From an uncultured archaeon (GTDB taxonomy: Archaea; Iainarchaeota; Iainarchaeia; Iainarchaeales; Iainarchaeaceae): a DNA stretch of 64,000 nt. The position numbers were made by a program, and so were the translations under genes. Under the pieces are notes generated by a model. It was not told the DNA's origin. It saw nothing but the letters and a program-made list of their open reading frames with translations, and ran no database searches. Of the stretch, positions 1 to 64,000 are shown one piece after another (the first letter of the stretch is position 1; every line of letters begins with the position of its first letter). The DNA is taken from the NCBI GenBank assembly GCA_964373815.1, contig CAYJWI010000001.1, positions 7,885 to 71,884 on the forward strand, written 5' to 3'.

Positions 1-30
1 TCAAGCAAGGTTGCAGGAATTTCCCAAAGC

Positions 31-1716
31 TTACTTCAAATAGTCGATGTTAAGGCCAAGAGTTTCCTTCAGTTCACGCAGCTGCTTTGCGGCTCTCTGT
101 ATGTTCGCGTTCCTGCTGTTTTTCACTATGAATTCGGTGTAACCTGTCGAGGCGTCGCTGTTTATCTTGCATATCGCGGTTTCGAGGTTGAAGCCGTTCC
201 TGTGCATTATCCTGCACTGCTCATAGAGCAGCCCTGACCTGTCCATACTGTCAATCCTGAATTTCACAAGGCCTAGGTTCCCGTTGTGCTTCCCGTACTC
301 CTTGAGGCTTTTTTCCACGTTCCTCCTCGCCTTTTCCGAGTACGCGAGCGAGAGCCAGCTCGTGTTCACCTGCTTGTGGTCCGAGTAAATTATTTTCACC
401 CTGTCGCCGGAATTGATCTTCGTCCAGAGGGGGAGGATTTTCCCGTTTATTTCCGCCTTGAACGCCCTTTCCGCCTTCTTCCCGTCCTTGAAAAACGCGA
501 AGTCGATTGCGGTTGACTCCGGTGGGAGCTCTATTACCTCTCCCTTGTCCGTGAACACTATCATCGTCCTGTTGTGGAAATCGAGGTTGAGCGTGCCTGC
601 AAGCTCCTCGCTGTCCGTAACTTCTGGCCTGCTTAGCTTCGAAAACATTTTTTCGAACCTTTTGAGCTGCGGGTTCTTGGCTTTTTTCCGGAGGAGCGCA
701 ACAACGCCTTCCCTGCCTATCTCATCCATTTCGCGGGAGAAAATGTATACCTTGAGCGGCTTCTTCGACGGCCCTATTACCTGGGTGTGCAGGGACTGGT
801 ATATGGCGTATTCCGGAATCGCGATGAGGTCCTTCATTTTTTTCGGCAGCGGCTTGAAAGCGGAGTGTATTTTCCCGAGGGCAGAGTAGCAGTCCTGTTC
901 CTGCGGGACTATTACCTTGAGTATCAGGGTGTCGTTGAGCTCGCTGAGCTCTTTGCTATTGACAAGCATCTTGCTGTGCACGGAATAAAACGATTTTCTC
1001 TTGCTGGAAAATTCCCAGTCCATTTCCGGGTGCTTCTTCTTCAGGATCTGGATTGCCTTCTTGAGGTCCGCCTCCTTCCTTTTCCTGTTTTTCTCTATTT
1101 CCTTCTTGAGCTTCTTGAATTTTTTCGGCTCGAGGGAGCTGAAGCAGAGGTCCTCCATTTCATACTTGAGGCCGTGCATGCCGAGCTTGTGCGTGAGCGG
1201 CACGTAAACCACGAGGGCATCGGCTGCGATTCTCATCTGCTTTTCCCTCGGGAGGTGCCTTAGGGTCCTCAGGTTGTGGAGCTTGTCGAAAAGCTTTATT
1301 ATCAGCACGCGCAAATCCTTCGAGGACGCCATTATTGTCTTGATTATGTTAGCGGTCGACTGCTCCTTCCTTGACCTGAAAGCCTCCCTGTCAAGGTTCG
1401 TCAGGCCTTCCACAAGGCCGTAAATTTCGGGGCCGAATTTCTCCCGAAGCTCCGCCCTGCTGATTTTGGTGTCCTCGATTATGTCATGGAGCAGCGCAGC
1501 CGAGACAATGACTTCGTCAAGGCCCCTATCGGCAAGCATTTTTGCAACCGCAAGAGGATGTATGAAGTAAGGCTCCCCGGATTCCCTGAACTGGCCTTCG
1601 TGCCACTTCCTCGAAAGCGCCGCCGCCTCATCGATGAGCCTTATGTCGGCCTTCGGGTGGCTTGCCTTCAAGGCAGATTTGAGTGCCGTAAGTTCCCTGC
1701 CGAAGCCGTTCTTCAT
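31..1716 (-). CDS. long RelA/SpoT homologue (HD hydrolase, synthetase-like region, TGS, ACT)
   Basis: 561-aa ORF. HD motifs HPLAVAKML..LLHDIIEDT and RVLIIKLFDKLHNLRTL. Synthetase-region motifs KRKSFYSVHSKM and YQSLHT. TGS-like VFTDKGEVIELPPESTAIDFAF. ACT-like C-terminus FRIDSMDRSGLL. Confidence 0.8.
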   Translation of the reverse strand: MKNGFGRELTALKSALKASHPKADIRLIDEAAALSRKWHEGQFRESGEPYFIHPLAVAKMLADRGLDEVIVSAALLHDIIEDTKISRAELREKFGPEIYGLVEGLTNLDREAFRSRKEQSTANIIKTIMASSKDLRVLIIKLFDKLHNLRTLRHLPREKQMRIAADALVVYVPLTHKLGMHGLKYEMEDLCFSSLEPKKFKKLKKEIEKNRKRKEADLKKAIQILKKKHPEMDWEFSSKRKSFYSVHSKMLVNSKELSELNDTLILKVIVPQEQDCYSALGKIHSAFKPLPKKMKDLIAIPEYAIYQSLHTQVIGPSKKPLKVYIFSREMDEIGREGVVALLRKKAKNPQLKRFEKMFSKLSRPEVTDSEELAGTLNLDFHNRTMIVFTDKGEVIELPPESTAIDFAFFKDGKKAERAFKAEINGKILPLWTKINSGDRVKIIYSDHKQVNTSWLSLAYSEKARRNVEKSLKEYGKHNGNLGLVKFRIDSMDRSGLLYEQCRIMHRNGFNLETAICKINSDASTGYTEFIVKNSRNANIQRAAKQLRELKETLGLNIDYLK

Positions 1717-1996
1717 GTCAAATTATTTCCACGAAACTGGTTTTAAATGGTAATTCTGGGCGCATCTTATTAGGTGCCGAATCTGCGTCTAATATCGCCA
1801 AGAGGATGTGGCAGCTCCCACACTTCGGAACACTTTTTGTGTATGCGTGAGCCTTCCGCCAGGTTTCTTTAGCATGGCCCGCTCAAATTGCTTTTTCACT
1901 TTTTTCTTGAGCCTTGGCCCGGTACGCCTCATAATCCCACTTCCTGCAACAAGTAAGTTTTTGGTGTTAATAAATGTTTTGTGCGAAAAGTGCAGG

Positions 1997-3697
1997 CTAC
2001 ATTTCCATTACAAGCTCGATGTTTAGCAGTTGCGCGCCTTTGGCTATGGTTTGCACAACGGCCTTCACGAGCGCAAGCCTCGCTTCGGCGAGGCCCTTTT
2101 CCGCCTGCAGCACCGGCACTTCATGGTAAAACGAGTTGAATGCCGAAGAGAGCCCGAGGAGGTAGTGCGCTATTTTGTGCGGGCTGTTAGAATCACGCGC
2201 CTCGCGGGCCTTTGCATCAAAGCCTGAAATTAGCGAGACAAGCTCCCTCTCCTTTTGGTGCGAGAGCGGGTATTGCTTTGGTTTGCCGATTCTTCCAGCC
2301 TTGCGAAGGATGCTCTGGCCCCTTGCATAGCTGTAGAGCACGAACGGCCCGGTTTCGCCCTCGAGGCTCGTGGCTTTCTCCCAGTTGAACACAATTACTT
2401 TGTTCCTGTCCTGGGCAAGCATCCCGAACTTTATCGCCGCGAGCGATATTTTTTTCGCGGTCTTGGTGAGTTTCTTTTCATTCCATTCCGCGTGCCTCTG
2501 CCTTGTCTCTGCAAGCGTTTTTGCAAAAACGGTGTCGAAAACCTCAGTGTAAGTTACGACATTCCCCTCGCGCGAGCTCATTTTCCCGTCCTCGAGCCTT
2601 ACGAGCTCGTAAATTATGTGCTCTGTTTCGCAGTACTCCGGCTTTCGCGCGTTTAGCAGCTCGATGGTCTTTATGAGCTGCCTGAAATAAAAATTCTGCT
2701 CCGAACCCACAACGTTGTAGGACTTCTCCGCCTTGAAATGCTTTTTCTTCATTTTCGCAAGGGCGAGGTCCTTTGAGGAATAAAGCGCGGCGCCGTCGCT
2801 TTTGAGTATCAGGAATTTCTCGAGGTTGAATTGCGTGAGGTCTACCAGTACGGCCCCCTGGTCTTTTACCGCAAAGCCTTCCTTGAGGAGTTCGTTTGCA
2901 ATCCGGATCCCTTCCTTTTCCACTTCGCTCTCGAGAATGATGTGGTCGAATTTCACGTTGAGTTCGCCAAAAATCCTCTTGAAGCACTGGACGCTGATTT
3001 TTCGCAGGTGCTTCCAGTCCTCCTTGAGCTGCCTGTCAGAGCCATTCTCGAGCGCCACCACCATTCCCCGCATTTTTTCCTCGAGGGATTTGTCTTCCTG
3101 CACTTTTTTTGCCCCCATCGCGTAAAGCTCCCCGAGCCACTTCCCCTTCTCCTTTATGTCTTTAGGCTCCTGTGCGTGCCCGAGGTTCCTGTAAGCATAA
3201 ATGGTTTTGCTGACGTGCGGCCCTACATCGCCCCCATAATCCACCCTTATGACATTTGTGCCGGATTCTTCGAGGATGCGGGCTATGCTCTCGCCGAGGC
3301 AGATGTTGCGCAAATGCCCGATGTGGAAAGCTTTCATCGGGTTTGCCTGGCAATATTCCACTATGGCTTTGCCTTGCTTGCCCTTCCCTTTCGCCTTTTT
3401 TTTCGGGGTGAGGGCGCCTTCAATAGCCTCTTTTGCGAATGAATCCTGCGCCGCGAAAAAGTTCACGTAAGGGCCTTTAGCTTCGGCCTTCGAGAATGAT
3501 TTCGGGAGAACAATTTTTCCCGCGAGCTCTTGCGCTATCTGCACGGGGCTCTTTTTCATCTGCGCCGCGAGCTTGAAGCAGGGGAGCGCGAAGTCGCCCA
3601 TTTCACGATTGGCCGGCACCTCGAGCAGCTGCTCTGCGAGCCCTTCATTTACACCCGCTTTTGCGATCGCTTTCACGAGCTCTTTTCTGAAGTCCAT
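1997..3697 (-). CDS. argS: arginine--tRNA ligase
   Basis: 566-aa ORF with class I signatures HIGHLRN and KMSSREGN. Confidence 0.9.
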   Translation of the reverse strand: MDFRKELVKAIAKAGVNEGLAEQLLEVPANREMGDFALPCFKLAAQMKKSPVQIAQELAGKIVLPKSFSKAEAKGPYVNFFAAQDSFAKEAIEGALTPKKKAKGKGKQGKAIVEYCQANPMKAFHIGHLRNICLGESIARILEESGTNVIRVDYGGDVGPHVSKTIYAYRNLGHAQEPKDIKEKGKWLGELYAMGAKKVQEDKSLEEKMRGMVVALENGSDRQLKEDWKHLRKISVQCFKRIFGELNVKFDHIILESEVEKEGIRIANELLKEGFAVKDQGAVLVDLTQFNLEKFLILKSDGAALYSSKDLALAKMKKKHFKAEKSYNVVGSEQNFYFRQLIKTIELLNARKPEYCETEHIIYELVRLEDGKMSSREGNVVTYTEVFDTVFAKTLAETRQRHAEWNEKKLTKTAKKISLAAIKFGMLAQDRNKVIVFNWEKATSLEGETGPFVLYSYARGQSILRKAGRIGKPKQYPLSHQKERELVSLISGFDAKAREARDSNSPHKIAHYLLGLSSAFNSFYHEVPVLQAEKGLAEARLALVKAVVQTIAKGAQLLNIELVMEM

Positions 3698-3734
3698 GCA
3701 ATATCATTCCGTGCTAAGCCTTTTTTTGCCTTTG

Positions 3735-3986
3735 TCAATCGTAGACGTGTCCTCTGTCGTCAATCCATGCAAACTTGATTTTCTGGGTGTTGAATGTATA
3801 GATTATCCTTCGATTTTCAACTCTTTCGCTCCTGAATGATTGAAGCGGCTTGTGCAATGGTTTTCCGAGTTCAGGATTTTTCACTATCTTTAATATCTTT
3901 TTTTTGATTAACTCCCTAGTCCTCTGGTCAAGTTTTTTGTACTGTTTTTCGAATTTCGCGGAATAAAAATAAGGGAGTATCATCAC
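3735..3986 (-). CDS. RelE/ParE-family type II toxin
   Basis: 83-aa ORF. FEKQYKKL..IKKKILKIVKNPELGKPL..RSERVENRRIIYTF matches the RelE/ParE pattern. It overlaps the upstream small ORF by 4 nt. Confidence 0.65.
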   Translation of the reverse strand: MMILPYFYSAKFEKQYKKLDQRTRELIKKKILKIVKNPELGKPLHKPLQSFRSERVENRRIIYTFNTQKIKFAWIDDRGHVYD

Positions 3987-4192
3987 TTATCGAGCTCTGC
4001 AAGCATTTTTTTGACGGAGGAAAACTTTTTTGTTTTTCCTGCCTTCAATTCTTCTATCGCTTCCCAGAACTCTGGATTGCTGAACATTTCAAGGTCCTCA
4101 AGGTATTCCCTGAAATCCTTTTTGAGCCTGGAAGCCTCTGCCCGCAGTTGCTTTATTGCCGTTTTTTGAATCACTTGTACTCCATTAGCCAT
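3983..4192 (-). CDS. putative cognate antitoxin
   Basis: 69-aa acidic, helical ORF directly upstream of and overlapping the RelE-like gene. The call rests on position only. Confidence 0.45.
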   Translation of the reverse strand: MANGVQVIQKTAIKQLRAEASRLKKDFREYLEDLEMFSNPEFWEAIEELKAGKTKKFSSVKKMLAELDK

Positions 4193-4297
4193 TTGGCCAC
4201 CAATCTAATATTGCTGCCCTTCATGTATAAAATGTTTTAGTTGAGCCCTTGTAAAGGGCGCGATAAATGCCCTTTCCGAAAAGAGCATAATAATTAG

Positions 4298-4407
4298 CGG
4301 ACCCGGGGGGATTTGAACCCCCGACCACCTGCTAGCTTCCCTTTTCCGCTAACCTTTTTGAAAAAGGCTAGAAGGCAGGTGCTCTATCCAAGCTGAGCTA
4401 CGGATCC
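4298..4407 (-). tRNA. tRNA-Arg(UCU) with a 35-nt intron after position 37
   Basis: The minus strand reads GGATCCG-TA-GCTC..GAGC-A-CCTGC-CTTCTA[intron]A-GCAGG-TGGTC-GGGGG-TTCAAAT-CCCCC-CGGGTCC-G. All four stems pair. Length is 110 nt, 75 nt mature. Confidence 0.8.
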
Positions 4408-4458
4408 ATTTTGGCTAAGAATCTAAGAGTTAAAGGGCTTTAAAAGGGTAATTGGGGG

Positions 4459-4995
4459 TCATTTGGCTTCTTTGAGCAATTCTTCAATGTCAAGGGGCAG
4501 GGTTTGCATGGCGGGTTTTCCGTCGCCCTTTTTCGGCCATTTCTCCTTGCCCCTGTCGGCGTAGAGCTCTATCCCATTGCCGTCCGGGTCGTGCAGGTAA
4601 ATGGATTCCGAGACTGCGTGGTCGGCTGCCCCGTCAATTGGGTATCCCGCATCCACAAGCCTTTTCAGAGCGCGGACAAGCTCCTTCCTGTTTGGATAGA
4701 GTATCGCGAAATGGTAGAGCCCTATTTGGCCTTCCTGCGGCTTCCTTGCCCCGGGAGAGCTCCAGGTATTGAGCCCTATGTGGTGATGATAGCCACCCGC
4801 GGAAAGGAAAACCGCGCCGTTCCACTCCTCCGTGACTTCAAAGCCGAGCAGGTCGCGGTAAAACTTGAGCGATTTTTCCAAGTCCGAAACCGTGAGGTGT
4901 ATGTGCCCAATCCTTGTTTTGGGGTGTATTTTGTGTGGTTTCATTTTCAAAACCTTTTGCACAGCTCCTGAAAACTTTTTTCGTATCTCTTGCAC
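4459..4995 (-). CDS. VOC (glyoxalase/bleomycin-resistance/dioxygenase) family protein
   Basis: 178-aa ORF with IGHIHLTVSDLEKSLKFYRDLLGFEV and a second beta-alpha-beta module GLYHFAILYPN..YLHDPDGNGIELY. Confidence 0.75.
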   Translation of the reverse strand: MQEIRKKFSGAVQKVLKMKPHKIHPKTRIGHIHLTVSDLEKSLKFYRDLLGFEVTEEWNGAVFLSAGGYHHHIGLNTWSSPGARKPQEGQIGLYHFAILYPNRKELVRALKRLVDAGYPIDGAADHAVSESIYLHDPDGNGIELYADRGKEKWPKKGDGKPAMQTLPLDIEELLKEAK

Positions 4996-5001
4996 TGGAA
5001 T

Positions 5002-5982
5002 TCACTGGTAGAGCATGCCGTAGTACATCTGCTCTATCAGCGCATTGTATTTCTGCGGCTGTTCCGGGGAAACAAATGATTCTATCGGCGCGGCGTAGTA
5101 GGCGACCCGCTCGCCCACCTGGCTTGAAATTATGAAGGGGAGGTCCTTTCCAAAATTATATGTTTTGCCGGCTTCGAGCCAGGGCTGGCCTGTCCCTTTC
5201 CCGAGCAGCTTTGCCCCGTAATCGAGCACAGCCACAAGCCTCGAGCCTTCTTTCAACTGCTCTACCACTGCGAAGTTCCCGCGGAAAGGTATTGAAGGGC
5301 TAAGGCCGTACGAAAGTTTGTGGTCAGAGTTCGTTATTTCTATCCTGCCAGCATCCTCGCCTTTCCTGCATTCCGTGAAGTCGCAGTAATTGCCCTTGTA
5401 CTGCGCCCCGAGGAATTCGTCAAATGAAACCTGGTTGTTGGAATCCTTGCGCGCCCAGGGCCCGAGCACAATCGCCTTGCCTCCCGGAACCCTCTCGCTC
5501 TCAAGCAAATAAGTGTCGTTCTGCCCATACCTACCCCCGCCGCCCTCGCCCGAGCAGAGCTCGGTCCCGGCATCGCCTGTCCACACAAGCCTTCCGCCGG
5601 AGTTCACGTAGAACTCGAAGAGCTTGAGCTTGTCCGAGCAGATTTTTTTCGCCCTTTCCACGATCATCAAGTCGAATTCGCGCACGTTGACATAATTGAG
5701 CTTCTCGATGCCCATCGAGCGCGCCTGCGCCCTAACCAAATCCCTGCCGTTCAGGACCTCGACAAGCCTGTCAGGGTCCCCGAGCCCGGAATCGCCATAA
5801 ACCACGAGGATGTTCGGCTGCCCGCCTTTCACGAAGCGGTAATAGATTTCGCAGCCGCCCGGAACCGCATTGCACCCGAGCAGCCCGGTAAAAATAAGGA
5901 CACCCAGAAGGCCTGCGAGCAGCACCGCGAGTATTACAAGGTGGACAACGTTCGCCCTGAGCTTTTCGTCCATAAATATCAA
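5002..5982 (-). CDS. hypothetical membrane-anchored protein
   Basis: 326-aa ORF with an N-terminal hydrophobic helix VVHLVILAVLLAGLLGVLIFTGLLG. No motif recognised. Confidence 0.5.
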   Translation of the reverse strand: MIFMDEKLRANVVHLVILAVLLAGLLGVLIFTGLLGCNAVPGGCEIYYRFVKGGQPNILVVYGDSGLGDPDRLVEVLNGRDLVRAQARSMGIEKLNYVNVREFDLMIVERAKKICSDKLKLFEFYVNSGGRLVWTGDAGTELCSGEGGGGRYGQNDTYLLESERVPGGKAIVLGPWARKDSNNQVSFDEFLGAQYKGNYCDFTECRKGEDAGRIEITNSDHKLSYGLSPSIPFRGNFAVVEQLKEGSRLVAVLDYGAKLLGKGTGQPWLEAGKTYNFGKDLPFIISSQVGERVAYYAAPIESFVSPEQPQKYNALIEQMYYGMLYQ

Positions 5983-6001
5983 AACGAGGGCTTTGTATAA
6001 A

Positions 6002-6682
6002 TTACTTTTGCTTGAGGGAAAGCTCTCCGATTAGAAGCGCGAAGAAAATGTTAGAAATTATGTGCGTGAAGGAAAATGGCCAGACCAGCAAGAGCCCATC
6101 GCCGAAGTTCAGGATAACCTCGAAAATCAGCGTGCCGATAACCGTGTAGAGCACGAGCGTTCCTGTATCTGCCTTTCTTGCATATCCCGCCAAGCTTCCC
6201 GCAATAGCGCCCCCTATACCCTGCAAAAGGCTGTAGAGCCCGAAAGGCCCGCCTTCGAGGAAAATGTTTGAAAGAGGGTATGCGAGCAGGCCTATCAGAA
6301 CCCCGGCATTCACTCCATAAGAGAGCCCGGCAAAAACCGCGACAGGGATTATTGGCTCAATTGAAGTCAATGTCGGGAACTGCTTTATGAGCACCCTTCC
6401 AATGACTGCGGCAAGAAGAAGTATTACAATTTCCGCTTCGCCTATGGTTTTCTTTTTCGGCTTTCCGTATTTTTTTCCAGAACTTTGCGCATTGTGCTCC
6501 GCATGGCTTTCGCTGCCTCCATGCCCTGCGCCATGCCCACCATTGTCATGCCCTGCGTGCCCGCCGCCTTCGTGGCCATCATCCCCATGCCCCTCGTCCC
6601 CTTGGCCTTCATGCTCGTCCTCGAGGTACTCGCTCTCCTCGTTGGCCTCTTCCTTTTCTCCCTTTTGTCCATGGCCTGACAT
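6002..6682 (-). CDS. polytopic membrane protein with His/Gly/Asp-rich N-terminal tail
   Basis: Start taken at the internal MSGHGQ, which avoids overlap with the divergent gene. About 65 aa of HEGQGDEGHGDDGHEGGGHAGHDNGGHGAGHGG is followed by about 5 predicted TM helices, loosely like an ECF S-component. Confidence 0.55.
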   Translation of the reverse strand: MSGHGQKGEKEEANEESEYLEDEHEGQGDEGHGDDGHEGGGHAGHDNGGHGAGHGGSESHAEHNAQSSGKKYGKPKKKTIGEAEIVILLLAAVIGRVLIKQFPTLTSIEPIIPVAVFAGLSYGVNAGVLIGLLAYPLSNIFLEGGPFGLYSLLQGIGGAIAGSLAGYARKADTGTLVLYTVIGTLIFEVILNFGDGLLLVWPFSFTHIISNIFFALLIGELSLKQK

Positions 6683-6781
6683 GACTGATTCTTGGGTTGA
6701 GAAAGAATATAATCCTTGCCAATTCCGCACCGGCAATGAGGCATGCAAAGCGGCTTATCAACACTGGCTCGAAATAAATCC

Positions 6782-7573
6782 ATGGAATTCACTGAAAAGC
6801 ACGCGGAGCTGGTTGGCTTGCACTTTGGAGACGGCAGCTTCACTGTCCGCACCGGGACAAACCGATTGAGATTCCAGTTGAGGGGGGATGCGCACGAAGA
6901 CAGGGCGCATTATGAAGATTTCATAATCCCTTTATGCAATGAGCTAATCGGGATTCCACTATTTGGCAGAAGTCTTTGTACTGTATTTGACAGGAAACTC
7001 AACAGTTTTGGCGTCTGCGTCGAGAGTTGTCGAATTTTGGGATTCTTTCAAGCGCTTGGAATTCCAATAGGGGAAAAACATGAATTGCCTATTCCAGAAT
7101 GGATTAAAAGCAATAATGAATTCTCAAAGGCTTTTGTAAGGGGGCTGTTTGACACCGATGGAGGAATATATTATAAAAAAAACAACACGGCAAAAAGCCA
7201 GCTTAATACAGTAGGCATGCTTCACATATGTTCAACTTCAAAAGTGCTGATTTACGAGACTTCCGGAATTCTTTCACGTGTTGGCATCAAGCACTACATA
7301 AAGCATGGCATAAAGACCAACGGCGAGAGGGATTATTACAAAATCGAGGTTTACCGCCCACACCACAGGTCATTCCTCGAGGCTATAGGTTCCCACAATC
7401 CGAAACATTTGACAAAATTTTGGGTTGCCGAAAAATTCGGTTTTTGCCCTCCTAGAACGACCCTTGAACAGAGAAGGCAAATTTTAAAAGGTGATTTGAG
7501 CCCACTTTCATTTCACAGCGAGGGTACCGTAGCGGTCAACCGGGCTAGCTTGAGGTTCTTTGGTAGTAATTGA
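6782..7573 (+). CDS. free-standing double-motif LAGLIDADG homing endonuclease
   Basis: Two LAGLIDADG motifs, LVGLHFGDGSF and FVRGLFDTDGGIY, about 100 aa apart. Start taken at MEFTEK. The frame continues 56 nt into tRNA-Leu and stops at a TGA inside its intron. Confidence 0.75.
   Translation: MEFTEKHAELVGLHFGDGSFTVRTGTNRLRFQLRGDAHEDRAHYEDFIIPLCNELIGIPLFGRSLCTVFDRKLNSFGVCVESCRILGFFQALGIPIGEKHELPIPEWIKSNNEFSKAFVRGLFDTDGGIYYKKNNTAKSQLNTVGMLHICSTSKVLIYETSGILSRVGIKHYIKHGIKTNGERDYYKIEVYRPHHRSFLEAIGSHNPKHLTKFWVAEKFGFCPPRTTLEQRRQILKGDLSPLSFHSEGTVAVNRASLRFFGSN
7482..7489 (+). promoter_or_regulatory. candidate TATA box for tRNA-Leu
   Basis: TTTTAAAA lies 29-36 nt upstream of the mature tRNA 5' end, inside the endonuclease coding region. 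Confidence 0.3.
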
Positions 7574-7632
7574 CCATCGGGCAATTGGCTAGTGGCTTAG
7601 TGCCTTCAGCAGTTCGAATCTGCTCCCTCGCA
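7518..7632 (+). tRNA. tRNA-Leu(GAG), class II, with a ~31-nt intron after position 37
   Basis: GCGAGGG-TA-CCG..CGG-G-CTAGC-TTGAGG[intron]-GCTAG, long variable arm TGGCTTAGTGCCTTC, T arm AGCAG-TTCGAAT-CTGCT, acceptor CCCTCGC-A. Confidence 0.8.
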
Positions 7633-7745
7633 ATCTTTTTCTTTCTCTTGGAAAGAGAAAGGAAAAAGATTGATCAAAAAGAAAGAGAACCAAGGTGTTT
7701 ACGTAAAAGAAAAGGAACTGGAACGTTAACGAAAAGAAAAAGAGT
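7633..7745. repeat. tRNA-flanking polypyrimidine/polypurine element, copy 1
   Basis: Near-perfect hairpin ATCTTTTTCTTTCTCTT-GGAA-AGAGAAAGGAAAAAGAT (7633-7670) plus downstream block AACGTTAACGAAAAGAAAAAGAG (7722-7745). Related copies lie at 28301-28410 and 33933-33990. Confidence 0.6.
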
Positions 7746-7775
7746 AAAAGAAATCCAGGAAAAGCAAGTTGAAAT

Positions 7776-8246
7776 TCACAAATGCTGCTTTATCTGCTTT
7801 TGCCATGCGAGCAGTTCCGCCTCTTCGCCTTTCCTCGAGCCGGGCGCAATCTTGAGGCCATCCCCCTTGAACCGCGGGATGATGTGGAAATGTATGTGGT
7901 GTATTACCTGCCCCGCGGCTTCGCGGTTGTTTTGCAGCACGTTAAACCCGTCCGCCTTCGTCGCCTTCATCGCCGCCGCGCCGATTTTCTGCACAACGCG
8001 GATGAGTTCCTTGAGCTCGATTTCAGGGATGTCGAGCATTGTCGCATAATGGTTTTTCGATATGACAAGGCAGTGGCCTTTCGAGGCCGGGTAAATATCC
8101 AGAAAGCTCAAGGCGCTCTCATCCTCATAGAGCCTTGTTGAAGGTATCTTCCCTTCGGCTATTTTGCAGAAAATGCAATCGTCCAAATCAACACCTAAAT
8201 TACGCTTACGCCGATGATTATTTAACTCAACGCTGAGAGCCAGCAA
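7776..8246 (-). CDS. HIT (histidine triad) family hydrolase
   Basis: CIFCKI near the N-terminus and the HIT motif HHIHFHIIPR. The true start may lie downstream of the ORF-track start. Confidence 0.8.
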   Translation of the reverse strand: MLALSVELNNHRRKRNLGVDLDDCIFCKIAEGKIPSTRLYEDESALSFLDIYPASKGHCLVISKNHYATMLDIPEIELKELIRVVQKIGAAAMKATKADGFNVLQNNREAAGQVIHHIHFHIIPRFKGDGLKIAPGSRKGEEAELLAWQKQIKQHL

Positions 8247-8341
8247 TCATTTTTACCTACGCCTACGTTTATATTTTCAGAGTCTTGTAGTCAGTTACAT
8301 TTAATTGCACTCAAGTTCTTGTTCGCAAATTTTGTTATATG

Positions 8342-8728
8342 CTAATTTGTTACAACAAGTTTTCCGCGGAACATTTTCATGCCGCAGTGGTATTCATAGG
8401 TTCCTGGTTTTTGGGGTGTGAATGTTGCCGTGTGCGGTTCGCCGTCCTTTGATACCATGTTTACATTGAAGGCCGGGATGAGCAGTTGCCTGCCGCAGCC
8501 GGAGCCCTTGTCTGCAGAGAAGATAAATTCCACCGGCTGGCCAGCCTTTACCGTGATTTGTGCATTGTCATAAAGCCCTGTATCTAGGGCTCGTACACTC
8601 ACTTTCTGCGCATCAGGGCTATTATCCGGAGTATAGCTTGCTTGTGGTTGTTGGCTTGAACCGGTTTGGCTTTGGGCGCACCCAATGAGCAGCAAGAGGA
8701 GCACTAATGGCACAATGACTCTTTTCAT
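8342..8728 (-). CDS. cupredoxin-domain lipoprotein
   Basis: Lipobox-like LLLLIGCAQS. C-terminal GTYEYHCGMKMFRGKLVV resembles cupredoxin copper-ligand spacing. Overlaps the multicopper oxidase gene by 4 nt. Confidence 0.7.
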   Translation of the reverse strand: MKRVIVPLVLLLLLIGCAQSQTGSSQQPQASYTPDNSPDAQKVSVRALDTGLYDNAQITVKAGQPVEFIFSADKGSGCGRQLLIPAFNVNMVSKDGEPHTATFTPQKPGTYEYHCGMKMFRGKLVVTN

Positions 8729-10299
8729 GTTTTATCATCTCCGTTGTCTATAACTTTTATCATACTCATCATTCCCGAACTGAGGTGTTCGGCGTTGTGG
8801 CAGTGTATCATCCAGTCTCCGGGGTTGGAGAAGTCAACCAAAAGGTCTACCGTGCTACCTTTTGGAATGAGGGCAGTGTCTTTCCACACGAGATTTTTAT
8901 TTGCCTGACCGTTCTCGTTTATCACAAGGAACCTGTTGCCATGAATATGTATTGGATGCTGCATCGGGTGGCTTGAAGCGCCAAGATTTTTGATGCGGAT
9001 CTTTTTCACGTCCCCTTTCTGTGCTGTCCTAAAGAAATCCATATTCTCTTCCTTTGTTTTTGCATCCCTAATAATCCACGTAATTTCCGAATTGGTGGTT
9101 ATTTCGTTTATTGGCCGCATTTCATCCTCCCACTCAATAGTATCCTCGGCATGGCCTGTCATACTGCCACTATGTCCCATGCGATCTAGCATCTTATCCA
9201 TTACTGGCCAGCGTATCAATAGCTCGTATTCAAAATCAGGTTCCTTGTCAAAATATGGGCTGAATTTTCCGATTTCTTCTTTTGCGGGCGTGTTTTCCTC
9301 AAGCAGTGCGTAATCTTCTTTTGTCTGTAAAGAAATTACAGATGGATTGGCATGAATCATGCCGATTTTTTCTTCCTCCGGTTTTCCACTGAGCATGAAA
9401 TAATCCCCAGCTTCTTCAAAAAAAACATCCACAATTGCCCTTTCAGACGGACCTATTGTGATGGAATTCGCAAAGAACGGCTCTGTGTAAAAACCCGCAT
9501 CAGAGCCAACCACCTTCAACTTTGTGTTGGTAATTCCAAACTTGAATGGCCTTGCGTTTGCTGCATTCAGCAAGTACAGCCTCAAAGTTTCTCCCGCGTT
9601 TGTATCCAACCTATACTCGGTTTTGCCGTTAACAAGAATTGTGTTTCCGAACCTGCCCATCACTGCAAAATTTGTCTCTTTTTCAGGAAACTCTGGCAAG
9701 CCATTCCCTTCAATAAGAATGTCATCCAAAACAATTACTTCTCCCCTAACCATATTATTAGTGCTATTTTTTGGCTCTACGAGTATGGTTCCGTAAAGCC
9801 CCAACTCTTGCTGCTTGTCTTCCCTCACATGAGGGTGGTACCAAAACAGACCAACATCAGGAAAGTCAAGCGTATACTCAAAAAAGTCTCCGGGCTTGAC
9901 TTCTGGTTGCGTGATGTCTGGGACACCGTCAAACCTGTTTTCCAGGCGCAAGCCATGCCAGTGAACTGTAGTTGGCTCCGGCAACTCGTTCTTGAAAATA
10001 ACTTTTATCTTAGAACTCTGTTCTACTTTGAGTATCGGGCCTGGCAATTGCCCATTATACGCATAACCTTCAAACTTTTTTCCGCCCACATTTTGCACCA
10101 CTTTAATAGCCGACAAGTGGAATGTATCGCCATTTTTAAGTGTGACCATCTTCTGCTCTTTGGCCATTGACAAAGAATCAAGTTCACTATTTGGCGGACC
10201 TTTGTTTGTCGGCAGTTGCAGGAAGAAAAAACCCGAAACAATCAAAACAACTGCAATTACAATAATTATCCAGTTACGCATTTCGCCACGATCCAACAT
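8725..10299 (-). CDS. multicopper oxidase
   Basis: Copper-binding motifs HWHGLR, HPMQHPIHIHG and HCHNAEHLSSGMM. N-terminal anchor helix. The start may be MRNWIII at 10281. Confidence 0.85.
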   Translation of the reverse strand: MLDRGEMRNWIIIVIAVVLIVSGFFFLQLPTNKGPPNSELDSLSMAKEQKMVTLKNGDTFHLSAIKVVQNVGGKKFEGYAYNGQLPGPILKVEQSSKIKVIFKNELPEPTTVHWHGLRLENRFDGVPDITQPEVKPGDFFEYTLDFPDVGLFWYHPHVREDKQQELGLYGTILVEPKNSTNNMVRGEVIVLDDILIEGNGLPEFPEKETNFAVMGRFGNTILVNGKTEYRLDTNAGETLRLYLLNAANARPFKFGITNTKLKVVGSDAGFYTEPFFANSITIGPSERAIVDVFFEEAGDYFMLSGKPEEEKIGMIHANPSVISLQTKEDYALLEENTPAKEEIGKFSPYFDKEPDFEYELLIRWPVMDKMLDRMGHSGSMTGHAEDTIEWEDEMRPINEITTNSEITWIIRDAKTKEENMDFFRTAQKGDVKKIRIKNLGASSHPMQHPIHIHGNRFLVINENGQANKNLVWKDTALIPKGSTVDLLVDFSNPGDWMIHCHNAEHLSSGMMSMIKVIDNGDDKT

Positions 10300-10489
10300 T
10301 TTTCTGTTCAGTCATATTTTTTTCCAATTGTAAAATCCTGTCTTCAAAACTCTTTTCATGTTTTTTCTTTACTTTCTTTTTGAATAATAAAACCAATGCA
10401 AGGATAAATATTAAAGCGGATAGTGGGATGATTGCAATCCCAAAATTGACACCCAAAAGGTGCTCTAAGTTAATTAACTTGCTGGGCAA
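10274..10489 (-). CDS. small single-TM protein (hypothetical)
   Basis: 71-aa ORF with one hydrophobic helix and a basic stretch KKKVKKKHEK. No homology recognised. Confidence 0.3.
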   Translation of the reverse strand: MPSKLINLEHLLGVNFGIAIIPLSALIFILALVLLFKKKVKKKHEKSFEDRILQLEKNMTEQKNVGSWRNA

Positions 10490-10527
10490 TTATTGTTTCC
10501 GCACCCATACTCTTCCACTCCAAAACT

Positions 10528-11118
10528 TTAGCCAAATGCCATTTTTATTTTGTCCCCGTCCCTTATGATATAGTTCTCGTATTGCATATTTTCAACGCCA
10601 TTAATGAGGAGACTCACTTTTCTAGGTTTTCCATCAGGGCACATGTCTCCGTTTTTCTTGTCCAGTATCACTTCTTGCGAGAAATTTCTTCCGATGCTTG
10701 ACATCATAGCTCCAAGAGTTATTTGTGATGGACTTGAAACACTGCCTTCGATATGGAAAAGGCTGTCGTCATGGAGGTGGAGCAAATTACTTCCAAAGTG
10801 CTGGCCCGAAGCAGGCTTTGGAAGGGCGACATTTTCCCCGCAAATGACCAATGTGGGAGTCGCATGCCAATGGACATTGCCAAGGGGAAATGATAAGCTT
10901 CCAGTGTCATAATTTGCTTGCTTGGACTTTGGAATGGACATGAAAAACCACGCAATCCCAAAGGCTACAAGGGCTATTACTGAATAAGTCAATATTTTGT
11001 TGAAAAGTTTTTTCTTTTCCCCGGCGTTGATCGCAATTTGCTTTGCTTCTCTTCTTGTCTCAAGCTTTATCTGCCTTCTCTCATGCTTTGAGAGTTGCTC
11101 TTCAACCAATTGATTCAC
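10528..11118 (-). CDS. membrane-anchored extracytoplasmic protein with His clusters
   Basis: 196-aa ORF with an N-terminal TM helix, then HWHATPTLVICGENV and LLHLHDDSLFHIEG. I recall this kind of domain next to DsbA or copper genes but cannot name the family. Confidence 0.5.
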   Translation of the reverse strand: MNQLVEEQLSKHERRQIKLETRREAKQIAINAGEKKKLFNKILTYSVIALVAFGIAWFFMSIPKSKQANYDTGSLSFPLGNVHWHATPTLVICGENVALPKPASGQHFGSNLLHLHDDSLFHIEGSVSSPSQITLGAMMSSIGRNFSQEVILDKKNGDMCPDGKPRKVSLLINGVENMQYENYIIRDGDKIKMAFG

Positions 11119-11578
11119 CTTCTTTCCTGAATGCGCCCAAATAATTGAGTGTGAACACTAGCAACCCTATGCTAATAAGCGTTATGAGCAAACTATACTG
11201 CGTGAGGAACACACTCACGCTAAGCGGCAGGAAAATCGCCCCGAGTGAAGCGCAGGCAGGGCATTGCGAAACAAAGAACAATGCAAGCGTGCCAGCTCCG
11301 CTGCTTCCGGCTCCCTTTACCTTCTCGTCCAATGCGCACGTTTTTGGCTGCCTCCAATTGTAAACCTGGAATGAAAGCGTGATTCCGAAGATAATGGAAA
11401 AAATAATGAACAAAAAACCGTTTTCCGGAGGTATTGTCGCAAGCCACACGCCAAAATTCTCTATTATTCCAAGCAACTGGGCGTAAACATAAATAATGGC
11501 AAAAATTATTGAAGAGGAAACCGCCAGGGCAAGGTACGAATGTTTCTTCAGTACTTCCAATAATTTCATTCCTGTCAT
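11102..11578 (-). CDS. 4-TM membrane protein with intramembrane CPxC motif (paralogue 1)
   Basis: 158-aa ORF. A Gly-rich segment GAGSSGAGTLALFF is followed by SQCPACASLGAIFLPL inside a predicted TM helix. Same architecture as 13501..13968 and 15394..15900. Confidence 0.6.
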   Translation of the reverse strand: MTGMKLLEVLKKHSYLALAVSSSIIFAIIYVYAQLLGIIENFGVWLATIPPENGFLFIIFSIIFGITLSFQVYNWRQPKTCALDEKVKGAGSSGAGTLALFFVSQCPACASLGAIFLPLSVSVFLTQYSLLITLISIGLLVFTLNYLGAFRKEGESIG

Positions 11579-11601
11579 GTTGCTTTCATTCCCGGTTTTG
11601 T

Positions 11602-12228
11602 CTAATGTAAATGGTCACTGTCCCCGCCGCAACCGTCCGAAAGGTTCCAAATCTCGGTCACTTGCTGGCCTGTAAAATTGCGGTTCTTTATAAAGTATTT
11701 TCCCAAGCCACCATATACATTCCATCGCCAGCACTTGCAGCAGCATGGGCCTTTTTCTTTTGAGTTTTGCATCGCATAGTCATATTCCTTTTGCTCTTCT
11801 GCAGATAATTGGATTGTATCATAATAGGAAGACAGCTTTTTTGCCAAGCCAGCCTCAATATCATACGGGTCCGAAGGAATCTCCGGGAATTGTTTGTACT
11901 TTTCAAGCCCTTTTACTTGTTCAGTATATCTATGCATACTCATTGCACTGCAGCAAGACCCCTGCAGCCTGGCATTGTCTGGCATGCTTGCAATGGAGTC
12001 TCGGTAAGAATTGGAACAGAAAGAGTTACCATTCCTGGAAAGATAATCAAACCTTGCAACAAGTGCATTTTCCCCATTTCCGTCCTGTGGCCCTTTATAT
12101 TGCGCTGCGGCCGTGGAATTCTTCGTTTCCTGCGGTAACGAAAAGTAGAAAAAAACTCCAATAGCAAGGGCAGAAATCATGACTACCGCTGCCAAAAAAG
12201 TTTTGTCGGTTGGATTCATGCACAACAT
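11602..12228 (-). CDS. secreted or anchored Cys-rich protein, PCYCGC-motif-like
   Basis: 208-aa ORF with an N-terminal helix and motifs GSCCSAMSMHRY, GPCCCKCWRW (compare the PCYCGC motif family) and DGCGGDSDH. Confidence 0.55.
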   Translation of the reverse strand: MLCMNPTDKTFLAAVVMISALAIGVFFYFSLPQETKNSTAAAQYKGPQDGNGENALVARFDYLSRNGNSFCSNSYRDSIASMPDNARLQGSCCSAMSMHRYTEQVKGLEKYKQFPEIPSDPYDIEAGLAKKLSSYYDTIQLSAEEQKEYDYAMQNSKEKGPCCCKCWRWNVYGGLGKYFIKNRNFTGQQVTEIWNLSDGCGGDSDHLH

Positions 12229-12294
12229 CTTTTTGCATTAGAGGGGGGTGAAAAGAGGGCACACCAAAGCAGTGCACCCTCTTAACTCATATTT

Positions 12295-13101
12295 TTACTT
12301 TAGGAGGCCATCGATTGCCGATTTGAGTACGGAGTATGGTTGCGCCCCCACAATCAACTGGCCCGTTCCGTCAGCCTTGCCTATTACAAAGCTCGGGGTG
12401 CCGGTAACTCCAATGCTTGACCCTTCATTGAAGTTCGCTTGGACAGCACTTGTATACTTGCCGGTGTCAAGGCAGGTATTGAATTGCGATGAGTTCAGGC
12501 CCAAGTCTTGCCCCCATTTTTTCACATCCTCTTTGGTAAGGTTTGAGATTGTCCCTTGGCCAAATTTTGCCTGTTCAGTGAAGATTTTGTCGTGCATTTC
12601 CCAATACTTCTGCTGGTCTCCCGCGCACCTTGCGGCTTCAGAATACACCGGCGCCATCGGGTGGAAATTTAGTGGAAAGTCCTTGTACACGAAAAGCACT
12701 TTTCCGGTTTCTATATACTCCTTGTCTAACTGAGCCTTCGAGTCATTGAACCATTTCCTGCAGAAAGGGCACTGATAATCAGAGTACTCGATTATTACAA
12801 TCGGCGCGTCCTGCTTACCCTGAACAGCTGCTGCCCCCTGCAATAGGCCCTTTATTTCCGTGGTTTGTTGTGCCGGTTGCGGGTTTGGTTGGGGAGTTGC
12901 GGCAACATTGCCTGCATTGCCAGAGTCTTGTGACGGTGCACCGCCCCCCCGGATTTCTGAAATTGTTTTTGTGAGACCTGAAAGGCTATTGCCTACCCCC
13001 GAACCTGCGGCAAATATGCTAACTGATAGTATTATTGCAGCAAACAGTATACTCACAGGCAAATACAGCGCCTCCGCCTCAGATTTTACGTGTTCGCTCA
13101 C
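12295..13101 (-). CDS. DsbA-like thiol:disulfide oxidoreductase (thioredoxin fold)
   Basis: N-terminal TM anchor, low-complexity linker, then YSDYQCPFCRKW and a DsbA-like helical insertion. Confidence 0.8.
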   Translation of the reverse strand: MSEHVKSEAEALYLPVSILFAAIILSVSIFAAGSGVGNSLSGLTKTISEIRGGGAPSQDSGNAGNVAATPQPNPQPAQQTTEIKGLLQGAAAVQGKQDAPIVIIEYSDYQCPFCRKWFNDSKAQLDKEYIETGKVLFVYKDFPLNFHPMAPVYSEAARCAGDQQKYWEMHDKIFTEQAKFGQGTISNLTKEDVKKWGQDLGLNSSQFNTCLDTGKYTSAVQANFNEGSSIGVTGTPSFVIGKADGTGQLIVGAQPYSVLKSAIDGLLK

Positions 13102-13163
13102 TCAAAATCACCACCAAATTTTTCTTTATTCATTTTTTAGACCTCCATGTTCTTTGTTTTTAT

Positions 13164-13466
13164 TTATTTCATGCAATTAATTGTACATTGAAGCGGCTGG
13201 CTGTCTTGGCTATTTTCAATAGGCGAAAAAAGAACAGTTGTTTGCTTTGAAAACAGTTTTTCTTCCGAGACTTCCGCCTGATAAGTATTTTGATTTGTTT
13301 TCAGAGCCAAAGTGACTGACCCACCAGTCTTGGAGAAAGTTTGCTTTTCTGATAAGAGAGCCAAGCCCATGAAAATGAAGAACCCGACAAAAAAAATCCC
13401 GAGGTACACGTAATTGCGTTCATCAGAGGCAGGATTCAAACTCATAATGTAACCATAATGTAACAT
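13164..13466 (-). CDS. hypothetical single-TM protein
   Basis: 100-aa ORF with one hydrophobic helix. No motif recognised. Confidence 0.3.
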   Translation of the reverse strand: MLHYGYIMSLNPASDERNYVYLGIFFVGFFIFMGLALLSEKQTFSKTGGSVTLALKTNQNTYQAEVSEEKLFSKQTTVLFSPIENSQDSQPLQCTINCMK

Positions 13467-13500
13467 AAGTATTTAAACGTATCTAAACTCCATTACCCGC

Positions 13501-13968
13501 ATGGTCGCGGAAAATAAACTGGCATATTTTTTGCATAAGCACAAGTTTATGGGCGGATTGCCGCTTTTGGCTTTTTTTATTGTGTTATTAGGCACTCCGA
13601 CGGCACTTATCCCTAACCCGTTTATCCATTACATCAGGATGACGCCGGTTACCTGGCTTGATTATTTTTTCCTTCTCACGACAGGCATTCTCCTTTCAGC
13701 CAATGTGATTGTTTTCCTTGAGAAAAAAACGAAAAAAGAGGGCGCAATATTCGGGGGCGGCTTTTTGGGTTTTTTGGCGTTTGCCTGCCCAATATGTAAC
13801 ATCCTATTGGTCAGCCTGCTTGGCGCAACTTTTATTTTGGAATTCATCGAGCCCCTAAGGCCGTTATTTGGCATCGCGTCAATTGTGATTCTCTTGGCTA
13901 CACTTTATTTACAACTGAGGCAGCCGACCTGCAACGAATGCATGATTGGCGGTCAAAGCACACAATGA
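13501..13968 (+). CDS. 4-TM membrane protein with intramembrane CPxC motif (paralogue 2)
   Basis: 155-aa ORF. GAIFGGGFLGFLAFACPICNILLVSLLGA plus a C-terminal CNEC. Confidence 0.6.
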   Translation: MVAENKLAYFLHKHKFMGGLPLLAFFIVLLGTPTALIPNPFIHYIRMTPVTWLDYFFLLTTGILLSANVIVFLEKKTKKEGAIFGGGFLGFLAFACPICNILLVSLLGATFILEFIEPLRPLFGIASIVILLATLYLQLRQPTCNECMIGGQSTQ

Positions 13969-13987
13969 AAAAGGCAGGCACATTTTT

Positions 13988-14697
13988 TCAAAATAAAATT
14001 GACATTAAATAAACAACTGGAAACAATATTGCCTGGTGCAAAAAATAAACCAAAAGGGAATTCTTCCCCAGTGCCTGCAAAAATCCGGCCGCCGAGTTTT
14101 TCGGCTCTTCAAGTTGGAATTTTCTTTCCGCACCTTTGTATAATGTATCGCCGATAAACAAACCAATGAGAACTACCCCAAACCACGGGAACACCGGGAA
14201 AAAATCCAATGTTGGTTGCGGAGCCGCAAATCCAAGCCAAACCAGCAATGGCTGGTTGGTGCTGCGCAAATCATAAAACAGCGGCAAGGCGATTAACACA
14301 AGGGCAAGTAGTGCACCCAACCGCTTTTTTCCGGCAAACGGGATTGAAAGTATTATCGAGGCGCCTATCAGGTGGAGGATGCCAAAGTAAATGAAATTCT
14401 CCCTGAAAAAATGAAGGTGAAAGCCGTTATCAGAAGGCCAAACCCGAAAACAACCGCCCCGCGCTTTAGGAATCGCTGGGCGTAGTCATTTCTGTGCTTG
14501 TGGCAGGTTATGCTCAGAGCAACGCCGACAAGCAACAGAAACAGGGTGGCAGTGGCCTTCTGGAGCAAGCCCCAGAACCCAGAATAAATGTCCCCTTGGA
14601 TAAATCCAAAATACCTCAAATCCCAGACAAAGTGGAAAACAACCATCATCATTACTGCCAGGCCGCGTCCAAAATCAATTTCCCAAAAGTGGTGCAT
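13988..14697 (-). pseudogene. DUF1624-like (heparan-alpha-glucosaminide N-acetyltransferase-like) membrane protein, split by a frameshift
   Basis: The N-terminal half (14368..14697, FGRGLAVMMMVVFHFVWDLRYFG) and the C-terminal half (13988..14320) are in different frames with a 47-nt gap. Together they make one protein of typical length. Confidence 0.5.
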
Positions 14698-14798
14698 TAA
14701 CCTGCCTTTTCTTTATTAAAAAGGATTTTCAGAGGTTACCCCGAAATCTCACCGGAAACCAAAAAGCAAAAATGAGCTAGGTGAACAATTATTTGGTT

Positions 14799-15167
14799 TT
14801 ATAGTTTGTTGAAGGCGTTAGATTCTGCCAGTTTTATGAGTGGAAGTATTGCTTTCCTGACTTTTTCGCCGTTGCGCGTGAGCGAGTATTCTACCCTCGG
14901 CGGCTTCTCAGAAAACGCTGTTCTGACGACCAAGTTGTGTTCTTCTAGCTCGCACAGCCTTTCAGCCAGAGATTTCTGCGTGATTCCGCCAATCCTTTTT
15001 AATAGGCCATTGAACCTGAGCGCGCCAAAGTTCCCGATTATTACTAGAATGCTCAGCGCCCACTTCTTGCTAAGAAAAGCAGTCTTTTCAAGTGGCTTTG
15101 GACAGTAGCCATTGCCCCTCATTCCACACTCGCTGTTCGTTACCAAACGTATACTGGTTTCCGGCAT
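14799..15167 (-). CDS. HxlR-family winged-helix transcriptional regulator
   Basis: CPKPLEKTAFLSKKWALSILVII..LRFNGLLKRIGGITQKSLAERLCELEEHNLV..EKPPRVEYSLT. Confidence 0.75.
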   Translation of the reverse strand: MPETSIRLVTNSECGMRGNGYCPKPLEKTAFLSKKWALSILVIIGNFGALRFNGLLKRIGGITQKSLAERLCELEEHNLVVRTAFSEKPPRVEYSLTRNGEKVRKAILPLIKLAESNAFNKL

Positions 15168-15245
15168 GAAACTGCCCCCCTTAAATTAATCAAGAACCAC
15201 TTAATAGTATACAAAATAAACCAATTAAAAATGGAGGTGTTTCAA

Positions 15246-15380
15246 ATGGACAAAACAAAATCCTGTTGCAGTGGAGGAGTATGCCAAGCCTGTGATTGCT
15301 GCATATGCATATGCACAAAAGAACTCAAAAAAGCACTTTCACCGCAAGCAAGAAAACTCTTACTTAAAGCACTCCAATGA
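15246..15380 (+). CDS. 44-aa cysteine-rich peptide (8 Cys in residues 7-23), not in the ORF track
   Basis: ATG is preceded by GGAGGTG at an 8-nt spacing. Translation is MDKTKSCCSGGVCQACDCCICICTKELKKALSPQARKLLLKALQ. The stop lies 13 nt before the CPxC paralogue 3 start, and the gene is divergent from the HxlR regulator. Confidence 0.5.
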   Translation: MDKTKSCCSGGVCQACDCCICICTKELKKALSPQARKLLLKALQ

Positions 15381-15393
15381 AGAGTGACGCCAA

Positions 15394-15900
15394 ATGATTG
15401 GAACCGAATCAAAATCAACTATTAATGCCATTGGCCTGGCACTCAAGTCCAGAAAACGCTTGGCTATAGGCATTATTTCAGCAATTGCAATGGCTTTTCT
15501 CTCCATTTACATTCCAGCGGCTATTAAGCTTGGAACCACAATTGAATCCCAAATTTCTCTTTTAACTTGGGAGAACATTTTACTCATAACCATTTTCTCG
15601 ATTTTGTTCGGGGTGTCAATCGCCCTTCACAGTTATGCAATGAGCTTAAAGAAAAACCATGGCAATATGAGCGTGACCCCGGTTGGAGGATTTGCCGGCA
15701 TCATAGGCGGGGTGTTTTCAGGGCCGATGTGCCCTACCTGCATAAGCACCATCATCAGCATATTAGGCCTCGGCAGCTCCACAGCCATTTTCATGCTCTC
15801 CCACAGGACGGAAATACTCGCACTAAGCGCACTTCTCATTATCACCTCGATTTATTTTGTAGGGAAAAAAGTAACACGTTTTTGCGACAAATGCAAATGA
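15394..15900 (+). CDS. 4-TM membrane protein with intramembrane CPxC motif (paralogue 3)
   Basis: 168-aa ORF. VGGFAGIIGGVFSGPMCPTCISTIISILGLG plus a C-terminal CDKC. Confidence 0.6.
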   Translation: MIGTESKSTINAIGLALKSRKRLAIGIISAIAMAFLSIYIPAAIKLGTTIESQISLLTWENILLITIFSILFGVSIALHSYAMSLKKNHGNMSVTPVGGFAGIIGGVFSGPMCPTCISTIISILGLGSSTAIFMLSHRTEILALSALLIITSIYFVGKKVTRFCDKCK

Positions 15901-16000
15901 AAAGACAGGCTTATCTATTTCTGAAGCTCTAGTCTGGAATCAGGCATTAAAGGCTCGTAAAGCGTTTTAAGGAGAATGGCACCCGTTTTAAACGGGTGAT

Positions 16001-16309
16001 TTGGCAATGGCGCTTGAAATAATTCTCACAATAATCTCCACATTGTTTTCGCTGGGGGCAATCTACTACTCGTTCATGCTTTCAAAGGAAACCAGCGGCG
16101 CAAAATACTGGATTTTTTTCCTAATAGCATCCGTAATGTTCGGAATAGCGCACCTGGCCTCAAAGGATTTCATGGGCTTTTCATCCGAAACCCAGTTTGT
16201 CGTCAAGGAGGTAGCTGAAATCGCAGGCGCATTCTCGCTGGCGTACGCTACTTATGGCTTGTATTCCTCTATGAAAAAAATCCGCGAAAAAATCGGCAAA
16301 GAACTTTAG
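16001..16309 (+). CDS. small 3-TM membrane protein (hypothetical)
   Basis: 102-aa hydrophobic ORF with a TTG start (or ATG at 16007). No motif recognised. Confidence 0.4.
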   Translation: MAMALEIILTIISTLFSLGAIYYSFMLSKETSGAKYWIFFLIASVMFGIAHLASKDFMGFSSETQFVVKEVAEIAGAFSLAYATYGLYSSMKKIREKIGKEL

Positions 16310-16322
16310 AGGAATGAACTAA

Positions 16323-16592
16323 ATGGACAAGACAATCCTCTTCTACTGGAGCAAAGGAGCCGAAACACGGGTCAAAATCCTAAATGCCGCCCACCAATGC
16401 AACAAAAACAAAGAGCCCTGCTTCATACAGCAAATCGCAGACAAACTAAAAATCAGCCATGTGGGCATAAAAAAACACGTCGACCTGCTGATAGAAAACG
16501 GATACCTCAAAGAAGTGAATCCAAAAGGGAAACCAGTATATCTTGAACTAACTCACAGTGGAAATGCAATACTTAAGGAATTCAAAAAATAG
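16323..16592 (+). CDS. small winged-helix DNA-binding protein (ArsR/MarR-like)
   Basis: 89-aa ORF. IQQIADKLKISHVGIKKHVDLLIENGYLKEVNPKGKPVYLELT. Confidence 0.6.
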   Translation: MDKTILFYWSKGAETRVKILNAAHQCNKNKEPCFIQQIADKLKISHVGIKKHVDLLIENGYLKEVNPKGKPVYLELTHSGNAILKEFKK

Positions 16593-16625
16593 CCATTAGG
16601 TTTGTTATTGTCGTTTTTGTAAAAA

Positions 16626-16931
16626 TTAATTCATAAGAAGGAATTGCCATAATTTCTTTATAAAGAGAATTTTGTCAATGCAAAGAGGCGATTGCCGTGG
16701 GGCGTCTAGGCGTCCTTCGCTCTTGTCAAAAATGTTCCCGTCAGGAAAGCTCCCGACATATTCAACCTTCACCGTATCCCCTTCCTTTACCTTCACCAAT
16801 TCACCAACTCCTCCATTCGCATTCGCCCCCACATTCACTTCAGTTCCAGCTCCCTTGCCCTGCTCACTTGCCTGCTGCGAGCACCCGGCGAGAAGCAACG
16901 AAACAATGAGAAAGGACAGGATTTTGCGCAT
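16626..16931 (-). pseudogene. truncated FKBP-type peptidyl-prolyl isomerase lipoprotein
   Basis: Lipobox LLLAGCSQ and the FKBP N-terminal strand GDTVKVEYVGSFPDGNIFDKSEGR are present. Unrelated sequence follows, and the rest of the FKBP fold is absent in all frames. Confidence 0.4.
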
Positions 16932-16954
16932 GCACAAATCCAAACCCATTAAAT

Positions 16955-18544
16955 TCATGCTTGTTTTTTCGAAAAAACGGCGAAATCCCCGTATTCAAAG
17001 GCTTTCCCGAGGTTTAGGCCTTCGAGCGGGTAATTTTTCCTTGCCACCACGTAATCGACTTCGGGCAGGATTTGTGAAATGCATGCGGGGCAATTTCCTG
17101 CAACCGCCCTCTGCGCAAGCTCGTGCCTCGCGAGCAGTTGCGGGTAATACGGGTCATTTCCTGCTATGCGCAAATCATACGAAACATACCACTGCGATGC
17201 AGCATCGTAGGGGATTTTTTCCGCTATTTCAGCTACCTTTCCGCCATCCTCGAGAAGGAAAAGCGCAGTCTTCATTTCGGGGTCGAACTTCTTGAACCCG
17301 TATGCGAACGCGGTCTCTCCAGGTGTTATCTTCGAGCCTTCGCGCAGGTGGGTGAGCTCTGAAGAAGAGAAAAAGAGAATAAGTGAAACCAGCGCAATCG
17401 ATGCAACCGCGTGGCCAAAAAACTTCGGCCTCGATTCAGCCATGCGCGCAATTACTCCGGCGGAGATGAATAGTGCGCAGAACATGGAGAGCTCAATGAC
17501 CCTTCCCCCAAGCGCCCTGCCTGTCGCGCTCAGCAGCACTGCCAAAAGCGCGGAAATTATGAAAGATGAGAAAAGCAGCAGTTCCATTTTGCCGATTTTT
17601 TTTGAGAGCACGATGCCGCCAAAGGAGAAAATCCCCGTGGCAAAAACCAAGAGCCCTATCCATGGCGGGAAAACCGCGATGCTTTGCGCAAGGGATTGCA
17701 CCGTGAGCGGGTGCGCGGCTTCAGCCCCGAAGTTGGAGATGTATGGGAGGTAAGAGACAATGATTGCGGGAAGCGCAAGCAAACCCGAGAGGAAAAGGAT
17801 TGCGGTTGCCCTAAATTCGGAAAAAATCACCCCGCGCAAAACGAAAAAAATCCCCGCATAAAAGGCCACTCCCGGGTGCGCTGCCACTAGGCTTGGGAAA
17901 AAGATATACGCGAGAGCGCTCCTGTTTTCAACCGCGAGAAAAGTAGCGAGGAAGAAAACCGACGCCATCATGAAGGTGTACTGCCCCCAGTACATGTTCT
18001 GGAAAACTATTTTCGAGCCAATGAAAAGCGCGAGGGAAACGATTCCTGCTTTCTCGCCCCAAAGATGTTTTGTGATGCAGTACACAAGGGTTGCCGAGAG
18101 CAAAGCGAACAAGGCCCCGAGGCCCCACACAATGGCATTGCTGGGGATTGCGGGCAGGAGGTCGATTAGCATTTTCGCGAAAACAGGGAAGCCTATCTGG
18201 TACCTGTACCCGAGCTTCGAGAACGGCTCATAGGTTTGCGGCATTTTGTCGCCTATCGCAAGGCTGCTTATGTGCGCTGCGGGGTCGGCGCTCGCGTCCA
18301 CAAAAGGGTGAATTAAAACATAGGGGTATGCAGAGAGCGCTGCGATTAAAATGCACAGCAATGCCGCCGGCATGCTTATTTGCGGCAATTTGATTTCGTA
18401 TTTGCGGATTGCAAAAAACGAGGCCGCGAGCGAAATTATCGCGATTGCCCATGAAACCCTAGAAAAGTAGAGGCTCCAGAGGGAGAGCAATGTGGCGATT
18501 GAAATGAACGCGAGCACGAAGGCCAGCGCTTTGCCGTTATTCAC
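16955..18544 (-). CDS. polytopic GT-C-type glycosyltransferase (PMT/ArnT-like)
   Basis: 529-aa ORF with about 12 hydrophobic helices and a soluble C-terminal domain. Overlaps the upstream GT2 gene by 8 nt. The family call is by architecture and context. Confidence 0.55.
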   Translation of the reverse strand: MNNGKALAFVLAFISIATLLSLWSLYFSRVSWAIAIISLAASFFAIRKYEIKLPQISMPAALLCILIAALSAYPYVLIHPFVDASADPAAHISSLAIGDKMPQTYEPFSKLGYRYQIGFPVFAKMLIDLLPAIPSNAIVWGLGALFALLSATLVYCITKHLWGEKAGIVSLALFIGSKIVFQNMYWGQYTFMMASVFFLATFLAVENRSALAYIFFPSLVAAHPGVAFYAGIFFVLRGVIFSEFRATAILFLSGLLALPAIIVSYLPYISNFGAEAAHPLTVQSLAQSIAVFPPWIGLLVFATGIFSFGGIVLSKKIGKMELLLFSSFIISALLAVLLSATGRALGGRVIELSMFCALFISAGVIARMAESRPKFFGHAVASIALVSLILFFSSSELTHLREGSKITPGETAFAYGFKKFDPEMKTALFLLEDGGKVAEIAEKIPYDAASQWYVSYDLRIAGNDPYYPQLLARHELAQRAVAGNCPACISQILPEVDYVVARKNYPLEGLNLGKAFEYGDFAVFSKKQA

Positions 18545-19271
18545 TTTTTTTCATCCTCCCTATCTCCCCTCTCATCCAGAGCAGCTTTGAAATGAAGTGC
18601 AGGGTATCGGACAGCACCTTCACCGTGCTTTTCTTTGCCTTGTTCTGCATGTAGAGCACATCGATTTCCTTTATCCGCAGGCCAGCTAGCGATGCGCGCT
18701 TCATGACTTCGGTATCCCAGAACCAGTGCCCATCGATTGTGCTTTTTAGGACTGGGAGTATTTTCCCGCGCCGAAAGAACTTGCACCCCGCGTTCGGGTC
18801 ATGCACCGGCATTGAAAGCAGGAGTGAAGTGAGCTTTGAATATGCATAGTGCAGCAAGTTCCTCGGCATATTGAGGAGCGTGAAGTCATAGTGCCTGTTA
18901 GCGCAGGCGACATCATACCCATCCTCTATAGCCCCTGCCATCTCGGGGATGCACGATGGGGCTATCTCGAGGTCGATGTCGATATACCCAACAATATCCC
19001 CGCGGGCCGCCCTTATCCCGTCCGTCACTGATTTGCCGCGCCCGGAGTTTTTTCCATGGAAAATCGCCCGTGAATTCCTGCTGCGCCGGATTTCCTCCTT
19101 CACGAGCCTTGCGGTGGAATCCGTGCTCTTGTCCTCGACGAAAATAATTTCATAATCGAGCCTTGCCTGGCCAAGGGCCTGGTGCAGCTTTTTGACCGAG
19201 TCCCTGAAAATTCCTTCCTCGTTATAGCACGGAAGAACAAGGGATAGCCCCTTTTTTTGAACAAAAACCAC
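18537..19271 (-). CDS. family 2 glycosyltransferase (dolichyl-phosphate sugar synthase-like)
   Basis: LSLVLPCYNEEG, VEDKSTDST, GRGKSVTDGI and YIDIDLE motifs typical of GT2/Dpm1-like enzymes. Confidence 0.8.
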   Translation of the reverse strand: MVFVQKKGLSLVLPCYNEEGIFRDSVKKLHQALGQARLDYEIIFVEDKSTDSTARLVKEEIRRSRNSRAIFHGKNSGRGKSVTDGIRAARGDIVGYIDIDLEIAPSCIPEMAGAIEDGYDVACANRHYDFTLLNMPRNLLHYAYSKLTSLLLSMPVHDPNAGCKFFRRGKILPVLKSTIDGHWFWDTEVMKRASLAGLRIKEIDVLYMQNKAKKSTVKVLSDTLHFISKLLWMRGEIGRMKKSE

Positions 19272-19325
19272 CTAGAATCCTTGCACCTAAGATATTAAAA
19301 TCCGCATCTGCGGCCAGGCAACGGC

Positions 19326-19730
19326 ATGGCCTTAAGCTATTGGATGCCGCGAAAGTTTTTTGGTATTTATGGCGGCCTGCTGTACTGCATATTTACCATC
19401 CATGCAATCGGGGTCTTGCGCGTTTTCAAACACTTTTTATTTTCAACGGGCACCATTTCACTTGTTTTGGTGATTGGAAAAATGGCACCCGGAAAAACTT
19501 TTGCGCAGGGAAAAAACGGAGAAAAGAAAGCCCATGACCCCAACACGCGCTTCGACCCCGAAATAGGCTGGGTGCCAGTAGAGGGCAGGTCAATAACTTC
19601 TTTTGGCGCCAAAAAAATTTCTTCAAATTCGCTCTACCTCGACCGCGTGCATTACTCCCCGCAGGGGCACAAGTTCATCTCCAGCATCCTTTATGATTAC
19701 CTCAAGCAAACGTATCCCAAGCAAAGCTAA
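19326..19730 (+). CDS. hypothetical protein, possibly an SGNH-hydrolase remnant
   Basis: 134-aa ORF. Only the C-terminal DRVHYSPQGHKFISSILYDYL resembles the SGNH block V (DxxH). Coding status is uncertain. Confidence 0.25.
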   Translation: MALSYWMPRKFFGIYGGLLYCIFTIHAIGVLRVFKHFLFSTGTISLVLVIGKMAPGKTFAQGKNGEKKAHDPNTRFDPEIGWVPVEGRSITSFGAKKISSNSLYLDRVHYSPQGHKFISSILYDYLKQTYPKQS

Positions 19731-19995
19731 AACGGTTTTCCGGAGTTAGGGTGTTTCCAAAGTAGGATTGGGGCGGAAAAGCTTCCCCCTAATGCCATTT
19801 TCCACAATAAAAATTCCGGGCAAAAAACGTCAAACGCCGATTCCGCATATTGGTATATAAATGTTAATCAAGGCTAATATTTTAGATTAATAGAGCAAAG
19901 CGGGCAGCATCTGGCTTTTTCAAGGAAACCGGTTCTGAACTGCGTTATTTGGGGTATAATCGGCATTATTTGGGTTGTTTTAGGAAGGGTTTTTT

Positions 19996-22032
19996 TTGCT
20001 TGAGATAGTTTTTGGGATAGGCGTTCTTGCACTGCTTGTAGCCATAGCCTGCGCGCAGTATGTGCTAAGGCAGGACACGGGCACAAAGCAGATGCAGGAA
20101 ATTGCGGGCTATATACGCGAAGGCGCCGAGGCCTTCATGAAAAGGCAGTACACGGCAATCGCTGTCCTTGCAATAGTTACCGCCCTGATAATTCTTGCAG
20201 TCTACACTTTTGTAGGCCGGGTTGATTTCGCGATACAGACATCAATCGCTTTTGTGCTCGGAGCATTCTGCTCTGCAATCGCGGGGATAATCGGCATGTA
20301 CATTTCAGTGCGCGCAAATGTAAGGACAGCCGCCGCCGCGACAAAATCCATGGCAAAGGCCCTGCGCATTGCGCTGCTTGGGGGCGCGGTTTCAGGGATT
20401 TTCGTTGTCGCGCTTTCCCTGATAGGAGTTACCACAATATTTTACGTTTTCGGCGCGGACCCGACAAAGACGCCATTCCTCATTGTCGGCTATGCTTTCG
20501 GCGCTTCGTTTGTGGCGCTCTTCGCACAGCTTGGAGGTGGAATTTACACCAAGGCAGCTGACATCGGCGCTGACCTTGTTGGAAAAGTAGAAGCGGGGAT
20601 TCCGGAGGACGACCCGCGCAACCCGGCAGTTGTTGCGGACCTTGTGGGCGACAATGTCGGCGACTGTGCAGGGAGGGGCGCGGACATTTTCGAGAGCACC
20701 GCAGCAGAAAACATCGGGGCAATGATCCTCGGTGTTGCCCTATACCCGGTTTTTGGAATAAACGGCGTTCTTTTCCCGCTTGTTGCAACAGCATTCGGCC
20801 TTCTAGCATCGATGGCCGGGATACTTTTGGTAAAAGCCGGGGAGAACGAGGAGCCAATGGCCGCCCTTAACCGGGGATATTACATCGCGAGCTTTCTTGC
20901 CGCCATTTTGCTCTACTACGCGACAACCACCCTGCTGCACAGCATTTGGTTCTTTTACGCAAGCCTTGTGGGGCTTGTGATGAGCATCCTTTTCGTCTAC
21001 ATCACCCAGTACTACACCGAGTACAGGTTCAGGCCAGTGCGCAGCATTGCAAAGGCATCAGTTACCGGCCATGCGACAAACATAATCACGGGGCTTGCCG
21101 TGGCGCTTGAAAACACGGCGCTTCCCGTAATAGTGATTTCACTCTCGCTTTTCATCTCCTACAGCTTCGGCCTGCAGTCGGGCGTCCCTAACGGAGGGCT
21201 CTTCGGCACAGCGGTTGCGACAATGGGAATGCTCGCAACCGCCGCGTACATACTTGCGATGGACACTTTTGGCCCGATAACAGACAACGCGGGCGGGATT
21301 GTGGAAATGTCAAAGGCCCCGGCAAACGTTAGGAGAAACACCGACAAGCTCGATGCCGCGGGGAACACCACAAAGGCGCTCACGAAAGGCTATGCAATCG
21401 GCTCCGCCGCGCTCGCAGCATTCCTGCTCTTCTCAGCCTACATGAACGAAGTCTCAACCCTTACAGGAAAGCCTTTTGTGGTGGTCAACCTCGCGAAGGT
21501 CGATGTCTTCATAGGTGCGATGCTCGGCGCGATGCTGGTCTTTCTCTTCAGCGCCTTTGCAATCAACGCGGTGGGGAATACAGCCGGCTTCATAATCGAG
21601 GAAGTGAGGAGGCAGTTTAGGGACAAGCAGGTGATGTCTGGGAAGAAGAAGCCTGATTATGCTCGGTGCGTCGACATCACGACACAGGGCGCGCTCAAGA
21701 GCATGGTGCTTCCCGGGCTTCTTGCGATTTGCTTCCCAATTACGGTCGGCATATTGCTCAAGACCGAAGCGATGGCGGCATTTTTGATGGTCGGAACGAT
21801 TGCGGGGATACTCATGGCGATTCTCATGAACCAGGGCGGGGGCGCATGGGACAATGCGAAGAAATACATCGAAACAGGCGTGCACGGGGGCAAGGGCTCC
21901 GATGCGCACAAGGCCGCGATTGTGGGCGATACAGTCGGCGACCCGCTCAAGGACACAGCGGGCCCGAGCCTGCATGTTCTCATAAAGCTGCTTGCGACAT
22001 TGACGCTCGTGCTCGCGCCGCTGTACATCTGA
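19996..22032 (+). CDS. hppA: membrane-bound ion-translocating pyrophosphatase
   Basis: 678-aa polytopic ORF (TTG start) with GDNVGDCAGRGADIFES and DTVGDPLKDTAGPSLHVLIKL. Confidence 0.9.
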   Translation: MLEIVFGIGVLALLVAIACAQYVLRQDTGTKQMQEIAGYIREGAEAFMKRQYTAIAVLAIVTALIILAVYTFVGRVDFAIQTSIAFVLGAFCSAIAGIIGMYISVRANVRTAAAATKSMAKALRIALLGGAVSGIFVVALSLIGVTTIFYVFGADPTKTPFLIVGYAFGASFVALFAQLGGGIYTKAADIGADLVGKVEAGIPEDDPRNPAVVADLVGDNVGDCAGRGADIFESTAAENIGAMILGVALYPVFGINGVLFPLVATAFGLLASMAGILLVKAGENEEPMAALNRGYYIASFLAAILLYYATTTLLHSIWFFYASLVGLVMSILFVYITQYYTEYRFRPVRSIAKASVTGHATNIITGLAVALENTALPVIVISLSLFISYSFGLQSGVPNGGLFGTAVATMGMLATAAYILAMDTFGPITDNAGGIVEMSKAPANVRRNTDKLDAAGNTTKALTKGYAIGSAALAAFLLFSAYMNEVSTLTGKPFVVVNLAKVDVFIGAMLGAMLVFLFSAFAINAVGNTAGFIIEEVRRQFRDKQVMSGKKKPDYARCVDITTQGALKSMVLPGLLAICFPITVGILLKTEAMAAFLMVGTIAGILMAILMNQGGGAWDNAKKYIETGVHGGKGSDAHKAAIVGDTVGDPLKDTAGPSLHVLIKLLATLTLVLAPLYI

Positions 22033-22185
22033 TTGCAGAGCTTGTGGCAAGCGCCCTTTCAATCACTTTTCAAATACATCCACCTTGCTTTTTTCGCATA
22101 GGAAAGCCATTAAAATAGTTGCTGCTTTCTATTGTAAAAGCGTAATTACTTAGTATTTGATGATTGGAAAGGAGGTTGGATTCAA

Positions 22186-22338
22186 ATGGCAAAACCTGCA
22201 TTCGGCGGATACAGCATCTGCTTCAAGGGCTGCACCGATACAGTCGAAAGCGTTTTCGGCAGCGGCAACATAGCGCCTTCGGAAATGACGAAGAAGCTCT
22301 GGGTATATGTCAAGGCGAAGAAACTTTCAAGCAAGTGA
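22186..22338 (+). CDS. 50-aa protein with a SWIB-like C-terminal motif (not in the ORF track)
   Basis: GGAGGT lies 10 nt upstream of the ATG. Translation is MAKPAFGGYSICFKGCTDTVESVFGSGNIAPSEMTKKLWVYVKAKKLSSK. The tail resembles small SWIB-domain proteins. It competes with the track ORF 22164..22394 in another frame. Confidence 0.35.
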   Translation: MAKPAFGGYSICFKGCTDTVESVFGSGNIAPSEMTKKLWVYVKAKKLSSK

Positions 22339-22512
22339 ATTTTCCACTGCCCCGCAAGGGGCAAAAGCTTTTATTTGGATTAACCCAAGATTAGGGCATA
22401 TGTCCGGAAGGGCAACTATTCCCATTGGGCTGGTTTTTCTGGCAGGCGGGAAATGCATCTAAACAGGGGCATGTTCTGATGTCATTCCACGCTTCTGAAG
22501 CTTTTTCAACAA

Positions 22513-23209
22513 TTGCGCTTTTCATCCCCCCTGCTCGTCTCGTTTTTTGTCTGGCGAAAAATAAATTCAAGCACGGAAAAACTAGGCTTTGCGGAAAGCA
22601 GGAGAAAATCAATTTCCATTGTTTCCGGGGTTTTGCTTTTCGGCTGGTTTTTTGCCGCTTTTGCCATCGCATTGCTCGGCCTGTTCCATGTCAGTTCAAG
22701 CTTTTTTTCCCCGCTGGTCCCCCTAGCGGTGGTTCTCTGCGGCATCGCAGTGGTGGCGTTGGTTCTTTTTTCCAGCACCATGAAACAAATCATCGGCTTG
22801 CTCCCACAGCGCTGGCTCATCTCATTGCAGCTATACAGGGTCTTGGGGGTTGTTTTTTTTGTGGCAGCTCGAGGCCGGCGCATTGCCAGCAATGTTTGCA
22901 ATCCCGGCAGCCTATGGTGACATCATCACCGGCCTCGCCGCGCCCATTGTCGGGTACGTTTACCTGAAAAAAATCCCATTTTCAAAAATTCTCGCCGTGG
23001 TTTGGAATGTCTTCGGCATAATTGACATCACTATGTCCATATGCCTCGGAATCCTGCTGGTTTTCCCAGCACCGTTCCAGCTTGTGGCTGTGTCCCCCAC
23101 CACTGAAATAATGACCATGTTCCCGATGGCCCTTGTTCCCGTCTACGCGGTGCCGCTCGCGTTCATGCTCCACGCGTTTTCGCTAAAAGGCCTGCTTGCG
23201 GAAAAGTGA
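22513..23209 (+). pseudogene. polytopic membrane protein interrupted at a T8 homopolymer
   Basis: ORFs 22513..22920 and 22850..23209 are both hydrophobic and change frame at the T8 run 22853-22860. A single T gain or loss would join ...YRVLGVVFF to WQLEAGALPAMFAIPAAYGD. Confidence 0.4.
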
Positions 23210-23259
23210 GTTTTTAGCCGCCGGGGAGAGCGACAGAAGCGTATGCGGGCAGTTCAAAT

Positions 23260-23622
23260 CTACAATTGTTTTTTCTCTTCGTTCTTTTTCATCCGGGCTT
23301 TGACAAGCTTCTTTATGAGAGCGACGGGGAGCTTTTTGTCCAGCGGAAATCGGACTGTTGCTTGGAAAGTTTCATAATCAGCCAGTTCCTTTTTGTGCTC
23401 CTCTATACTTGGGGTTGGTAAATAGAGCCCGATATGCGCTTTCGCGAGGGCGAAATAAGCCAGCCGCCCCTTGTAGGCATAGTACGGCATCCCATAACTG
23501 ATGCGCTCCGCGGCTGCCGGTGCGGCTTTTTTGATAGCCACCCGGAGCTCCCTAAGTTTGCCCTGCACCTCTTTCGGCGCCCTCGCAATGTATGCGTCCA
23601 CGTCTTTTGATGTTTTTTCCAT
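23260..23622 (-). CDS. DUF1801 (YdhG-like) domain protein
   Basis: 120-aa ORF. VDAYIARAPKEVQGKLRELRVAIKKAAP..ERISYGMPYYAYKGRLAYFA..VRFPLDKKLP. Confidence 0.7.
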   Translation of the reverse strand: MEKTSKDVDAYIARAPKEVQGKLRELRVAIKKAAPAAAERISYGMPYYAYKGRLAYFALAKAHIGLYLPTPSIEEHKKELADYETFQATVRFPLDKKLPVALIKKLVKARMKKNEEKKQL

Positions 23623-23714
23623 TAGATCACATTTTCAAATATACTCGCGGAGAATTGCTTTATGCCCCATCGGAGACGGGACGACAACTACGCCCTTCCG
23701 AGGCGTTTCTCGGA

Positions 23715-23725
23715 CGCGGAGGACG
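23715..23725. repeat. distal att core (displaced copy of the tRNA-Ser(UGA) 3' end)
   Basis: cgcggaggacg is identical to 25635-25645 and to the genuine tRNA 3' end at 28217-28227. Confidence 0.7.
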
Positions 23726-23803
23726 GAAGATACTACAATCAGTTCAAATCTAGCCTCTGTGGGAATTGTAGAGCAAAGCTCATTTAAACGTGGAAGTTTG
23801 GCA

Positions 23804-25228
23804 TTAAAAGTCTTCCAAATCGTATGCTAGGTATCCTTCGTTTTTTATTTTTTGCTTGTTTTCAATGTGCTTTGCCACTATTCCGCATTTTACAGTGGTT
23901 AGTTTTTTGTTCAAATGGCCGGTTTTGCTTTCAAGGGTTTTCAAAATGCCGAGCGTTTCCTTGTATGACAACTCTTTCCATTTAAATTCGAAAGCGTAAA
24001 AGTTTTTTCCGTCTTTAGCTATACAATCTATTTCGTAGGCGTTTTCGCCTTTTTTTGCCCCGTGTATTGTGCCCCATTGCCTTTTTGCCTCTTTTAAGCC
24101 GAGCTTGTTTTTGAGGAATTCTTTTGCGGGGTTTTCAAAGGCCTTTCCGTAGGTGCTGTTCAGGTTGTTTTTGAGGTTTTCAATGAATTCCGGTTTTCTT
24201 GCGGCATAATCCGAATAATTCTTGTATATTTGCGAGAACCAGAATTGAATCAGGGGGTGTTTTATTTTGTAGATTCCCCTTTTTCCCTCGAATGGCATTT
24301 CGAATTCAATCAGTTCGAAGTAGTCCCTGAGTTCTTTTATTTGCCTTGTGATTGAGGTGGGGTTTATGTTCATTGTGCCTGCGATTGTGGATATGGTGTT
24401 GTTTCCGTTCGCTATTGCCTCTAAAATGGAGTAGTATACTCCGCTTCTTCCGCCGAATTCTTGGGATAGTATGCTGTTTACTTCATCTTCCAGTGCGGCG
24501 CCTTTTGAGAGCAGTAATGAATCCAGTATTTCCGCTGTTTTTTTCCCTTCCAACCTGAAGTCCTCAATTGAAACGAAGTATTTTGGGTATCCGCCGAAAA
24601 TGCAGTAAAATTTTACCAGTTCCTCCTTGTCAAGCTTCAATTCTTTTGCAAGTTCCAGGCATGAATTCACACTTAGGGCTTCGAGCTTAATCCCTTTCTT
24701 TATCCTTCCGTATAGGGCTTCTTTGGAGTTTTTGAACAGGTTCTTCATCAGTCCTATCAATGAGCCTGAGAGAATCACGAGCCCGGGGTTGTTTTCGTTC
24801 AAATCAATGTTTTTTTGCATTATCCCGAAAACTGCGGGTTCTACAAAACCAAAATTCTGGAATTCATCAAAAACCATTGGGGGGGAGTTCCTTTTTCCAA
24901 GAACTTCAAAGAACTTGTCCCAGGAATCCACACTTTCGAGTTCTCCCAAAATATTGCTTTTTCTCAAAATTTCCTGAAATTCTGCCAAGAGATCATTTGA
25001 TGTCTTGCTCTTGTTCACAAAAAAATACAAGCCGTCTTTTCCATAACCATGCCCCGTTCCATCAACAGAACCGTGGCCAGAACCTATTACGCGAAGAAAT
25101 TCAAATAAAAGCCTAGTTTTTCCAACCCTTCGTAGGCCATACAAAGCCACGACAAAAAGCTTTTTGCGGGAAAGCGCTTCAATTTCATGGAGTTCTTTTA
25201 GTTCCGCAACCCTGTCCACAAACTTCAT
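23804..25228 (-). CDS. archaeal-type AAA ATPase with C-terminal DUF234 (PD-(D/E)xK-like) domain
   Basis: 474-aa ORF. Walker A-like LYGLRRVGKTRLL, Walker B-like PPMVFDEFQ, wHTH region, and C-terminal YEIDCIAKDGKNFYAFEFKW. Confidence 0.8.
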   Translation of the reverse strand: MKFVDRVAELKELHEIEALSRKKLFVVALYGLRRVGKTRLLFEFLRVIGSGHGSVDGTGHGYGKDGLYFFVNKSKTSNDLLAEFQEILRKSNILGELESVDSWDKFFEVLGKRNSPPMVFDEFQNFGFVEPAVFGIMQKNIDLNENNPGLVILSGSLIGLMKNLFKNSKEALYGRIKKGIKLEALSVNSCLELAKELKLDKEELVKFYCIFGGYPKYFVSIEDFRLEGKKTAEILDSLLLSKGAALEDEVNSILSQEFGGRSGVYYSILEAIANGNNTISTIAGTMNINPTSITRQIKELRDYFELIEFEMPFEGKRGIYKIKHPLIQFWFSQIYKNYSDYAARKPEFIENLKNNLNSTYGKAFENPAKEFLKNKLGLKEAKRQWGTIHGAKKGENAYEIDCIAKDGKNFYAFEFKWKELSYKETLGILKTLESKTGHLNKKLTTVKCGIVAKHIENKQKIKNEGYLAYDLEDF

Positions 25229-25401
25229 ATATATTCACCAACTGAATTATTCAGTGACTGAATACATATTTAAACTTATCTTGGGCTAAAAATCGTTACA
25301 TTTTTGTAACGAAAATGGCTTATTTTGTTACACTTTTGTAACGCTTGTATCTGTTAAACAGATAATATATAAAGCCGGCGAATATATGCCAAATTCTGGT
25401 A

Positions 25402-25554
25402 TCAGAAATCTGCTAAGCTCCGTTGTTTCTCGTTTGTGCCACTTTGGATTTTGGCCTTGACTGTATTTATGCATTGCCGGCCCCTTTTGTGCATGTCATA
25501 CTCCTGATCGAATACCGAGAAGTCGAATTGCTCTTGCTTTGTAATTTCTTGCAT
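25402..25554 (-). CDS. 50-aa ORF sharing its promoter and first 34 codons with 27945..28136
   Basis: The N-terminus MQEITKQEQFDFSVFDQEYDMHKRGRQCINTVKA is encoded inside the 194-bp repeat, and the sequence diverges afterwards. Below the track size cut-off. Confidence 0.35.
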   Translation of the reverse strand: MQEITKQEQFDFSVFDQEYDMHKRGRQCINTVKAKIQSGTNEKQRSLADF

Positions 25555-25645
25555 TTTTTGGTTCCCCGAAAGATTATAGTCCTCCGCTAACGTGGACGCT
25601 TATTATACTTTCGGATTCGAACTGAATGCATACTCGCGGAGGACG
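25452..25645. repeat. 194-bp exact direct repeat, copy 1 (element right arm plus att core)
   Basis: Identical to 28034-28227, offset 2,582 bp at both ends. Confidence 0.9.
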
Positions 25646-25881
25646 TAAGATACTACAATCAGTTCAAATCTATCTCTTTGTCATATACCTATAGCGATGT
25701 TTTTTTAAGAGCTTTTGAGAAAGTTCGGCTTTCGATGGTAAAAACTGCCCGAATTTTGCGTGTGGGTTTTTGCCCTAAATTGAACATTTTTAATCTTATC
25801 CACAGGGATATGATATAGTGGGGTTCTGCTTTGGGGGCAGTTATATTAACCTGAAAATGCCTTTTAAGGGTTGATTTGACT

Positions 25882-26817
25882 ATGCAGGGTGAAGAGACGG
25901 CGCAAACTGTCAGGGGCTTGTTAATTGCTATTGCGGAGATTGATGAGCTCAAGAGGGGCGGCAAGGCCTTTTTATCCGAGACGTGGTTTCATAAGCTGCT
26001 CTATGATTTGAAGCGGCGAGTTGATGATAGGGAAATTAAGGGTGCGCTCCAGTTCTATTGGTATATCCACGGCCCTTTTTCTGAGGACGTACGCTACGAG
26101 CTGCAAACCTTGGTCGAGGAGAAAGTTTTTGAATCTAATTCGACTTTCAGCGGCAACGCTTACCGATTGAAGGTAAAGCCCAAGAGGGCTGAGTCAAAGG
26201 GTCTGGTTGTTGCAGGAAAGGTTTTGAAACAGATTTATGCGGAAATCAATCCTTACAATTTGAAGTCTTTGATGAAGACGATTTATTTGGAGGCCCCTTA
26301 CAAGTTCATGCCACAGTATAAATTCAGTTATTTGGATGGCCTCAAGGATTTGAAGATGTTTATCGAACAAGATGAGAGCAAAAAATTCATAGAGGAGTAC
26401 AAGGCTAAAGTAATTGACAATCTTTATGAAGCTGAAATCCTCCTGCCATCACACAAATTATACGCCACTTACAACCAAGTTTTTGGGAATATGGTTGGAG
26501 AAATAACTGCCCTATTGGCTCTATCCGACCAGCATGGCATTTATGCTATTGAAAGTGCCATCAAACTTAGTGAAGAAGCTTGGGAGTGTTTTGCAAAGGG
26601 CGTGAGGATAGAAAATCATGACCCTGCATACGCCCACAGAAAAGAGGCGTGGGGTAAAAATTTTGAAGACTCTCTAAGCGGGTTTGCTAATATGCTAGCA
26701 CTATTCAGCCAACAGCAACTAAAAAACATGAGTGGTTACACAACAAAAACAACCCAAGAGCCGCCCCATTCAATAGGAGTCATGCGTGCAATTGTCTTGG
26801 GTTATCTCAATGAATGA
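25882..26817 (+). CDS. hypothetical protein with a weak Panacea/DUF4065-like N-terminus
   Basis: About 311 aa. WFHKLLYDL...YWYIHGPFSEDV resembles the DUF4065 core. The rest is helical with no motif. Overlaps the downstream PIN-like gene by 8 nt. Confidence 0.45.
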   Translation: MQGEETAQTVRGLLIAIAEIDELKRGGKAFLSETWFHKLLYDLKRRVDDREIKGALQFYWYIHGPFSEDVRYELQTLVEEKVFESNSTFSGNAYRLKVKPKRAESKGLVVAGKVLKQIYAEINPYNLKSLMKTIYLEAPYKFMPQYKFSYLDGLKDLKMFIEQDESKKFIEEYKAKVIDNLYEAEILLPSHKLYATYNQVFGNMVGEITALLALSDQHGIYAIESAIKLSEEAWECFAKGVRIENHDPAYAHRKEAWGKNFEDSLSGFANMLALFSQQQLKNMSGYTTKTTQEPPHSIGVMRAIVLGYLNE

Positions 26818-27523
26818 AAACAAGGAGCACTTTCTGGACACAAGCGTAATGCTTGCTAGGGTTACTTACTGGAAGCCCGAGGACGCGCATAGGAACGCGA
26901 AGAAGTATTTTCTGGATTCGCGCTACAACAAGTGCACCAGCATTCGCGTTGTCGGGGAAGCCAAAGGGGTAATGAACTCATCGAGGCAGGTTATTGGAAA
27001 GGCTTTGCTCTGGCTCTTTGAGAACCAGTCCGGCATGTCTGCTATGAATTTTGAGGGCTGGGCTGTACGCGCAACTAGTGGCTTGTTCGACAGGCCTTTT
27101 GAGCAGAGGATTTGCAAATCGTTCATCCAGAACTGTGGCCCGGATATACTTTCGGCTATTTCGGGAAGCAGGGAAAACCTTGACCAGTTCCTTGGGAAAA
27201 TCCGTTCCGAGATTGGGCACAGCTACAATGACTTGCAGACCTTGTGCGCGAACAACCCTGGGTCGGCAATTGCAAGGCATGATGACTGTCCTGTAACCTA
27301 CACCTCCATGTACTCGGGCGAATTCCAGGCTATATCTACTGCCCTGAACCACGACAAGGATTCTCTCATAGTGATGGATTCATACTTCGTTTCAAAGAAA
27401 ATCCGGCAGCGGGTTTCCCTGGTTACGCTTGACAGGGAGCACATGCTCTCAAACAAAGCCAAAATAGAGGCTGCCCTTTCAACCGTAAAGGTCTGCGATT
27501 TCGGCGCTTACCAGTCTCAGTAA
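26810..27523 (+). CDS. PIN-like domain protein
   Basis: Start taken at MNENKEH. FLDTSVM (first acidic residue), VVGEAKG, VMDSYF and LVTLDREH give PIN-like spacing of acidic residues around a large helical insert. Confidence 0.45.
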   Translation: MNENKEHFLDTSVMLARVTYWKPEDAHRNAKKYFLDSRYNKCTSIRVVGEAKGVMNSSRQVIGKALLWLFENQSGMSAMNFEGWAVRATSGLFDRPFEQRICKSFIQNCGPDILSAISGSRENLDQFLGKIRSEIGHSYNDLQTLCANNPGSAIARHDDCPVTYTSMYSGEFQAISTALNHDKDSLIVMDSYFVSKKIRQRVSLVTLDREHMLSNKAKIEAALSTVKVCDFGAYQSQ

Positions 27524-27948
27524 TCGTTTTCTCCTGTCTGGTTCGCGTTCCATTCAATCCGCTTTATTACCGGATATTTTGGCCGACCATACGGCTTGCG
27601 TTTGCGCTTTTCCCGGCGCTCCGGAATGCTTACAGCTTCACCATCTTCGAGAATAAATTTTCCGATGCAGGTTCTTTTTCCTGCCTTGCTTCTCCATGGT
27701 TTGAGGTAGTATCTTTCCTTTCGTTGGTTGCTGTAAGCGTACTGTGGCCGGCCCACTTTATTTTTCCGATTCTTTCTTTTTTGCGTATAGCTCGCATAGC
27801 AATAGCTCCAGAGGTAGTAAACCCCGTCTGGAAATTCTCCGAAGGTTTGCTCGAGCCAGTTCCTGAAGTCGATTTTATCCGTCCATCGGTTCACTGGGAA
27901 ATCTTCGGGCGGAATTTCTGCGAGCGGGTTGCTCAAGTCAACCATCAT
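27517..27948 (-). CDS. highly basic hypothetical protein
   Basis: 143-aa ORF rich in K, R and Y (KRKNRKNKVGRPQYAY, ERREKRKRKPYGRPKYP). Start overlaps the upstream 63-aa ORF by 4 nt. Confidence 0.5.
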   Translation of the reverse strand: MMVDLSNPLAEIPPEDFPVNRWTDKIDFRNWLEQTFGEFPDGVYYLWSYCYASYTQKRKNRKNKVGRPQYAYSNQRKERYYLKPWRSKAGKRTCIGKFILEDGEAVSIPERREKRKRKPYGRPKYPVIKRIEWNANQTGENDY

Positions 27949-28136
27949 GGGCCAGCCGGATAGGTTCTTTGTTTTTTGAGTTGATGGGGGCGCCGGCCAT
28001 ACAAAGAGTCGATGTCAAGCCTGTTTTGTTCTATGGCCTTGACTGTATTTATGCATTGCCGGCCCCTTTTGTGCATGTCATACTCCTGATCGAATACCGA
28101 GAAGTCGAATTGCTCTTGCTTTGTAATTTCTTGCAT
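27945..28136 (-). CDS. 63-aa hypothetical protein
   Basis: Its N-terminal 34 codons and upstream region lie inside the 194-bp repeat. Translationally coupled to the basic protein gene. Confidence 0.45.
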   Translation of the reverse strand: MQEITKQEQFDFSVFDQEYDMHKRGRQCINTVKAIEQNRLDIDSLYGRRPHQLKKQRTYPAGP

Positions 28137-28227
28137 TTTTTGGTTCCCCGAAAGATTATAGTCCTCCGCTAACGTGGACGCTTATTATACTTTCGGATTC
28201 GAACTGAATGCATACTCGCGGAGGACG
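28034..28227. repeat. 194-bp exact direct repeat, copy 2
   Basis: Identical to 25452-25645. The last 11 nt are tRNA-Ser(UGA) positions 63-73. Confidence 0.9.
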
Positions 28228-28300
28228 AGATTCGAACTCGCGCCCCCTTTCGGGGACCTGGTCTCAAGCCAGGCGCGTTGGACCGCTCCGCCACCTCCGC
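28217..28300 (-). tRNA. tRNA-Ser(UGA), class II
   Basis: GCGGAGG-TG-GCG..CGC-G-CCTGG-CTTGAGA-CCAGG, variable arm TCCCCGAAAGGGGGC, GCGAG-TTCGAAT-CTCGT, CCTCCGC-G. 84 nt. Confidence 0.85.
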
Positions 28301-28410
28301 AATTTTTTTCTTTCTCTTGGGAAGAAAAGAAACCCTCACAAACATATGTTTGTGGGGCACAGCAGAATAAAAATTCTGCTGTGAAACGTTGATTAAAAAA
28401 GAAAAGAAAC
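28301..28410. repeat. tRNA-flanking polypyrimidine/polypurine element, copy 2
   Basis: TTTTTTTCTTTCTCTTGGGAAGAAAAGAAA (28303-28331) and AAACGTTGATTAAAAAAGAAAAGAAAC (28384-28410). Two strong hairpins lie between them, CCTCACAAACATATGTTTGTGGGG and CACAGCAGAATAAAAATTCTGCTGTG. Confidence 0.6.
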
Positions 28411-28463
28411 CCCTGCGAAAAGAATGCTGAAATAAGAGGCTTTGAAAACCATTAAAAGGCTTG

Positions 28464-29159
28464 TCAATCAATTTCCCGCAGCTCCTCAACCGCCCTTGCA
28501 ATCCCTTTTGGATGGCTGAATATGAATGTCCCGGCTGCAAGCACATCCGCCCCCGCGGCAATGCATTTTTTCCCTGTTTGGGCGTTTATCCCGCCGTCGA
28601 CCTCTATGCTGCACCCAAACCCTTCCTCGTCGATTTTTCCCCCCAGCGCGCGGATTTTTTCAATGGCTTTCGGGTTGAATCCCTGGCCCCCGAAACCCGC
28701 ATCGACGCTCATCACAAGGCATAGGTCAACATTGGGGAGAAACGGGAAAACTTTTTCTGCAGGGGTTTTGTTGTTGATTGCAATCCCAGCCTTCATCCCG
28801 CTGCTTTCGATTAGTTCTATTATTTCCAGCGGCTTTTCAGTCGCCTCAATGTGGAAAATTGCAAGCCCACTCCCCGCTTCCGATATTTCCTCAAGGTAGT
28901 TTTCCGGCTTGAATGCCATTATGTGGGTTTCAAAAAATATTTTTGTTTTGCCCCTCAGTTCCTGCATCTGCTCGATTTTCACGCCGGCATTCGGCACGTA
29001 CTTGTTGTCCATTATGTCCCAGTGCAGCCTGTCCACCCCGGCTTTCCCGAGTTCCGCGAGCCACTTTTCCCATTTGGAGAAGTCGGCATTGAGCACCGAA
29101 GCAGAGATTTCCGGCATGAAACTAATAGGCTTCCCCGCCTTTAAAATCATTGCCTTCAC
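28464..29159 (-). CDS. rpe: ribulose-phosphate 3-epimerase
   Basis: 231-aa ORF with HWDIMDNKYVPN, HIEATE and MSVDAGFGGQGF. Confidence 0.85.
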   Translation of the reverse strand: MKAMILKAGKPISFMPEISASVLNADFSKWEKWLAELGKAGVDRLHWDIMDNKYVPNAGVKIEQMQELRGKTKIFFETHIMAFKPENYLEEISEAGSGLAIFHIEATEKPLEIIELIESSGMKAGIAINNKTPAEKVFPFLPNVDLCLVMSVDAGFGGQGFNPKAIEKIRALGGKIDEEGFGCSIEVDGGINAQTGKKCIAAGADVLAAGTFIFSHPKGIARAVEELREID

Positions 29160-29986
29160 TCCAGCATTTCCGCGTTATCAATCCCGAGGCCGTCATTCGG
29201 GACAGAGCAGTATGCAATCCATTTCCCCAGTTTTTTTGAAAAGCACTTCGAGCGCACTTCGCCTACAGGCTCGCTGTTGCGCAGAATGCTTTGCGGCTCT
29301 TTTTCAAATGCAAGGCGCACGAGCCTTTTGGGCGGCTTTCCGCGGTGCATTATTTTCACGGTTATCTCCTGGCCGAGGAAACACCCTTTGGTGAATGAGA
29401 CCGCGCCCTTCCAGTCCGTGTTCATTATCATTTCCGAGTCGAACTCCTTTCCCTGCATGGAAACCCCGTTCTCGAGGCAGTAGCAGTAGAATCCCTCTTC
29501 GCCCATTTTCCGCAAGCCCTGCGGCGGGTTTTCGGAGAGGAGTATGGAGCCGCCTTTTTCCGGGATTTTTATTTCCGCTGCCTCCCGCTTGGTTTCAAGA
29601 TTTCCAGCATGGGGTTTTCCAAGCTGGGTTGCAGGAGCATCGCCGTTTTTTTCCTCTTTTTCGGCGCTCCTCTTATTTTCTGATTCCTGCGCAATGAAAA
29701 AAGCCTTGAGATTTGTCTCCTTCGCCTCCACTTTCCCGAGCCGCAGGTGCAGCCCCGCGTGCTCCCTGAACCTTTGCAAAAATTGTTTGTTGAATGTGAT
29801 GTGCGCCCCTCCGCTCGCAGAGAATTTCTGGTAAAAGACGATGACTATTTTTCCGTAAACATCGATGAGCGCGTTCCTGCTTGCGGACTCGGTGTTAGTG
29901 GCTATCCCTGCAAAGAGTTTTTGCACGTTTCCTGTAAGCTTGAGCACGCAAAAGGGAAGTTCAAAATAGGCATTCATAAAAAGCAC
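29156..29986 (-). CDS. YgfZ/GcvT-like folate-binding protein
   Basis: 276-aa ORF. FTKGCFLGQEITVKIMHRGKPPKRLV matches the YgfZ KGC(Y/F)xGQE signature. Contains a charged low-complexity insert. Confidence 0.6.
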   Translation of the reverse strand: MLFMNAYFELPFCVLKLTGNVQKLFAGIATNTESASRNALIDVYGKIVIVFYQKFSASGGAHITFNKQFLQRFREHAGLHLRLGKVEAKETNLKAFFIAQESENKRSAEKEEKNGDAPATQLGKPHAGNLETKREAAEIKIPEKGGSILLSENPPQGLRKMGEEGFYCYCLENGVSMQGKEFDSEMIMNTDWKGAVSFTKGCFLGQEITVKIMHRGKPPKRLVRLAFEKEPQSILRNSEPVGEVRSKCFSKKLGKWIAYCSVPNDGLGIDNAEMLE

Positions 29987-30101
29987 TTGTGGGCAACTTT
30001 TAAATAAGGCTTGCGGGAAAACAAAGGGCTATACATAACAAAAACTATGTTTAAATATTCAATCCCACAAGTTCAATAGAATAGCGTTTTTGGTGTTTTG
30101 A

Positions 30102-30275
30102 ATGGTTTTCGTGAACTTGGACAAGAAGGCCCCGAAAGTCTCGCCGAGCCCTTACCAGAAGCAGTACAAGTGCGTCAACTGCGGCACAGTAATAGACAAC
30201 CCTTTCGGCAGCATTGACGCAAGAAGGTTTTGCAGCACAAGGTGCAGGAACGAGTACTTCGGCCCGCAGCTTTGA
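30102..30275 (+). CDS. 57-aa zinc-ribbon protein (DUF2116-like), not in the ORF track
   Basis: Translation is MVFVNLDKKAPKVSPSPYQKQYKCVNCGTVIDNPFGSIDARRFCSTRCRNEYFGPQL, with CxxC...FCSxxC spacing. Confidence 0.45.
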   Translation: MVFVNLDKKAPKVSPSPYQKQYKCVNCGTVIDNPFGSIDARRFCSTRCRNEYFGPQL

Positions 30276-30347
30276 AGCCTGATTTTGTAATTCCGCGCCA
30301 ACCCTGAATAATAATGCTTATATAGGACTTTAGGGTTATTTTGGTCA

Positions 30348-32735
30348 ATGAAAAAGCAATCCCTCCCAATACTTGCGTTAGCCCTTTTTTTCTCAATAGG
30401 TTTTGCCTACTCCGCGCAGCCTCAAAGCGGGCGAGTTTTGCCAGCAGATGGGCAGGGCGAGCCGGCAGGTGAACAAGGCGGGCCGGCAGATGGGCAAGGC
30501 TTGCCAGAAGGTTTCCCGAATTATGGCCAGGGCCAACCCGGCTCCCCGCCGCTTCCTTACAATGGCGGAAGTGAAGGCGGGTTCGACGGAGGGCCTGGCT
30601 TCAACGGCGGATTTGAAGGCGGCGGCAATGGCGGAATGGGGCCAGGCGGTTTTGATGGAGGGCTCAGGGGGAACTTCGATTTTGGTTTCGGGATTGGGGA
30701 GTCAAGCTTTGCCGACACAAAGCATGCGGGGGAGCAAAAAGTCGTTGAAAACATGACCGCGGTTTATGACTGGATTTCGCTAAACAGCACAAAGTTTGTC
30801 GAGGGGTGCAAGACCGACAGGGTTGCCCTTTCAGCGGAATTGGTCGGCATCATCACGCAGTCGCAGCAAGCCTCCTCCGTTTGCAAAAAGCTCGAACAGG
30901 AAGCCGGCGAGTGCAATGCAGATTCATTCTGCTCAAGGTTCAGCGCAGGCGAGATCCCTTTCCCGCCGGGGGTAAAGTCAGCCCTCAAAAAAGCGGGCAT
31001 TGACACTTCCACCATCACCGTTGATTCTTTCAATGAAGATTTTGCGCTGAAAATGTGCCTCTCCTTCAGCAAGCCTGAAATCGAAAAGCAAAAGCAGAAA
31101 ACCGAGAAGGCGAAGGTGAAGATAAAAGAGCAGCTCCCGTCGTTTAGGGAAAAATGCGCCAAGCTAAAAGAGTTCAGGGAGAAAGGTGAAGAGTATGAAT
31201 TCAGGCTCCCGGATTTCGGGGTACCGCAATCCCAAGGATACGGGCCGCAAGGCCAGGGGCCACCGTGCCAATCTTCACCGCCGAACTGCCCGGGAGGGGC
31301 TAGGTCCTCATGCACCCCCAATGGCTGGGTGTGCGGCCAGCCGGATTATCCACAGCAGCAAAACGATTACAGGCCGGAGCAGCAGTACCAGCGTGAAGGG
31401 ATGCCGCCGAATGATTACAGGCCGCCAGAGCAGCATTATACACAGCCGGCAGAAAACCGTTCAGATTCATCCCAGCCAGCACCAGAGCAAGCTCCAGCCC
31501 CCTCCCCAGAGCCTGCTCCCAGTGCGCCTGCCCCTTCAGGCGATTCAGGGACAGCCCAGACAGCCCACGGCGTAAACGCTAGGGTAAAACCAACAGGATT
31601 TGCAAGTGTTGAAGGGGGGAGCCAGCCACAAGGTTCGCCCGAACCTTCTCCGCAGCAAGGTTACAGAGCAGAGCCATATTCGGGTGGGGCGCCGCCGCAG
31701 GGTTATGGCGGCCAGCCATACCAGGGAGCACCACCACAGGGAGATTATGGCAGGCAGCAGTATCCGGGAGGCTCTGGGTCTCAGGGCTTCGGAAGGGATA
31801 ATGGTTATCCACAACAGCAGGGGTTTGGAGGAAATTTCCCGCAAAATTATGGAAGGCCACCTGAAAACTTCGGGTTCGGAGGTCCGCAAGGCTACGGCCC
31901 GCAAGGCCCACAAGGCCAGCAAGGTTATGGGCCACAAGGCCCGCAGGGTCAGCAGGGCTACGGTCCGCAGGGAGGCCCGGGCTTTGGCTTTGGTGGCCCA
32001 CAAGGGTATGGGGGGCCACAGGGTTATGGCCCACAAGGCCCGCAGGGAGGCCCTGGTGGGGGGCCACATGGAGGTTATGGCGGCGGCCCGGGCTCGCCCG
32101 AACAGCTATGCGAACTTTCAGATGATGAGCTTGTAGAGGAATTCACTTCGCAGTACAGCAATTTCGGCCCCAAAGAGGAAGACCTGGAGAAGATATGCAG
32201 GAAGGAATCCGGAAAAATCGTTGCCGACATGCAGAGGTTCAGGCTCGGGATTGCGGAGTGCAAGGCAAGTGTTGCCGTCCAGTGCGCCTCGAAGCAGGAA
32301 GCCGCAAAGAACTGCGCAAGCATTCAGGACAACCCGGAGGAGATAAGCAGGGTCATGGTGGAAAAGATGTGCAGGCGCTTCGGCGTTCCCGCTGCGGCAA
32401 AGGCTGACAATGAACTCTACAAGGTGGCAAGCAGGTGGTATGATTCAGACCCGGCACTCGCGGACCAGCTCGGCGACACCGCTGACAAGAGCACTGTAGA
32501 CAAGAAGAAGCTTGGCATAATGAGTTACCTGTTCGGTGACGGGGATTACGGCGCAAAGCTCAAGACAAGGGCCGCAGAGCTAAGGACAGTAATAGAGAAA
32601 CTCAAGGCCGCAGGAGTGAATGACGCGGAAACAGTTTCAGTGCTCGAATCGCAGGCGCAGTCATTCGATGCTGAAGGGGCAAAGTTCAGCAACTTCTTCG
32701 ACATCTCAAGGCTGGGCGGCCTGTTCGGCGGATAG
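30348..32735 (+). CDS. secreted protein with G/P/Q/Y-rich low-complexity regions and two Cys-containing helical domains
   Basis: 795-aa ORF with signal peptide MKKQSLPILALALFFSIGFAYSA. Tandem QGYGPQGPQGQ repeats lie at about 31880-32070. Structured Cys-bearing segments flank the repeats. Confidence 0.7.
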   Translation: MKKQSLPILALALFFSIGFAYSAQPQSGRVLPADGQGEPAGEQGGPADGQGLPEGFPNYGQGQPGSPPLPYNGGSEGGFDGGPGFNGGFEGGGNGGMGPGGFDGGLRGNFDFGFGIGESSFADTKHAGEQKVVENMTAVYDWISLNSTKFVEGCKTDRVALSAELVGIITQSQQASSVCKKLEQEAGECNADSFCSRFSAGEIPFPPGVKSALKKAGIDTSTITVDSFNEDFALKMCLSFSKPEIEKQKQKTEKAKVKIKEQLPSFREKCAKLKEFREKGEEYEFRLPDFGVPQSQGYGPQGQGPPCQSSPPNCPGGARSSCTPNGWVCGQPDYPQQQNDYRPEQQYQREGMPPNDYRPPEQHYTQPAENRSDSSQPAPEQAPAPSPEPAPSAPAPSGDSGTAQTAHGVNARVKPTGFASVEGGSQPQGSPEPSPQQGYRAEPYSGGAPPQGYGGQPYQGAPPQGDYGRQQYPGGSGSQGFGRDNGYPQQQGFGGNFPQNYGRPPENFGFGGPQGYGPQGPQGQQGYGPQGPQGQQGYGPQGGPGFGFGGPQGYGGPQGYGPQGPQGGPGGGPHGGYGGGPGSPEQLCELSDDELVEEFTSQYSNFGPKEEDLEKICRKESGKIVADMQRFRLGIAECKASVAVQCASKQEAAKNCASIQDNPEEISRVMVEKMCRRFGVPAAAKADNELYKVASRWYDSDPALADQLGDTADKSTVDKKKLGIMSYLFGDGDYGAKLKTRAAELRTVIEKLKAAGVNDAETVSVLESQAQSFDAEGAKFSNFFDISRLGGLFGG

Positions 32736-32767
32736 TGCCTAAGAATTAAGCTTCCAGAATGCCCGGC

Positions 32768-33055
32768 TTACCAATGTTTTGGCCCAAGGCCTGCGGCCCA
32801 TGAATTCCGGAAAATAAATGGCGCGGGGAATGAGCCACCAACCGTCTTTTTTATGCGCCCTATCGTGCTGTTTTTGGTTCGAAATACCCATAGGTTGTCC
32901 GGGTCGTTGTTGCCTTTGTCCCTGTCCATGTGGTGGACGACTTCGCCTCTTCTTAGTGGCCTGCTGAGCTTGTCTTCTGCGACCCATCTGTGTATTGGTG
33001 TTCCGCTGTCTGAGAATCTCCTGTACCCTTTCTTGTCATAATAGTAATCTGCCAT
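32768..33055 (-). CDS. HNH endonuclease
   Basis: 95-aa ORF with GEVVHHMDRDKGNNDPDNLWVF. The last ~18 codons lie beyond the putative element boundary. Confidence 0.7.
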   Translation of the reverse strand: MADYYYDKKGYRRFSDSGTPIHRWVAEDKLSRPLRRGEVVHHMDRDKGNNDPDNLWVFRTKNSTIGRIKKTVGGSFPAPFIFRNSWAAGLGPKHW

Positions 33056-33071
33056 TTTAAAACCTCCAAAT

Positions 33072-33539
33072 GTGATGGGTTTTCTAGGATTTTTATTTGA
33101 ATTGAGGGTTCGGTGCCGGTGCGGGATATGTATAAATATTGGGTTTGCTGATTGTTTTTTTATGGATGAATATTCAAAGATGAGGACGGCAGTGTTGCAA
33201 AGTGAACTAGAAAAACAACAGTTGCATCTTGGTATGATTTCGCTTAATTTTAATACAAATCAAGTTGGCACTCCTGCCGAGGCGGAGAGGTATGATAAGG
33301 GGATAATTCGCAGGATAAAAACGGTTTCCGGAAGGCTTGTTAGTATTCTTGAAGAATTGAGGGAAAGGAACCAGACAGTTAAAATTGCTAACCTTACACA
33401 TTGGCACCCGGTTGTACAGGTAACATTTGCAGCCAAATTAAGAGCCAGCAAGTACCCCCTAATTTCACAACTTGGACAAGGGGTCAAACCGATATTTACA
33501 AAGCACCCGAAGCTACCGCCGCATAACCGGAGATTTTAA
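33072..33539 (+). CDS. hypothetical protein
   Basis: 155-aa ORF, likely starting at the internal MDEYSKM. No motif recognised. Confidence 0.3.
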   Translation: MMGFLGFLFELRVRCRCGICINIGFADCFFMDEYSKMRTAVLQSELEKQQLHLGMISLNFNTNQVGTPAEAERYDKGIIRRIKTVSGRLVSILEELRERNQTVKIANLTHWHPVVQVTFAAKLRASKYPLISQLGQGVKPIFTKHPKLPPHNRRF

Positions 33540-33540
33540 A

Positions 33541-33786
33541 CTAATTTTTTTCTTGAAGCTTCTTCTCCAGTTCAATCATCATGCTAACCAGAATCACGTG
33601 CATGCTCGTAAGTTTGAGCGTGTCGAAGTGTTTGATTAACCGCGGGACAGAGAGACCGTTGAGCTTGTTGTATGTGTAGAACTTTTGAATGAGTTCTTTG
33701 TTCTCTTTGGACATTTCCAAAGTGGATTCGAGCCAGGCCAATCGCCTGGCCAAATCCCTTTCGTAGGAATGTATGTATTGTTTCAT
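33541..33786 (-). pseudogene. N-terminal fragment of a tyrosine-recombinase-type integrase
   Basis: 81-aa ORF. YERDLARRL..MSKENKELIQKFYTYNKLNGLSVPRLIKHFDTLK resembles the N-terminal SAM-like domain of archaeal integrases. No catalytic domain follows. It starts 63 nt from the tRNA 3' end. Confidence 0.45.
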
Positions 33787-33848
33787 GTTGAGTGCCCCCT
33801 ACTCAACCGTACTTTTTAAAAGGGCACCGACTTGAACTGTCGGTAGGA

Positions 33849-33932
33849 CGCGGGGAATGGGATTTGAACCCATGCTCCCGTGAAGGAACACGCTTTCCAG
33901 GCGTGCGCATTAGACCGCTCTGCCATCCCCGC
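33849..33932 (-). tRNA. tRNA-Ser(GGA), class II
   Basis: GCGGGGA-TG-GCA..TGC-G-CACGC-CTGGAAA-GCGTG, variable arm TTCCTTCACGGGAGC, ATGGG-TTCAAAT-CCCAT, TCCCCGC-G. 84 nt. Confidence 0.85.
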
Positions 33933-33990
33933 AACCTTTTTCTTTTCTTTTGGAAAGAAAAGAAAAACGTTGACGAAAAAGAAAAGAAAC
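33933..33990. repeat. tRNA-flanking polypyrimidine/polypurine element, copy 3
   Basis: Perfect 14-bp hairpin TTTTTCTTTTCTTT-TGG-AAAGAAAAGAAAAA (33937-33967), immediately followed by AAACGTTGACGAAAAAGAAAAGAAAC (33965-33990). Confidence 0.6.
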
Positions 33991-34270
33991 TTCTGCCAAC
34001 AAAACTCTTGCCAAAAAGGTATTGCATTTGGCTTGGTTTGAATGAAAAAGTGCCCGGTTAAGGTTAAAAATGTTGATTTGGAACGAAAAAGGCGGGAATT
34101 GCGGCAAATATGAAGAAGGTAAGCCAGGGATCTGCCCTCCTATGAGGAGTCAGTGAACCACTGTATGCAGTATGGCTTACCCCCTTAACTCCCAATACGC
34201 AATACCAATTACGACTTTAGTGTTTAAATATCTTCTCGTGGGGAAAATTTTTTTCGGCGGGCAGCGGAAA

Positions 34271-35476
34271 TTATTTTTTAAGGAAGTTTTCCTTCACGAA
34301 TTCCCCTATTTTGTCGAAAGCGCTGTCCAGTATTTCCTCAGGAGGCAGGAAAACTATCCTGAAATGGTGCGTCCCCTTCTTCTGCCCAAAACCTTCACCA
34401 TAAACCACAAGCACTCCCTTCTCCTTGAGCAGTTTTATGACGAATTCCCTGTCGGATTTTATCGGGAGCTCGATTTTCGGGTAGGCGTAGAATGCACCGC
34501 GAGGCTTTGCGCAGCTAAGGCCCCCTATTTCATTGAGCCTCTTGTATGCAAGGTCGCGCCTCCTCTGCAATTTAGGGATGAGTTCCTTGAAATGCTCCTG
34601 CGGCCCGTTTAGTGCTGCCTCGATAGCGAACTGCACCGGCGCCACGGTCGAAAGCCGCAGCCTCGAGAGCTTTTTTATCCCCTCGAAATAATCCTCCATA
34701 ACCCCGAGCGGGTCGTGCCTGTAAATCCAGCCTCCGCGGAATCCGGGGCACAAATAATTTTTCGAGATGCTTCCGAATGAAATCACAGGCACGTCCTTTG
34801 CGAGCGAGGCCATTGGCGTGAATTTTTCCCCATCGAAGAGGAGCTTGTCATAGGTTTCGTCCGCAAGCACCACGAGGTTGTTTGCACCGGCCACGTCGAT
34901 GACTTTCTTGAGGTTGTTTTTTGAGTAAACGGCCCCTGTTGGGTTGTTTGGGTTTATCACCACGACCGCTTTAGTTTTCTTGTCCACCTGCTCCTCGAGG
35001 TGCTCTATGTCCGGCTGCCATTCATTCTCTTCGTCTAAATAATATTTATTCGCCCCTGTTTCGAGGAACGCGAGCTCTCCTGTGAACATTGAGTAGCCGG
35101 GTGTTGGCACAAGGCAGTTCTCCCCACGGTTGAAGAGCGCCTGCATGGAATGTATTATCGCCTCGCTTCCGCCGACAAAAGTCATTACGTCATCCACGCC
35201 AACATTGGGCGCGCCCATCCTTTTCGCATAATCAGCGACCGCCTTCCTTGCCCCAAGCGTTCCGAGGGAATCGGTATAGCCTTCACTTTTGGCCTTGTTG
35301 TCCTCAATCGCCTTCCATATGTGCGGAGGCGTGCGGTAGTCGAAGACCATGGGGTCGCCGATGTTCAGGTAGAGCACTTTCTTTCCGCTCTTCTCCACTT
35401 CCTGTGCTATTGGGACAACGTCCCTTGTCGCGTGCCTTATTCCCATTGCGCGCTTTGCGGGGACTATTCTTTTCAT
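34271..35476 (-). CDS. class I/II pyridoxal-phosphate aminotransferase (alanine/aspartate aminotransferase-like)
   Basis: Start taken at MKRIVPAK. SFGSISKNYLCPGFRGGW contains the PLP lysine. NPNNPTG motif present. Confidence 0.85.
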   Translation of the reverse strand: MKRIVPAKRAMGIRHATRDVVPIAQEVEKSGKKVLYLNIGDPMVFDYRTPPHIWKAIEDNKAKSEGYTDSLGTLGARKAVADYAKRMGAPNVGVDDVMTFVGGSEAIIHSMQALFNRGENCLVPTPGYSMFTGELAFLETGANKYYLDEENEWQPDIEHLEEQVDKKTKAVVVINPNNPTGAVYSKNNLKKVIDVAGANNLVVLADETYDKLLFDGEKFTPMASLAKDVPVISFGSISKNYLCPGFRGGWIYRHDPLGVMEDYFEGIKKLSRLRLSTVAPVQFAIEAALNGPQEHFKELIPKLQRRRDLAYKRLNEIGGLSCAKPRGAFYAYPKIELPIKSDREFVIKLLKEKGVLVVYGEGFGQKKGTHHFRIVFLPPEEILDSAFDKIGEFVKENFLKK

Positions 35477-35544
35477 GGAATCAATCCAAAGAATAGGGAA
35501 TGGATAAGTTTTTATATTACGGCGCAATAATCTAGCGGATAAGC

Positions 35545-35850
35545 ATGTTCTCGAATTTGTTCCAGGCAAGGGGCGTTTCAGCGCAGCCTGAGATAAGCGG
35601 GCCGAAATGGATTGAGGCCGCGCATAGGAAGGAATCCGGGGGCCTTGGGCTGTTCAGATTCGGCAACAATGTGCTGGGCAAAACCCTCAAGTTCCGCGCT
35701 GTAACGCTTGTAACAACCCTTGGAATCACCTGGCTTCTCACGGGGAACCCGGTTACGAGCGTCGGGCTTACGGTCCTGCAGCAGAGCACAAACACCGCGG
35801 TGTATTACTTCTTTGAAAAAAACGAGCATAAAAAGTTTAATCCGAATTGA
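35545..35850 (+). CDS. DUF2061-like small membrane protein
   Basis: 101-aa ORF. RAVTLVTTLGITWLLTGNPVTSVGLTVLQQSTNTAVYYFFEK resembles the DUF2061 two-helix pattern. Confidence 0.45.
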   Translation: MFSNLFQARGVSAQPEISGPKWIEAAHRKESGGLGLFRFGNNVLGKTLKFRAVTLVTTLGITWLLTGNPVTSVGLTVLQQSTNTAVYYFFEKNEHKKFNPN

Positions 35851-35993
35851 GCGTTCATAGAAACGTGGCACCTACTGCCAGGTTTCGGCTTCTTTCTTTC
35901 GGGCAATCTTGTGGCTTTATGCCAAGTCGGGGCCCGTGGCTAGGGCCGGTTTGCTGGAAACTTTTTTATATAACTACTCCCTAGTAGTGCCTT

Positions 35994-36671
35994 ATGATTG
36001 AGAGGATAAAAAAGCTCGGCCTCAACGAGTACGAGGCAAGGGCCTACAAGGCGCTGCTCCGGCAAGGCAGGGCTTCCGCCGTTTCGGTGAGCAGGCATGC
36101 CTCGATTCCGCGCGCGAGGGTCTATGACATCCTTTTCTCGCTTGAGAAGAAGGGCTTTGTTGTCAAATCCGCCTCCAAGCCGATTGAGTTTAGCGCGGTT
36201 AAGCCAGTGCACGCTTTCGAGGCGATTTCAAAGGGCAAGAGGGATGAAATGGAGGCCTCCCTCTCTGAACTAAAGGCCACGGCCGAAGCCCTCCAGAAGG
36301 GCATTGGAGAGGGGCAGGGGCCTGCAGATGACGGCGCAGTGCTTCTCTTGGAGGGAAGGCTAGGCATTTACTCATTCCTCGGCCGCCAGCTGGAAAACTG
36401 CACTGAAAGCGTCGTAATTTCCTCCTCGGAGGATGGCATTAGGAGGAAAAAGGAGGCTTTTGAAAAGAAATTCTCCTCGCTTTCAAGGGACGGGGTGAAG
36501 GTTTTTTCGAAGCAGAGCCACGCCTCGCGCTTTGTGGTCCTCGACAAGGAAGCGGTGATGCTGTTTTTGAACAGTGAAAGGGAGCCCGAGGAAACAGCCA
36601 ATGAAAAGGCTATTTTTATCAAAAGCCCGTTTGTCGCCAACTATTTCTACAATTCCGCGATGAAAAAGTAG
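35994..36671 (+). CDS. TrmB-family transcriptional regulator
   Basis: LGLNEYEARAYKALLRQGRASAVSVSRHASIPRARVYDILFSLEKKGFV. Confidence 0.8.
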   Translation: MIERIKKLGLNEYEARAYKALLRQGRASAVSVSRHASIPRARVYDILFSLEKKGFVVKSASKPIEFSAVKPVHAFEAISKGKRDEMEASLSELKATAEALQKGIGEGQGPADDGAVLLLEGRLGIYSFLGRQLENCTESVVISSSEDGIRRKKEAFEKKFSSLSRDGVKVFSKQSHASRFVVLDKEAVMLFLNSEREPEETANEKAIFIKSPFVANYFYNSAMKK

Positions 36672-36689
36672 CCCGGGTGGCGATAATGC

Positions 36690-36800
36690 ATGGCCCAAAC
36701 AAAGAGCCAAAAGAAGGGCGGGTGGAAAACCTGCAGCCGCGGACATGAGTACCGCGGCAGCGCATGCCCAATTTGCTGGAAAGGGAATAAAAAGGATTAA
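36690..36800 (+). CDS. 36-aa zinc-finger-like peptide (not in the ORF track)
   Basis: Translation is [36 protein letters not shown], with C..H...CPIC spacing. Confidence 0.3.
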
Positions 36801-36841
36801 TGGCCTAAAAATAAGCAAGGGGCAAAAAATAATTAGGGGGT

Positions 36842-39800
36842 TTACTGCGTTTTCTTCTTCGCTTTTTTCTTTTCGCTTTTTTCAGCAGTGGCCTCTGTTT
36901 TGCCCTCTTCCTTTCCAACCGCCCTATAAGTCGAGAATGCGATGAGCCCTATCACTAAGAGTATTAGCACTCCGAGAATTGCTGTAGAGAATGAAGCAAG
37001 GCCGAAGAGCCCTGTCCCAACATTGAGGTTTTCAGCGGCTTGCTGCTTGTTCTCGCCCGCGATGTTTTTGAAAGTTACGTTTCTAGTGAATGTCCCTTCA
37101 TTGGTTTCAAGTGATATCGGCACTGTCGCGCTCTCGCCTGCGCCCTGCGGGAGCTTTACTAGCAGCCTTGCCTTTGTGGATTCCTTCGATGCCACGACCC
37201 TCTTCTCTGCCTGCACTATGCCGTTGAAGTCAAGGGCTTTTGCGCTGAGTATTTCAAGTGTCCTGTTGCTGTCATTGAAAATGTTGAAATCAACCTGGAA
37301 TTCGTATGGCATCCCTTCAATTTCCTTTATGCTTATGTCCTGCACCCTTACATCGACTTCCCCCGGCCCGTATGATTCCTGGTTGCCTTTGACGAGCAGC
37401 CTTATTTTTGCGGAAGTCGAGAACCCGTTGTCTGTCTGTGCATTGATTGTTATGAAAGTCGTTGCCGGCAAATCGAACGGAGGTGAGACGAAGAAGTCCA
37501 CTTCCTCCTTTTCCCCGGCTTCAATGTTTATTTTTTTGTCCACTATGTAAACGAAAGGCTTGTCCGCAGTGATGGTGACATCCTGGCTTGCAACTCCCCT
37601 GTTCTCCACGAGCAATGACTGTTTTATTCCCTCGCAGGTGGCTGCATCGAGCTCTGGGTTTGGAAGGAGTATGTCTATTGCAAAGCAGCTCGAGGATGAG
37701 AGGTAGTTGATGTTCTTTTCCTGGGTGAAATCGAGCCTTGCGGATTTCGCCTTCACGCTGAACTTGTTTTCAGCGCTGCCCTTGGGCGCGGTTGCGCTGA
37801 AAGGCACGGCCTTCTCCTCTCCCGCCTCAACAGAGATTGCCCCTGGGCCGCTTACCCATGGAGGGGCATAACTGATTTTGAATTCCTGCCTCTCGGAGCC
37901 TAGGTTGAATACCGTGAAGAGCTCTTTCTTCTCAACTCCCGGGCAGATGTTGAGCTCCGGTACAACGAATGCCGCGCTGTGGCAGTCCGAGACCGTTAGG
38001 GTGAAATCCTTTTCAAACGAAAAGTGCTCTGAAGTAAGTTTGAGCGTGAAAGTCTTGGCCCCTTTTGTTGCCGGCACGATGTCGAGCTCTTGCGAAATCT
38101 GCTTGAGCACATCGATTAGCTGCTGAGAGTTCTGCGCATCGAAGTATTTGCCCTTTGTCCTGTCCGCTATAACCTGGAGCTGTGCCTTGCCTTCCTTGTC
38201 TATGTCAAAGCCTACTGCATAGACCCTTATGCCCTTGGAGGAGAGGTCTTTTGCCGCCTGTGCAGTGTTTCCTGCGCATGTTTCCTTTCCGTCGCTTACA
38301 AGTATTACTGCCTTCTGTTTTGTGCCGGTGAAATCATTTGCCGCTGCCTGCAGCGCCTGTGCGAGCGGTGTCTTTCCCTTCGGCTTGAATGCGGAAACCT
38401 TGTCGGTTATTCCCGCAATGTCAAGCTCTTTTATGGGCACGAGCAGCGAGGAGTCTTCACAGAGCTCTCCCTGCCCGAAAATCCTCAATCCAAGGTCAAC
38501 CTGGCTGATGTTATTTACAAGGTTTATTACAGCGGATTTTGCAGCGTCCATCTTGCCCTGCTTTCCTGATGTTTCAACCATCGAGCCTGAAGCATCTATA
38601 AGAATTTCGATTGCCGTGTCGGTTTTGCTCACTTTCGCTTCCTTTGCGAGCTTGCTCACGTCAATCAAGGCGTTGAGCTGCTCTTCGCTGCCGGGGTTAA
38701 TCGTGAATTTTTTCTTGTCAAGCGCTGCATCGATTCCTGTGATGATTGCCTCGAGCTCCACAGGCTTTTCCCTGTTGTTTTTGAGCGTGAATTTGTAAAC
38801 GGGTTTGTCCTCTACGCACACGCTCGCATCCCCTCCCGTCTTCTCGACTTCGAGGTTGTAGCAGTCCTTTAGCTGGCCTGAAAATGTTTTTGTGATGTCG
38901 TACTTGAATCCCGTGCTTTCGGCCTTTACCTTGAAATCATAATTTCCCCCAGGCTCTCCCGTCTGCGAGAATTTCACCGTAAAGGTGTCCTCGCTTCCGG
39001 CCTTTACCGACAGCTCTGTCCTGTCAAGTTTTGCAAAGTTTGCGCCTTCGAGCGAAATTTTGTATTTCTCGTCAAGCTTTCCGTTGTTTGCAATCCTGAT
39101 TTTCCCCTCGCTCCCTGTTTCGAGGCAGGCTGAATACTTCCCTCCCTCAAACCCGCTTCCGAGGATTATCTGCGTGCCCTGGCCCTGTGAAATGGTGTAC
39201 TGTGCTCCATCTTCCGAAAAAAAGTCCGGGTTTGGAAGCGATGCCTTGACCTTGAAATCATATGTCCCCAAATCCGCATCGCATGGGGCTTTCACTTTGA
39301 GTTTTACGGTTTCAGGTTCGCCCTTTGCGACGATTACCCTAGCGCTTTCGAGTGTGTACCATGCCTTGGGAATGCCTTCGATGCCCAAATCCGCCCTTTC
39401 GGTATTCTGGTTCGGCACTTTTGTGCGGTTCGTGACAACGATGTCGTATGTTTTTTCCTCGCACTGCGTTGCCTCCTGCTTTGATGGCTGCACATCCACG
39501 TCCACGAAGTGCCCCTGGCCAAGCTCTACTGAGCAGGTGGCTGAAACTGTTTTTCCGTTCTGCACCAAGAGCTGCGCTGTATATTTGCCGGGGCTTGCAT
39601 AGCAGTTCGCCACCGCGAAAACCCGCAGGTTTTCACACTCGCCAGCTTCGAGGCTGAACTTGTTCGGTATTACATTGAACCAGGAAGCAGCTGCGCCGTT
39701 GAAATAAGCGTTATAATTTTCGGTTTTCGAGGAATCGTTGCACAGTTCGAGTTCGCTCATTGAAAGCTCGCACTGGATATTGGTCGAATCGCACGAGCCG

Positions 39801-39874
39801 CTAAGCTCCGAGCCGTGTGCGTATGCTCCTAGTATCACGAACGCGATCCCGATTATGATTGCACGTATGTCCAT
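36842..39874 (-). CDS. large surface protein: Ig-like (CARDB/COG1361-like) repeats, central vWA domain, C-terminal anchor
   Basis: 1010-aa ORF with a signal peptide. vWA with MIDAS LIDASGSM...KGKTP...VSDGKE at about 38084-38614. C-terminus GTGLFGLASF, a TM helix and a KKKAKKK tail. Confidence 0.8.
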   Translation of the reverse strand: MDIRAIIIGIAFVILGAYAHGSELSGSCDSTNIQCELSMSELELCNDSSKTENYNAYFNGAAASWFNVIPNKFSLEAGECENLRVFAVANCYASPGKYTAQLLVQNGKTVSATCSVELGQGHFVDVDVQPSKQEATQCEEKTYDIVVTNRTKVPNQNTERADLGIEGIPKAWYTLESARVIVAKGEPETVKLKVKAPCDADLGTYDFKVKASLPNPDFFSEDGAQYTISQGQGTQIILGSGFEGGKYSACLETGSEGKIRIANNGKLDEKYKISLEGANFAKLDRTELSVKAGSEDTFTVKFSQTGEPGGNYDFKVKAESTGFKYDITKTFSGQLKDCYNLEVEKTGGDASVCVEDKPVYKFTLKNNREKPVELEAIITGIDAALDKKKFTINPGSEEQLNALIDVSKLAKEAKVSKTDTAIEILIDASGSMVETSGKQGKMDAAKSAVINLVNNISQVDLGLRIFGQGELCEDSSLLVPIKELDIAGITDKVSAFKPKGKTPLAQALQAAANDFTGTKQKAVILVSDGKETCAGNTAQAAKDLSSKGIRVYAVGFDIDKEGKAQLQVIADRTKGKYFDAQNSQQLIDVLKQISQELDIVPATKGAKTFTLKLTSEHFSFEKDFTLTVSDCHSAAFVVPELNICPGVEKKELFTVFNLGSERQEFKISYAPPWVSGPGAISVEAGEEKAVPFSATAPKGSAENKFSVKAKSARLDFTQEKNINYLSSSSCFAIDILLPNPELDAATCEGIKQSLLVENRGVASQDVTITADKPFVYIVDKKINIEAGEKEEVDFFVSPPFDLPATTFITINAQTDNGFSTSAKIRLLVKGNQESYGPGEVDVRVQDISIKEIEGMPYEFQVDFNIFNDSNRTLEILSAKALDFNGIVQAEKRVVASKESTKARLLVKLPQGAGESATVPISLETNEGTFTRNVTFKNIAGENKQQAAENLNVGTGLFGLASFSTAILGVLILLVIGLIAFSTYRAVGKEEGKTEATAEKSEKKKAKKKTQ

Positions 39875-39893
39875 GTTTTCGCCTATATAGTTC

Positions 39894-42020
39894 CTACTTG
39901 TTACTGTTAAGTAGTGACAATACTATAAATGCTATTACAAGAACAATTAAAATGATAACCCCTGCGGCAAATGCCCCATTGCTTCCGAGCACTGCAAGCC
40001 CTGAAAGCGCGCTTCCGCCCCCCTGCTGGCCTGCTGCCTTGCCCGCAACGGTTATCTTAATTGGCTTGGTTGAGGCATAGCCCTTTGCCCGCACTTCAAG
40101 GGTCGCGTTGAAAACCCTGTCAGAATCGGTTTCAGAGGCGCTCACAAGTCTTGTGAAAGTCCTTGTCTGGTTCGGCCCGATGTTTCCAAGTGAAATAGGC
40201 AGTATTACTGCGCCTTCTTCAGAGCCATAAACCCTCACCCTTACGTCTTCTAGTGCTCCTGCAAGGACGTTCTTTATGGTGAATGAAAGTTCCTTCTCTT
40301 CAGCGGAAGCAAGCCTTACTTCCGAAGGATAGCTAAGTATTTCCACTCCTCCAGCCTGCGCGTTTGTTTCGGCGGCAACTACCCTAAACCTTAGCTCTTC
40401 GCTCTGCTCATCAGAGCCGCTCTTTGCGCTAAGCGTTATTGTATAGTTGCCTAGCTGCGCATCGAATGCCGGGGAGATGAAAACGTAAACCTTCTCTTCC
40501 TTTCCTTTCTTGACGGTTATTTCCTTGTCAGTTAGGGTTGCATTTATCGAAGCGTCGACACCTTTTAGCGAGAGCCTGGCTTTTTCATCGAAAGCCCCGT
40601 TGTTTCTAAGCACTACCTCGAAGACCTGTCCCGCCGTTGCGGAGCATGCCCTTGCCTCGAAATCATTGTTGGCTATGAGCATCTCGAGCTTGTGCTCATC
40701 CCTTATGTCAATTTCCGCTTTCTTGGTTTCGGTTTCCTCCGCGCTGCGGCCGGTTACTTTCACTTCGTGCTTCCCGAACTTTTCAGTATCCTTCGCCTTC
40801 ACGGTGAGTGTTACTTCCTTTGTCCCTTTCCCTGCAAGAAAAACCCTCGAGGAATCTAGCCTTGCCTCAATGTCGCCGTCAACCCCGAGTGTCACGAACT
40901 GGCCCTGCTCTATTTTGCTTTTGAGTATTACGCTAAGTTCCTTCCCCTCCCCCCTCTTCATGGATTTTCTTGCAGGCGTTATCGTGAGGTCGAACTCGTC
41001 CTTTCCGCATTCAATTACCCTTATGCGTATTTCCCTTTCGACGAAGTAATCCTCGCTTCTCGCGAACACGGGTATTGTGTAATCAGTGAAAGCGGTAGTG
41101 TAATTAGTGTTTATCGAGAGGCCCACTTCCTCTTCATCCCCGCTTGCAAGCCTTGTGGCTGGGAATTCGAATACAGGGAGCAATAGCTCGTGGCTAGCCC
41201 CGAGTGAAATCGTCTGGCCCCTTCCTGAATTGTTTTCAAGCCTTATTTTTATTTCCTGCGTATAAGGCTGCCTGCAGATGAAATAACCGTCCAATCTTTC
41301 TATGTTTATCGGCGAGTCGTCATCTATGACTTCGGCCCTGATGTTTTGCCTTATTGCACTGCCCTCGCCGTACAAAAATTTTGCCTGCACATCATAAACG
41401 TCTGTTCTCGCGTCCGGGAAGGCGGTGATTGTCATTGTTACCGAAGTCCTCTCGCCGTTGCCGAGGCAGAAAGAATTCCCCGGCACTTGCGCTTCTATTT
41501 CGTGCCTTTCGCTGTTTCCAATCTGTGCATCCGCGGTAAAGCACTCCCTCTTGCCGCTGTTGTTGCTAACCGAGAGTTGCACGTTTATCGACTGGCCGGT
41601 TTCGAGGAAAACCGAGTTCCTGTCAGAAGAAACTGTTATCGCTTTTGAGGGCTGCGATTCTGAAACATTGATGTTGAACTCGTCGCTGTCGCCAAGCCCT
41701 GCGGGGTTTTGCGCCCTTACTGTAACCGTGCTCATGCCTGCGCTTGCAGGCTCCGGCGCGTTGCAGCTTATGAAATAATTTTCCTGCAGGAAGCAATCCA
41801 CAAGCTGGGTGTCACTTTGCTTTTCAATGCTGAAAAACATTTTATCGGATGAGTATGCGGGGTCGCTTACATAATTCCTCAAATCAGCGAATTTTACAAT
41901 TGGCCCTGAATCCATCCCCACTGAAATGTCCTTAATGCCATCAAAATCCGGTGCCGCGGCCGCAAGTGCAAAGCCCGCGCAGAGCAAAACCACCATGGCG
42001 GACATGATTCCCTTCATCAT
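39894..42020 (-). CDS. surface protein with repeated Ig-like domains and C-terminal anchor
   Basis: 708-aa ORF with a signal peptide. The N-terminal module is shared with 42935..45484. C-terminus GGGSALSGLAVLG plus a TM helix. Confidence 0.75.
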   Translation of the reverse strand: MMKGIMSAMVVLLCAGFALAAAAPDFDGIKDISVGMDSGPIVKFADLRNYVSDPAYSSDKMFFSIEKQSDTQLVDCFLQENYFISCNAPEPASAGMSTVTVRAQNPAGLGDSDEFNINVSESQPSKAITVSSDRNSVFLETGQSINVQLSVSNNSGKRECFTADAQIGNSERHEIEAQVPGNSFCLGNGERTSVTMTITAFPDARTDVYDVQAKFLYGEGSAIRQNIRAEVIDDDSPINIERLDGYFICRQPYTQEIKIRLENNSGRGQTISLGASHELLLPVFEFPATRLASGDEEEVGLSINTNYTTAFTDYTIPVFARSEDYFVEREIRIRVIECGKDEFDLTITPARKSMKRGEGKELSVILKSKIEQGQFVTLGVDGDIEARLDSSRVFLAGKGTKEVTLTVKAKDTEKFGKHEVKVTGRSAEETETKKAEIDIRDEHKLEMLIANNDFEARACSATAGQVFEVVLRNNGAFDEKARLSLKGVDASINATLTDKEITVKKGKEEKVYVFISPAFDAQLGNYTITLSAKSGSDEQSEELRFRVVAAETNAQAGGVEILSYPSEVRLASAEEKELSFTIKNVLAGALEDVRVRVYGSEEGAVILPISLGNIGPNQTRTFTRLVSASETDSDRVFNATLEVRAKGYASTKPIKITVAGKAAGQQGGGSALSGLAVLGSNGAFAAGVIILIVLVIAFIVLSLLNSNK
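39900..39930 (-). promoter_or_regulatory. conserved TATA-plus-initiator-like motif, copy A
   Basis: The minus strand reads ATTTATAGTATTGTCACTACTTAACAGTAAC, 25 nt upstream of the 36842..39874 start codon. It also encodes the last residues IVLSLLNSN of the upstream gene. Confidence 0.4.
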
Positions 42021-42854
42021 TTACTTCGCCCTCCCTTGTTTCTTCCCGGCCGTGAGGATTTTCACCATTCTCGCTATGAATGCTATGAGCAGCACAGCCG
42101 CCACAAGCACGAGCACTGCATCCACCAAAAGTTCGCCACCTGCAATTCCGCCAAGGCCGAATACCGCAAAACCGGTTGAAGCGTCCGCACTGCCATTGCC
42201 TTGCCCGTACTTTATTTTCGCAGGTTCAGAAACCGTCGCCGGATTTGCAACGCCTTTGCATGTGAATTCGAATTCGGCGTCCGCCTCGAAGCCGCTGCCA
42301 GATTTAACTGTAAGTTCATAATCCCTTTTCTCGAAAGCCCCGAGGGAAAATTCCTTCACGCCCTCTATTGCAGCGCCGCTTGGCAGGCCTTTGACTGCAG
42401 AGAGCTGCACGGTTTTGCTTTTGTATGACTTGTTTTCAAGCGAAAGTTTTATGCTGCCGTTTTCCTGCGCCGTTATTCGCGCTTCGAGCGGGCATGAATC
42501 CTCTTCAAAAAAGGTGATGGCGATGTTCTTCTCCGCCCTGTTCCCCCCGAGGTCTATGATTATTGTTCCGGTGTAGGTGTTTCCCTCGAGCCCCTTCTTC
42601 GGGAAAACCTTGACAACCACTTCTCCCTTGTTGCTTTTTGCGGCAACGAATGCCGGCCCCTTCACTACGGAATACTCCGAAGGGAAGTGGAATTCAACTG
42701 AAAGGGGGAGCTTTACGCCCGAAGCGTTATCCACGAAAAATGAGAGTTTGTAGGCCGATTCGCCTACCATTATGCTGTTCTCAAGGCCTGTTACGCCAGC
42801 GCTTGCGCTAGCGCAAAAGAGAAGAATTGCAGCCAAAAACCCCAAAAGCCTCAT
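42021..42854 (-). CDS. surface protein with Ig-like domains and C-terminal anchor
   Basis: Start taken at MRLLGFLAAILLFCASASA. C-terminus ASTGFAVFGLGG, a TM helix and a KKQGRAK tail. Abuts the downstream gene. Confidence 0.7.
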   Translation of the reverse strand: MRLLGFLAAILLFCASASAGVTGLENSIMVGESAYKLSFFVDNASGVKLPLSVEFHFPSEYSVVKGPAFVAAKSNKGEVVVKVFPKKGLEGNTYTGTIIIDLGGNRAEKNIAITFFEEDSCPLEARITAQENGSIKLSLENKSYKSKTVQLSAVKGLPSGAAIEGVKEFSLGAFEKRDYELTVKSGSGFEADAEFEFTCKGVANPATVSEPAKIKYGQGNGSADASTGFAVFGLGGIAGGELLVDAVLVLVAAVLLIAFIARMVKILTAGKKQGRAK

Positions 42855-42934
42855 GTTGTTCACGTGTTCACTAGAAGTTATTATACTACATATGTCCAAA
42901 CCTTTATTTAAATGTTGATATTAACGTTAATTAG

Positions 42935-45484
42935 TTAATTTGCTTTAAGTAGTGAAAGAACGCCTATTACTGCCAATACAACGAGCACAATGCCGCCAAC
43001 AGCCATCCCTACAGTCGATGCAAGGGAGGCAAACCCTGTTGCTCCCGAGCCCTGTGCCTGCGCTTTCTTGGCATCAAATGAAACCGGGATGCTTTTGCTT
43101 CCCGAATCAGCATTAACCCTAAATGTCGCCTCTACCTTCCCTTCGTAATCTTTTGCATCCACCGCAACCTCTACCTTCTCCCCTGTCCGCCAGAGCTGCT
43201 TTTGGAGTGCGCCCACTTTCACGCCCGCGGGCACGCCTATTGCTGTAATCGTTACGTTGGTGAGGTCATCACCGGTGTTCTCAAGCTCTATCTTGCCAGC
43301 CCCGCTAACAGTATCGGGCTTGGCTGAAACCCTCACTTCAGGCGCCCTCTTTTCAGGCTCTGCAGGTGCTGGCTGTGGTTGGGGAGCCGGCTGCGGCGAA
43401 GGCGGCTGTCTTGAGCTATCTTCCACAGTCACGTAGAAATTATCCGAAATGGCCGAAGCCGAGCAGTATCTTCCGTCGCTGAACCTTCCTGCAACTGAAA
43501 CATCAACGCTTCCCCTTGTGCCGGATGAAACACTGCCTGCGCTTATTTCAACGCCGATTGTTTCACCGCTGTTCCTGCCAACGCTTGAGGGCTTGCTTTT
43601 CACCCTTGCAGAGAACTTCGGACTTGCATCCTCCACTTTCACAGAATCAATCGAAAAAGTCCTGTTGGAGCTGTTTTCAATCCTGACATTCTTCGTGGTT
43701 TTGGAATCCTCATTTACGCTCACGTCCGGCGCGCTAAGGGTTATGTCATTGCACGCGGCGCTTCCGGAGCCTGAGCTTGAGCCGTTGTTGTTTATTTCTA
43801 CCCTGAAGCTCTTTGTCACGCTGCCGAGGCTGCATTTCCTGCCATCCGAGAACTCCCCCTTGAGCTTGAGCGTAACAGTCGCTTCGCGGTCCTGCACGGT
43901 GTTGGTGCTCACAAGGTCCATGCTAAGGTCAGATGAGTCGTTCGCGCTTATGCTTGCCGGGGCATCGAAGTTCTCGGCCTTCAAATATGAGCTGTTGTCC
44001 GAAATGCCGGCATCGGTCACCTCAAAGTCCTGGTCAGAGTCATTCCTAACACTAAAGCTCACGTTTTTCGTCTCATCCTCGTCCATGAAAACTGTTGAAG
44101 TGGAAACACTTATGTCCGAGCATGTGCCGTTGCCCTGCCCGCCCACATTCACAGTGAAAGTGTCGGAATCTACCCTGTTGCGCGTGTTTTCAACTTCTAT
44201 TGTAATGGTGCTCTCGCCGGTGCTGTTCCCCCTTGGGCCTTCGCATTCGAAGTACCTGTCGCCCACTATGCGGCAGAATACCAGTGAGGTGTCGCTCTGC
44301 CTTGAAATCCTGAAGTCAAGCTGGTCATCGCTGTCAAAGTCATCCCTCGCGTATGAAAAGAGGTCGATTAGCCTGCTGTTGTAGCCGTCGTTTTCCCTGA
44401 TGTCAATGTCAGGCAAGCCGCTTATTGAAGGGCTGCTGTTTCCAGTGCCCTCGGAGAAAACCCTTACATCGAAAGTGTCAGTCGCGCTGAGCCCGCTTGT
44501 ATCGGTAACCCTTACTGAAATTGAATTCGTCCCTGTCCTGTTGGTGGAAGGCGCGTCGCAGTCAATGAACCTCTGCGAGTCCACAAAGCAGTTCACGAGA
44601 GAGGAATTGCTCTGCGAAGTGACTGCAAAAGAGAGCCTGTTGTCCGCATCTTCGGCATCGCTTGCATAGGCCCAGAGGTCTATCGCATCGTTTCTCGAGC
44701 CCGAATTCTCCCTTGTGTCAAGATCCGGGATTCCGCTCAATACTGGCGCGTTGTTCCCGGGATTTCCGCTCACAGTGGCAACAAAGACATCGGAGGCCGA
44801 TGCCCCATTAGTGTCCATTGCTTGGACAGTGATCGTGTTAGAGCCTGTCTGGTTTTGTGTAGGCGCATTGCAGCTCACGTACCTGTTGTTGTTTATCGTG
44901 CAGCTTATGAGCCCCGGGTTGCTCTGCGAGTTAATCGTGAAAGTGAGCCTGTCATCGGAATCCTCTGCATCTGTTGCGTAAGCCCAGAGGTCGGTTATGT
45001 TTGCCCTAGCATTTGAGTTGATGGCGAACTGCACGTCAGGGACATTGGTTATTGCAGGAGAGGTGTTTGCAGGCGGATTTGGTCTTACGACAGTAATTGA
45101 TGCCCTTCCGCAGCTCTGGCCGAAAAGGGTTGCGTTGCGGTCCATCTGCCAGAGTGCTTCGTAATTGCCGGCGCCTGAAGGCGCCTTTATGGAAAAGCTG
45201 AATGCCTTTGAATCCAGCGGAACAACGGAGCCTGAACCGATTGCCATGCCGCTCGAAGCTGAGCCAAAGGTTGTGCCCTGCAATGAGCGCAGGGTGTACT
45301 TGTTTGTGTCATTCCATGCCTCAGTGCCCGTGTTTTTGAGGGTGACAGAAACATTGTAGTTTTCATCTGCAACGATGAATTGCGGGATGCTTGAGGATAT
45401 GCACTGCGCATCATTGGCGGCGCTTACAAAAACACTGGCCATTACCAAGGCCATTACTGTCAAAAATGCTTTGCCGAAACCCAT
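42935..45484 (-). CDS. large surface protein with three tandem ~105-aa modules and C-terminal anchor
   Basis: 849-aa ORF with a signal peptide. It carries repeated DLWAYA(T/S)DAED(S/A)D(D/N)RL(T/S)F..SQSN modules and a PQPAPQPQPAP linker. C-terminus GSGATGFASLAS plus a TM helix. Confidence 0.75.
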   Translation of the reverse strand: MGFGKAFLTVMALVMASVFVSAANDAQCISSSIPQFIVADENYNVSVTLKNTGTEAWNDTNKYTLRSLQGTTFGSASSGMAIGSGSVVPLDSKAFSFSIKAPSGAGNYEALWQMDRNATLFGQSCGRASITVVRPNPPANTSPAITNVPDVQFAINSNARANITDLWAYATDAEDSDDRLTFTINSQSNPGLISCTINNNRYVSCNAPTQNQTGSNTITVQAMDTNGASASDVFVATVSGNPGNNAPVLSGIPDLDTRENSGSRNDAIDLWAYASDAEDADNRLSFAVTSQSNSSLVNCFVDSQRFIDCDAPSTNRTGTNSISVRVTDTSGLSATDTFDVRVFSEGTGNSSPSISGLPDIDIRENDGYNSRLIDLFSYARDDFDSDDQLDFRISRQSDTSLVFCRIVGDRYFECEGPRGNSTGESTITIEVENTRNRVDSDTFTVNVGGQGNGTCSDISVSTSTVFMDEDETKNVSFSVRNDSDQDFEVTDAGISDNSSYLKAENFDAPASISANDSSDLSMDLVSTNTVQDREATVTLKLKGEFSDGRKCSLGSVTKSFRVEINNNGSSSGSGSAACNDITLSAPDVSVNEDSKTTKNVRIENSSNRTFSIDSVKVEDASPKFSARVKSKPSSVGRNSGETIGVEISAGSVSSGTRGSVDVSVAGRFSDGRYCSASAISDNFYVTVEDSSRQPPSPQPAPQPQPAPAEPEKRAPEVRVSAKPDTVSGAGKIELENTGDDLTNVTITAIGVPAGVKVGALQKQLWRTGEKVEVAVDAKDYEGKVEATFRVNADSGSKSIPVSFDAKKAQAQGSGATGFASLASTVGMAVGGIVLVVLAVIGVLSLLKAN

Positions 45485-45503
45485 AAACCTACACCATTAA
45501 TTC

Positions 45504-45539
45504 GTTACTATTAAGTAGTGACAATGAAACTATTTAAAG
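45504..45539 (-). promoter_or_regulatory. conserved TATA-plus-initiator-like motif, copy B (candidate operon promoter)
   Basis: The minus strand reads CTTTAAATAGTTTCATTGTCACTACTTAATAGTAAC, 19 nt upstream of the 42935..45484 start codon. 21 of 22 nt are identical to copy A over GTTACTnTTAAGTAGTGACAAT. Confidence 0.4.
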
Positions 45540-45657
45540 CTATGGTTTTGGGCAGGTTTTACGCCTGTGCTGCAGAAAGCCAACCGCTTAAGCTGTTGGA
45601 TGAATGCAACCAATGGCACAGGCGTGTCTTCCAAACATTCAGGCAATAATTTGAAAG

Positions 45658-45677
45658 CCCACGCCTTTAGGCGTGGG
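45658..45677 (-). terminator. hairpin downstream of the HTH-CBS gene
   Basis: CCCACGCC-TTTA-GGCGTGGG lies 20 nt past the stop codon and is followed on the minus strand by CTTTCAAATTATT. Confidence 0.35.
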
Positions 45678-45696
45678 TCTTTTTACTCATAATACT

Positions 45697-46266
45697 TTAT
45701 TTCTTTTCTATAAGCGCATTCAGCAAGTCCGATTTGGTTATTATCCCAACAACCTTCCCCTTCCTTGCAACCAATACCCCGGGGTTGTTTTCTAGCAATC
45801 CGGAAATCGGCCTGAATGGTGTGTCTTCACGCACGGTCGGCATGGCTTCGGCCATGAACTCGCCTACCTTTAGAACGCTCACTTCCTCCATATCCTTTGC
45901 GCTGTTCATCCTGTCAAGTATCGCCTTTTCGGAAATCGTGCCGAGGTTCCTTCCGTCCTCGATTACCGGCAGCTGGGAGACCGCGTGCTTTTTCATCATC
46001 CTCGCAGCCTCCTTGAGGTTTGCATCCCTGCTTACGCCTATCACTTTTTCTGACATGAAATCCGCGGCCTTTGCCTGCGCCTCATTGTGCAGCGATTCGA
46101 AGAAATCAAAGAGCCTTTTCGCGTTCGAATAGGACGGCACTATCGCCCCCGCCTCAATTTTCGCAATCAATGACTGGCTAACGCCCGTGCGCACAGCCAG
46201 CTCGTTTTGCGTAATGCCGAGCTTTTTCCTCTTGGCCTTTAGTTCGGAGAGTTCTGGGAGCACCAT
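45697..46266 (-). CDS. HTH (XRE-type) plus CBS-pair domain regulator
   Basis: KLGITQNELAVRTGVSQSLIAKIEAG is followed by two CBS motifs. Confidence 0.8.
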   Translation of the reverse strand: MVLPELSELKAKRKKLGITQNELAVRTGVSQSLIAKIEAGAIVPSYSNAKRLFDFFESLHNEAQAKAADFMSEKVIGVSRDANLKEAARMMKKHAVSQLPVIEDGRNLGTISEKAILDRMNSAKDMEEVSVLKVGEFMAEAMPTVREDTPFRPISGLLENNPGVLVARKGKVVGIITKSDLLNALIEKK

Positions 46267-46360
46267 AAGGCCACTTATTCCTATGTGAATATTTTATGCA
46301 GAAATTATTATTAATGTGCCTTTGCACATAATATAGGGGCGTTTTTGGAGGTTTTTTTGG

Positions 46361-47542
46361 ATGGCGAGGAAATATCTTTTCAGTTCGGAATCGGTTACGG
46401 AGGGGCACCCGGACAAGATGATGGACCAGATCGCCGACACGATATTGGACGAGATGATAAAGGGCGACCCAAATTCGAGGGTGGCTGTTGAATGTGCAAC
46501 CAAAACCGGGCTGATACTGGTGTTTGGCGAAGTGACCACCAAAACATACGTCGATATCCAGGCAACCGTGAGGAAAGTCATCAGGGAAATAGGCTACAAC
46601 AACCCATCATACGGCTTTGACTGCGACGCTTGCTCTGTTTTGATTTCACTTTCAGAGCAGAGCCCCGACATAGCCCAAGGTGTGAATGAGGGCTCCGGCC
46701 TTGACAAGGAGCAGGGCGCGGGGGACCAGGGGATGATGTTCGGCTATGCCACAGACGAAACCCCTGAACTGATGCCTCTGCCTATAATGCTCGCGCACAA
46801 GATTACGCAGCGCCTCGCGCAGGCGAGAAAGAGCAAGGAAATAACCTTCCTGCGCCCAGACGGCAAGAGCCAGGTGACGATTGAATATGTTGACGGAAAG
46901 CCCGTGAGGGCCGATACAATCGTCGTGAGCGCGCAGCACGATGACGTGCCGTACGAACAGGTACGCGAAGCGATAATAGAGAAAGTGGTAAAGCCTGTGT
47001 GCGGCAAATGGGTGGATGATAATACAAAATTCTTAATCAATCCCACTGGAAGGTTTGTAATCGGCGGGCCAGTGGGCGATTCAGGGCTTACCGGGAGAAA
47101 AATAATAGTAGACACTTACGGCGGAGTAGGCCATCACGGCGGGGGAGCGTTCTCCGGCAAAGACCCTTCAAAGGTCGACCGCTCTGCCGCATACTTCGCC
47201 CGCTATGTCGCAAAGAACATTGTTGCCGCGGGGCTTGCGCAGAGGTGCGAGATACAGGTCGCATACGCTATTGGGGTTTCGGAGCCTGTTTCAATTTTCG
47301 TGAACACCTATGGCACAGGAGAGCTGCCGGATGAAGCGCTCGAAGCCCTCGTGAAAAAAGTTTTCAACTTCAAGCCAGCGGCGATAATAAAGCACCTCAA
47401 CCTCAAGAGGCCGATTTACCGCAAGACCGCGGCCTACGGCCACTTCGGAAGGGATGATGCGGATTTCACTTGGGAGAAAACCGACATGGCAGAGGAGCTG
47501 AAGAAGGAAGCTTCGGGCTTGCTTGCAAAGGCGAGGAACTAG
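46361..47542 (+). CDS. metK: S-adenosylmethionine synthetase, bacterial/eukaryotic MetK type
   Basis: [30 protein letters not shown] and [19 protein letters not shown]. Confidence 0.9.
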
Positions 47543-47648
47543 AAGTCGAAATCGGCAAAAATTCTTTGGTTCCAAGAAAGGGCTGCGGCCAAGGCGGGGC
47601 ATAAAGAATTAAAAACAGGCTCTCCTATCCTAATACTGTGGTCAACTG

Positions 47649-48113
47649 ATGCGCAGGCACGTTAGGGATGCTGTCTCTCGAGTAAAGAGCCAGCTTGTGC
47701 AATCACACAGAATCCCCAGGCACAAAACAGCGGGCATGATTAGAAAGGCGGCTGATGTGCGGGGAAAGTTTGTTTCTTTTTTTGAAAGGGTCAGGCTGCT
47801 GTATAGGCTGCAGTCGTCCTCAAAACGAATTGAAGGCATGATGAACTTTGTCCAGTTGGCAGAAAGGCAAATAAAACACATTGACCGGCAAGCTGAAAAT
47901 TACCCGGCAATGCAGCCAGAAGAATTGGTGAGGCTGATGGCTGACAGGGAGAGCGCGGAAATGGGAAAAAGGTTTTTCAGTCTCGCGATAACGAACAAAG
48001 GCAATATACACTCCACAATGGCCCTGCTTGCCAGAAACCATTTTGACTTTGATGAAGTCGCACGGCTGCTAGGGCAAGTAAAAAAAGAGCCGGCTCAACC
48101 AAGGCATGATTAA
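47649..48113 (+). CDS. hypothetical protein
   Basis: 154-aa ORF. The real start is possibly MMNFVQL at about 47838. No motif recognised. Confidence 0.3.
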   Translation: MRRHVRDAVSRVKSQLVQSHRIPRHKTAGMIRKAADVRGKFVSFFERVRLLYRLQSSSKRIEGMMNFVQLAERQIKHIDRQAENYPAMQPEELVRLMADRESAEMGKRFFSLAITNKGNIHSTMALLARNHFDFDEVARLLGQVKKEPAQPRHD

Positions 48114-48122
48114 GGCGATTGA

Positions 48123-48470
48123 ATGTACCACTTGGGAAAAATCATTGAGGTCCTCCCCGCGGAGGAAAAAGGCTCCAGGTCCGCGGATGGCGCAACCCAC
48201 GCGCTAATTGAGATGTGGGATGAGAACCTCATTATTTTCAGGGTCAACCCTGCGATAGTTAAGGATGTCAAGGAAGGGGTTTTCGTTCTTGTAGATTACT
48301 CCCCGATTGCCGTGGGCGGGGCGCCCGTGCCAAAGCATGAAATAGTTTCTATTGTCAGCGAAGCAAAGGGGAAGAAAATCCTCGCAAAGCTCCGCGAATC
48401 GCTAGACGAGAAAAAGAGGCAAAGGCAGCCGACCTTTGAAGCGCCAGTGCACGGCAAAATGATAGGTTAA
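48123..48470 (+). CDS. hypothetical protein
   Basis: 115-aa ORF in tight tandem with its neighbours. No motif recognised. Confidence 0.45.
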   Translation: MYHLGKIIEVLPAEEKGSRSADGATHALIEMWDENLIIFRVNPAIVKDVKEGVFVLVDYSPIAVGGAPVPKHEIVSIVSEAKGKKILAKLRESLDEKKRQRQPTFEAPVHGKMIG

Positions 48471-48479
48471 GGTTCTTCA

Positions 48480-48866
48480 ATGCCGAAATATTTCCTTGTT
48501 ACCCATCCCTGGGAACAGTACAGGAAAACGCTCGAATACCTCTGCTTCGAATCCGAAGGCGAAAGAAAGCCGCTCTCGCAGGGCGATTTGGTTGTTTACT
48601 GCAGCAGCGGCCTCGTTGCCGGGATTTTCGAGGTGGAAAAATTTGTTGAAAAAGAGTTCACTGGTTCAGCTGATTGTGGAGAATTCCAGGTGAAAATAAA
48701 GCCGGTTGCCCTGCCTGAAAAGGACCTCGTTGCAAGGCCTTTCCGCTACAAGGAAAGCCTAGAGAAGCCAATTGAAGGCTCGCCGCGCATCTTTCCCGTC
48801 AATACGCAGGATTTCGGGAAAACCCTGATTGCGATAAGGGAGAAGAAGAAGGAGTTGGTGCTTTAA
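48480..48866 (+). CDS. hypothetical protein, possibly with a PUA/EVE-like fold
   Basis: 128-aa ORF. MPKYFLVTHPWEQY..GDLVVYCSSGLVAGIFEV is loosely EVE/ASCH-like. Weak call. Confidence 0.4.
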   Translation: MPKYFLVTHPWEQYRKTLEYLCFESEGERKPLSQGDLVVYCSSGLVAGIFEVEKFVEKEFTGSADCGEFQVKIKPVALPEKDLVARPFRYKESLEKPIEGSPRIFPVNTQDFGKTLIAIREKKKELVL

Positions 48867-48932
48867 GGGCTATCAAGAATTTTATGCACAAGGATGGCAG
48901 TTTTTTAATACTTTTTCAGCAACTACCATTTA

Positions 48933-49385
48933 ATGCTCGAGGATTTCATAGAGGCAAACAAGCTTAGCGCGAAAGTCTTTGAAACCACGAGCGAAGTGCA
49001 CACCGCAGCGAAGGCCGCCACTTTGATGGGCGATGATGCGCAGGCCGTCGCGAAATCCATCCTTCTCATTGATTCAAACACAAACCCAATCCTTGTAGTG
49101 CTGCTCGGAAAAGACAGGGTTGATTTTGGGAAAGTTAAGGAAATACTAAAAGTGCGCGACGTGCGGCTCGCGGAGCCGGAGGAAGTTTCAGACATCACGG
49201 GGTATGAAATAGGCGGCGTGCCCCCGGTTTCGATTTACGGCGTAAGGACAATCCTCGACAAGGCCGTTAGACGCAAAGATGAAGTGGTGTGCGGCGGAGG
49301 CGACCCGCAGCACTTGATGAGGATAAAGGTTGGCGAGATACTCGAGTTCGCGGAAGAGATAACGGTAGAGGATGTCCGAAAGTAG
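48933..49385 (+). CDS. YbaK/EbsC-type aminoacyl-tRNA editing domain protein
   Basis: 150-aa ORF. AKSILLIDSNTNPILVVLLGKDRVDFGKV...GYEIGGVPPVS. Confidence 0.7.
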   Translation: MLEDFIEANKLSAKVFETTSEVHTAAKAATLMGDDAQAVAKSILLIDSNTNPILVVLLGKDRVDFGKVKEILKVRDVRLAEPEEVSDITGYEIGGVPPVSIYGVRTILDKAVRRKDEVVCGGGDPQHLMRIKVGEILEFAEEITVEDVRK

Positions 49386-49387
49386 GT

Positions 49388-49765
49388 TCAAATCGGGATT
49401 GTAATATTTAGCCTTTCATATTTTGCTTTCGGCTCCACTGTGCCCTTTGCCCCGCCGAGTTCAATCAGCCCCATCTCCGCGAGTTTTTTCACGTCGCGAA
49501 AGACGTTTGCATAAGGCCTTTTCAGGGTTTTTGCGAGGGCATAAATCGTCTTGGGCTTCTTTTCCCTAACCGTTTTGAGGATGCGCAGCCTTTCCTTGGT
49601 AAGCATCCCCCTCATCAGTTCAACTGTTTGAAAGGAAAGGATTTCCTGCTTCTCTACCTTCTCGCCTTTCCTGATTTTTTCATAGGTATCGGCAAACCTG
49701 TCCATAGTATGTTCAAAACTGTCAACCATGATGGTTACGTTTCTTGCTTTCATGCAAATCCACAC
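49388..49765 (-). CDS. HVO_A0114-like wHTH protein (putative antitoxin)
   Basis: About 120 aa. ILSFQTVELMRGMLTKERLRILKTVREKKPKTIYALAKTLKRPYANVFRDVKKLAEMGLIEL. Overlaps the upstream gene. Confidence 0.55.
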   Translation of the reverse strand: MWICMKARNVTIMVDSFEHTMDRFADTYEKIRKGEKVEKQEILSFQTVELMRGMLTKERLRILKTVREKKPKTIYALAKTLKRPYANVFRDVKKLAEMGLIELGGAKGTVEPKAKYERLNITIPI

Positions 49766-50036
49766 TCCTGATTGCTGAAACTTCTTCCATAAAAGCCCTC
49801 TTGAGATTGTTTACGTCCTTGAATTCCAGCTTCACCTCTTTTCCTTTTAGGTGTTTGTGGTGCCCCTTGCCTCTTTCGTTGTCATACCTCAAGATGCAAA
49901 GGCCGTTCTTTATAAAATTCATTGAATATTTTATGCCTTCTGGGAAAAACTTCCCTCTTTCCACTTCGTAAACCCTTATTTCCACGAACTCACCCTTTTC
50001 AAAATATGTCCTTTCGCTTTCCATCAGGCGGGCCAT
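49722..50036 (-). CDS. TumE/DUF6516-like putative toxin
   Basis: 104-aa ORF. IKYSMNFIKNGLCILRYDNERGKGHHKHLKGKE matches my recollection of the DUF6516 RYDN..HHKH core. Confidence 0.5.
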   Translation of the reverse strand: MARLMESERTYFEKGEFVEIRVYEVERGKFFPEGIKYSMNFIKNGLCILRYDNERGKGHHKHLKGKEVKLEFKDVNNLKRAFMEEVSAIRSVDLHESKKRNHHG

Positions 50037-50208
50037 AAAACCACATCAATGGCCTGCCACGCTATATATGGTGCGGCAGGCTATATAATACTATCCCATT
50101 ATACGTTGATTGACGAAGTAGTTTTATTTGTTTCTAGAGGCAGTTTATTATTTCCCTTTTCAGCTCTTGCAAATTGTATTTAATTATGGCTTCAATCATC
50201 CTTATTCT

Positions 50209-50835
50209 ATGCCGCGCATACCTTCCCCTGAAAGGGTTTCAAAACTCGCCGCATTCAGGCGCACGAGATTATTGAAAAGGCGGCAGAGAGAAGTCCAGTC
50301 AACGACGAGGGTAAAATTGATGAAAGCCCTTGCCTCGAAAATATCAGCCCTTTCAAAAAAGCTAGTGAATGCCGAATTAAAACCCTTAAGCGAAGTCGAG
50401 CCGGCAACCCATTATACACTTTTTTACAAGGGTAGGCCGGTGGCGGAGATAGGCGTTTTTGCCGCCATTAAAAACGGGACGGCAACCCTCGTAATTGATG
50501 AGATACAGGGGTGGCCAAAGGTTAAAGCAGAAATTGACCAGTTCAAAAAAGACAATGGCCTTCCTTGGAATGTGGCAATGGTTGATTTTCTTGTCTCTTC
50601 CGCTTATGAAGCCAGGTTTGACAGGGTTCTTCTTGCTGACATAACTGATTCCTCGTATTATGAAAACACATCAGTAGATGTCGGGGTAGCTGCCTCCCAG
50701 AAGGAAAAATTAGACAAGATAAAGTATGCAAGGGAAAAGATGAAACAATTATACACCTGGACTGCAAAGGCCTGCGGCTTCACGAAAATGGAAACCAATG
50801 AGCACGGCAGGTTTTATGTGAGGGAATTCCCTTAA
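50209..50835 (+). CDS. hypothetical protein
   Basis: Start taken at MPRIPSPERV. No motif recognised. Converges on atpD. Confidence 0.4.
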   Translation: MPRIPSPERVSKLAAFRRTRLLKRRQREVQSTTRVKLMKALASKISALSKKLVNAELKPLSEVEPATHYTLFYKGRPVAEIGVFAAIKNGTATLVIDEIQGWPKVKAEIDQFKKDNGLPWNVAMVDFLVSSAYEARFDRVLLADITDSSYYENTSVDVGVAASQKEKLDKIKYAREKMKQLYTWTAKACGFTKMETNEHGRFYVREFP

Positions 50836-51515
50836 GCGCTTTCCCGTGCTTCAAGCTTCGCTTTTATGGTTTTCAGCGAAATGAACTGCTCGCGCTCCAT
50901 TTCCTCAAGGCGCATTATGATGTACTTTGCATTGCCCTTCAGGTTCGGGATCATTATGTAATCGAGCGCGTTCACGCGCCTCTTGGTCTTCTCGATTTCC
51001 TTTATGAGCCTCTTCAGCGCGTTCTCGGTTTCGGCGAGCTTTATTATTATTTCAAGGCTTTTCTCGAATGCACTGGCGGCCTCGTCGATTTTCGCCGAGC
51101 TGCCCTGTATGCTATAGCCCCTCTCGGAAATTGTTTTTGAGACATATTCGCCCTTTATGTGAGGGATGTGCACACCCATTACGTTCTTCGATTCAACTTG
51201 GATGTTGGGCGCCTTCTTTACCGCGAGCGCGATGTTTTCGACCTCGAGTATGCCGTGGTATGCCTGGCAGACCGCAAGAGAGGAGAACGCCTCGCCCATC
51301 CTGGAATTCAGGTCCGTGCGCAAATCCTGCGCCTGCTTCATTATCTTGAAGAACTCGAGAACGAGCACGTCACGCTTCTGCTTGAGCAGCTTGTGGCCGT
51401 TCTCCGCGAGCCTTATCCTGTTCCTTGTCTCTATGAGCTCTAGGCGCGTTGTCTTCACATCATCTGCCACTTTTTCACCAATTTTTGGGTTTTTTTTAGG
51501 CGGAAAGATTTCCAA
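50832..51515 (-). CDS. atpD: A-type ATP synthase subunit D
   Basis: TRLELIETRNRIRLAENGHKLLKQKRDVL. TTG start. Last gene of the operon. Confidence 0.85.
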   Translation of the reverse strand: MEIFPPKKNPKIGEKVADDVKTTRLELIETRNRIRLAENGHKLLKQKRDVLVLEFFKIMKQAQDLRTDLNSRMGEAFSSLAVCQAYHGILEVENIALAVKKAPNIQVESKNVMGVHIPHIKGEYVSKTISERGYSIQGSSAKIDEAASAFEKSLEIIIKLAETENALKRLIKEIEKTKRRVNALDYIMIPNLKGNAKYIIMRLEEMEREQFISLKTIKAKLEARESA

Positions 51516-51599
51516 AAGCCAAAACTCCCAAGCCTTCTTTTCCGGTTTTTCCAGTTTTGAAGGAATTGCCTGTTTTGGCCCACTGTTTTTCCCAGCTTT

Positions 51600-52997
51600 T
51601 CACTCATCGCCTTTCCTGAATTTCTTGCCGTACTTTTCGAGGTGCTCGAGCTTTACCCTCTTCAATTCCTTTTTTGGAAGCATTGCGAAGAGCTCCCAGC
51701 CCAAATCGAGCGTCTGCTCTATCGAGCGGTTCTCGTTGCGGCCTTGCCTTATGAACCTCTTTTCGAACTCATCTGCAAACTTGAGGTACTTCCTATCATT
51801 TTCGGATAGCGCTTCCTCACCTACGACCGCGCTTAGCGCGCGCAAATCCATTCCTTGCGCGTATCCGGCGTACAATTGGTCCGCGACCCCGCGGTGGTCT
51901 TCCCTTGTCTTGCCGTTGCCGATTCCAAGGTTCATCAGCCTCGAGAGGCATGGGAGAACATCGATTGGCGGGAATATGCCTTTTCTGTGAAGCTCCCTTC
52001 CAACAACGATTTGCCCTTCCGTGATGTATCCCGTAAGGTCGGGGATTGGGTGAGTGATGTCATCTGATGGCATTGAAAGTATCGCAATCTGGGTGACAGA
52101 GCCTTTCTTCCCTTTTATGACCCCCGCCCTTTCGTAAAGTGATGCGAGGTCGGTGTAAGTGTAGCCCGGATATCCCCTTCTGCCCGGCACTTCCTTTCTC
52201 GCCCCCGCGATTTCACGCAGGGCTTCGCAGTAGTTGGTCATGTCCGTGATTATTACAAGCACGTGCATGCCCTTTTCGAACGCCAAATATTCCGCGGTGG
52301 TGAGCGCCATCCTTGGGGTTATGAGCCTCTCAACGCTCGGGTCATCCGCGAGGTTGAGGAAAAGCACGCTCCTCTCGAGCGCCCCCGTCCTTTCAAAATC
52401 CTTCATGAAAAAGCTAGATTCCTCGTGGGTAATCCCTATAGCGGCGAACACGACCGCGAAGTTCTCGCTCTTGTTTCTAACCTTTGCCTGCCTTGCTATC
52501 TGCACGGCAAGCTCGTTGTGCGGAAGGCCCGAGCCTGAAAAAATCGGGAGCTTTTGCCCCCTTACAAGCGTATTGAGGCCGTCGATTGTGCTTATCCCTG
52601 TCTGGATGAAATCCTTTGGCTTTTCCCTCGCCATCGGGTTTATCGCAGCGCCTATGATGTCGATTTTCTTTTCTGCAATAATCGGAGCGCCTTTGTCGCG
52701 TGGCTCCCCGAGGCCGTTGAACACCCTTCCGAGCATTTCTTCGGAGACGCTAAGCTTCATTGTGTCGCCGAGGAATTTCACCTTTGTCCTCTCTATGTCA
52801 AGCCCTGTTGTGGGACCGAAAATCTGTATTACTGCCTTCCCTTTCGAAGTTTCGAGCACCTGCCCCTTCCTCTTCTCGCCGTTCGGGAGCTTTACTTCGA
52901 CTATCTCGTTGTAGCCGACGTTCTCAACCCTGTCCACGAATACGAGCGGGCCCTCGATGCTTGTCACCGTCTGGTATTCCTTCATCATTGCTGCCAT
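51600..52997 (-). CDS. atpB: A-type ATP synthase subunit B
   Basis: 465-aa [26 protein letters not shown] and overall A/V-type B-subunit pattern. Confidence 0.9.
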
Positions 52998-53005
52998 GCA
53001 TTCAC

Positions 53006-56000
53006 CTATCTTGCCTCTTTCACTGCTTTTTCAAATTCAGAATCCATTTCCACAATTATTCCTTCAATGCCCTTTTCGGCATCCTTTTCCGCGAGCTCCT
53101 TCATCCTCGCTATCTTCTCGCGCACCTTGAGCGCGGTAACAGCCTTTAGCTGCACCCCGAGTTCGAGCGCATCAACCGCCTTGTCATAGAAGCGCAGTAT
53201 TGCCTTGAGCATCCTGTACTGCTTCTTTAGGGATGAGAAAGCGTCGATGTCGCTGAACGCTGACTGCTGCAGGAAATCCTCCCTTAACATCCTTGTGGCA
53301 TCGAGCACCATCTGCTCCTTTTCAGGGAGCGCATCAGGGCCTACTAGCTGCACGATTTCCTGCAGCTCCGCTTCCTTTTGCAAAAGCGCCATGGCCTTTC
53401 CCCGGTTATCCGCCCAATCGGGTGCAACGAGGTTCGCGTAAGTCGCATCCAGCGAATTCGTGTACAATGAGTATGACTTGAGCCAGTTGATTGCGGGGAA
53501 GTGCCTTCTCTGCGCGAGCTTGGCATCAAGCGCCCAGAACACCTTTGTTACGCGCAAGGTGTTCTGCGACACAGGCTCCGAAACATCCCCTCCGGGAGGC
53601 GAGACCGCCCCGATGACTGAAATCGAGCCGTTCCTTTCCGGTGAGCCCACACAAACAATTCTTCCCGCCCTTTCGTAGAACTCTGCGAGCCTTCTTGCAA
53701 GGTACGGCGGATACCCCTCTTCACCCGGCATCTCCTCAATCCTTCCCGAAATTTCCCTCATCGCTTCCGCCCACCTTGAAGTGGAATCCGCCATGAGCGC
53801 GACATCATAACCCATGTCCCTGTAGTATTCCGCAATCGTTATTCCTGTGTAAATGGACGCTTCCCTTGCAGCGACCGGCATGTTGGAGGTGTTCGCTATA
53901 AGCACGGTCCTCTGCATGAGCGGCTTTTTGGTCTTCGGGTCCACGAGTTCCGGGAATTCCGTCAGCACTTCGGTCATCTCGTTGCCCCGTTCGCCGCATC
54001 CGATGTAGACGATTATCTGCGAATCGCTGAATTTTGCGAGTGACTGCTGTGTCACAGTGTTGTGCAAAAGCATAGGCTGGTTGCCTGAAATAAAATTGTG
54101 TGTTTCTGGCACAGTGAGGTCGTAGACGTACTGTTCGGAATTTATTTCCCTGATTTGTGTTATTTTATCGCAGAATACGTCCTCTAATGACTGTGCAAAC
54201 TCATAGAGCCTTCCTTCAATTCCCAGCTTTTCCACTATTGACTGGAATGTCGTGGAGGTTTGGTTGAGTTGCTTGTAGTATGCGATTGTGGATACTCCCT
54301 TTTTCTGCAGTTCCCACGGTTTGATTCCTTCAAGTATTTCCCTAAATAATTCTGGTGTCATGGGGACAATGTCTTTGGACGTATAATAATGCTTTTTCTC
54401 ATAATATGAATCGATTTTATTTGCCTCTTTTGGAGCAATAAAGATTCTGTAATATGTTCCTTTTGCGGTGTTTTTGACCGCGCAGGTGTGGAGTATTCCC
54501 ATTTTTGTGAGAACATATGAGAGGCCAGTCTGCATTTTATGTGATGCAGAAGTGATTTCCGCATCATTCTCACCGATATGGCCATCGCCCTTGATGTATG
54601 CTTTCAGGAAAGCTTTGCACACTGCGTTCGGTGATGTGAGGAGTTGTTTTGGCACTCTCACGTTTCTGGACTTCTTTATGAATGGGAAGCCCATTGAATT
54701 GAGGAATTTTGCCAAAGAAGCGTGGTTAACGCTCACGGCCCAAACGGTGTTTGCGTAGATTTCTTTTGAATCGAGGTTGAATATTTTTTTCAGGAGGAAA
54801 GAAACCCTTTTCCGAAGCTCCTTGTCATTGTTGTAGAATTCTACCACTTTTTTATCTTTTATGCTTCCTTCAGCCATTAGGAAGCCAAGGAATTCCGCAA
54901 GCTCCTCATCTAGGTATTTTGGGAGGCTGATTGGCTTTGATTGCCTTTGGGCCTTGATTTCGCTGAATTCAATTTCCACCCCACTTAGTGTCATTAGGCT
55001 TTTCAGAAAACTTAGGGTTGGTTTGTTGGTTTCGGAGTAAAATGCTGACATTGTATGCTTTGGAACCCCTAAAAGTATTCCAAGTTCTTTTCTATCCATG
55101 CCCCTTTTACTGCATTCTTGGTCTATTACCGATTTCATCTTTTTTAGGGCTTTGGCATCAGTTATCCTGCAGTCAAAGTCCACGGCCAATTTTTGGGTTT
55201 CCCCACTGAACGGGATTTTTCTTGGAGATATTATATAGTCGCCTTCCCTTAATTCCTGTGAAGGCGTTTCTTCTATCCCAAGCTTCTCGTTTATCCTAAA
55301 TAACTTGTGCACTGGTGTTACTTGCACTTTTCTCCCGCTGCGGGTCTTCACTTCAATCATTTTGTCTGTCTTTCCCCTGTAAAGTGTTGTGGCAAGCGTA
55401 TCGGTTATTTCTTTGCCATTAAATGTATACACTTTTAGAGGCTCTTTTAGATTAATTATTGTTTCATAATTATTTTCTTCAATTGAATTGGCCTTATTAT
55501 CCTCCTCTGCTTGGAATATCTCCTGAATTGGCCTCAGTTCGTCATTTGCCAGCACAATTGTATTGCCGTCTATGCATTTCCCAGAACCAAATGGCCCTGG
55601 TATCGCCGCTGTCCCGCCTTTTGAAATCGGGAAGAACGTGTCAAGTATTCTCTGTCCCGTGATTAGCGGGGTATTTGGCGGGAATTTTTCGGCATAGGGC
55701 CTCGGTTTTCTAACTTCCCATCTCTGGAGCATCTGCACTTCGCGCTTTTCCCTGCCGTCCTTTATCACCGCAATTGTTTCCTCTATTGTGAAACTGCCCT
55801 TGCTTATTTCCATGACTTCCCCGGAAATTCCGTGCGGCACCATTATCTTGTGAAGTATAATGCCAGTTTCCTGGACTTCGCCGAGGATGTCGCCTCCAGC
55901 GACCTTCTCGCCCCTCTTCGCTTTCGGCGTGAATGCCCACTTCTTTTCCCTGCTAAGCGAATTCGCGACAACCCCGCGGGCGATGAAGCTTCCGCTCTTT

Positions 56001-56281
56001 GCCATTATTGCATCAAGCGGCCTTTGTATCCCATCATAAACCGATTCAAGCAATCCGGGCCCCAGTTCAACCGTGAGGGGAAGCCCCGTGTTCTCGACAG
56101 GCTGGCCTGGCTTTAGCCCTGATGTGTCCTCATAGACCTGGATGGTTGCTCTATCGCCATTTAGCTTGATTATTTCGCCGATAAGCTTCTCCTTTCCAAC
56201 CTTTACGACGTCATACATTTTCGCCCCCGCCATTTTCTCCCCAACAACTACGGGTCCGACTATTTTTTGCAATTCTCCCAT
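53006..56281 (-). CDS. atpA: A-type ATP synthase subunit A, intein-containing precursor
   Basis: 1091-aa ORF. The exteins (235 + 350 aa) reconstitute GPFGSGK|[37 protein letters not shown]. Confidence 0.9.
54059..55576 (-). mobile_element. 506-aa intein with LAGLIDADG homing endonuclease domain in the AtpA Walker A loop
   Basis: Begins CIDGNTIVL directly after GPFGSGK. Block B TPVH. LAGLIDADG motifs [14 protein letters not shown] and [13 protein letters not shown]. Ends [23 protein letters not shown], followed by the Thr +1 residue. Confidence 0.85.
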
Positions 56282-56445
56282 TTTGTCCCACCTCTGAATT
56301 TTTCCAATCCTTTAAGTTCCAAAACCTCTTCCAAATTTTCCGATATTCTCCTTCATTTCCAATCCTTCAACCTTTCAAACCATTCTTTGCTTCCATAATT
56401 TTCCAAACTTCTTATTCGCCCTAACCCTTCTCATCCTTTTCGCTT

Positions 56446-56775
56446 TCACTTCATCAATTCAAACCCAAGGGCCTTCTTTATCATCGCCCTCAATGAATCC
56501 CCCTGCTCCGCGGGGCCGCCCTTGTCCGGCACTGCTATGACCACGGGCTTTGCGAGCCTCTCGATTTTCTTCTTGAGCCTCCAATCAGCCCCGTTCATTA
56601 TCTTCTCATTCACAATTACAATCCCGGTTCCCGGGTCCGCGAGCAGTTCCTCGATTTTTGCCTCTGCCTCCTTTCCTTCGGCGAGATGAACATCCCGTAT
56701 CCCCGCAAGCCTAAAGCCGGTGCATGTAGGCCCGTCAGCCACAACCGCAATCCTATGTGAGTATTTTTCTTCCAT
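56446..56775 (-). CDS. atpF: A-type ATP synthase subunit F
   Basis: Start at MEEKYSHRIAVVADGPTCTGFRLAGI. The ATG lies 2 nt after the atpC stop. Confidence 0.75.
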   Translation of the reverse strand: MEEKYSHRIAVVADGPTCTGFRLAGIRDVHLAEGKEAEAKIEELLADPGTGIVIVNEKIMNGADWRLKKKIERLAKPVVIAVPDKGGPAEQGDSLRAMIKKALGFELMK

Positions 56776-56777
56776 GT

Positions 56778-57851
56778 TCACACCAGCACAACCATTTCCA
56801 TAATCTTTTCTGCAGGGAGGCTGAATTCCTTCGCGCGGCAAATCTTGCGGATGTTTGCGACTTCCTGCTCCTTTAGCAGGAGGAATCCCGCAATCGCGCC
56901 AAGTGAGAGCACGCTCGTCCGGAGGCCAGTGAGGGCTTTTTTCGCGATCCCTTTCTCTATTTCCACTTCCACCGGAATAAGGCTCCCTGTTTTCCTGAAC
57001 TCCTCTAGCGCTTTCCCGATTTTGTAATTTTTCTCGAAAGCCTTCGCGGCTTCCTCGACGTTTTTCGCCGAAGCTGCCTGCATGAGGGAATCCCTTGTTA
57101 TGCTTCCGCCGCTTATGAGTAGTTCCGCAATCCTGTCCTCCTTCATGCCGGCCTTTTTCGCGCGCAGGACATTTGAAACATTCTTCAAATCGCCCTGCGC
57201 CTTTAGCATGTTGAGTATTATCCTCTCGTCCCCATAAGGGTTCCTGACAATCTGCGGGAGCTTCCTGTAGTAATACTCATCGAGGCTGGAAATAAGCGTG
57301 TTGATTTCCCGCTCCTTCCCGTACTTGCCCATTGCCTTCTCGAGCAGCGAGCCGTAAGGCGTTCCGCCGAGCTCCGCAACAGCTTCCTTTAGCCCTTTTG
57401 CATCAAGCATGCGGTTCAGAAGTCCCTTTGAGAGCACCCCTGTTTCAGTGATGAGGCTTGCCGCAGTTTCCTTGCCCTCGCCGAGGTGCTTTGTGATGAG
57501 GATTGTCTTGAGGTTTTCAATGTCGTATTTCTCGAACAGCTCATCCATTTTTTTTTGCGCATCCTTTGGCGTGAGAGCCCTGATTTTTTTCAGCAGCCTT
57601 GAAAAGTTCTTTGTGCACGCGAGCTCTATCTGGTCGGAAATGCTGCGCCCCTTCATCGCCGAGCCCACGAGATCCTGCCTGTAAGGTGTTTTCTCGAGCA
57701 GCGAATAAACTTCATCCGGGTTTTTCGCGTCCATCATAGCAACCGTCTCCTTTTCGGAGAGCAGCAGGCCCTTCATCGCCTTTACGCGCGCGTTCGCATA
57801 CCCAAAATTGATTGCCCTTTCGACAATCCCCGCCTCGTAAAGTATGCCCAT
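56778..57851 (-). CDS. atpC: A-type ATP synthase subunit C
   Basis: Start at MGILYEAG, 4 nt after the atpE stop. Length (~357 aa) and helical repeat character fit subunit C (d). The call rests largely on position. Confidence 0.7.
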   Translation of the reverse strand: MGILYEAGIVERAINFGYANARVKAMKGLLLSEKETVAMMDAKNPDEVYSLLEKTPYRQDLVGSAMKGRSISDQIELACTKNFSRLLKKIRALTPKDAQKKMDELFEKYDIENLKTILITKHLGEGKETAASLITETGVLSKGLLNRMLDAKGLKEAVAELGGTPYGSLLEKAMGKYGKEREINTLISSLDEYYYRKLPQIVRNPYGDERIILNMLKAQGDLKNVSNVLRAKKAGMKEDRIAELLISGGSITRDSLMQAASAKNVEEAAKAFEKNYKIGKALEEFRKTGSLIPVEVEIEKGIAKKALTGLRTSVLSLGAIAGFLLLKEQEVANIRKICRAKEFSLPAEKIMEMVVLV

Positions 57852-57855
57852 CAAA

Positions 57856-58428
57856 TCACTTCCCTTCCTTTGTGAGCGTGGAAAATATCGCGCTCTTTGC
57901 CTCTTCCTTCCCATTCTCGAAAATCGATTCAAGCGAGTTGTCTATTGTTATGCTGCCATCTTTGGTGCAAACTATAGCCCCGCCTGCGATGTCAGCGGGT
58001 TTCTGGGAGACGTTTTCCGAAAACTTTTTCGCGAGCTTCAAATCGGATGAATTCACGTTCACCATCGCCTTTTCCCCGAGCTCCTTTTCAGCGCCGGTTA
58101 TGAGCCTCTTCATCATTGCTTCATACTCATTTGTTTGCGTGACTTTGCGAAACTCATCCCACATTGCCGAAAGGGACTCTTCGAGGAGCCGGTTCCGTGC
58201 CTCGGTGACTGTTTTCTTCGCCTTTAGCTGGGCCGAGCTTATCCTCTCATTGCTCTCCGCCTCCGCTGCCAGCCTTGCCCTCTCCTTTGCCTCCGCCCTT
58301 ATTTTTGCGGAGGCTTCGGCTGCCTGTGCGAGGATTTCTTCCGCCTGCTTTTCGGCCTGCGAAACGATTTTGCGCGCCTCTGCGCTGCCTTCCGCGACAA
58401 GGCTTTTCTTCAGGTTTTCGAGTTCCAT
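57856..58428 (-). CDS. atpE: A-type ATP synthase subunit E
   Basis: 190-aa ORF with a long N-terminal Ala/Glu/Lys-rich helix and a globular C-terminus. Position in the operon fits. Confidence 0.7.
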   Translation of the reverse strand: MELENLKKSLVAEGSAEARKIVSQAEKQAEEILAQAAEASAKIRAEAKERARLAAEAESNERISSAQLKAKKTVTEARNRLLEESLSAMWDEFRKVTQTNEYEAMMKRLITGAEKELGEKAMVNVNSSDLKLAKKFSENVSQKPADIAGGAIVCTKDGSITIDNSLESIFENGKEEAKSAIFSTLTKEGK

Positions 58429-58560
58429 TTTTCCAATCCGCCTAATTCAATTCTCTTTCTTGATACTTTTCCCTCTTGCGATTTTCTTCCCTAATATATC
58501 TCTTTTATTGTAATCCATTCTCCCTCAAAAAAAACGGGAGGACCTTAATTTTCCAACCCC

Positions 58561-58785
58561 TCACTTGAAGAGCAGGAGCAATGCCACGACAAAGCTGAAT
58601 ATGATTATCGTCTCCGGTATTACGAGCCAGATTATCAGCTTTGATGCCATGTCCGGCTTTTCGGCTATGACGCCCACTGCGCTTGCACCGATTCCGGCCT
58701 GGGCCACCCCTGTCCCCAACGCGCCCCCGAGAATCGCAAGGCCAGCGCCTATAGCGGCCATTCCGGCAGTTTCAATAGCGACCAT
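58561..58785 (-). CDS. atpK: A-type ATP synthase proteolipid subunit K (c)
   Basis: Start at MVAIETAG with GGAGGTG 8 nt upstream. Two-helix hairpin with Gly-rich helix 1 and the carboxylate in LVIPETIIIF. Confidence 0.8.
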   Translation of the reverse strand: MVAIETAGMAAIGAGLAILGGALGTGVAQAGIGASAVGVIAEKPDMASKLIIWLVIPETIIIFSFVVALLLLFK

Positions 58786-58802
58786 TTTTCCACACCTCCT
58801 TT

Positions 58803-60707
58803 TCATTCCCTCAAATATTTTTTTTCAAGCTTGAAAGGCGCGAACTCCTTTCCCCCGCCCTCGTAAAACTTGGAATAGAACTCCACAAAATTGAGCCTTG
58901 CGCCCTGTATGAATGACTCGAACATCGCCAAAAAGGCGTTGAACAAATGGCCGCAAATGTAGAGTGGAAGCAAAAGTATTATTAAGAATCCCTTGTCGAG
59001 GGAGGGGAAAGCGAGCTCGTTTAGTATGAACGCAATCACCGTGCCCACAAGGCCCACCGCAAGTATCCTCGCGAATGAAAGCACGTTGCCCATGACGCTT
59101 GGTATCTCGATAAGGCCCATCGGCCCCTCCGCCTTGAGCATCGCGAGCAGTGAAATTCCCATGGCAACCCCGGCGGGAAGCGCGAAAGCCTGGGGGAACG
59201 CGTTGAACATCACAGTGCTCACAAGCACGCTCCCGGACGCAACTATCCCGAACCACCCTATCTTTGCGAGCGCGTGCTTTTTGTCGCCGTGCTTTGTCGC
59301 ATTCAGGAAACCGAGCAGGAATCCGGTGCAGACCGTAAGCAGGCCGAAAAGTATTGTCGCGGTGAGCAGGAACTGCACGTTGTGCAGCCTCTCAAGCCCG
59401 TGGTAGAGCGAGAAATTGTGCAGGCCGAAAAAGACTTCCGCGATTCTTTCGTGCGAAAACCCGGCGAACTCGTCAAAAATGAGCCCGAAGATTATTGTGG
59501 GGATAGCGCCCCACATCCAGATTATCGAAACCGGCTTTAGTATGCTCTGCTCGGGAACCCTCTTCATTATCGCCCTCGCTATGAGGAATGAAACTATCCC
59601 GTAAATGAAATCGCCAACCATCATGCCGTAAAAAATCGGGAAGAAAAAGAGGAAAACGAGCGTGGGGTCGAGTTCATTGCTCCTCGGCACTGAAACGTAC
59701 TTTGTCATGAACTCGAAAGGGGCAAGCGCCTTCGAGTGCTCGAGCAATGTCGGCGCCTGCTCATGCCCCGCCTCCAGCTCCTTTGAGGAAAACTTCCTTA
59801 CCTCGATTTTTTTCCCGAAATTTTCCCCAACTATTTTTTCAAATTCATGGAAATTCCTTTCAGGCAGGTATGCCTCGAGCACGAACGTGTGCTCTGTGCT
59901 CCCAAGCATTGCCGCTGCGTTGGATTTTGCGACCTCCCCGCCAAGGCTTTCGCGCGCCGCGCCGATTTTTCCGTATTCCCTTGATGAAACCCCGCAAAGC
60001 CCTTTTGAAATGGCTTTTTTGCGCTCCGTAAGCTCCAAAATCCTCTTCTCTGCCTTAACCATTTCAGCTGAAGGCGTGGAACCCATTTCTGGGATAGTGA
60101 CCCTCTCAAAGCCCGCCTTCGAGAGTTCCTCGAGGGCGCCCTCCATGCTCTTCGGGTAGGCTACAAGCACCATTGAGGATGTCTTGGAGGCGCTTTTCTC
60201 GACGAATTTCAATCCGGGCGCCTTTTCGAGGGCTTCAATTACCGCCTGCCTGTTCCTTCCGCTGACAAGGCCCGCGGCAACGCCTGCGGTCTGCGCCTTC
60301 ATTTTGGAAAAATCAGCGTCAAACCCTGAAAAGAGCCGTAGCCTTGACTTCAAATCCTTGAGCGACTCGATTTCGTTTCCAATCCCCTCAAGCTCCGCGT
60401 TTGCTTCCCCTATCCTCTTCTCCGCCTGCCTGAAATCCTTCGAGCCCAGGTATGCCGCCGCTTCCTTTTCCGTGATTTTTTTAGAAGACTGCCCGCCTTC
60501 AAGCGAGCCAGCAAGGGCCTCGAGCCTTAGGAGCTTTTCAACGGCCTCGTTGTGGCTTTCGAAGTTTTTTGCGTTCTGCATTTCGTGGCTGCTGAACCTC
60601 TTTATCTCCGCGCCGCCGAATTTTTCGAGGCAGTCGATTGCCTTCCGGATGCCGCTGCGAAGGCCTATCACCCTCACTTTGCACATCTTTGCGGGCCAGA
60701 ACATCAT
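58803..60707 (-). CDS. atpI: A-type ATP synthase subunit I (a)
   Basis: 634-aa ORF with a soluble coiled N-terminal half, a polytopic C-terminal half, and SFARILAVGL containing the conserved Arg. Confidence 0.85.
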   Translation of the reverse strand: MMFWPAKMCKVRVIGLRSGIRKAIDCLEKFGGAEIKRFSSHEMQNAKNFESHNEAVEKLLRLEALAGSLEGGQSSKKITEKEAAAYLGSKDFRQAEKRIGEANAELEGIGNEIESLKDLKSRLRLFSGFDADFSKMKAQTAGVAAGLVSGRNRQAVIEALEKAPGLKFVEKSASKTSSMVLVAYPKSMEGALEELSKAGFERVTIPEMGSTPSAEMVKAEKRILELTERKKAISKGLCGVSSREYGKIGAARESLGGEVAKSNAAAMLGSTEHTFVLEAYLPERNFHEFEKIVGENFGKKIEVRKFSSKELEAGHEQAPTLLEHSKALAPFEFMTKYVSVPRSNELDPTLVFLFFFPIFYGMMVGDFIYGIVSFLIARAIMKRVPEQSILKPVSIIWMWGAIPTIIFGLIFDEFAGFSHERIAEVFFGLHNFSLYHGLERLHNVQFLLTATILFGLLTVCTGFLLGFLNATKHGDKKHALAKIGWFGIVASGSVLVSTVMFNAFPQAFALPAGVAMGISLLAMLKAEGPMGLIEIPSVMGNVLSFARILAVGLVGTVIAFILNELAFPSLDKGFLIILLLPLYICGHLFNAFLAMFESFIQGARLNFVEFYSKFYEGGGKEFAPFKLEKKYLRE

Positions 60708-60713
60708 ATTATT

Positions 60714-61031
60714 TCACTTCACAAGGTTTTCAACGCACTTCCTTATCGCCGCGGCCGGGACCTGCATGGCTGAAATCTTTTCCGCTTCCTTCATCGCCCT
60801 CGAAACAATCGCCTTCTCTTCCTTTTCGCTCTCTTCGCGTGCCTTCGAGAGTATTTCCCCCTCTATTTTTCCGCAATCGTCCTTCGCCTTTGCCACCCAT
60901 CCCTTCGCCTTCGCCTCGGCGTCTGCTACTGTTTTCTCCGCGTTCTTTTTCGCGGACTCAAGTATTTTTTCCTTCTCCCTCTCCGCTTTCCTTATCCCCT
61001 CAAACTCTTCCACAAAGCCCTGTTCCTGCAT
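60714..61031 (-). CDS. atpH: A-type ATP synthase subunit H
   Basis: 105-aa Glu/Lys/Ala-rich helical protein directly upstream of atpI. The call rests on position and composition. Confidence 0.6.
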   Translation of the reverse strand: MQEQGFVEEFEGIRKAEREKEKILESAKKNAEKTVADAEAKAKGWVAKAKDDCGKIEGEILSKAREESEKEEKAIVSRAMKEAEKISAMQVPAAAIRKCVENLVK

Positions 61032-61343
61032 TCACTTCACCTTCCTTCTCTTCGCTTTCCTGGAAACGGCAATGCTCTCCATTGCAGCGGATGCGAATTT
61101 TGGTATAATGAAATACGAAGCCCCGAAAGCGATCGCGAGCAGGGCAAACGCCTGCTCTATGCTGAGAACGGAAAACTTCACCATTGCCACAAGGGCCAAA
61201 AAAAGCAGCAGGAAAAACGGGATTAGGTTGAGGAATGCGAATGCGAGCGAGAACCTCTTGATGTGGGCGAACTCGGTTTTTTTGAACGCCCTGGAGGGCT
61301 TTTTGCCAAGCTCCTTCCAGCCATAAAAAGTGTTTATTGCCAT
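61032..61343 (-). CDS. small 2-TM membrane protein at the head of the ATP synthase operon
   Basis: 103-aa ORF whose stop abuts the atpH start. Two hydrophobic helices and a basic tail RKAKRRKVK. Confidence 0.45.
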   Translation of the reverse strand: MAINTFYGWKELGKKPSRAFKKTEFAHIKRFSLAFAFLNLIPFFLLLFLALVAMVKFSVLSIEQAFALLAIAFGASYFIIPKFASAAMESIAVSRKAKRRKVK

Positions 61344-61583
61344 GAACTATCCAACCCTGAAATCCCCTTTGCCGCCCTTAAAGCACGCTTTAAGGTTCAC
61401 CAAGCTTTTTTTGCCTTGTACAATTAGATTGGGTGGGGGGTAGCTTAAAAAGCTATTCCTGGGTTGCTCTGCCAACTCCCCGATTCCGCTTTAATCCGTG
61501 CTTTACGGTAATTTTAAATGAATTAACACTGCAAGATGGATTAAATAAGGCAAAAAACCATGTAAACTGCAAGTGTCCTCTCC

Positions 61584-62228
61584 ATGCTTTCAAAACTCAG
61601 GGCCCAACTGCACTCATTTGTGAACATCGTCGCCTACCCTTTTGCGGGCATGCGCATAAACCCGAATATTTTCAGCATCTGTGCGGTTCCCCTTGCCATC
61701 CTTTCAGCATACCTTATTGTGCGCCAAGACTTCTACAACGCCTTCATCCTGGCTTTGCTCGCGGTTTCGGTCGACCTCTTCGACGGCGCCGTCGCCAGGC
61801 TGCAGAACAGGGAAACCCTTTTCGGGAATTACTTCGAGACCATGGTCGACAAAATGGTCGAAATAATACTTTTCATCGGCTGCGCATTCCTGTATCCAAT
61901 CGCATCCGTGTGCGCACTGGGCTTCTCGATGCTCGCAAGCTATGCAAAGCCCCGCGCAGCATTGGTGATAATCACGGACAACCGCGACTGGCCAGCAGTG
62001 GGGGAGCACTCGGAGAGAATGCTCCTGCTGCTCGCAGGGCTCTTGCTCTCGTTTTTCGGTTTTTCCTTTGCGGGCTACCGCGCGCTCGAGCTTTGCCTCT
62101 GGGCAATCGCACTCCTCGCCCTGATAGGTTCTTGGCAGAGGATATTCTACGCGAAGAAACTCATTGCGGAAGCGGAGAGGAAGGGCGAAGCGCTGCCGTA
62201 TTTGAAAAAAAAGCCCCTCAAAAACTAA
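61584..62228 (+). CDS. CDP-alcohol phosphatidyltransferase family protein
   Basis: DLFDGAVARLQNRETLFGNYFETMVDK fits DGxxARx8Gx3(D/E)x3D. Polytopic. Confidence 0.8.
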   Translation: MLSKLRAQLHSFVNIVAYPFAGMRINPNIFSICAVPLAILSAYLIVRQDFYNAFILALLAVSVDLFDGAVARLQNRETLFGNYFETMVDKMVEIILFIGCAFLYPIASVCALGFSMLASYAKPRAALVIITDNRDWPAVGEHSERMLLLLAGLLLSFFGFSFAGYRALELCLWAIALLALIGSWQRIFYAKKLIAEAERKGEALPYLKKKPLKN

Positions 62229-63472
62229 ATCCGCAACCTTGCTTGGGCCGCTTTTTTGTGCGCTTCCAACCCCTCGATTTCCGCGAGCCTTGAGGCTATC
62301 CAGACCATCCCCTTCGAACCTTTCCTCGTCACTTTCTGCCAAGTGAGCACTTTTACGAAGTCTTTCACGGAAAGCCCGCCAGTGTAACGCGCAGCCCCAT
62401 TAGTCGGCAGGACGTGGTTCGTTCCGCTGCAGTAATCGCCGAAGACTTCCCCGGAGTACTTGCCGATGAAAAGCGAGCCGTAATTATTCAGCCTGCCTGC
62501 CAGCTTCTCCGGCTCTCTCGTTTGCAGTTCTACGTGCTCGGGCGCCTTGCTGTTTGATATTTTTGCCGCCTCATCAAGGCTCCCTGCAAGTATTATCTCG
62601 CCGTTTTTGAGGGCCAGAGCAGCCGTTTCTCTCGTGCCGAGTTCTTTTAGCTGCACCTCAAGCTCGTAGTTTACTTTCTCTGCAAGCTCGCCCGATGTAG
62701 TAATCAAATACGGTTTGGCGTTTGTATCGTGCTCCGCCTGCGCCAGCAAATCAGCGGCAATAGTTTTCGCATTCCCAGTCCCATCTGCGATAATAAGCAC
62801 TTCACTAGGGCCTGCAAGGAAATCTATCCCGGCCGCCCCGTAAACCTCTTTTTTTGCCGCCGTTACAAACTTGTTTCCCGGCCCTACTATCTTGTCAACT
62901 CTTGGAATTGTTTCGGTCCCGTAAGCCATGGCGGCAATTGCCTGCGCCCCGCCGACGTTAAAAATCCTGTCAACGCCGGCAATGTCCGCTGCAACGATTG
63001 TCACGGGCTTGATTTTAGGCGAACAGACGATAATTTCCTTCACCCCTGCGATTTTTGCAGGGATGGCGCACATCAGCGCCGTTGAAGGCAGCGGGTATCT
63101 GCCTCCCGGAACATAGCATCCTGCCTTTTCCACTGGCACTATTTTCTGCCCGAGTGTTACTCCGCTTCTTTTTACTGTAAAGTTTTTCATTCCCTTTGCC
63201 TGTTCTTTGGCAAAGCAGCGGATATTTTTTGCAGCTTTTCTGAGCGCATTAATGGTTTGCCTGTCCACTTGCCCGTATGAGCGCTTGATTTGTTTGCGGG
63301 TTATTTCAAATGACTTTAACTCTGCCCCGTCAAACCTCTTCGTATATTTGCCCACAGCAGCATCGCCATTTTTCCTGACATCGCGGATTATCCCGCGCAC
63401 TAAATTTATTTCCTTTATTTCTTCATACCATGTATTTTCCACAGGCCGCCTGGCTGCTTTTACAATTTTCAT
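62225..63472 (-). CDS. hisD: histidinol dehydrogenase
   Basis: 415-aa ORF. GGRYPLPSTALM, LLAQAEHD and SGEVFGDYCSGTNHVLPT. Confidence 0.9.
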   Translation of the reverse strand: MKIVKAARRPVENTWYEEIKEINLVRGIIRDVRKNGDAAVGKYTKRFDGAELKSFEITRKQIKRSYGQVDRQTINALRKAAKNIRCFAKEQAKGMKNFTVKRSGVTLGQKIVPVEKAGCYVPGGRYPLPSTALMCAIPAKIAGVKEIIVCSPKIKPVTIVAADIAGVDRIFNVGGAQAIAAMAYGTETIPRVDKIVGPGNKFVTAAKKEVYGAAGIDFLAGPSEVLIIADGTGNAKTIAADLLAQAEHDTNAKPYLITTSGELAEKVNYELEVQLKELGTRETAALALKNGEIILAGSLDEAAKISNSKAPEHVELQTREPEKLAGRLNNYGSLFIGKYSGEVFGDYCSGTNHVLPTNGAARYTGGLSVKDFVKVLTWQKVTRKGSKGMVWIASRLAEIEGLEAHKKAAQARLRI

Positions 63473-64000
63473 TTTCTTCTCCCCCGCAGTTCATTTTTGA
63501 CTTCGTTTATCGTTACCCCGTTCTTGGCCATGAGGACCATCACGAAATATGCGAGATCCGCAATTTCCCATACGAGGTTCGCCCTGTCCTTGTAATACAC
63601 AACTTCCATTGCCTCTTCCCAGATTTTGGATTTCAACAGCTTTTCATCCGAAGAAAGCTTGGAGGTGTAAGAGCCTACCTGCGGATTCCTTATCCTATCG
63701 GCAATAACCCCGTATAGGTCGCCAAAGCCGAACCCCTTTTCCCCAAAACAGGAGTAGCCGCCAATATGGCATGCGTTGCCTTCCTGTTTTACTGTAAAGA
63801 GCAGCGTATCCCTGTCGCAGTCGTATCTCACTTTTATTATTTGCTGAAAATTCCCAGAGGTTGCACCTTTCTCCCACAGTTTTCCCCTCGACCTGCTGTA
63901 GTAATTCGCCTTTCCGGATTCAAAGGTATTCGAGAGGGATTGCTTGCTGGAAAACGCCATCATCAGGATTTGCCCGCAATCGTCCTGCACTATTGTGGGC
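63469..64000 (-). CDS. hisI: bifunctional phosphoribosyl-AMP cyclohydrolase / phosphoribosyl-ATP pyrophosphatase (5' end outside the window)
   Basis: HisI-like QDDCGQILMMAFSSKQSL..YYSRSRGKLWEKGATSGNFQ..DCDRDTLLFTV..GNACH, then the HisE-like tail. The frame is open to the window edge. Confidence 0.8.
   Translation of the reverse strand, partial: PTIVQDDCGQILMMAFSSKQSLSNTFESGKANYYSRSRGKLWEKGATSGNFQQIIKVRYDCDRDTLLFTVKQEGNACHIGGYSCFGEKGFGFGDLYGVIADRIRNPQVGSYTSKLSSDEKLLKSKIWEEAMEVVYYKDRANLVWEIADLAYFVMVLMAKNGVTINEVKNELRGRRK

Follow-up and report, generated by a model that had tools for sequence, protein, structure and literature searches.

A compact long RSH protein of Diapherotrites as a probable hydrolase-only enzyme with a pseudo-synthetase domain

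Judging by its residues, the archaeal protein P0001 is probably a monofunctional long RSH of the hydrolase-only [Hs] type that works without the ribosome and keeps its synthetase fold as a regulatory pseudo-domain. It stands for a large family of archaeal long RSHs that would only be able to break down alarmone; the family is marked by a diagnostic signature, by a minimal build of four domains and by argS as a fixed neighbour. Signalling by (p)ppGpp is regarded as a bacterial and plastidial trait. Observed directly were the residue states, the family, its phylogenetic separation and its synteny. A preliminary description of this DNA had already proposed a hydrolase-only long RSH; this core reading now stands more firmly than it was put there, since the synthetase site differs at six residues and is altered throughout the family, and it has a characterised precedent in SpoT[Hs] of Acinetobacter (PMC9974481). 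RelA/SpoT genes in DPANN archaea were reported in 2021, but without mention of a dead synthetase or of a compact form. As hydrolase-only long RSHs and DPANN RelA/SpoT genes are already published, P0001 does not represent a new kind of system. With its 561 aa it is a clean natural model for the control of an HD hydrolase by a pseudo-synthetase and an ACT domain without the ribosome, and the database names 'bifunctional synthetase/hydrolase' and 'GTP pyrophosphokinase' can be corrected for the family.

Gene and domain layout

The gene begins with ATG, ends with a stop codon at 31-33 and encodes 561 aa; it lies close to the start of the window, which is the whole stretch of 64,000 nucleotides that was analysed. 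Its features are the following:

31..1716, minus strand: complete gene of the compact long RSH P0001 (ORF listing; Pfam, NCBIfam and PDB matches)
1147..1644, minus strand: HD (p)ppGpp-hydrolase domain, aa 25-190 (HD_4, 1e-36)
682..1134, minus strand: putative pseudo-synthetase (SYNTH-fold) domain, aa 195-345 (RelA_SpoT, 6e-19; model superposition)
736..753, minus strand: KVYIFS block, aa 322-327, in place of EVQIRT (ungapped alignment to 6yxa)
565..681, minus strand: linker ('Core') joining pseudo-SYNTH and TGS, aa 346-384 (two predicted helices)
382..564, minus strand: TGS domain, aa 385-445, without the CCA-sensing His (Pfam TGS, 7e-8)
34..270, minus strand: ACT/RRM-like domain, aa 483-561, directly after TGS (sub-threshold ACT matches; model fold; Foldseek)

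Pfam places HD_4 at residues 31-180 (1e-36), RelA_SpoT (PF04607) at 240-346 (6e-19) and TGS at 385-443 (7e-8), followed by sub-threshold ACT matches at 487-553, and the score for NCBIfam spoT_relA (TIGR00691) is 435.6, under the cutoff of 499.2. In the AlphaFold model (pLDDT 84) the N-terminal half superposes on the N-terminal domain of S. aureus Rel with a TM of 0.89 and an rmsd of 2.8 Å, and on Rel N-terminal domains generally with a TM of 0.8-0.9. The compact order of HD hydrolase, RelA/SpoT synthetase fold, TGS and ACT in 561 aa, noted in the preliminary description, is thus borne out by Pfam, AlphaFold and Foldseek. P0001 has the N-terminal HD domain with the HD...ED motif and the SYNTH fold behind it that define long RSHs; of the usual C-terminal layout (TGS, helical, zinc finger, ACT/RRM) it has TGS and ACT only. 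The protein was recovered also on a separate Logan contig and in 4-5 metagenome runs; the gene is carried by DNA metagenomes only and is absent from the RNA runs.

The hydrolase site

The residues of the HD site that had been described as intact are indeed all present (R44, H53, H77, D78, E81, D82, D144, N148), and P0001 also keeps Y50, K141, K145, T151, L155, K159 and R162, which are conserved across the 66 members of the compact family. R44, H53, H77, D78, E81, K141 and N148 are unchanged in all 66, while D82, T151, Y50 and L155 are shared by 61-65 of them; K145 takes the place of Arg in 59, and at the positions of K159 and R162 these residues are the most frequent ones. In the SpoT of Acinetobacter baumannii (SpoTAb), the presumed counterparts of these residues, matched by conserved motif, bind or hydrolyse ppGpp, and their mutation kills hydrolysis (PMC9974481). 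By this matching, the guanine- and phosphate-contact residues of SpoTAb for ppGpp are all conserved or conservatively replaced in the compact family.

The synthetase fold

The HMMER alignment of P0001 with B. subtilis Rel (6yxa, 1e-97) is gap-free at the catalytic motif, with the stretch PLKVYIFSREMDEIGREGVVALLR in the paired segment. The replacement of EVQIRT by KVYIFS, and with it the loss of the essential Glu, is confirmed: E324 of B. subtilis Rel corresponds to K322, Q326 to Y324, R328 to F326 and T329 to S327. A Glu displaced from its place was considered and rejected, as the alignment is ungapped and the Lys is invariant in 28 close homologues, as is Y324; there is no Glu available. GVAAHW is absent as had been noticed, the place being taken by GVVALL, and YQSLHT is recognisable with Y306 and H310. 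Further changes are (B. subtilis numbering, also below) R241 to K, R269 to K, K304 to E and N306 to A, so that six synthetase-site positions are replaced in total (R241, R269, K304, N306, E324, Q326), whereas K243, K251, D264, K297, Y308 and H312 are kept. In B. subtilis Rel we take R241 and R269 to serve the adenine, D264 and E324 the Mg2+, Q326 the catalysis, and K304, N306 and Y308 the acceptor; of this set P0001 keeps only D264 and Y308 and does not have the synthetase catalytic set of a bifunctional [HS] enzyme.

Within the compact family, the E324 position is occupied by Lys in 63 of 66 members and the Q326 position by Tyr in 56 of 66, and the positions of R241 and R269 are unconserved; in 112 long Glu-type RSHs (at least 650 aa, nearly all bacterial) these four residues are canonical in 109-112. 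The close clade shows no variation at K322 and Y324, and across the family the SYNTH domain retains 39% identity (HD 48%), so that the domain looks like a conserved pseudo-enzyme domain and not like an inactivated relic. The preliminary description was right about the lost catalytic Glu, and the word 'inactivated' falls short of a domain that is conserved. Its chemistry may be altered, or it may serve to bind a nucleotide, because D264, K243, K251, K297, Y308 and H312 are retained and the Lys/Tyr pair is fixed and not drifting.

The C-terminal half

The linker has a low to medium pLDDT (58-77) and is, with 20% identity, the least conserved stretch in the family. In the TGS domain that follows, H420 of B. 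subtilis Rel corresponds to D411; this position is His in 110 of the 112 long Glu-type RSHs and D, N, S or Y in the compact family. The role of H420 and H432 of TGS has been described, this His being the one that reads the CCA end of the tRNA (PMC7797070). About 170 alignment columns, comprising the helical domain and the CCxPxPGD zinc finger, are missing from all members of the compact family, and Pfam finds neither PF19296 (helical) nor PF28438 (zinc finger) in them. B. subtilis Rel without ZFD and RRM has raised hydrolysis (PMC7797070). The last domain, residues 483-560, has the order beta-alpha-beta-beta-alpha-beta of a ferredoxin-like fold in the AlphaFold model, and Foldseek matches it to the ACT domains of PGDH and IlvN.

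The compact K-type family

The family comprises about 66 sequence clusters of 460-635 aa, which are named Diapherotrites or 'archaeon' wherever they are named; some entries carry the automatic name 'bifunctional (p)ppGpp synthetase/hydrolase'. Its signature is xKKDxKKxxYHKYxT, as against RKKDRRKKNYHEQRT in the 112 long Glu-type RSHs (at least 650 aa, nearly all bacterial). P0001 has all features of the family, i.e. the length, the order of HD, pseudo-SYNTH, TGS and ACT, the signature, the missing TGS His and the adjacent argS.

In the RSH phylogeny, which is unrooted, holds no SpoT sequences and has the K-type family on a long branch, a single branch splits the short K-type family from the long E-type RSHs (support 100/99), and this split is present in 100% of the bootstrap trees with the motif columns excluded. 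P0001 is nested within the K-type family (support 100/100). The tree suggests a single origin of the short K-type family. RelA/SpoT has been found in 69% of Diapherotrites genomes, and a bacterial origin has been inferred (Li et al. 2021, PMC8407392). The earlier statement that long RSHs are rare in archaea does not hold for this lineage. A recent horizontal transfer of P0001 was rejected in view of the long branch, the deep family and the conserved synteny.

Gene neighbourhood

The gene of arginyl-tRNA synthetase is the immediate upstream neighbour:

1997..3697, minus strand: argS, arginyl-tRNA synthetase (Pfam Arg_tRNA_synt_N, tRNA-synt_1d, DALR_1)

It adjoins the RSH gene in all ten family loci, with the same synteny in 10 independent assemblies, which supports a stable chromosomal gene. 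A bacterial-type leuS and alaS are usually close to the RSH/argS pair in the family loci; here, a bacterial-type leuS lies convergently just past the start of the window (L001:3378-5873). No alarmone synthetase was seen near the RSH gene in the 10 family loci, and an HMM scan of all six frames found no second RSH or synthetase in the window and 2.5 kb beyond its start, which at about 66 kb is a weak negative.

The archaeal setting of the window is supported by an A/V-type ATPase with an intein, by a tRNA, and by homologues that are named 'uncultured archaeon' or 'Ca. Diapherotrites archaeon'. The tRNA likely bears an intron, since Rfam finds it at 110 nt and ARAGORN misses it.

Relation to known RSH systems

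The best matches of P0001 are the Rel [HS] enzymes of Firmicutes and Actinobacteria (6YXA, S. equisimilis 1VJ7, S. aureus 7OIW; 33-41% identity), which are alike in the HD site and in the order HD-SYNTH-TGS...ACT; they have the RKKDRRKKNYHEQRT signature, the TGS His, the helical and ZFD domains and a ribosome-linked way of working, all of which are missing in the archaeal family. In its presumed working the protein is more like the SpoT[Hs] of Moraxellaceae (SpoTAb, PDB 7QPR), also a long RSH with an HD domain and a dead pseudo-SYNTH. SpoTAb has an active HD and a regulatory pseudo-SYNTH that has lost the adenine-binding Arg pair and the catalytic Gln (Tamman et al. 2022, PMC9974481); neither ribosome nor tRNA affects it, and its TGS has been turned into a scaffold. 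The likeness of P0001, an intact HD with a conserved dead SYNTH, is one at the level of sequence. SpoTAb differs in that its helical and zinc-finger domains are still present (about 700 aa) and in that D264 and Y308, both retained by the archaeal family, are gone, and the fixed Lys/Tyr at the E/Q sites is found in the archaeal family and not in SpoTAb. As P0001 matches 7qpr with 1e-48 and B. subtilis Rel with 1e-97, an origin independent of SpoTAb is indicated; P0001 does not appear to descend from the gammaproteobacterial SpoT lineage, being closer to Rel and in a clade of its own in a tree without SpoT.

Other DPANN archaea, the Woesearchaeota and Nanoarchaeota, have long RSHs of about 640 aa that lack the helical domain (AH-less) (the P0067 and P0197 families), which are shortened too and form a clade each. 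Unlike the K-type family they have retained an E/Q synthetase site, a TGS His and a zinc finger and are for this reason probably synthetase-competent, and they show no specific kinship with the K-type family in the tree. Being short E-type proteins and nearest in the tree, P0067 and P0197 were considered as synthetase paralogues of Iainarchaeota, which was rejected as homologue searches led to the Woesearchaeota and Nanoarchaeota families. Small alarmone hydrolases and MESH1 share the HD fold and catalytic motif with P0001 and are hydrolase-only, but they are single domains of about 180 aa without SYNTH, TGS and ACT. They are frequent in organisms without a known synthetase (PMC3153485).

Proposed mechanism and alternatives

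We infer the following on what P0001 catalyses, on its regulatory role and on its substrate in vivo. The HD domain with Mn2+ would take the 3'-pyrophosphate off (p)ppGpp. The synthetase-fold domain, its canonical ATP/Mg2+ binding gone, would act as a pseudo-enzyme, giving the hydrolase a scaffold and tuning it, and may still bind a guanine nucleotide, as Y308, H312, K297 and D264 are retained. Since the CCA-reading His is lost and the ribosome-docking helical and zinc-finger domains are deleted, control is probably exerted via the ACT domain (small ligand) and intramolecular packing, as in Acinetobacter SpoT. The family to which P0001 belongs would be an old one of Diapherotrites/Iainarchaeota, passed on vertically, with its gene beside argS and usually leuS and alaS.

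The family raises a testable question, namely whether Diapherotrites obtain alarmone from another enzyme or whether a foreign or different nucleotide is degraded. It is unlikely, though it deserves consideration, that P0001 is an active hydrolase whose natural substrate is something other than self-made (p)ppGpp, be it (p)ppApp, pGpp, NADPH, PAPS, the 3'-pyrophosphorylated end of a tRNA, or alarmone that stems from a host or from bacteria nearby. To our knowledge no (p)ppGpp has been found in the tested archaea, and a synthetase was seen neither near the gene in the 10 loci nor within the window. The HD superfamily can act on other substrates, e.g. MESH1, whose type of HD domain binds NADPH and PAPS according to PDB titles, and the fact that argS, leuS and alaS are constantly linked to the gene counts in favour of this reading, as does the retained TGS domain; the conserved ppGpp contacts speak against it, the CCA-reading TGS His is lost, and the gene adjacency may be merely inherited order. 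Taken further, the family could be an archaeal module that couples the removal of pyrophosphate from nucleotides or tRNA ends to aminoacyl-tRNA synthesis, with the Lys/Tyr pocket as a nucleotide sensor in an enzyme co-encoded with ArgRS, LeuRS and AlaRS that clears alarmone of a partner or the environment or repairs 3'-pyrophosphorylated tRNA. This is quite unlikely as a whole; if it were true, Diapherotrites would own an 'orphan' pathway of alarmone hydrolysis for which bacteria have no counterpart.

That P0001 is still bifunctional, with the Lys/Tyr pair supporting a non-canonical, perhaps metal-independent, pyrophosphoryl transfer, is very improbable: both Arg residues that sandwich the adenine of ATP are gone together with K304 and N306 of the G-loop region, a Lys is unable to coordinate the catalytic Mg2+, and E324V alone abolishes synthesis by B. 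subtilis Rel (PMC7098656), which outweighs the fixed K322/Y324, the six retained residues and the automatic database names. There is hardly any likelihood that the gene is a remnant in decay or a contaminant that reached the bin from bacteria, or that its product has no catalytic function at all. The NCBIfam score under the cutoff and the bacterial nature of the nearest characterised relatives would be in line with it, but the full-length ORF is intact, the catalytic HD residues are invariant among about 66 conserved homologue clusters, and the 80-kb contig of the gene also carries an archaeal A-ATPase and the probably intron-bearing tRNA; a pseudogene or contamination was rejected on homologue conservation and the repeated synteny.

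Upstream region

The argS-rsh spacers, aligned across relatives, have no conserved element. In the spacer of the window there is a possible promoter element:

1742..1747, minus strand: TTTAAA, possible archaeal TATA box (read from sequence, 26-31 nt upstream of the ATG)

With such a box, the RSH gene might have a promoter of its own and be transcribed into a nearly leaderless mRNA, and A/T-rich boxes are found at similar distances upstream in relatives.

Domain architecture of P0001

The RSH gene of the window is intact, and the domain order HD, synthetase, TGS and ACT within only 561 aa, which the preliminary description had claimed, is recovered by Pfam, with the ACT domain as sub-threshold matches that agree with a structural model.

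31-1716 (-): gene of P0001, intact ORF with ATG start, 561 aa
P0001 aa 31-180: HD_4 domain (Pfam, 1e-36)
P0001 aa 240-346: RelA_SpoT domain (Pfam, 6e-19)
P0001 aa 385-443: TGS domain (Pfam, 7e-8)
P0001 aa 487-553: ACT domain (Pfam, sub-threshold matches)

The NCBIfam profile spoT_relA scores 435.6, which is below its cutoff of 499.2, and covers only the first 454 of its 687 positions. The closest solved structure is Bacillus subtilis Rel (6yxa, 1e-97), and SpoT of Acinetobacter baumannii (SpoTAb, 7qpr) is matched with 1e-48. In an AlphaFold2 model based on 37 sequences (mean pLDDT 84, pTM 0.69), the N-terminal half superimposes on the N-terminal domain of S. aureus Rel with pppGpp (TM 0.89, rmsd 2.8 Å), and aa 483-560 form a ferredoxin-like ACT fold, for which Foldseek finds the ACT domains of PGDH and IlvN.

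Hydrolase and synthetase sites

The HD residues R44, H53, H77, D78, E81, D82, D144 and N148 are all present, in line with the hydrolase site having been described as intact. In SpoTAb, R45, Y51, E82, D83 and N147 are essential for the hydrolase side (PMC9974481), and by motif correspondence the residues R44, Y50, E81, D82, N148, K141, K145, T151, L155, K159 and R162 of P0001 appear to match hydrolase-side residues of that enzyme.

The synthetase site is a different matter. The reported change of EVQIRT to KVYIFS, with loss of the catalytic Glu, holds in the HMMER alignment with B. subtilis Rel, in which the motif stretch pairs with 6yxa without any gap (PLKVYIFSREMDEIGREGVVALL being one of the two paired strings): E324 is replaced by K322, Q326 by Y324, R328 by F326, and T329 by S327. 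GVAAHW, already noted as missing, reads GVVALL. As the Glu-site exchange is aligned without a gap and the HD residues are intact, the preliminary description was correct, but by sequence the damage is broader than it listed, with R241 replaced by K239, R269 by K267, R295 by K293, K304 by E302, and N306 by A304, and K243, K251, D264, K297, Y308 and H312 (B. subtilis numbering) retained. E324V is the standard synthetase-inactive allele of B. subtilis Rel (PMC7098656), and D264G also abolishes synthesis in that enzyme (PMC7797070).

A family of short archaeal RSH proteins

A word-indexed search with P0001 gave 27 homologue clusters with 48-62% identity, all of 551-590 aa, after which identity drops to about 39% with bacterial Rel proteins. 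These 28 close sequences show no variation at K322, Y324, D262, K241, K249, K293 and K295, nor at any HD catalytic residue. HMMER, run as a full profile search against 1.84 billion representatives, brought in about 35 additional clusters, more divergent and 460-635 aa long, and in an alignment of 190 sequences, 66 short proteins (the K-type family) were contrasted with 112 long Glu-type proteins (650 aa or more), nearly all of them bacterial. At 15 synthetase positions the short proteins read xKKDxKKxxYHKYxT (Lys in 63 of 66, Tyr in 56 of 66), whereas the long ones read RKKDRRKKNYHEQRT with almost no exceptions. The eight HD catalytic residues are kept in all 66 short proteins, apart from one conservative exchange of D82 to E. 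Judged by this alignment, the Lys/Tyr synthetase site is a family trait and no accident. Where organism names are fully printed, the members come only from 'Candidatus Diapherotrites archaeon', 'archaeon' or 'uncultured archaeon', and some carry the automatic labels 'bifunctional (p)ppGpp synthetase/hydrolase' or 'GTP pyrophosphokinase'.

The whole family lacks about 170 alignment columns, which in bacterial Rel hold the helical domain and the CCxPxPGD zinc finger, and Pfam finds neither PF19296 nor PF28438 in K-type members. Of the 112 long Glu-type proteins, 110 have the TGS His of the motif DFAY-x-[IV]-H-[TS]-x-x-G, whereas the K-type family has D, N, S or Y there; this His (RelA H432, B. 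subtilis Rel H420) stacks on the CCA end of the tRNA and is required for activation by deacylated tRNA (PMC7797070). Mean pairwise identities in the K-type family are 0.48 (HD), 0.39 (synthetase), 0.42 (TGS) and 0.24 (ACT), as compared to 0.52, 0.48, 0.56 and 0.23 in the long Glu-type proteins, which points to a pseudo-synthetase domain that is somewhat relaxed yet clearly under selection.

Phylogeny

The placement in an RSH phylogeny that had been proposed as a check was carried out with IQ-TREE (LG+C20 PMSF, 64 sequences, 440 columns, motif columns left out). In this unrooted tree, one branch of length 0.33 parts 36 short K-type from 28 long E-type proteins, with a support of 100/99 and recovery in 100% of 200 bootstrap trees. 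One K-type member, P0190, has a Glu at the catalytic site in an otherwise degenerate motif. A 725-aa protein of another genome, P0245, is a full-length bacterial-type long RSH with Lys in place of the catalytic Glu (signature RSKNRKQKNYHKQLT); it nests within the bacterial clade and gained its Lys independently.

Homologue searches revealed two more archaeal long-RSH families (P0067 with P0280-P0398, and P0197 with P0399-P0471), both large, of about 640 aa, and with names of Woesearchaeota or Nanoarchaeota. They also have no helical domain but, unlike the K-type family, they kept the zinc finger, the TGS His and the E/Q synthetase site. In the P0197 family, many of the sampled members carry a RelA-like E-x-D instead of R-x-K, and the HD motifs of a few are degenerate. 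In an enlarged tree with both families, each of the four groups lies on one side of a branch, and the K-type stem is the longest, while the branching order is poorly defined. As the tree is unrooted, the direction of change, from Rel or otherwise, is deduced from domain loss.

Gene neighbourhood

The gene lies beside aminoacyl-tRNA synthetase genes, including a leuS on a Logan contig (L001) that encodes the identical P0001 protein and extends beyond the window start.

1997-3697 (-): argS, directly upstream of the RSH gene, same strand
L001:3378-5873: leuS, bacterial-type LeuRS, convergent with the RSH gene, just past the window start

This LeuRS matches that of T. thermophilus with 5e-211 versus 3e-54 for P. 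horikoshii, and is thus by sequence clearly bacterial-type, so besides the RSH gene the block has at least one more translation gene derived from bacteria. In nine other K-type loci, some with members of only about 37% identity, argS adjoins in 9/9: seven have it directly upstream in the same orientation, L087 has it upstream but separated by one small ORF on the opposite strand, and in L085 it comes directly downstream. In most of the nine, leuS and/or alaS come next, with AlaRS in several relatives. The argS-RSH spacers measure 37-280 nt, the window's being unusually long (280 nt; relatives 37-170 nt), and a TTTAAA box 26-31 nt ahead of the RSH ATG may mark a separate promoter of this gene. 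Inside this spacer lies a very basic 47-aa ORF (1789-1932, (-); MRRTGPRLKKKVKKQFERAMLKKPGG...), which the shorter spacers of relatives do not contain.

On the other side of argS, within 3735-4192 (-), an 83-aa ORF resembles ParE/RelE toxins (ParE-like_toxin 5e-5, ParE_toxin 2e-4, both slightly below cutoff), and a 69-aa ORF upstream of it, overlapping by 4 nt, is likely the antitoxin. This putative pair sits between argS and a tRNA gene; in its place, relatives have FKBP and HIT genes upstream of argS.

Proposed function

Residue states and family thus support the overall first reading of a compact long RSH with an intact hydrolase and an apparently inactivated synthetase. SpoTAb is a proven hydrolase-only RSH, whose pseudo-synthetase differs from Rel of Thermus thermophilus at R249, R277 and Y329, which coordinate adenosine/guanosine, and at two catalytic residues, D272 and Q347 (PMC9974481). 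By shared motifs, these would correspond to R241, R269, Y308, D264 and Q326 of B. subtilis Rel. Like SpoTAb, P0001 has lost both Arg residues and the Gln; unlike in SpoTAb, the Mg-binding Glu is also replaced, but D264 and Y308 are kept. The closest functional analogue of the K-type family is SpoT[Hs] of Moraxellaceae, with an independent origin.

K-type proteins combine a fully conserved ppGpp-type HD site and a terminal ACT domain with a conserved synthetase fold that is stripped of the residues for ATP, Mg2+ and acceptor positioning, and they have neither ribosome-docking domains nor the CCA-sensing His. These traits make it rather likely that P0001 is a (p)ppGpp 3'-pyrophosphohydrolase acting off the ribosome, constitutive or ligand-tuned, in which pseudo-synthetase, TGS and ACT domains would pack around the HD domain, similar to the 'tau' state of SpoTAb (PMC9974481). 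This is consistent with the raised hydrolysis of B. subtilis Rel after removal of ZFD and RRM (PMC7797070). Less probably, the substrate may be other than (p)ppGpp; that this nucleotide went undetected in Haloferax and Sulfolobus (PMC8646023) speaks for such a reading, and the ppGpp-type HD site speaks against it. The alarmone may also be of foreign source; six-frame HMM scans of the window and the examined flanks of K-type loci contained no RelA_SpoT-domain genes besides the RSH. Less likely still, the remodelled synthetase domain would carry out a non-canonical synthesis.

Earlier, only small RSHs had been found in archaea (Atkinson et al. 2011, PMC3153485). Li et al. (2021, PMC8407392) listed RelA/SpoT for 69% of Diapherotrites, and also for further DPANN phyla, and took these genes to be of bacterial origin, with no domain or residue analysis. 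Full-text searches on DPANN and archaeal alarmone enzymes brought up no mention of a dead synthetase, of the short domain build or of the link with argS. The K-type RSH offers a testable way into archaeal alarmone metabolism, and would be a natural [Hs] RSH of minimal size.

Other features of the window

4298-4407 (-): tRNA (Rfam, 110 nt, 56 bits), absent from the ARAGORN output
53006-56281 (-): A/V-type ATPase catalytic subunit gene, split by an intein that includes a LAGLIDADG endonuclease domain

The 110-nt tRNA probably contains an archaeal intron, which is probably why ARAGORN misses it, and together with the intein-bearing ATPase it fits an archaeal origin of the window. At 46361-47542 (+), this archaeal genome encodes an S-adenosylmethionine synthetase MetK of the bacterial/eukaryotic type, with three Pfam domains.

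Follow-up and report, generated by a model that had tools for sequence, protein, structure and literature searches.

The window, by which we mean the whole 64-kb stretch of DNA analysed, carries between 8342 and 16592 an island of copper-handling genes from a tiny, DPANN-like archaeon. This island had been called A+T-rich by eye in the first-pass annotation, and its composition bears this out. GC is 0.440 against 0.499 in the rest of the window, the lowest of any 8.25-kb stretch in the 64 kb (z about −4.3 for GC, against non-overlapping windows), and GC3 is 0.45–0.55 compared to 0.54–0.73 in the flanking genes. All of the genes lie where that annotation placed them, and its identifications of a cupredoxin, a multicopper oxidase, a His-cluster protein, a DsbA-like protein with CPFC and an HxlR regulator were upheld.

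The left part of the island is encoded on the minus strand. It begins with a Cupredoxin_1 lipoprotein (8342–8728; E 2e-14), with the lipobox LIGC in its sequence, and a three-domain multicopper oxidase, assigned by family to the CueO/laccase type, with an N-terminal signal anchor (8725–10299). These are followed by an anchored extracytoplasmic His-cluster protein, H196 (10528–11118), which has conserved HxH, HxHxD and HxE residues, a conserved Cys160 and no match in Pfam, NCBIfam or the PDB. Then come P1 (11102–11578), the first of three 4-TM proteins, with the motif SQCPACASLG; an anchored Cys-rich protein of 208 aa (11602–12228); a membrane-anchored DsbA-like (DsbA/Thioredoxin_4) oxidoreductase with CPFC and a cis-Pro loop (12295–13101; E 2e-33); and, upstream of the DsbA-like gene, orf100, encoding an anchored 100-aa protein with a conserved C-terminal CxxxC (13164–13466; 12 loci). 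The 208-aa protein had been described as PCYCGC-like. It is indeed Cys-rich, with a GPCCCKCW motif, but the likeness to PCYCGC did not hold: it has no Pfam match at E ≤ 1 and was assigned to no family.

The right part uses both strands. P2 (13501–13968, plus strand; FACPICNILL) and P3 (15394–15900, plus strand; GPMCPTCISTI) are the other 4-TM proteins, and they carry the C-terminal CxxC ascribed earlier to two of the three, as CNEC in P2 and CDKC in P3. An HxlR-family regulator (14799–15167, minus strand; E 6e-21) is divergent from P3. Between P2 and this regulator, an HGSNAT/DUF1624 acyltransferase gene (13988–14697, minus strand) is split in two ORFs and is probably a pseudogene. The acyltransferase gene in locus L004 is unbroken. 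The island closes with a 102-aa small membrane protein and an 89-aa protein (16001–16592, plus strand), a pair whose relatives lie divergently upstream of the orf100–DsbA–P1 operon in 8–9 loci. The 89-aa protein had been labelled ArsR-like; it has a winged helix, but of a generic kind (HTH_5 E 0.06), and the ArsR label falls.

On sequence grounds, P1, P2 and P3 (roughly 155–168 aa) are divergent members of one previously undescribed 4-TM superfamily. They had been proposed as paralogs from the outset, with their motifs exactly quoted. BLASTP joins P1 to P3 at E 1e-6 and P2 to P3 at E 0.002. Full-length comparison of the family profiles by hhalign joins P3 to P1 (99.3%, E 1e-20), P3 to P2 (97.6%, E 4e-12) and P1 to P2 (94.4%, E 9e-8). 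None of the three reaches a curated Pfam or NCBIfam cut-off. A stringent ORF scan of the 64 kb, seeking several hydrophobic segments and a CxxC within one of them, returned P1 and P2 only.

The mid-membrane cysteines are invariant in all three subfamilies. In P1, C81, C106, P107 and C109 are invariant in a 43-sequence alignment; CPAC lies in the middle of TM3, and Cys81 (QPKTC) is in the TM2–TM3 loop, predicted to be cytoplasmic. In P2, R46, C96 and C99 are invariant, and the AF2 model (pLDDT 80.5) has a helix break at CPIC in TM3. In 236 P3 representatives, both CxxC motifs, the one in TM3 (CPTC in P3 itself) and the C-terminal one, are conserved at a spacing of about 49–51 aa, and CASC is the commonest form of the first. 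The idea of CPxC as the shared motif holds for the cysteines but not for the proline, which varies in the P3 subfamily, and the defining motif is therefore CxxC. By the positive-inside rule alone, the cytoplasm is the predicted location of both termini and of the TM2–TM3 loop in each of the three families. This topology puts the extra conserved cysteines on the predicted cytoplasmic face, where MerT carries its second pair.

Judged by profile comparison, the C-terminal TM3–TM4 hairpin is distantly homologous to TM1–TM2 of MerT, the link being made for P2. Against five real MerT sequences, the P2 family scores 93.6% with E 2e-7 in hhalign, over a span that takes in the Gly-rich lead, the Cys pair, the 'EP.RP' loop and the second helix. 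In the controls, E was 0.82 with the MerT alignment reversed and no better than 0.026 in 20 column shuffles. Pfam MerT is matched by 13 of 46 P2 members, and no second family recurs. The match of P3 to MerT, at E 1e-3, falls in the identical register. This is the sole likeness to a characterised family, and MerT is a thiol-based soft-metal transporter, in line with the second of the two roles first suggested for these proteins. As in MerT (also MerF/MerC), a Gly-rich lead runs into a membrane-embedded cysteine pair, followed as in MerT by an 'EP.RP' turn, a second helix and then basic residues with a cytoplasmic cysteine pair. The gene likewise adjoins one for an extracytoplasmic CxxC protein, MerP in mer and the DsbA-like protein here. 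The differences are a vicinal CC in MerT versus CxxC in P1–P3; a hairpin that in P1–P3 is the C-terminal half of a 4-TM protein, after a conserved N-terminal hairpin; an outside-loop motif, PTAxIPNP..RMTP or IPGN..FQLS, in P1–P3; the absence from P1–P3 of the third MerT helix; a lone cytoplasmic Cys in P1 that precedes the hairpin rather than following it; and a window without merA, merP or merR.

The neighbourhood of P1 was sampled in 47 mostly species-level archaeal loci, with other counts taken over 45 or 51 loci. A DsbA-like gene is directly upstream of P1 on the same strand in 29 of the 47, across several archaeal phyla, and the intergenic gaps are often 10–70 bp. The usual place of H196 is immediately 3' of P1 (directly downstream in 18/45 loci, within 5 kb in 23/51), and the 208-aa Cys-rich protein is an optional insert between DsbA and P1, found by ORF clustering in only 4/51. 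Archaeal loci also contain multicopper oxidase, cupredoxin and P1B-ATPase genes, and in several of them DsbA, P1, the His-cluster protein, P2, multicopper oxidase and cupredoxin lie together in a single co-directional cluster. What is conserved at the core is the DsbA–P1 pair, not the copper genes. Complete genomes with this pair include CP010424.1 and CP066683.1. The closest solved relatives of the DsbA-like protein are 4PWO/4PWP and 7UNN/7UNO (E about 4e-21 to 3e-19), and the aligned 4PWP/4PWO sequences have CPFC too.

As noted at first, there is no DsbB, VKOR or CcdA/DsbD among the island genes. No CcdA, DsbD-like, TlpA or MerA homolog was found in the 64 kb, and no P1B-ATPase homolog was seen among the window ORFs scanned. 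P1–P3 were themselves rejected as DsbB, VKOR or CcdA, having no match to these families, PF02683 (CcdA) included. Since the family usually sits beside a DsbA-type enzyme, it is a testable, experimentally tractable candidate for a missing partner in the membrane, whether for the handling of thiols or of copper. Beyond this genome too, the family is strongly associated with DsbA-like and copper genes, in DPANN, Thaumarchaeota and Nanohaloarchaea and on actinobacterial plasmids. The first-pass interpretation, a redox partner of the DsbA-like protein or a Cu(I) relay, is thus supported. The MerT homology, the third or fourth cysteine on the predicted cytoplasmic side and the DsbA–P1 core go beyond it.

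Elsewhere, bacterial P2 occurs with TlpA/ResA in 16 of 80 loci and with CcdA in 13 of 80, and it also adjoins CcmH/CcmF. On actinobacterial plasmids, P2 relatives lie among genes for heavy-metal P-type ATPases, HMA, metal-sensitive (CsoR-type) regulators, ArsR, DUF305 and copper-binding four-helix bundles, and 4 of the 5 plasmids examined have a P-type ATPase no farther than 6 kb away. The neighbours of P3 relatives are HxlR, CcdA-like, Grx and pyridine-nucleotide disulfide reductase genes, and the HxlR–P3 pairing recurs in L001, L052 and L058. One P3 relative adjoins a genuine ArsR–MerA–MerT-like–MerP-like operon.

The explanation we prefer, and hold tentatively, is that P1–P3 are MerT-style transmembrane thiolate relays serving extracytoplasmic CxxC partners. 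The mid-membrane CxxC, at the helix break of TM3, would bind a thiophilic cation, most likely Cu(I) and possibly Hg(II), and swap it with the cytoplasmic cysteines (Cys81 in P1; the C-terminal Cys or CxxC in P2 and P3). Outside, the cation would be exchanged with anchored partner proteins. The dedicated partner of P1 would be the DsbA-like CPFC protein, in presumed physical contact with it. This protein would either bind Cu(I) and hand it over, in the manner of MerP or ScsC, or be the enzyme that holds the thiols of the relay in their proper redox state. Copper handling further downstream would fall to the His-cluster protein, multicopper oxidase and cupredoxin. The direction of transfer is likewise presumed, and as cargo we regard Cu(I)/Hg(II) and reducing equivalents as about equally probable.

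A metal cargo is favoured by the homology among P1, P2 and P3 together with a P2–MerT link that stands above its controls, by the Pfam matches of P2 and the match of P3, by invariant cysteines whose cytoplasmic extras fall at the MerT second pair, by the copper genes of the archaeal loci and plasmid copper islands, and by the P3 relative abutting a mer-type operon. The P1B-type ATPases offer an analogy at the level of the motif only, a Cys-Pro-x(Cys) at a mid-membrane helix break that is a proposed Cu(I) ligand; P1–P3 are not homologous to them, lack ATPase domains and, in the P3 subfamily, do not conserve the proline. For DsbA-like proteins of the ScsC type, Cu(I) binding of sub-picomolar affinity has been reported (PMC8900818; review PMC10907172). 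Against metal, the strongest neighbourhood signal in all three subfamilies is from thiol-disulfide enzymes, not metallochaperones; profile comparison finds no direct similarity of P1 itself to MerT; the MerT scores are well under curated cut-offs; in the AF2 model of P1 the region surrounding the cysteines has low confidence; about 12 P1 loci lack both DsbA-like and copper genes in their vicinity; and importing Cu(I) brings no obvious benefit where a cytoplasmic sink is missing, there being no MerA in the window and no P1B-ATPase homolog among the ORFs scanned. It is possible, if somewhat doubtful, that the cysteines instead carry reducing equivalents from cytoplasmic thiol systems, by way of the cytoplasmic Cys and the mid-membrane CxxC, to extracytoplasmic thioredoxin-fold proteins. 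P1 and the DsbA-like protein would then stand as ScsB/DsbD to ScsC/DsbC, in copper-stress thiol repair on a MerT-like scaffold. The DsbA-like gene so often and so closely 5' of P1 argues for this, as do bacterial P2 beside TlpA/ResA–CcdA and CcmH/CcmF, and a nanohaloarchaeal locus (L146) ordered HxlR, DsbA-like, a further superfamily member, P2-like. In L143, ResA-like, ArsR, P3, CcdA-like, glutaredoxin-like and NAD(P)H disulfide reductase genes would together make a complete reducing route. Several characterised HxlR-family regulators respond to thiol or electrophile stress, which also fits. Precedent exists in the Scs systems, which are copper-induced, reductive and Dsb-like (PMC10907172). 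They share the copper-stress gene context (PMC10907172), and in CcdA/DsbD/ScsB with ScsC, as would be the case here, membrane cysteines join the cytoplasm to an extracytoplasmic DsbA-like CP(Y/F)C protein; those membrane proteins, however, have 6–8 TM segments, whereas P1–P3 have 4 and no inverted repeat. Salmonella ScsA (scsABCD) is a further lead, likened by description only: an uncharacterised small protein, possibly of the inner membrane, copper-induced and encoded with Dsb-like proteins, it has a predicted intramembrane CX2C as in P1–P3, but its prediction is 2 TM and a lipobox, with location unresolved, rather than 4 TM (PMC10907172). Weighing against a reductant conduit, true CcdA-like genes accompany P2/P3 relatives in the same operons rather than being replaced by them, so that a second conduit looks redundant; the P2 relatives in five plasmid copper islands have no annotated thioredoxin-fold neighbour within 6 kb; the cytoplasmic cysteine of P1 is single; and the sole detectable homology is to a metal transporter.

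We consider it improbable that P1 is a DsbB/VKOR analogue re-oxidising an oxidising DsbA-like enzyme, with disulfides made de novo and with quinone as the acceptor or another in its place, for example Cu(II) that the multicopper oxidase recycles. BdbC, and VKOR in some actinobacteria, are encoded beside DsbA-type genes, the genomic position that P1 holds here, and they too are small 4-TM proteins with an essential CxxC. Among the named solved relatives, the DsbA-like protein is nearer the oxidase BdbD (E 8e-13) than ScsC (E 4e-4 to 6e-6), and the co-directional clusters that include multicopper oxidase and cupredoxin suit this reading. A parallel is TsdA of C. diphtheriae, a CPFC oxidoreductase for which no re-oxidation partner is known, in an organism lacking a VKOR homolog (PMC9974433). 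However, the cysteines of P1–P3 are mid-membrane and predicted cytoplasmic, including the extra one of P1, where DsbB/BdbC and VKOR have two periplasmic pairs, and neither sequence nor fold comparison found similarity to DsbB/VKOR. Only 7 of 51 loci have a multicopper oxidase no more than 5 kb from P1, there is no evidence of a quinone site in P1–P3, and quinone synthesis is not generally known from DPANN archaea. It is very unlikely that the proteins pass on or transport some other thiol-reactive species, sulfane sulfur (persulfide) or selenium for instance, in connection with the sulfur-transfer proteins rhodanese or DsrE: the window itself has no pointers to sulfur metabolism, and neighbours of that sort are sporadic. 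What suggests it is that CcdA-like neighbours weakly match TsoB, a rhodanese/DsbD fusion selenoprotein, and their regulators match TsoR, both far under curated cut-offs; that DsrE and YgaP-like genes are found nearby; and that rhodanese genes recur near superfamily members in L005, on a Rhodococcus plasmid and on a Rubrobacter plasmid, the last with a 4-bp overlap between the rhodanese and P2 genes.

By profile-profile comparison of their sequence families, the relationship among the three small membrane proteins of the island at window positions 8342-16592 is unambiguous. These proteins, P1, P2 and P3, are of about 155-168 aa, with four transmembrane (TM) helices and a CxxC in the membrane. 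The three family alignments match one another over their full lengths, P3 to P1 at 99.3% (E 1e-20), P3 to P2 at 97.6% (E 4e-12) and P1 to P2 at 94.4% (E 9e-8). Pairwise BLASTP sees part of this, joining P1 to P3 (E 1e-6) and P2 to P3 (E 0.002), with no detection between P1 and P2. A word-index homologue search gathered 125 clusters for P1 and 75 for P2; for P3 it returned 3 proteins, and an exhaustive HMMER search returned 236 cluster representatives. The family is widespread, and it is wholly unannotated. All source names are 'hypothetical protein', none of the three proteins reaches a curated Pfam or NCBIfam cut-off, and literature searches on a MerT-like superfamily, archaeal DsbA partners, Rcas_1661 and PCYCGC turned up no account of the family. 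Domain fusions were sought among the longer members, and the only one found was an uninformative zinc-ribbon-like tail (P0278).

The first-pass annotation had defined the three proteins by an intramembrane CPxC. The cysteine pairs it quoted hold, but the defining motif is CxxC, since the proline is not conserved in the P3 family, where the commonest form is CASC. In the P1 family (43 sequences), C81 (within QPKTC), C106, P107 and C109 are invariant. In the P2 family, R46, C96 and C99 are invariant, P97 and N100 are nearly so, and either one Cys or a CxxC follows TM4. In the P3 family, no member departs from CxxC in TM3, and at least 90% have a further CxxC at the C-terminus, about 49-51 residues from the first. 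All three families also carry a motif in the outside loop after TM1, which takes the form QVLGN..N..VW, PTAxIPNP..RMTP or IPGN..FQLS.

The topology was predicted from family-averaged hydropathy and counts of K+R under the positive-inside rule only, and it comes out identical across the P1, P2 and P3 families. Counts of K+R per sequence are 2.1-4.2 at the N-terminus, 2.5-3.5 in the TM2-TM3 loop and 1.7-3.5 at the C-terminus, all three predicted to be cytoplasmic, against 0.05-1.3 in the TM1-TM2 and TM3-TM4 loops, which are predicted to be outside. By the same rule, the single invariant Cys81 of P1 falls in the TM2-TM3 loop, on the predicted cytoplasmic face. The CxxC lies 10-17 residues into a hydrophobic segment of 26-32 residues, i.e., near mid-membrane. 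In the AF2 model of P2 (pLDDT 80.5), the helix is broken exactly at CPICN; the model of P1 (pLDDT 73) is unreliable around residues 82-113. From the predicted topology, the depth of the CxxC and the P2 model, the common design appears to be a mid-membrane CxxC plus one or more predicted cytoplasmic cysteines.

The only recurrent similarity to a known family is to the mercury transporter MerT. P2 matches the MerT models weakly (E 3e-4) and below their cut-offs, with 21.1 bits to Pfam PF02411 (cut-off 32.9) and 21.4 bits to NCBIfam NF010314 (cut-off 150), and P1 and P3 match neither model. The Pfam MerT model is matched by 13 of 46 P2-family members, and no other family recurs. For a direct comparison, five authentic MerT sequences were taken from annotated plasmids, 44-100% identical to the Tn501-type sequence. 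The P2 family aligns to them by hhalign at 93.6% (E 2e-7) over 63-64 columns, placing P2 residues 79-142 against MerT 7-73. The match spans the Gly-rich lead, the cysteine pair, an 'EP(Y/L)RP' turn and the next helix, and it stops just short of the cytoplasmic cysteines of MerT and the predicted cytoplasmic ones of P2. In the controls, E is 0.82 for MerT reversed and 0.026 for the best of 20 MerT alignments with shuffled columns, so the match is not due to hydrophobic composition. P3 matches MerT weakly in the same register (E 1e-3), and P1 has no direct match and is linked by transitivity only. It is well supported that these proteins make up a new superfamily whose core is a MerT-like cysteine-bearing hairpin with additional cysteine(s) predicted to be cytoplasmic.

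P1, P2 and P3 are not themselves MerT, from which they are separated by the cut-offs, the CC motif, the three-TM layout and the mer operon. MerT has a vicinal CC in the first of three TM helices, whereas P1-P3 have a CxxC in the third of four. The second Cys pair of MerT, on the cytoplasmic face, would have as its counterpart the C-terminal CxxC in P3, a CxxC or one Cys in P2, and the lone Cys81 in P1. MerT takes up Hg(II) and is encoded in an operon with merR, merP and merA, but the window yielded no homologue of MerA, MerP or MerT.

The same is true of the membrane proteins known to handle thiols. P1-P3 have no Pfam or NCBIfam match to DsbB (PF02600) at E <= 1 and no DsbB structure was returned by Foldseek; to VKOR (PF07884) there is neither a sequence match nor a fold match. 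The placement of the cysteines contradicts identity with either, because the essential cysteines of DsbB and VKOR are periplasmic. DsbB, which depends on quinone, has two essential pairs in two periplasmic loops, and VKOR has a CxxC where TM4 reaches the luminal side and a further cysteine pair in a loop, whereas those of P1-P3 are intramembrane and predicted cytoplasmic. CcdA/DsbD_TM (PF02683) is likewise unmatched in Pfam and NCBIfam searches, and it has six TM helices in an inverted repeat and two PC..P motifs, each holding one Cys, compared to four TM here. The 64-kb window contains no homologue of the genuine CcdA-like proteins encoded in related loci, nor were CcdA, DsbD-like, TlpA or MerA homologues detected there. 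Foldseek searches of the PDB with the AF2 models gave best E values of 6 (P1) and 1.3 (P2), with TM-scores of about 0.3 or lower. They provided no fold-level link to DsbB, VKOR, CcdA or MerF, which is a hairpin only, and no match to MerT structures. The P2-family profile found nothing among PDB sequences at E <= 10. The membrane component is a new family, outside DsbB, VKOR and CcdA as well as MerT.

An ORF map and profile searches bear out the gene content read from the sequence in the first-pass annotation, apart from two labels. On the minus strand, in transcription order, are an anchored protein of 100 aa whose C-terminal region has a CxxxC (13164-13466), a DsbA/Thioredoxin_4 protein that is membrane-anchored and has CPFC (12295-13101), a Cys-rich protein of 208 aa (11602-12228), P1 (11102-11578), an anchored His-cluster protein (10528-11118), a three-domain multicopper oxidase (8725-10299) and a Cupredoxin_1 lipoprotein (8342-8728). 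The Cys-rich protein had been called PCYCGC-like, but it does not match PF13798 or any Pfam family at E <= 1. The profile of the His-cluster protein returned only noise from the PDB. On the other side are P2 (13501-13968, plus strand), a split HGSNAT/DUF1624 gene (13988-14697, minus), HxlR (14799-15167, minus) and, divergent from it, P3 (15394-15900, plus). These are followed by a 102-aa membrane protein and an 89-aa protein (16001-16592, plus); the latter is a winged-helix protein, and its earlier ArsR label is unsupported.

The DsbA-like protein encoded at 12295-13101 (minus strand) has the sequence features of a DsbA/Thioredoxin_4 protein, with a predicted thioredoxin fold, helical insert, CPxC and cis-Pro loop. 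It scores 116 bits to PF13462 and 64 bits to PF01323, and both CPFC and the G-T-P (cis-Pro) loop are kept across 32 homologues. Its nearest solved relatives are 4PWO/4PWP (E about 4e-21), a 'DsbA' whose aligned sequence also has CPFC, and 7UNN/7UNO. BdbD comes next (E 8e-13), and the ScsC proteins are far weaker (E 4e-4 to 6e-6).

The P1 alignment, scanned against one genome for each GTDB species, found 48 loci, all archaeal, in Aenigmatarchaeota, Iainarchaeota/Diapherotrites, Woesearchaeota, AR10, Nitrosotenuis and another thaumarchaeon; with the window and two more there are 51. Of the 47 loci whose upstream sequence is long enough, 29 have a DsbA-like gene immediately 5' of P1 and on its strand, a count that tolerates the Cys-rich gene between the two. 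Complete genomes with the DsbA-P1 pair include CP010424.1 (AR10) and CP066683.1 (Woesearchaeota). Fewer loci have copper genes: within 5 kb of P1, a multicopper oxidase is found in 7 of the 51, a cupredoxin in 6 and a P1B-ATPase in 7, with P2 in 9. The conserved core is therefore the DsbA-P1 pair, and the copper genes are frequent accessories. The His-cluster protein, encoded immediately 3' of P1 in 18 of 45 loci, is a frequent third member. In about a dozen loci, P1 is alone in a conserved housekeeping context beside an ABC-F gene. In a nanohaloarchaeon (L146, 4110-6399), HxlR is followed divergently by a DsbA-like gene, a 176-aa superfamily member with CASC and a C-terminal Cys, and a P2-like gene. 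That HxlR gene is adjoined by two small YgaP-like_TM proteins.

P2 and P3 keep other company. One metagenome scan, run with a narrower P2 alignment from bacteria, turned up 419 relatives of this bacterial subfamily. Among the 80 loci kept, the recurrent neighbours are BlaI/CopY-type repressors (17, with M56 peptidases in 11), TlpA/ResA-type thioredoxins (16, with CcdA in 13), DUF305 (10), DoxX-Rieske fusions (7) and multicopper oxidases (3). In a Solirubrobacteraceae MAG (L007, 3288-7980), the P2 relative is directly 3' of CcmH-CcmF among Redoxin/SCO1 fusion proteins. One of the fusions, of 677 aa, matches Redoxin, SCO1/SenC and AhpC-TSA and also comes directly before the P2 relative, and DUF305 and COX3 lie downstream, an arrangement that points to a connection with the maturation of cytochrome c or cuproenzymes. 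P2 relatives also occur on 38 actinobacterial plasmids, as 'hypothetical' among those listed. In the five plasmids examined, they are in metal-resistance islands with a heavy-metal P-type ATPase (within 6 kb in four of the five), an HMA protein, a metal-sensitive (CsoR-type) regulator, ArsR, DUF305, a copper-binding four-helix-bundle protein, a multicopper-oxidase fragment and rhodanese genes.

The divergent HxlR-P3 pairing of the window recurs in three related loci (L001, L052 and L058). In L001 and in L143/L144, a CcdA-like protein of about 280 aa is encoded 2-7 bp after the P3 relative. L143 also encodes proteins resembling ResA and glutaredoxin, together with ArsR and an NAD(P)H disulfide reductase. 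That reductase was considered as a MerA, but it scores below the MerA cut-off and resembles a dihydrolipoamide- or mycothione-reductase relative. A true compact archaeal mer operon (ArsR-MerA-MerT-like-MerP-like) is found at L001 5810-8262, converging on the P3-CcdA-like pair. Its MerA scores 480 bits against a cut-off of 454 (TIGR02053), and the operon has a MerT-like protein of its own (116 aa, with CC motifs) and a MerP-like HMA protein that is anchored.

Taken together, it is well supported that the superfamily works with CxxC proteins outside the cytoplasm, in gene contexts of copper, soft metals and thiol stress. The pairing of a periplasmic CxxC protein with a small membrane Cys protein is already known from MerP/MerT, DsbA/DsbB and ScsC/ScsB. 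The first-pass annotation had proposed, with hedging, either a redox partner or a Cu(I) relay, and that interpretation is supported. In our rough weighing, the support for these two is near-equal. We lean tentatively, at less than an even chance, to a MerT-style metal-thiolate relay for Cu(I) and possibly Hg(II). MerT is the only characterized family to which there is any homology, P2 occurs in multicopper oxidase and cupredoxin operons, and the copper islands of the five plasmids examined have no annotated thioredoxin-fold neighbour of P2 within 6 kb. Very tight binding of Cu(I) is also reported for the DsbA-like ScsC proteins (PMC8900818, PMC10907172). A reductive thiol-disulfide relay comes next as a possible function, and it would fit the HxlR regulators, the dominance of DsbA adjacency for P1 and, for P2 and P3, the neighbouring TlpA/CcdA, Grx and reductase genes. 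The cargoes of the subfamilies may have diverged, with P1 moving towards redox and P2 towards metal. An oxidase role like that of DsbB or VKOR seems quite improbable, and a sulfur or selenium relay would be more surprising still.

A more specific proposal, which we regard as rather unlikely, is that P1 is a third class of membrane partner of DsbA-type enzymes, independent of quinones, after DsbB and VKOR, and derived from a MerT-like scaffold. The metal-relay scaffold would have been recruited in archaea without DsbB, VKOR or quinones, and electrons would exit via Cys81 or reach O2 via copper and the co-encoded multicopper oxidase. Were this so, and the bacterial relatives alike, it could bear on the recycling of DsbA-like enzymes that have no known partner, such as MdbA and TsdA in C. 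diphtheriae (PMC9974433). TsdA is a membrane-tethered CPFC oxidoreductase described as 'not primarily an oxidizer', and that organism has no VKOR homologue and unknown re-oxidation partners for its enzymes (PMC9974433).

The DsbA-P1 gene pair is a concrete candidate for DsbA-type recycling in organisms without DsbB or VKOR, which include many archaea and some Gram-positive bacteria. A second question raised is whether the cysteine-relay design of MerT extends beyond mercury to copper, and the presence of the family in copper-resistance islands of archaea and on actinobacterial plasmids suggests that it may. The family is thus a candidate either for servicing DsbA-like enzymes in the absence of DsbB/VKOR or for a copper counterpart of the mercury relay. 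Under either outcome there is a new family to curate (125 P1-type and 75 P2-type clusters, 236 P3-type representatives and 419 bacterial P2-type matches), which would give an annotation to hundreds of 'hypothetical proteins' in metal-resistance islands.

The A+T richness of the island, noted by eye in the first pass, is real. Its GC is 0.440 compared to 0.499 elsewhere in the window, making it the lowest-GC 8.25-kb segment there (z about -4.3), and GC3 is 0.45-0.55 in the island genes versus 0.54-0.73 in the flanking genes. Archaeal housekeeping functions are encoded on both flanks. Close relatives of the island have other flanking contexts, one at 89% nucleotide identity (L002) and another adjoining phage-tail-like genes (L004). 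Because of the low GC and GC3 and these differing contexts, the island was probably acquired horizontally. As marks of an integration site, tRNA genes and flanking direct or att-like repeats were sought at the island ends, and none was found. In L004 (11576-16462), the phage-tail-like genes (Phage_tube_2 and PhageMin_Tail) come after the cupredoxin gene, with a YHS/HMA P1B-ATPase on the opposite side, a context that hints that the island travels with mobile elements.

Several other features of the region were observed. The split ORFs between P2 and HxlR were considered as a DsbB-like gene and ruled out, being an HGSNAT_cat/DUF1624 membrane acyltransferase gene in two pieces (13988-14320 and 14368-14697, minus strand) that cover profile positions 2-94 and 127-221. 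The gene is probably a pseudogene. The related islands L004, L021, L022 and L028 have intact or similar copies, and one adjoins a P2 relative on a Rubrobacter marinus plasmid. At the right edge of the low-GC region, a lipoprotein ORF (16626-16958, minus) matches only the first 28 positions of FKBP_C and is probably a truncated gene. Near the left border, a free-standing LAGLIDADG_3 homing-endonuclease-like ORF (6743-7573, plus; E 7e-12) is possibly left over from a mobile element. A membrane protein with a weak DUF6580 match (6002-6748, minus), about 1.6 kb away from the border of the island, has an N-terminal tail strikingly rich in His, Gly, Glu and Asp (HEGQGDEGHGDDGHEGGGHAGHDNGGHGAGHGG...) and is a possible further metal-binding or transport protein. 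A 19-nt direct repeat, ACTCTTTTCATGTTTT(A/T)TC, occurs at 8718-8736 and 10349-10367 with 95% identity. Its first copy overlaps the start codon of the cupredoxin gene, and its second precedes the multicopper-oxidase start by about 50 nt; the repeat could be a coincidence or could serve both genes as an initiation or regulatory element. At the far left of the window, on a contig that is otherwise archaeal-looking, is a RelA/SpoT-type protein with HD_4, RelA_SpoT and TGS domains (31-1716, minus), which is unusual for archaea.

Follow-up and report, generated by a model that had tools for sequence, protein, structure and literature searches.

The short open reading frame at positions 15246-15380 of the 64-kb window (the whole stretch of DNA analyzed here) is a genuine gene under strong purifying selection, and its cysteine-rich product probably represents an archaeal metal-binding protein of a new, metallothionein-like kind, an assignment that we regard as putative. 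On balance we incline to the view that this peptide founds an undescribed, DPANN-restricted family of translated cytoplasmic proteins, the cytoplasmic location following from a sequence that has neither a signal peptide nor a transmembrane segment. The predicted product, MDKTKSCCSGGVCQACDCCICICTKELKKALSPQARKLLLKALQ, is read from the ATG at 15246 to the TGA at 15378-15380 and carries cysteines at residues 7, 8, 13, 16, 18, 19, 21 and 23, such that residues 7-23 form a cluster of 8 cysteines within 17 residues with the pattern CC-x4-C-x2-C-D-CC-I-C-I-C. In these respects, as well as in the consensus ribosome-binding site GGAGGTG, the position of the stop codon 13 nt before the third of three paralogous CPxC membrane protein genes (start at 15394) and the divergent arrangement with an HxlR-family regulator (78 nt between the two start codons), the sequence bears out a first-pass annotation of this DNA. 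Its description of the gene as unannotated is likewise fair, given that the gene is uncalled both on the public contig carrying the locus (L004) and at the closest orthologous locus (L030); more generally, it is absent from most annotations because gene callers miss or mis-frame it. The features of the locus are collected in Table 1.

Table 1. Features of the cysteine-rich peptide locus and its surroundings (positions in the window)
Feature	Position	Strand	Basis or remark
Cys-rich peptide gene	15246..15380	+	ORF and translation; 44 aa
Shine-Dalgarno sequence GGAGGTG of the peptide gene	15233..15239	+	6 nt 5' of the ATG
HxlR-family winged-helix regulator	14799..15167	-	PF01638, 74.6 bits vs cut-off 20.8
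TTAAATT box between the start codons	15181..15187	.	T26, T27, A28, A30 and T31 invariant (14 intergenic regions)
Conserved intergenic block AATAGTATACAAAATAAACCAATTAAA	15203..15229	.	Alignment of 14 intergenic regions
CPxC membrane protein, paralog 3	15394..15900	+	168 aa, motif GPMCPTC, C-terminal CDKCK
CPxC paralog 2	13501..13968	+	Weak MerT-like signal, below cut-off
Context operon	8725..13101	-	Pfam matches; homologs recur near the peptide at other loci
DsbA-like thioredoxin	12295-13101	-	Context operon
Protein with CCCKCW motif, no named function	11602-12228	-	Context operon
CPxC paralog 1	11102-11578	-	Context operon
His-rich membrane-anchored protein, no named function	10528-11118	-	Context operon
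Multicopper oxidase	8725-10299	-	Context operon

We recovered 61 non-redundant homologous loci, all of them in DPANN-type archaeal MAGs or metagenomes, with groundwater and sediment samples among the sources, and every one encodes a stand-alone peptide of 36-49 aa with a distinct sequence; 53 of the 61 peptides have exactly 8 cysteines and 44 are exactly 44 aa long. A GGAGG or GAGGTG lies 5-9 nt upstream of a conserved ATG in nearly all loci, and the in-frame ATG at 15231 was rejected as the start, as it belongs to the Shine-Dalgarno sequence (ATGGAGGTG) and is not conserved. An alignment of 31 sequences revealed C7, C16, C18, C19, I20, C21, I22, L27, A35 and L39 as invariant columns and C8, G10, G11, C13, D17, C23, T24, L31, P33, L38 and L43 as at least 90% conserved. 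Diversity at the three codon positions of the gene is 0.19/0.12/0.49, the invariant amino acid columns show free synonymous variation, and with a pS of 0.77 (synonymous sites being saturated) and a pN of 0.145 the pN/pS is 0.19, its lowest value being in the sense frame. The earlier claim that the ORF is a real, conserved small protein is thus borne out both by the homologous loci and by purifying selection in the sense frame. On the minus strand, an ORF antisense to the gene (15242-15418) is open in each of the 22 homologs tested, because the sense frame lacks Tyr, His and Gln codons and the wobble position is shared between the two frames; it was discarded as a gene in view of its higher pN/pS (0.35, versus 0.19 in the sense frame), its lower amino acid identity and its lack of a conserved start. 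A DNA palindrome within the CICIC codons (TGCATATGCATATGCA) was similarly dismissed as an operator: it is a codon accident, with other loci using ATT, ATC or TGT codons. An Rfam scan of 14600-16100 returned no match.

This pattern of conservation also bears on whether the ORF might encode a RiPP precursor, with cysteines crosslinked by a maturase in the manner of sactipeptides, ranthipeptides or lanthipeptides, and with the C-terminal helix acting as a recognition "follower". The ORF is indeed short and Cys-rich, its helical segment could serve as a recognition element and the membrane protein encoded downstream could export the product. However, RiPP cores usually vary, whereas the "core" of this peptide is its most conserved part, with an invariant CDCCICI; it has no leader or cleavage motif and matches no NCBIfam RiPP model; and no radical-SAM enzyme, lanthionine synthetase, cyclodehydratase, peptidase or other RiPP maturase is present among the 25 most frequent Pfam families of the 148 neighboring ORFs or among the window neighbors that were scanned. 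With no conserved maturase among these families and neighbors, the first-pass annotation was right to disfavor this alternative, which we find barely credible.

In composition the peptide is metallothionein-like. Metallothioneins, taken as an operational class, are proteins below about 10 kDa with about 15-35% Cys arranged in CC, CxC and CxxC and with few or no aromatic or His residues, which bind several metal ions in metal-thiolate clusters and are induced by metals. The peptide agrees with this description in its size, in its Cys content of 18% (8/44) and in its scarcity of F, W, Y and H, which make up 5 of the 2660 residues across the 61 peptides and none of those in the window's copy; metal binding and metal induction would be expected from its genomic context. 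Searches of Pfam and NCBIfam with the peptide recovered no family at E<=1, inclusive of the metallothioneins (prokaryotic ones too), HMA, TRASH and ArsD, and a PDB sequence search recovered no chain below E=0.08. Membership in individual families was also assessed by fold and motif: 1) the peptide has no match to the HMA model PF00403, and its AF2 model shows no beta-alpha-beta-beta-alpha-beta fold. 2) Its Cys spacing is incompatible with the C-x19-22-C-x3-C of TRASH/YHS, to which it has no Pfam match. 3) The CC-x4-C of ArsD is present, but there is no match to an ArsD model and the peptide is too short for a thioredoxin-like fold. The AF2 model (mean pLDDT 69) contains helices at residues 24-30 and 33-43 and has no fold match in the PDB; residues 24-43 are predicted to form a basic helix-turn-helix hairpin. 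The C-terminal KE.xK.L(T/S)PEARKLL resembles a CagY repeat unit, at a non-significant E of 0.5. Literature searches on archaeal metallothioneins, HxlR, DPANN merA and the motif returned no description of this peptide, and we know of no metallothionein-like protein established for archaea.

Two Zn ions or an Fe-S cluster could also find their ligands in the eight cysteines, and small zinc-binding micro-proteins are common in archaea. The peptide might accordingly be a micro-protein that binds Zn or Fe-S structurally, is expressed constitutively and serves a housekeeping function unrelated to stress, its neighbors being coincidental. We judge this highly unlikely: it lacks the CPxCG-type spacing of zinc fingers, and the family is absent from most archaea, an HMM search of 1.84 billion protein representatives recovering only 3 stand-alone peptide clusters. 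Further, the family is limited to particular islands, where a stress-type regulator is adjacent to the peptide gene in 47 of the 54 loci with upstream DNA.

It is this regulator, HxlR or ArsR, that is the near-constant partner of the peptide, the CPxC gene being optional. In 43 of the 61 loci the peptide gene has a divergent HxlR gene as its immediate neighbor, and in 7 a co-directional ArsR/SmtB gene with a Cys tail lies directly upstream of it; these neighbor counts, like the others given here, are phylogenetically non-independent lower bounds, as many contigs are short. Three loci (L025, L048, L051) have no regulator, and in them the peptide gene directly follows CcdA and TlpA-like genes. 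The regulator in the window belongs to the HxlR/DUF24 family by its score above the PF01638 gathering threshold and by its N-terminal Cys-Pro (C22); it has C14 as an extra cysteine, and both residues, which lie in the motif C-x-M-K-G-x-G-Y-C-P, are conserved across 19 orthologs. From this arrangement we strongly infer a regulator-target relation between the adjacent regulator and the peptide gene. Within the DNA between the two genes, the alignment of 14 intergenic regions showed A48, T50-A56, A60-61, A63-C66, A68, T70 and A72-73 to be invariant columns of the conserved block, and such blocks are invariant despite saturation at synonymous sites in the genes on either side. Most loci carry AATAGT-N11-ACTATT in this block; the right arm is degenerate in the window, which holds no second copy of the operator-like block. 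We consider the block a candidate HxlR operator and/or TATA element, and the TTAAATT box, by its position, a candidate for the archaeal TATA box from which the peptide gene would be transcribed.

The constancy of this pairing, which exceeds that of any transporter, raises the alternative that the peptide is itself a regulatory partner, either as a metal-loaded or oxidized co-sensor that signals to HxlR or ArsR, or as a protein that binds the regulator or DNA via its basic hairpin. The strongly basic C-terminal hairpin is conserved like the Cys cluster (L27, L31, P33, A35, L38, L39, L43), the two conserved HxlR cysteines could accept metal, and precedents are offered by Sulfolobus MerH for MerR, CopZ for CopY and the polycopper "copper-fist" domains; the TRASH/MerH precedent in archaeal mer operons has been reviewed (PMC3466566). 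On the other side, among the 1.84 billion representatives the HMM search found the peptide fused neither to a regulator nor to anything else, the regulator is missing at three loci, and a hairpin of 20 residues is small for a domain that binds DNA on its own. A regulatory role, which we hold to be improbable, would moreover overlap our preferred explanation instead of excluding it.

Metal binding by the peptide, the identity of the metal and its hand-off are each suggested by gene context. The relevant associations are: 1) In one locus (L023) the gene order is ArsR - peptide - MerC (37.9 bits, cut-off 27.6) - MerT (34.5 bits, cut-off 32.9), and a true MerC takes the place of the CPxC protein downstream of the peptide both there and in L061. 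2) MerA equivalogs with the CxxxxC site and a C-terminal vicinal CC are encoded 0.7-2.2 kb away in four loci (L018, L030, L039, L059); in the last of these, the genes hxlR-arsR-merA-tlpA run divergently from peptide-CPxC. For both MerA proteins that were scored with NCBIfam, the alignment to the long MerA model is confined to its core, and they are therefore without the NmerA domain. 3) HMA/CopZ-like and MerT-like proteins are found near the peptide in 5 loci each, P1B-ATPases in 2 and multicopper oxidases in 7, including the window. Against the metal reading count the lack of any MerA in the 64-kb window and a set of thiol-disulfide neighbors at least as rich as the metal genes (thioredoxin-fold proteins 7, DsbD_TM 4, AhpC/Redoxin 3, glutaredoxin 3, TrxR-like 2). 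The earlier suggestion of a metallothionein or metallochaperone thus gains strong support from gene context, through the MerA, MerC, MerT, HMA, P1B-ATPase, multicopper oxidase and ArsR/SmtB genes in the clusters, but none from a match to any known family.

The thiol-disulfide neighbors would fit a function in thiol-redox or electrophile defense, with the peptide being an inducible polythiol of ribosomal origin that acts as a sacrificial scavenger or reversible multi-disulfide buffer, or as the cytosolic redox partner of the CPxC protein. Under this alternative the hosts may be without low-molecular-weight thiols and HxlR would switch the peptide on upon oxidants, quinones or aldehydes; in the redox-partner version the CPxC protein would be a CcdA/DsbD-like transmembrane disulfide relay. 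Consistent with this, a DsbD_TM gene follows the CPxC gene in L030, a DsbA-like gene lies beside CPxC paralogs in the window, and the three loci without a regulator have the CcdA and TlpA-like genes noted above. To our knowledge, every HxlR-family regulator characterized so far (HxlR, YodB, CatR, HypR, QorR) uses thiols to sense electrophiles or oxidants, responding to aldehydes, quinones or oxidants and not to metals. Nevertheless, the thiol-disulfide context cannot separate the redox and metal readings, because extracytoplasmic thiol-disulfide systems are classic copper-tolerance determinants, as in the case of the Scs system. A redox function also leaves unexplained both the ArsR/SmtB - peptide - MerC - MerT operon and the recurring MerA, HMA, P1B-ATPase and multicopper oxidase neighbors, and metal-thiolate clusters typically show the CC, CxC and CxxC spacings and the near-absence of aromatic residues seen here. 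We regard it as unlikely.

The proposed coupling to a CPxC membrane protein stood in part. In 31 loci a CPxC-family gene follows the peptide gene, whose cysteines are retained; these loci include L030, where the peptide stop codon overlaps the CPxC start (ATGA). This agrees with the expectation that both the ORF and its cysteines would be conserved upstream of such genes. However, a gene for a CPxC or MerC membrane protein follows the peptide in 30 of 50 loci, and in 20 of the 50 no CPxC gene lies directly downstream. In the window, paralog 3 is probably co-transcribed with the peptide gene. It has about 4 predicted TM helices, with CPTC in TM3 and CDKC in a Lys/Arg-rich C-terminal tail, a topology that we derived from the K/R distribution in the sequence. 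The protein has no Pfam match, its AF2 model (pLDDT 47) is too poor for fold comparison, and the CPxC family profile compared with true MerC gave E=0.018 in hmmsearch and a probability of 35% in hhalign. The CPxC protein, not the peptide, accounts for a match to the "RiPP_CPAC" model NF033629, which at E=0.07 was rejected as noise. Paralog 2 yielded E=3.3e-4 with the MerT model PF02411 (below cut-off) and E=2e-4 with NF010314, and its orthologs form part of the L018 cluster that contains MerA. About half of the CPxC orthologs lack the C-terminal CxxC that the hand-off proposed below would require, which counts against this step.

Taken together, we favor, with moderate confidence, the view that the peptide is inducible and acts in the cytosol as a sink of thiolates for Hg(II)/Cu(I) or hands these metals on, its gene being arranged in a smtB-smtA-like layout. 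The peptide gene would be the primary target of the adjacent regulator, be it the two-Cys divergent HxlR or, in some lineages, the co-directional ArsR/SmtB, and the two genes have a conserved, bidirectional control region in common. Synthesis of the peptide may be triggered when thiophilic metals, of which Hg(II) and/or Cu(I) are the likeliest, modify the regulator cysteines; a membrane protein of the CPxC, MerC or MerT type would often be made alongside it. The peptide would then bind metal via its cysteines in the cytosol, as a metallothionein-like sink and/or as a hand-off protein that could relay metal from the membrane-protein cysteines to MerA (without NmerA) or to export systems. A more specific proposal, which we put forward as doubtful, is that the 8-Cys peptide is the DPANN cytosolic Hg(II)/Cu(I) carrier that replaces NmerA and low-molecular-weight thiols, and that it delivers metal to the two-Cys N-terminus of HxlR. 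If this were true, the regulator, peptide and CPxC protein would constitute a self-contained sense-import-sequester module undescribed in any organism, and the HxlR found here would be a previously unrecognized metal-responsive branch.

The peptide family would add a conserved small Cys-rich component to archaeal Hg/Cu resistance, and its loci would contribute candidate membrane partners of the MerC/MerT type as well as a possible metal-responsive branch of HxlR, a family so far tied to aldehydes, quinones and oxidants. A 2012 survey found archaeal mer operons to consist mostly of merA alone, with transporters essentially absent (PMC3466566). The peptide is also relevant to the buffering of thiophilic toxicants in DPANN cells, with their reduced genomes, and, at 44 aa, it is short enough for synthesis, which makes the metal-binding hypothesis cheap to test.

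Comparison with known systems places the peptide beside several small metal-handling proteins without equating it to any of them: 1) The layout recalls cyanobacterial smtB-smtA (SmtA/BmtA), in which the gene for a small Cys-rich cytosolic protein is likewise divergent from that of a winged-helix regulator, with a short shared operator-promoter; in 7 of the peptide loci the regulator itself is of the ArsR/SmtB family, and the composition of the peptide is metallothionein-like too. SmtA has 9 Cys and 2 His and adopts a zinc-finger-like fold around a Zn4 cluster. The peptide, in contrast, has no sequence similarity to SmtA, combines 8 Cys in 17 residues with a basic hairpin, belongs to an archaeal host and usually has as its regulator an HxlR protein, of a family not known to sense metals. 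2) The CCSGGVC of the peptide has the Cys spacing of the metalloid site of ArsD, CCSTGVC (N-terminal C12-C13-x4-C18), and part of its residues, a likeness confined to a 7-residue motif, and in some operons the peptide gene directly follows an ArsR-type regulator, as in the case of ArsD; yet it has neither a family match nor a thioredoxin-like fold, and no ArsA or ArsB is encoded nearby. 3) The role proposed for the peptide is that of MerP, NmerA and CopZ, namely the transfer of a thiophilic metal from a MerT/MerC-type protein to MerA or an exporter, and in L023 its gene is placed after the regulator and before MerC-MerT. Unlike the HMA domain, which is a beta-alpha-beta-beta-alpha-beta fold of roughly 70 aa with one GMxCxxC, the peptide has 44 aa and 8 Cys, and because separate HMA proteins co-occur in 5 loci it is not simply an HMA replacement. 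4) The CPxC proteins resemble MerC, MerT and MerF in being small and polytopic, with one Cys pair inside a TM helix rich in Gly and, in many cases, another in a basic tail on the cytoplasmic side, but they have two extra N-terminal TM helices and lie below every Pfam threshold. 5) Sulfolobus MerH/TRASH is a small Cys protein encoded next to the regulator in an archaeal mer cluster and proposed to traffic Hg(II) (PMC3466566). Like MerH, the peptide is small, contains cysteines and lies beside a regulator, and four of its loci carry MerA with an ArsR regulator; it differs in lacking the TRASH/YHS signature, in its Cys pattern and size, in its occurrence in DPANN rather than Sulfolobales, and in its frequent coupling to a membrane protein.

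Re-reading of the window bore out the ORF, eight cysteines, ribosome-binding site and neighbours described in the first-pass annotation. Translation from ATG to TGA gives MDKTKSCCSGGVCQACDCCICICTKELKKALSPQARKLLLKALQ, with cysteines at residues 7, 8, 13, 16, 18, 19, 21 and 23. A word-indexed protein search returned three homologues of 73-77% identity, scans with back-translated patterns recovered 25 loci in species-representative genomes and 41 more in metagenomes, and contig look-ups added two; after duplicate removal there were 61 non-redundant loci including the window's own, all with distinct peptide sequences, of which 44 encode exactly 44 residues and 53 exactly eight cysteines. The consensus is MA(K/R)RKPCCxGGVCPxCDCCICICTK(D/E)LKKxL(T/S)PEARKLLxxAL; in a 31-sequence alignment C7, C16, C18, C19, I20, C21, I22, L27, A35 and L39 are invariant, and conservation reaches 90% or more at C8, G10, G11, C13, D17, C23, T24, L31, P33, L38 and L43. 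The codon alignment of the homologues showed that: 1) synonymous codons vary freely in spite of invariant amino-acid columns, one invariant leucine using each of its six possible codons, Gly all four, Cys TGT and TGC, and Ile ATA, ATT and ATC. 2) Nucleotide diversity at codon positions 1, 2 and 3 is 0.19, 0.12 and 0.49; pS averages 0.77 (saturated) and pN 0.145, and the median JC-corrected dN/dS about 0.09. 3) The annotated frame has the lowest pN/pS of all six (0.19), against 0.35 in the antisense frame sharing its wobble position and above 1.1 in the remaining four. 4) The ATG and a GGAGG-type Shine-Dalgarno sequence 5-9 nt 5' of it are kept across loci. Because the residues, start and Shine-Dalgarno sequence are conserved, pN/pS is low and synonymous variation is free, the ORF is, as judged from sequence, a translated gene that purifying selection strongly constrains; the earlier suggestion of a real gene thus holds across 61 distinct homologues, and a non-genic ORF is effectively excluded. 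A 16-nt DNA palindrome within the CICIC codons was rejected as an accident of codon choice, being present only in the window. Gene callers systematically overlook the peptide, which is uncalled in the window's own public contig (L004) and in the closest orthologous locus (L030); in the protein record P0006 the annotated CPxC protein begins too far 5', with an erroneous N-terminal extension translated out of frame from the peptide region, and in several loci simple ORF listings place a spurious antisense ORF across the peptide.

Coordinates of features in the window and in other peptide-bearing loci
Feature	Sequence	Position	Strand	Remark
RelA/SpoT-homologue ORF	window	31-1716	-	long; HD_4, RelA_SpoT and TGS domains
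LAGLIDADG_3 homing-endonuclease ORF	window	6743-7573	+	free-standing; E=6.6e-12
Multicopper oxidase	window	8725-10299	-	last gene of operon with DsbA-like protein, CPxC1 and two unknowns
p196	window	10528-11118	-	membrane-anchored, His-rich (HWH...H.H)
CPxC paralogue 1 (CPxC1)	window	11102-11578	-	
p208	window	11602-12228	-	GPCCCKCWRW motif
CPxC paralogue 2 (CPxC2)	window	13501-13968	+	
HGSNAT_cat C-terminal half	window	13988-14320	-	profile 127-221
HGSNAT_cat N-terminal half	window	14368-14697	-	profile 2-94
HxlR-family gene	window	14799-15167	-	PF01638, 74.6 bits; divergent from peptide gene
Shine-Dalgarno GGAGGTG	window	15233-15239	+	6 nt 5' of peptide ATG
Peptide gene	window	15246-15380	+	
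Peptide residues 25-44	window	15318-15377	+	CagY-like stretch
CPxC3 membrane protein	window	15394-15900	+	168 aa; starts 13 nt past peptide stop
Peptide gene	L030	4256-4390		
Variant peptide gene	L071	1137-1277		
Spurious antisense ORF	L021	4901-5143	-	
Peptide gene, no regulator	L048	2669-2803		
Peptide gene, no regulator	L051	2250-2393		
Peptide gene, no regulator	L025	74-223		

By sequence the peptide lies outside every known family: it matched no Pfam or NCBIfam family even at E<=1, a PDB sequence search gave nothing significant (best E=0.08), no Rfam family was found in its region, and a literature search found no description of it. When 1.84 billion representative proteins were searched exhaustively with an HMM, only three peptide clusters emerged, all stand-alone and of 45-49 aa, with no fusion to a larger protein. 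The closest named carrier is Candidatus Iainarchaeum andersonii (84% peptide identity), a member of the DPANN kingdom Nanobdellati; others are Woesearchaeota, Aenigmatarchaeota, Nanoarchaeota and 'Nanobdellati' MAGs, and several carrier MAGs bear the label uncultured Methanosarcinales. Variants include one with an extra CI unit (CDCCICICIC, nine cysteines), other nine-cysteine forms (CPCC, with T or P in place of D17), and a short-linker subgroup (CTKRLKPEARKLL) that is four residues shorter and occurs mostly in ArsR-linked operons; they come from L071, the protein records P0007 and P0008, and the loci L027, L055-L058 and L060-L062. The sequence is net basic and has neither hydrophobic segment nor signal peptide, and the peptide is therefore predicted to be cytoplasmic. 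An AF2 model (mean pLDDT 69) leaves the Cys-rich N-terminal half poorly defined, predicts two helices, residues 24-30 and 33-43, forming a helix-turn-helix hairpin, and found no Foldseek match. Residues 25-44, KE.xK.L(T/S)PEARKLL, are nearly identical to the Helicobacter pylori CagY repeat KECEKLLTPEARKLL (PDB 6odi) at a non-significant E=0.5, which probably reflects convergence of a helical hairpin motif.

The peptide's true constant partner is a regulator, which immediately adjoins it in 47 of the 54 loci that extend 450 nt or more upstream. A divergent HxlR gene adjoins it in 43 of the 61 loci, the start codons typically 72-81 nt apart (78 nt in the window), and four more have HxlR within 1 kb; in seven, ArsR/SmtB lies directly upstream and co-directional, with a Cys-rich C-terminal tail (CAKGTCK, CKYLCGCK, CRKLCC). 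The HxlR orthologues have two N-terminal cysteines in common (C-x-M-K-G-x-G-Y-C-P), and this peptide-linked clade may sense metals. Across 14 aligned intergenic regions a TTAAAT box and the block A-TAGTATA--AA-AAAC-A-T-AA, in most loci AATAGT-N11-ACTATT, are invariant although synonymous sites of the flanking genes are saturated, which points to a bidirectional control region common to both genes; the blocks are candidate TATA boxes or an operator. Control of the peptide by the adjacent regulator is strongly suggested. No neighbour is more constant than the regulator, and the basic hairpin is conserved to the same degree as the cysteines; both would also suit a chiefly regulatory co-sensor, which we regard as quite unlikely.

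The first-pass annotation had also coupled the peptide to the CPxC gene. A family HMM built from CPxC3 detected a same-strand CPxC gene directly 3' of the peptide in 31 loci, and in L030 the stop codon of the peptide gene and the start codon of CPxC (protein 66% identical) overlap as ATGA; the coupling is optional, as 20 of the 50 loci with downstream sequence have neither CPxC nor MerC there, and in L023 and L061 a true MerC takes the CPxC position. In CPxC3, GPMCPTC falls inside a TM helix (predicted) and the basic C-terminus carries CDKCK; the C-terminal CxxC is missing in about half of the orthologues. The family is absent from Pfam; matches of CPxC2 to MerT (E=3e-4) and of the family HMM to MerC (E=0.018; hhalign probability 35%) are suggestive of relationship to MerC/MerT. 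For CPxC3 the AF2 model was of unusably low quality, and K/R distribution predicts both termini in the cytoplasm and the CPxC motif mid-membrane. Between CPxC2 and HxlR lie two adjacent half-ORFs of HGSNAT_cat, a membrane acyltransferase that is split, frameshifted or pseudogenised. Elsewhere the window holds a free-standing homing-endonuclease ORF and, in an apparent DPANN genome, a RelA/SpoT homologue; to our knowledge archaea rarely have (p)ppGpp synthetase/hydrolase homologues.

The wider theme of the peptide neighbourhoods is thiophilic-metal and thiol stress. L023 has ArsR (PF01022, 1e-13), peptide, MerC (37.9 bits, cut-off 27.6) and MerT (34.5 bits, cut-off 32.9) on one strand; a MerA equivalog lies 666 nt from the peptide in L018 (TIGR02053, 567.6 bits vs 454); arsR-merA (480.4 bits)-merT-HMA adjoins hxlR/peptide/CPxC/DsbD_TM in L030, merA-merT-HMA adjoins hxlR/peptide/CPxC in L039, and in L059 peptide-CPxC diverges from hxlR-arsR-merA-tlpA. 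The C-terminal vicinal Cys pair is present in all four MerA proteins and the CxxxxC active site in all three full-length ones, that of L039 having lost its N-terminus at the contig edge; those of L018 and L030 align only to about 96-559 of the long NCBIfam MerA model and therefore lack the NmerA domain. HMA/CopZ-like and MerT-like proteins each occur near the peptide in five loci, multicopper oxidases in seven and a Cu-type P1B-ATPase in two; the 64-kb window itself holds no MerA. A blind Pfam tally of the 148 ORFs lying no more than 2.6 kb from the peptide gave HxlR 18, ArsR 4, Cu-oxidase 2, thioredoxin folds 7, DsbD_TM 4, AhpC/Redoxin 3 and Pyr_redox_2 3; the families listed include no RiPP maturase, and a RiPP precursor is scarcely credible. 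The window proteins p196, with homologues in 14 loci, and p208 match no Pfam family and may belong to the metal/thiol island as additional uncharacterised components (homologues of either in L003, L006, L007, L009, L011, L012, L018, L024-L026, L034, L036, L041, L045 and L069).

By composition and context the peptide behaves like a metallothionein or metallochaperone, and on balance we slightly favour an inducible Hg(II)/Cu(I)-binding sink and/or hand-off protein in a regulator-target pair. Induced as target of the adjacent regulator responding to thiophilic stress, it would use its eight thiolates to capture cytosolic Hg(II) and/or Cu(I), acting as a metallothionein-like sink, and it could pass metal between the MerC/MerT-like membrane protein and export systems or MerA, the recipient here being without NmerA. 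The interpretation in the first-pass annotation is supported in part, its metallothionein/metallochaperone reading gaining strong contextual backing from MerA, MerC, MerT, HMA, ATPase and ArsR neighbours; metal binding, the metal's identity and the direction of transfer we infer from that context only, and a housekeeping Zn or Fe-S micro-protein seems very improbable. A role in buffering thiol redox state or electrophiles, or in a redox relay whose other member is a CcdA-like CPxC protein, is unlikely: it agrees with the known behaviour of HxlR regulators and with the abundant thioredoxin and DsbD genes, but leaves those same metal-gene associations unexplained. Its best support is the regulator-less arrangement in L048, L051 and L025 (upstream sequence of the last ends at the contig edge), where the peptide follows CcdA-type DsbD_TM and TlpA/AhpC-like genes; L048, L051 and L072 are the three loci with no regulator nearby. 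In this third context a membrane-anchored protein of 360-414 aa without Pfam family lies 3' of the peptide.

The favoured sink or hand-off protein has parallels in known systems. The regulator-peptide pair matches the gene layout of cyanobacterial smtB-smtA, a divergent regulator and metallothionein pair, and the first three cysteines (CCSGGVC) echo, as a motif only, the ArsD metalloid site CCSTGVC. The peptide would be the first conserved metallothionein/metallochaperone-type candidate in archaea, and the DPANN Hg/Cu islands around it also contain MerC/MerT-type genes, a gene type that a 2012 survey reported as essentially absent from Archaea (PMC3466566). Its place likewise recalls that of MerH, the small TRASH protein beside the regulator in Sulfolobus mer operons (PMC3466566).
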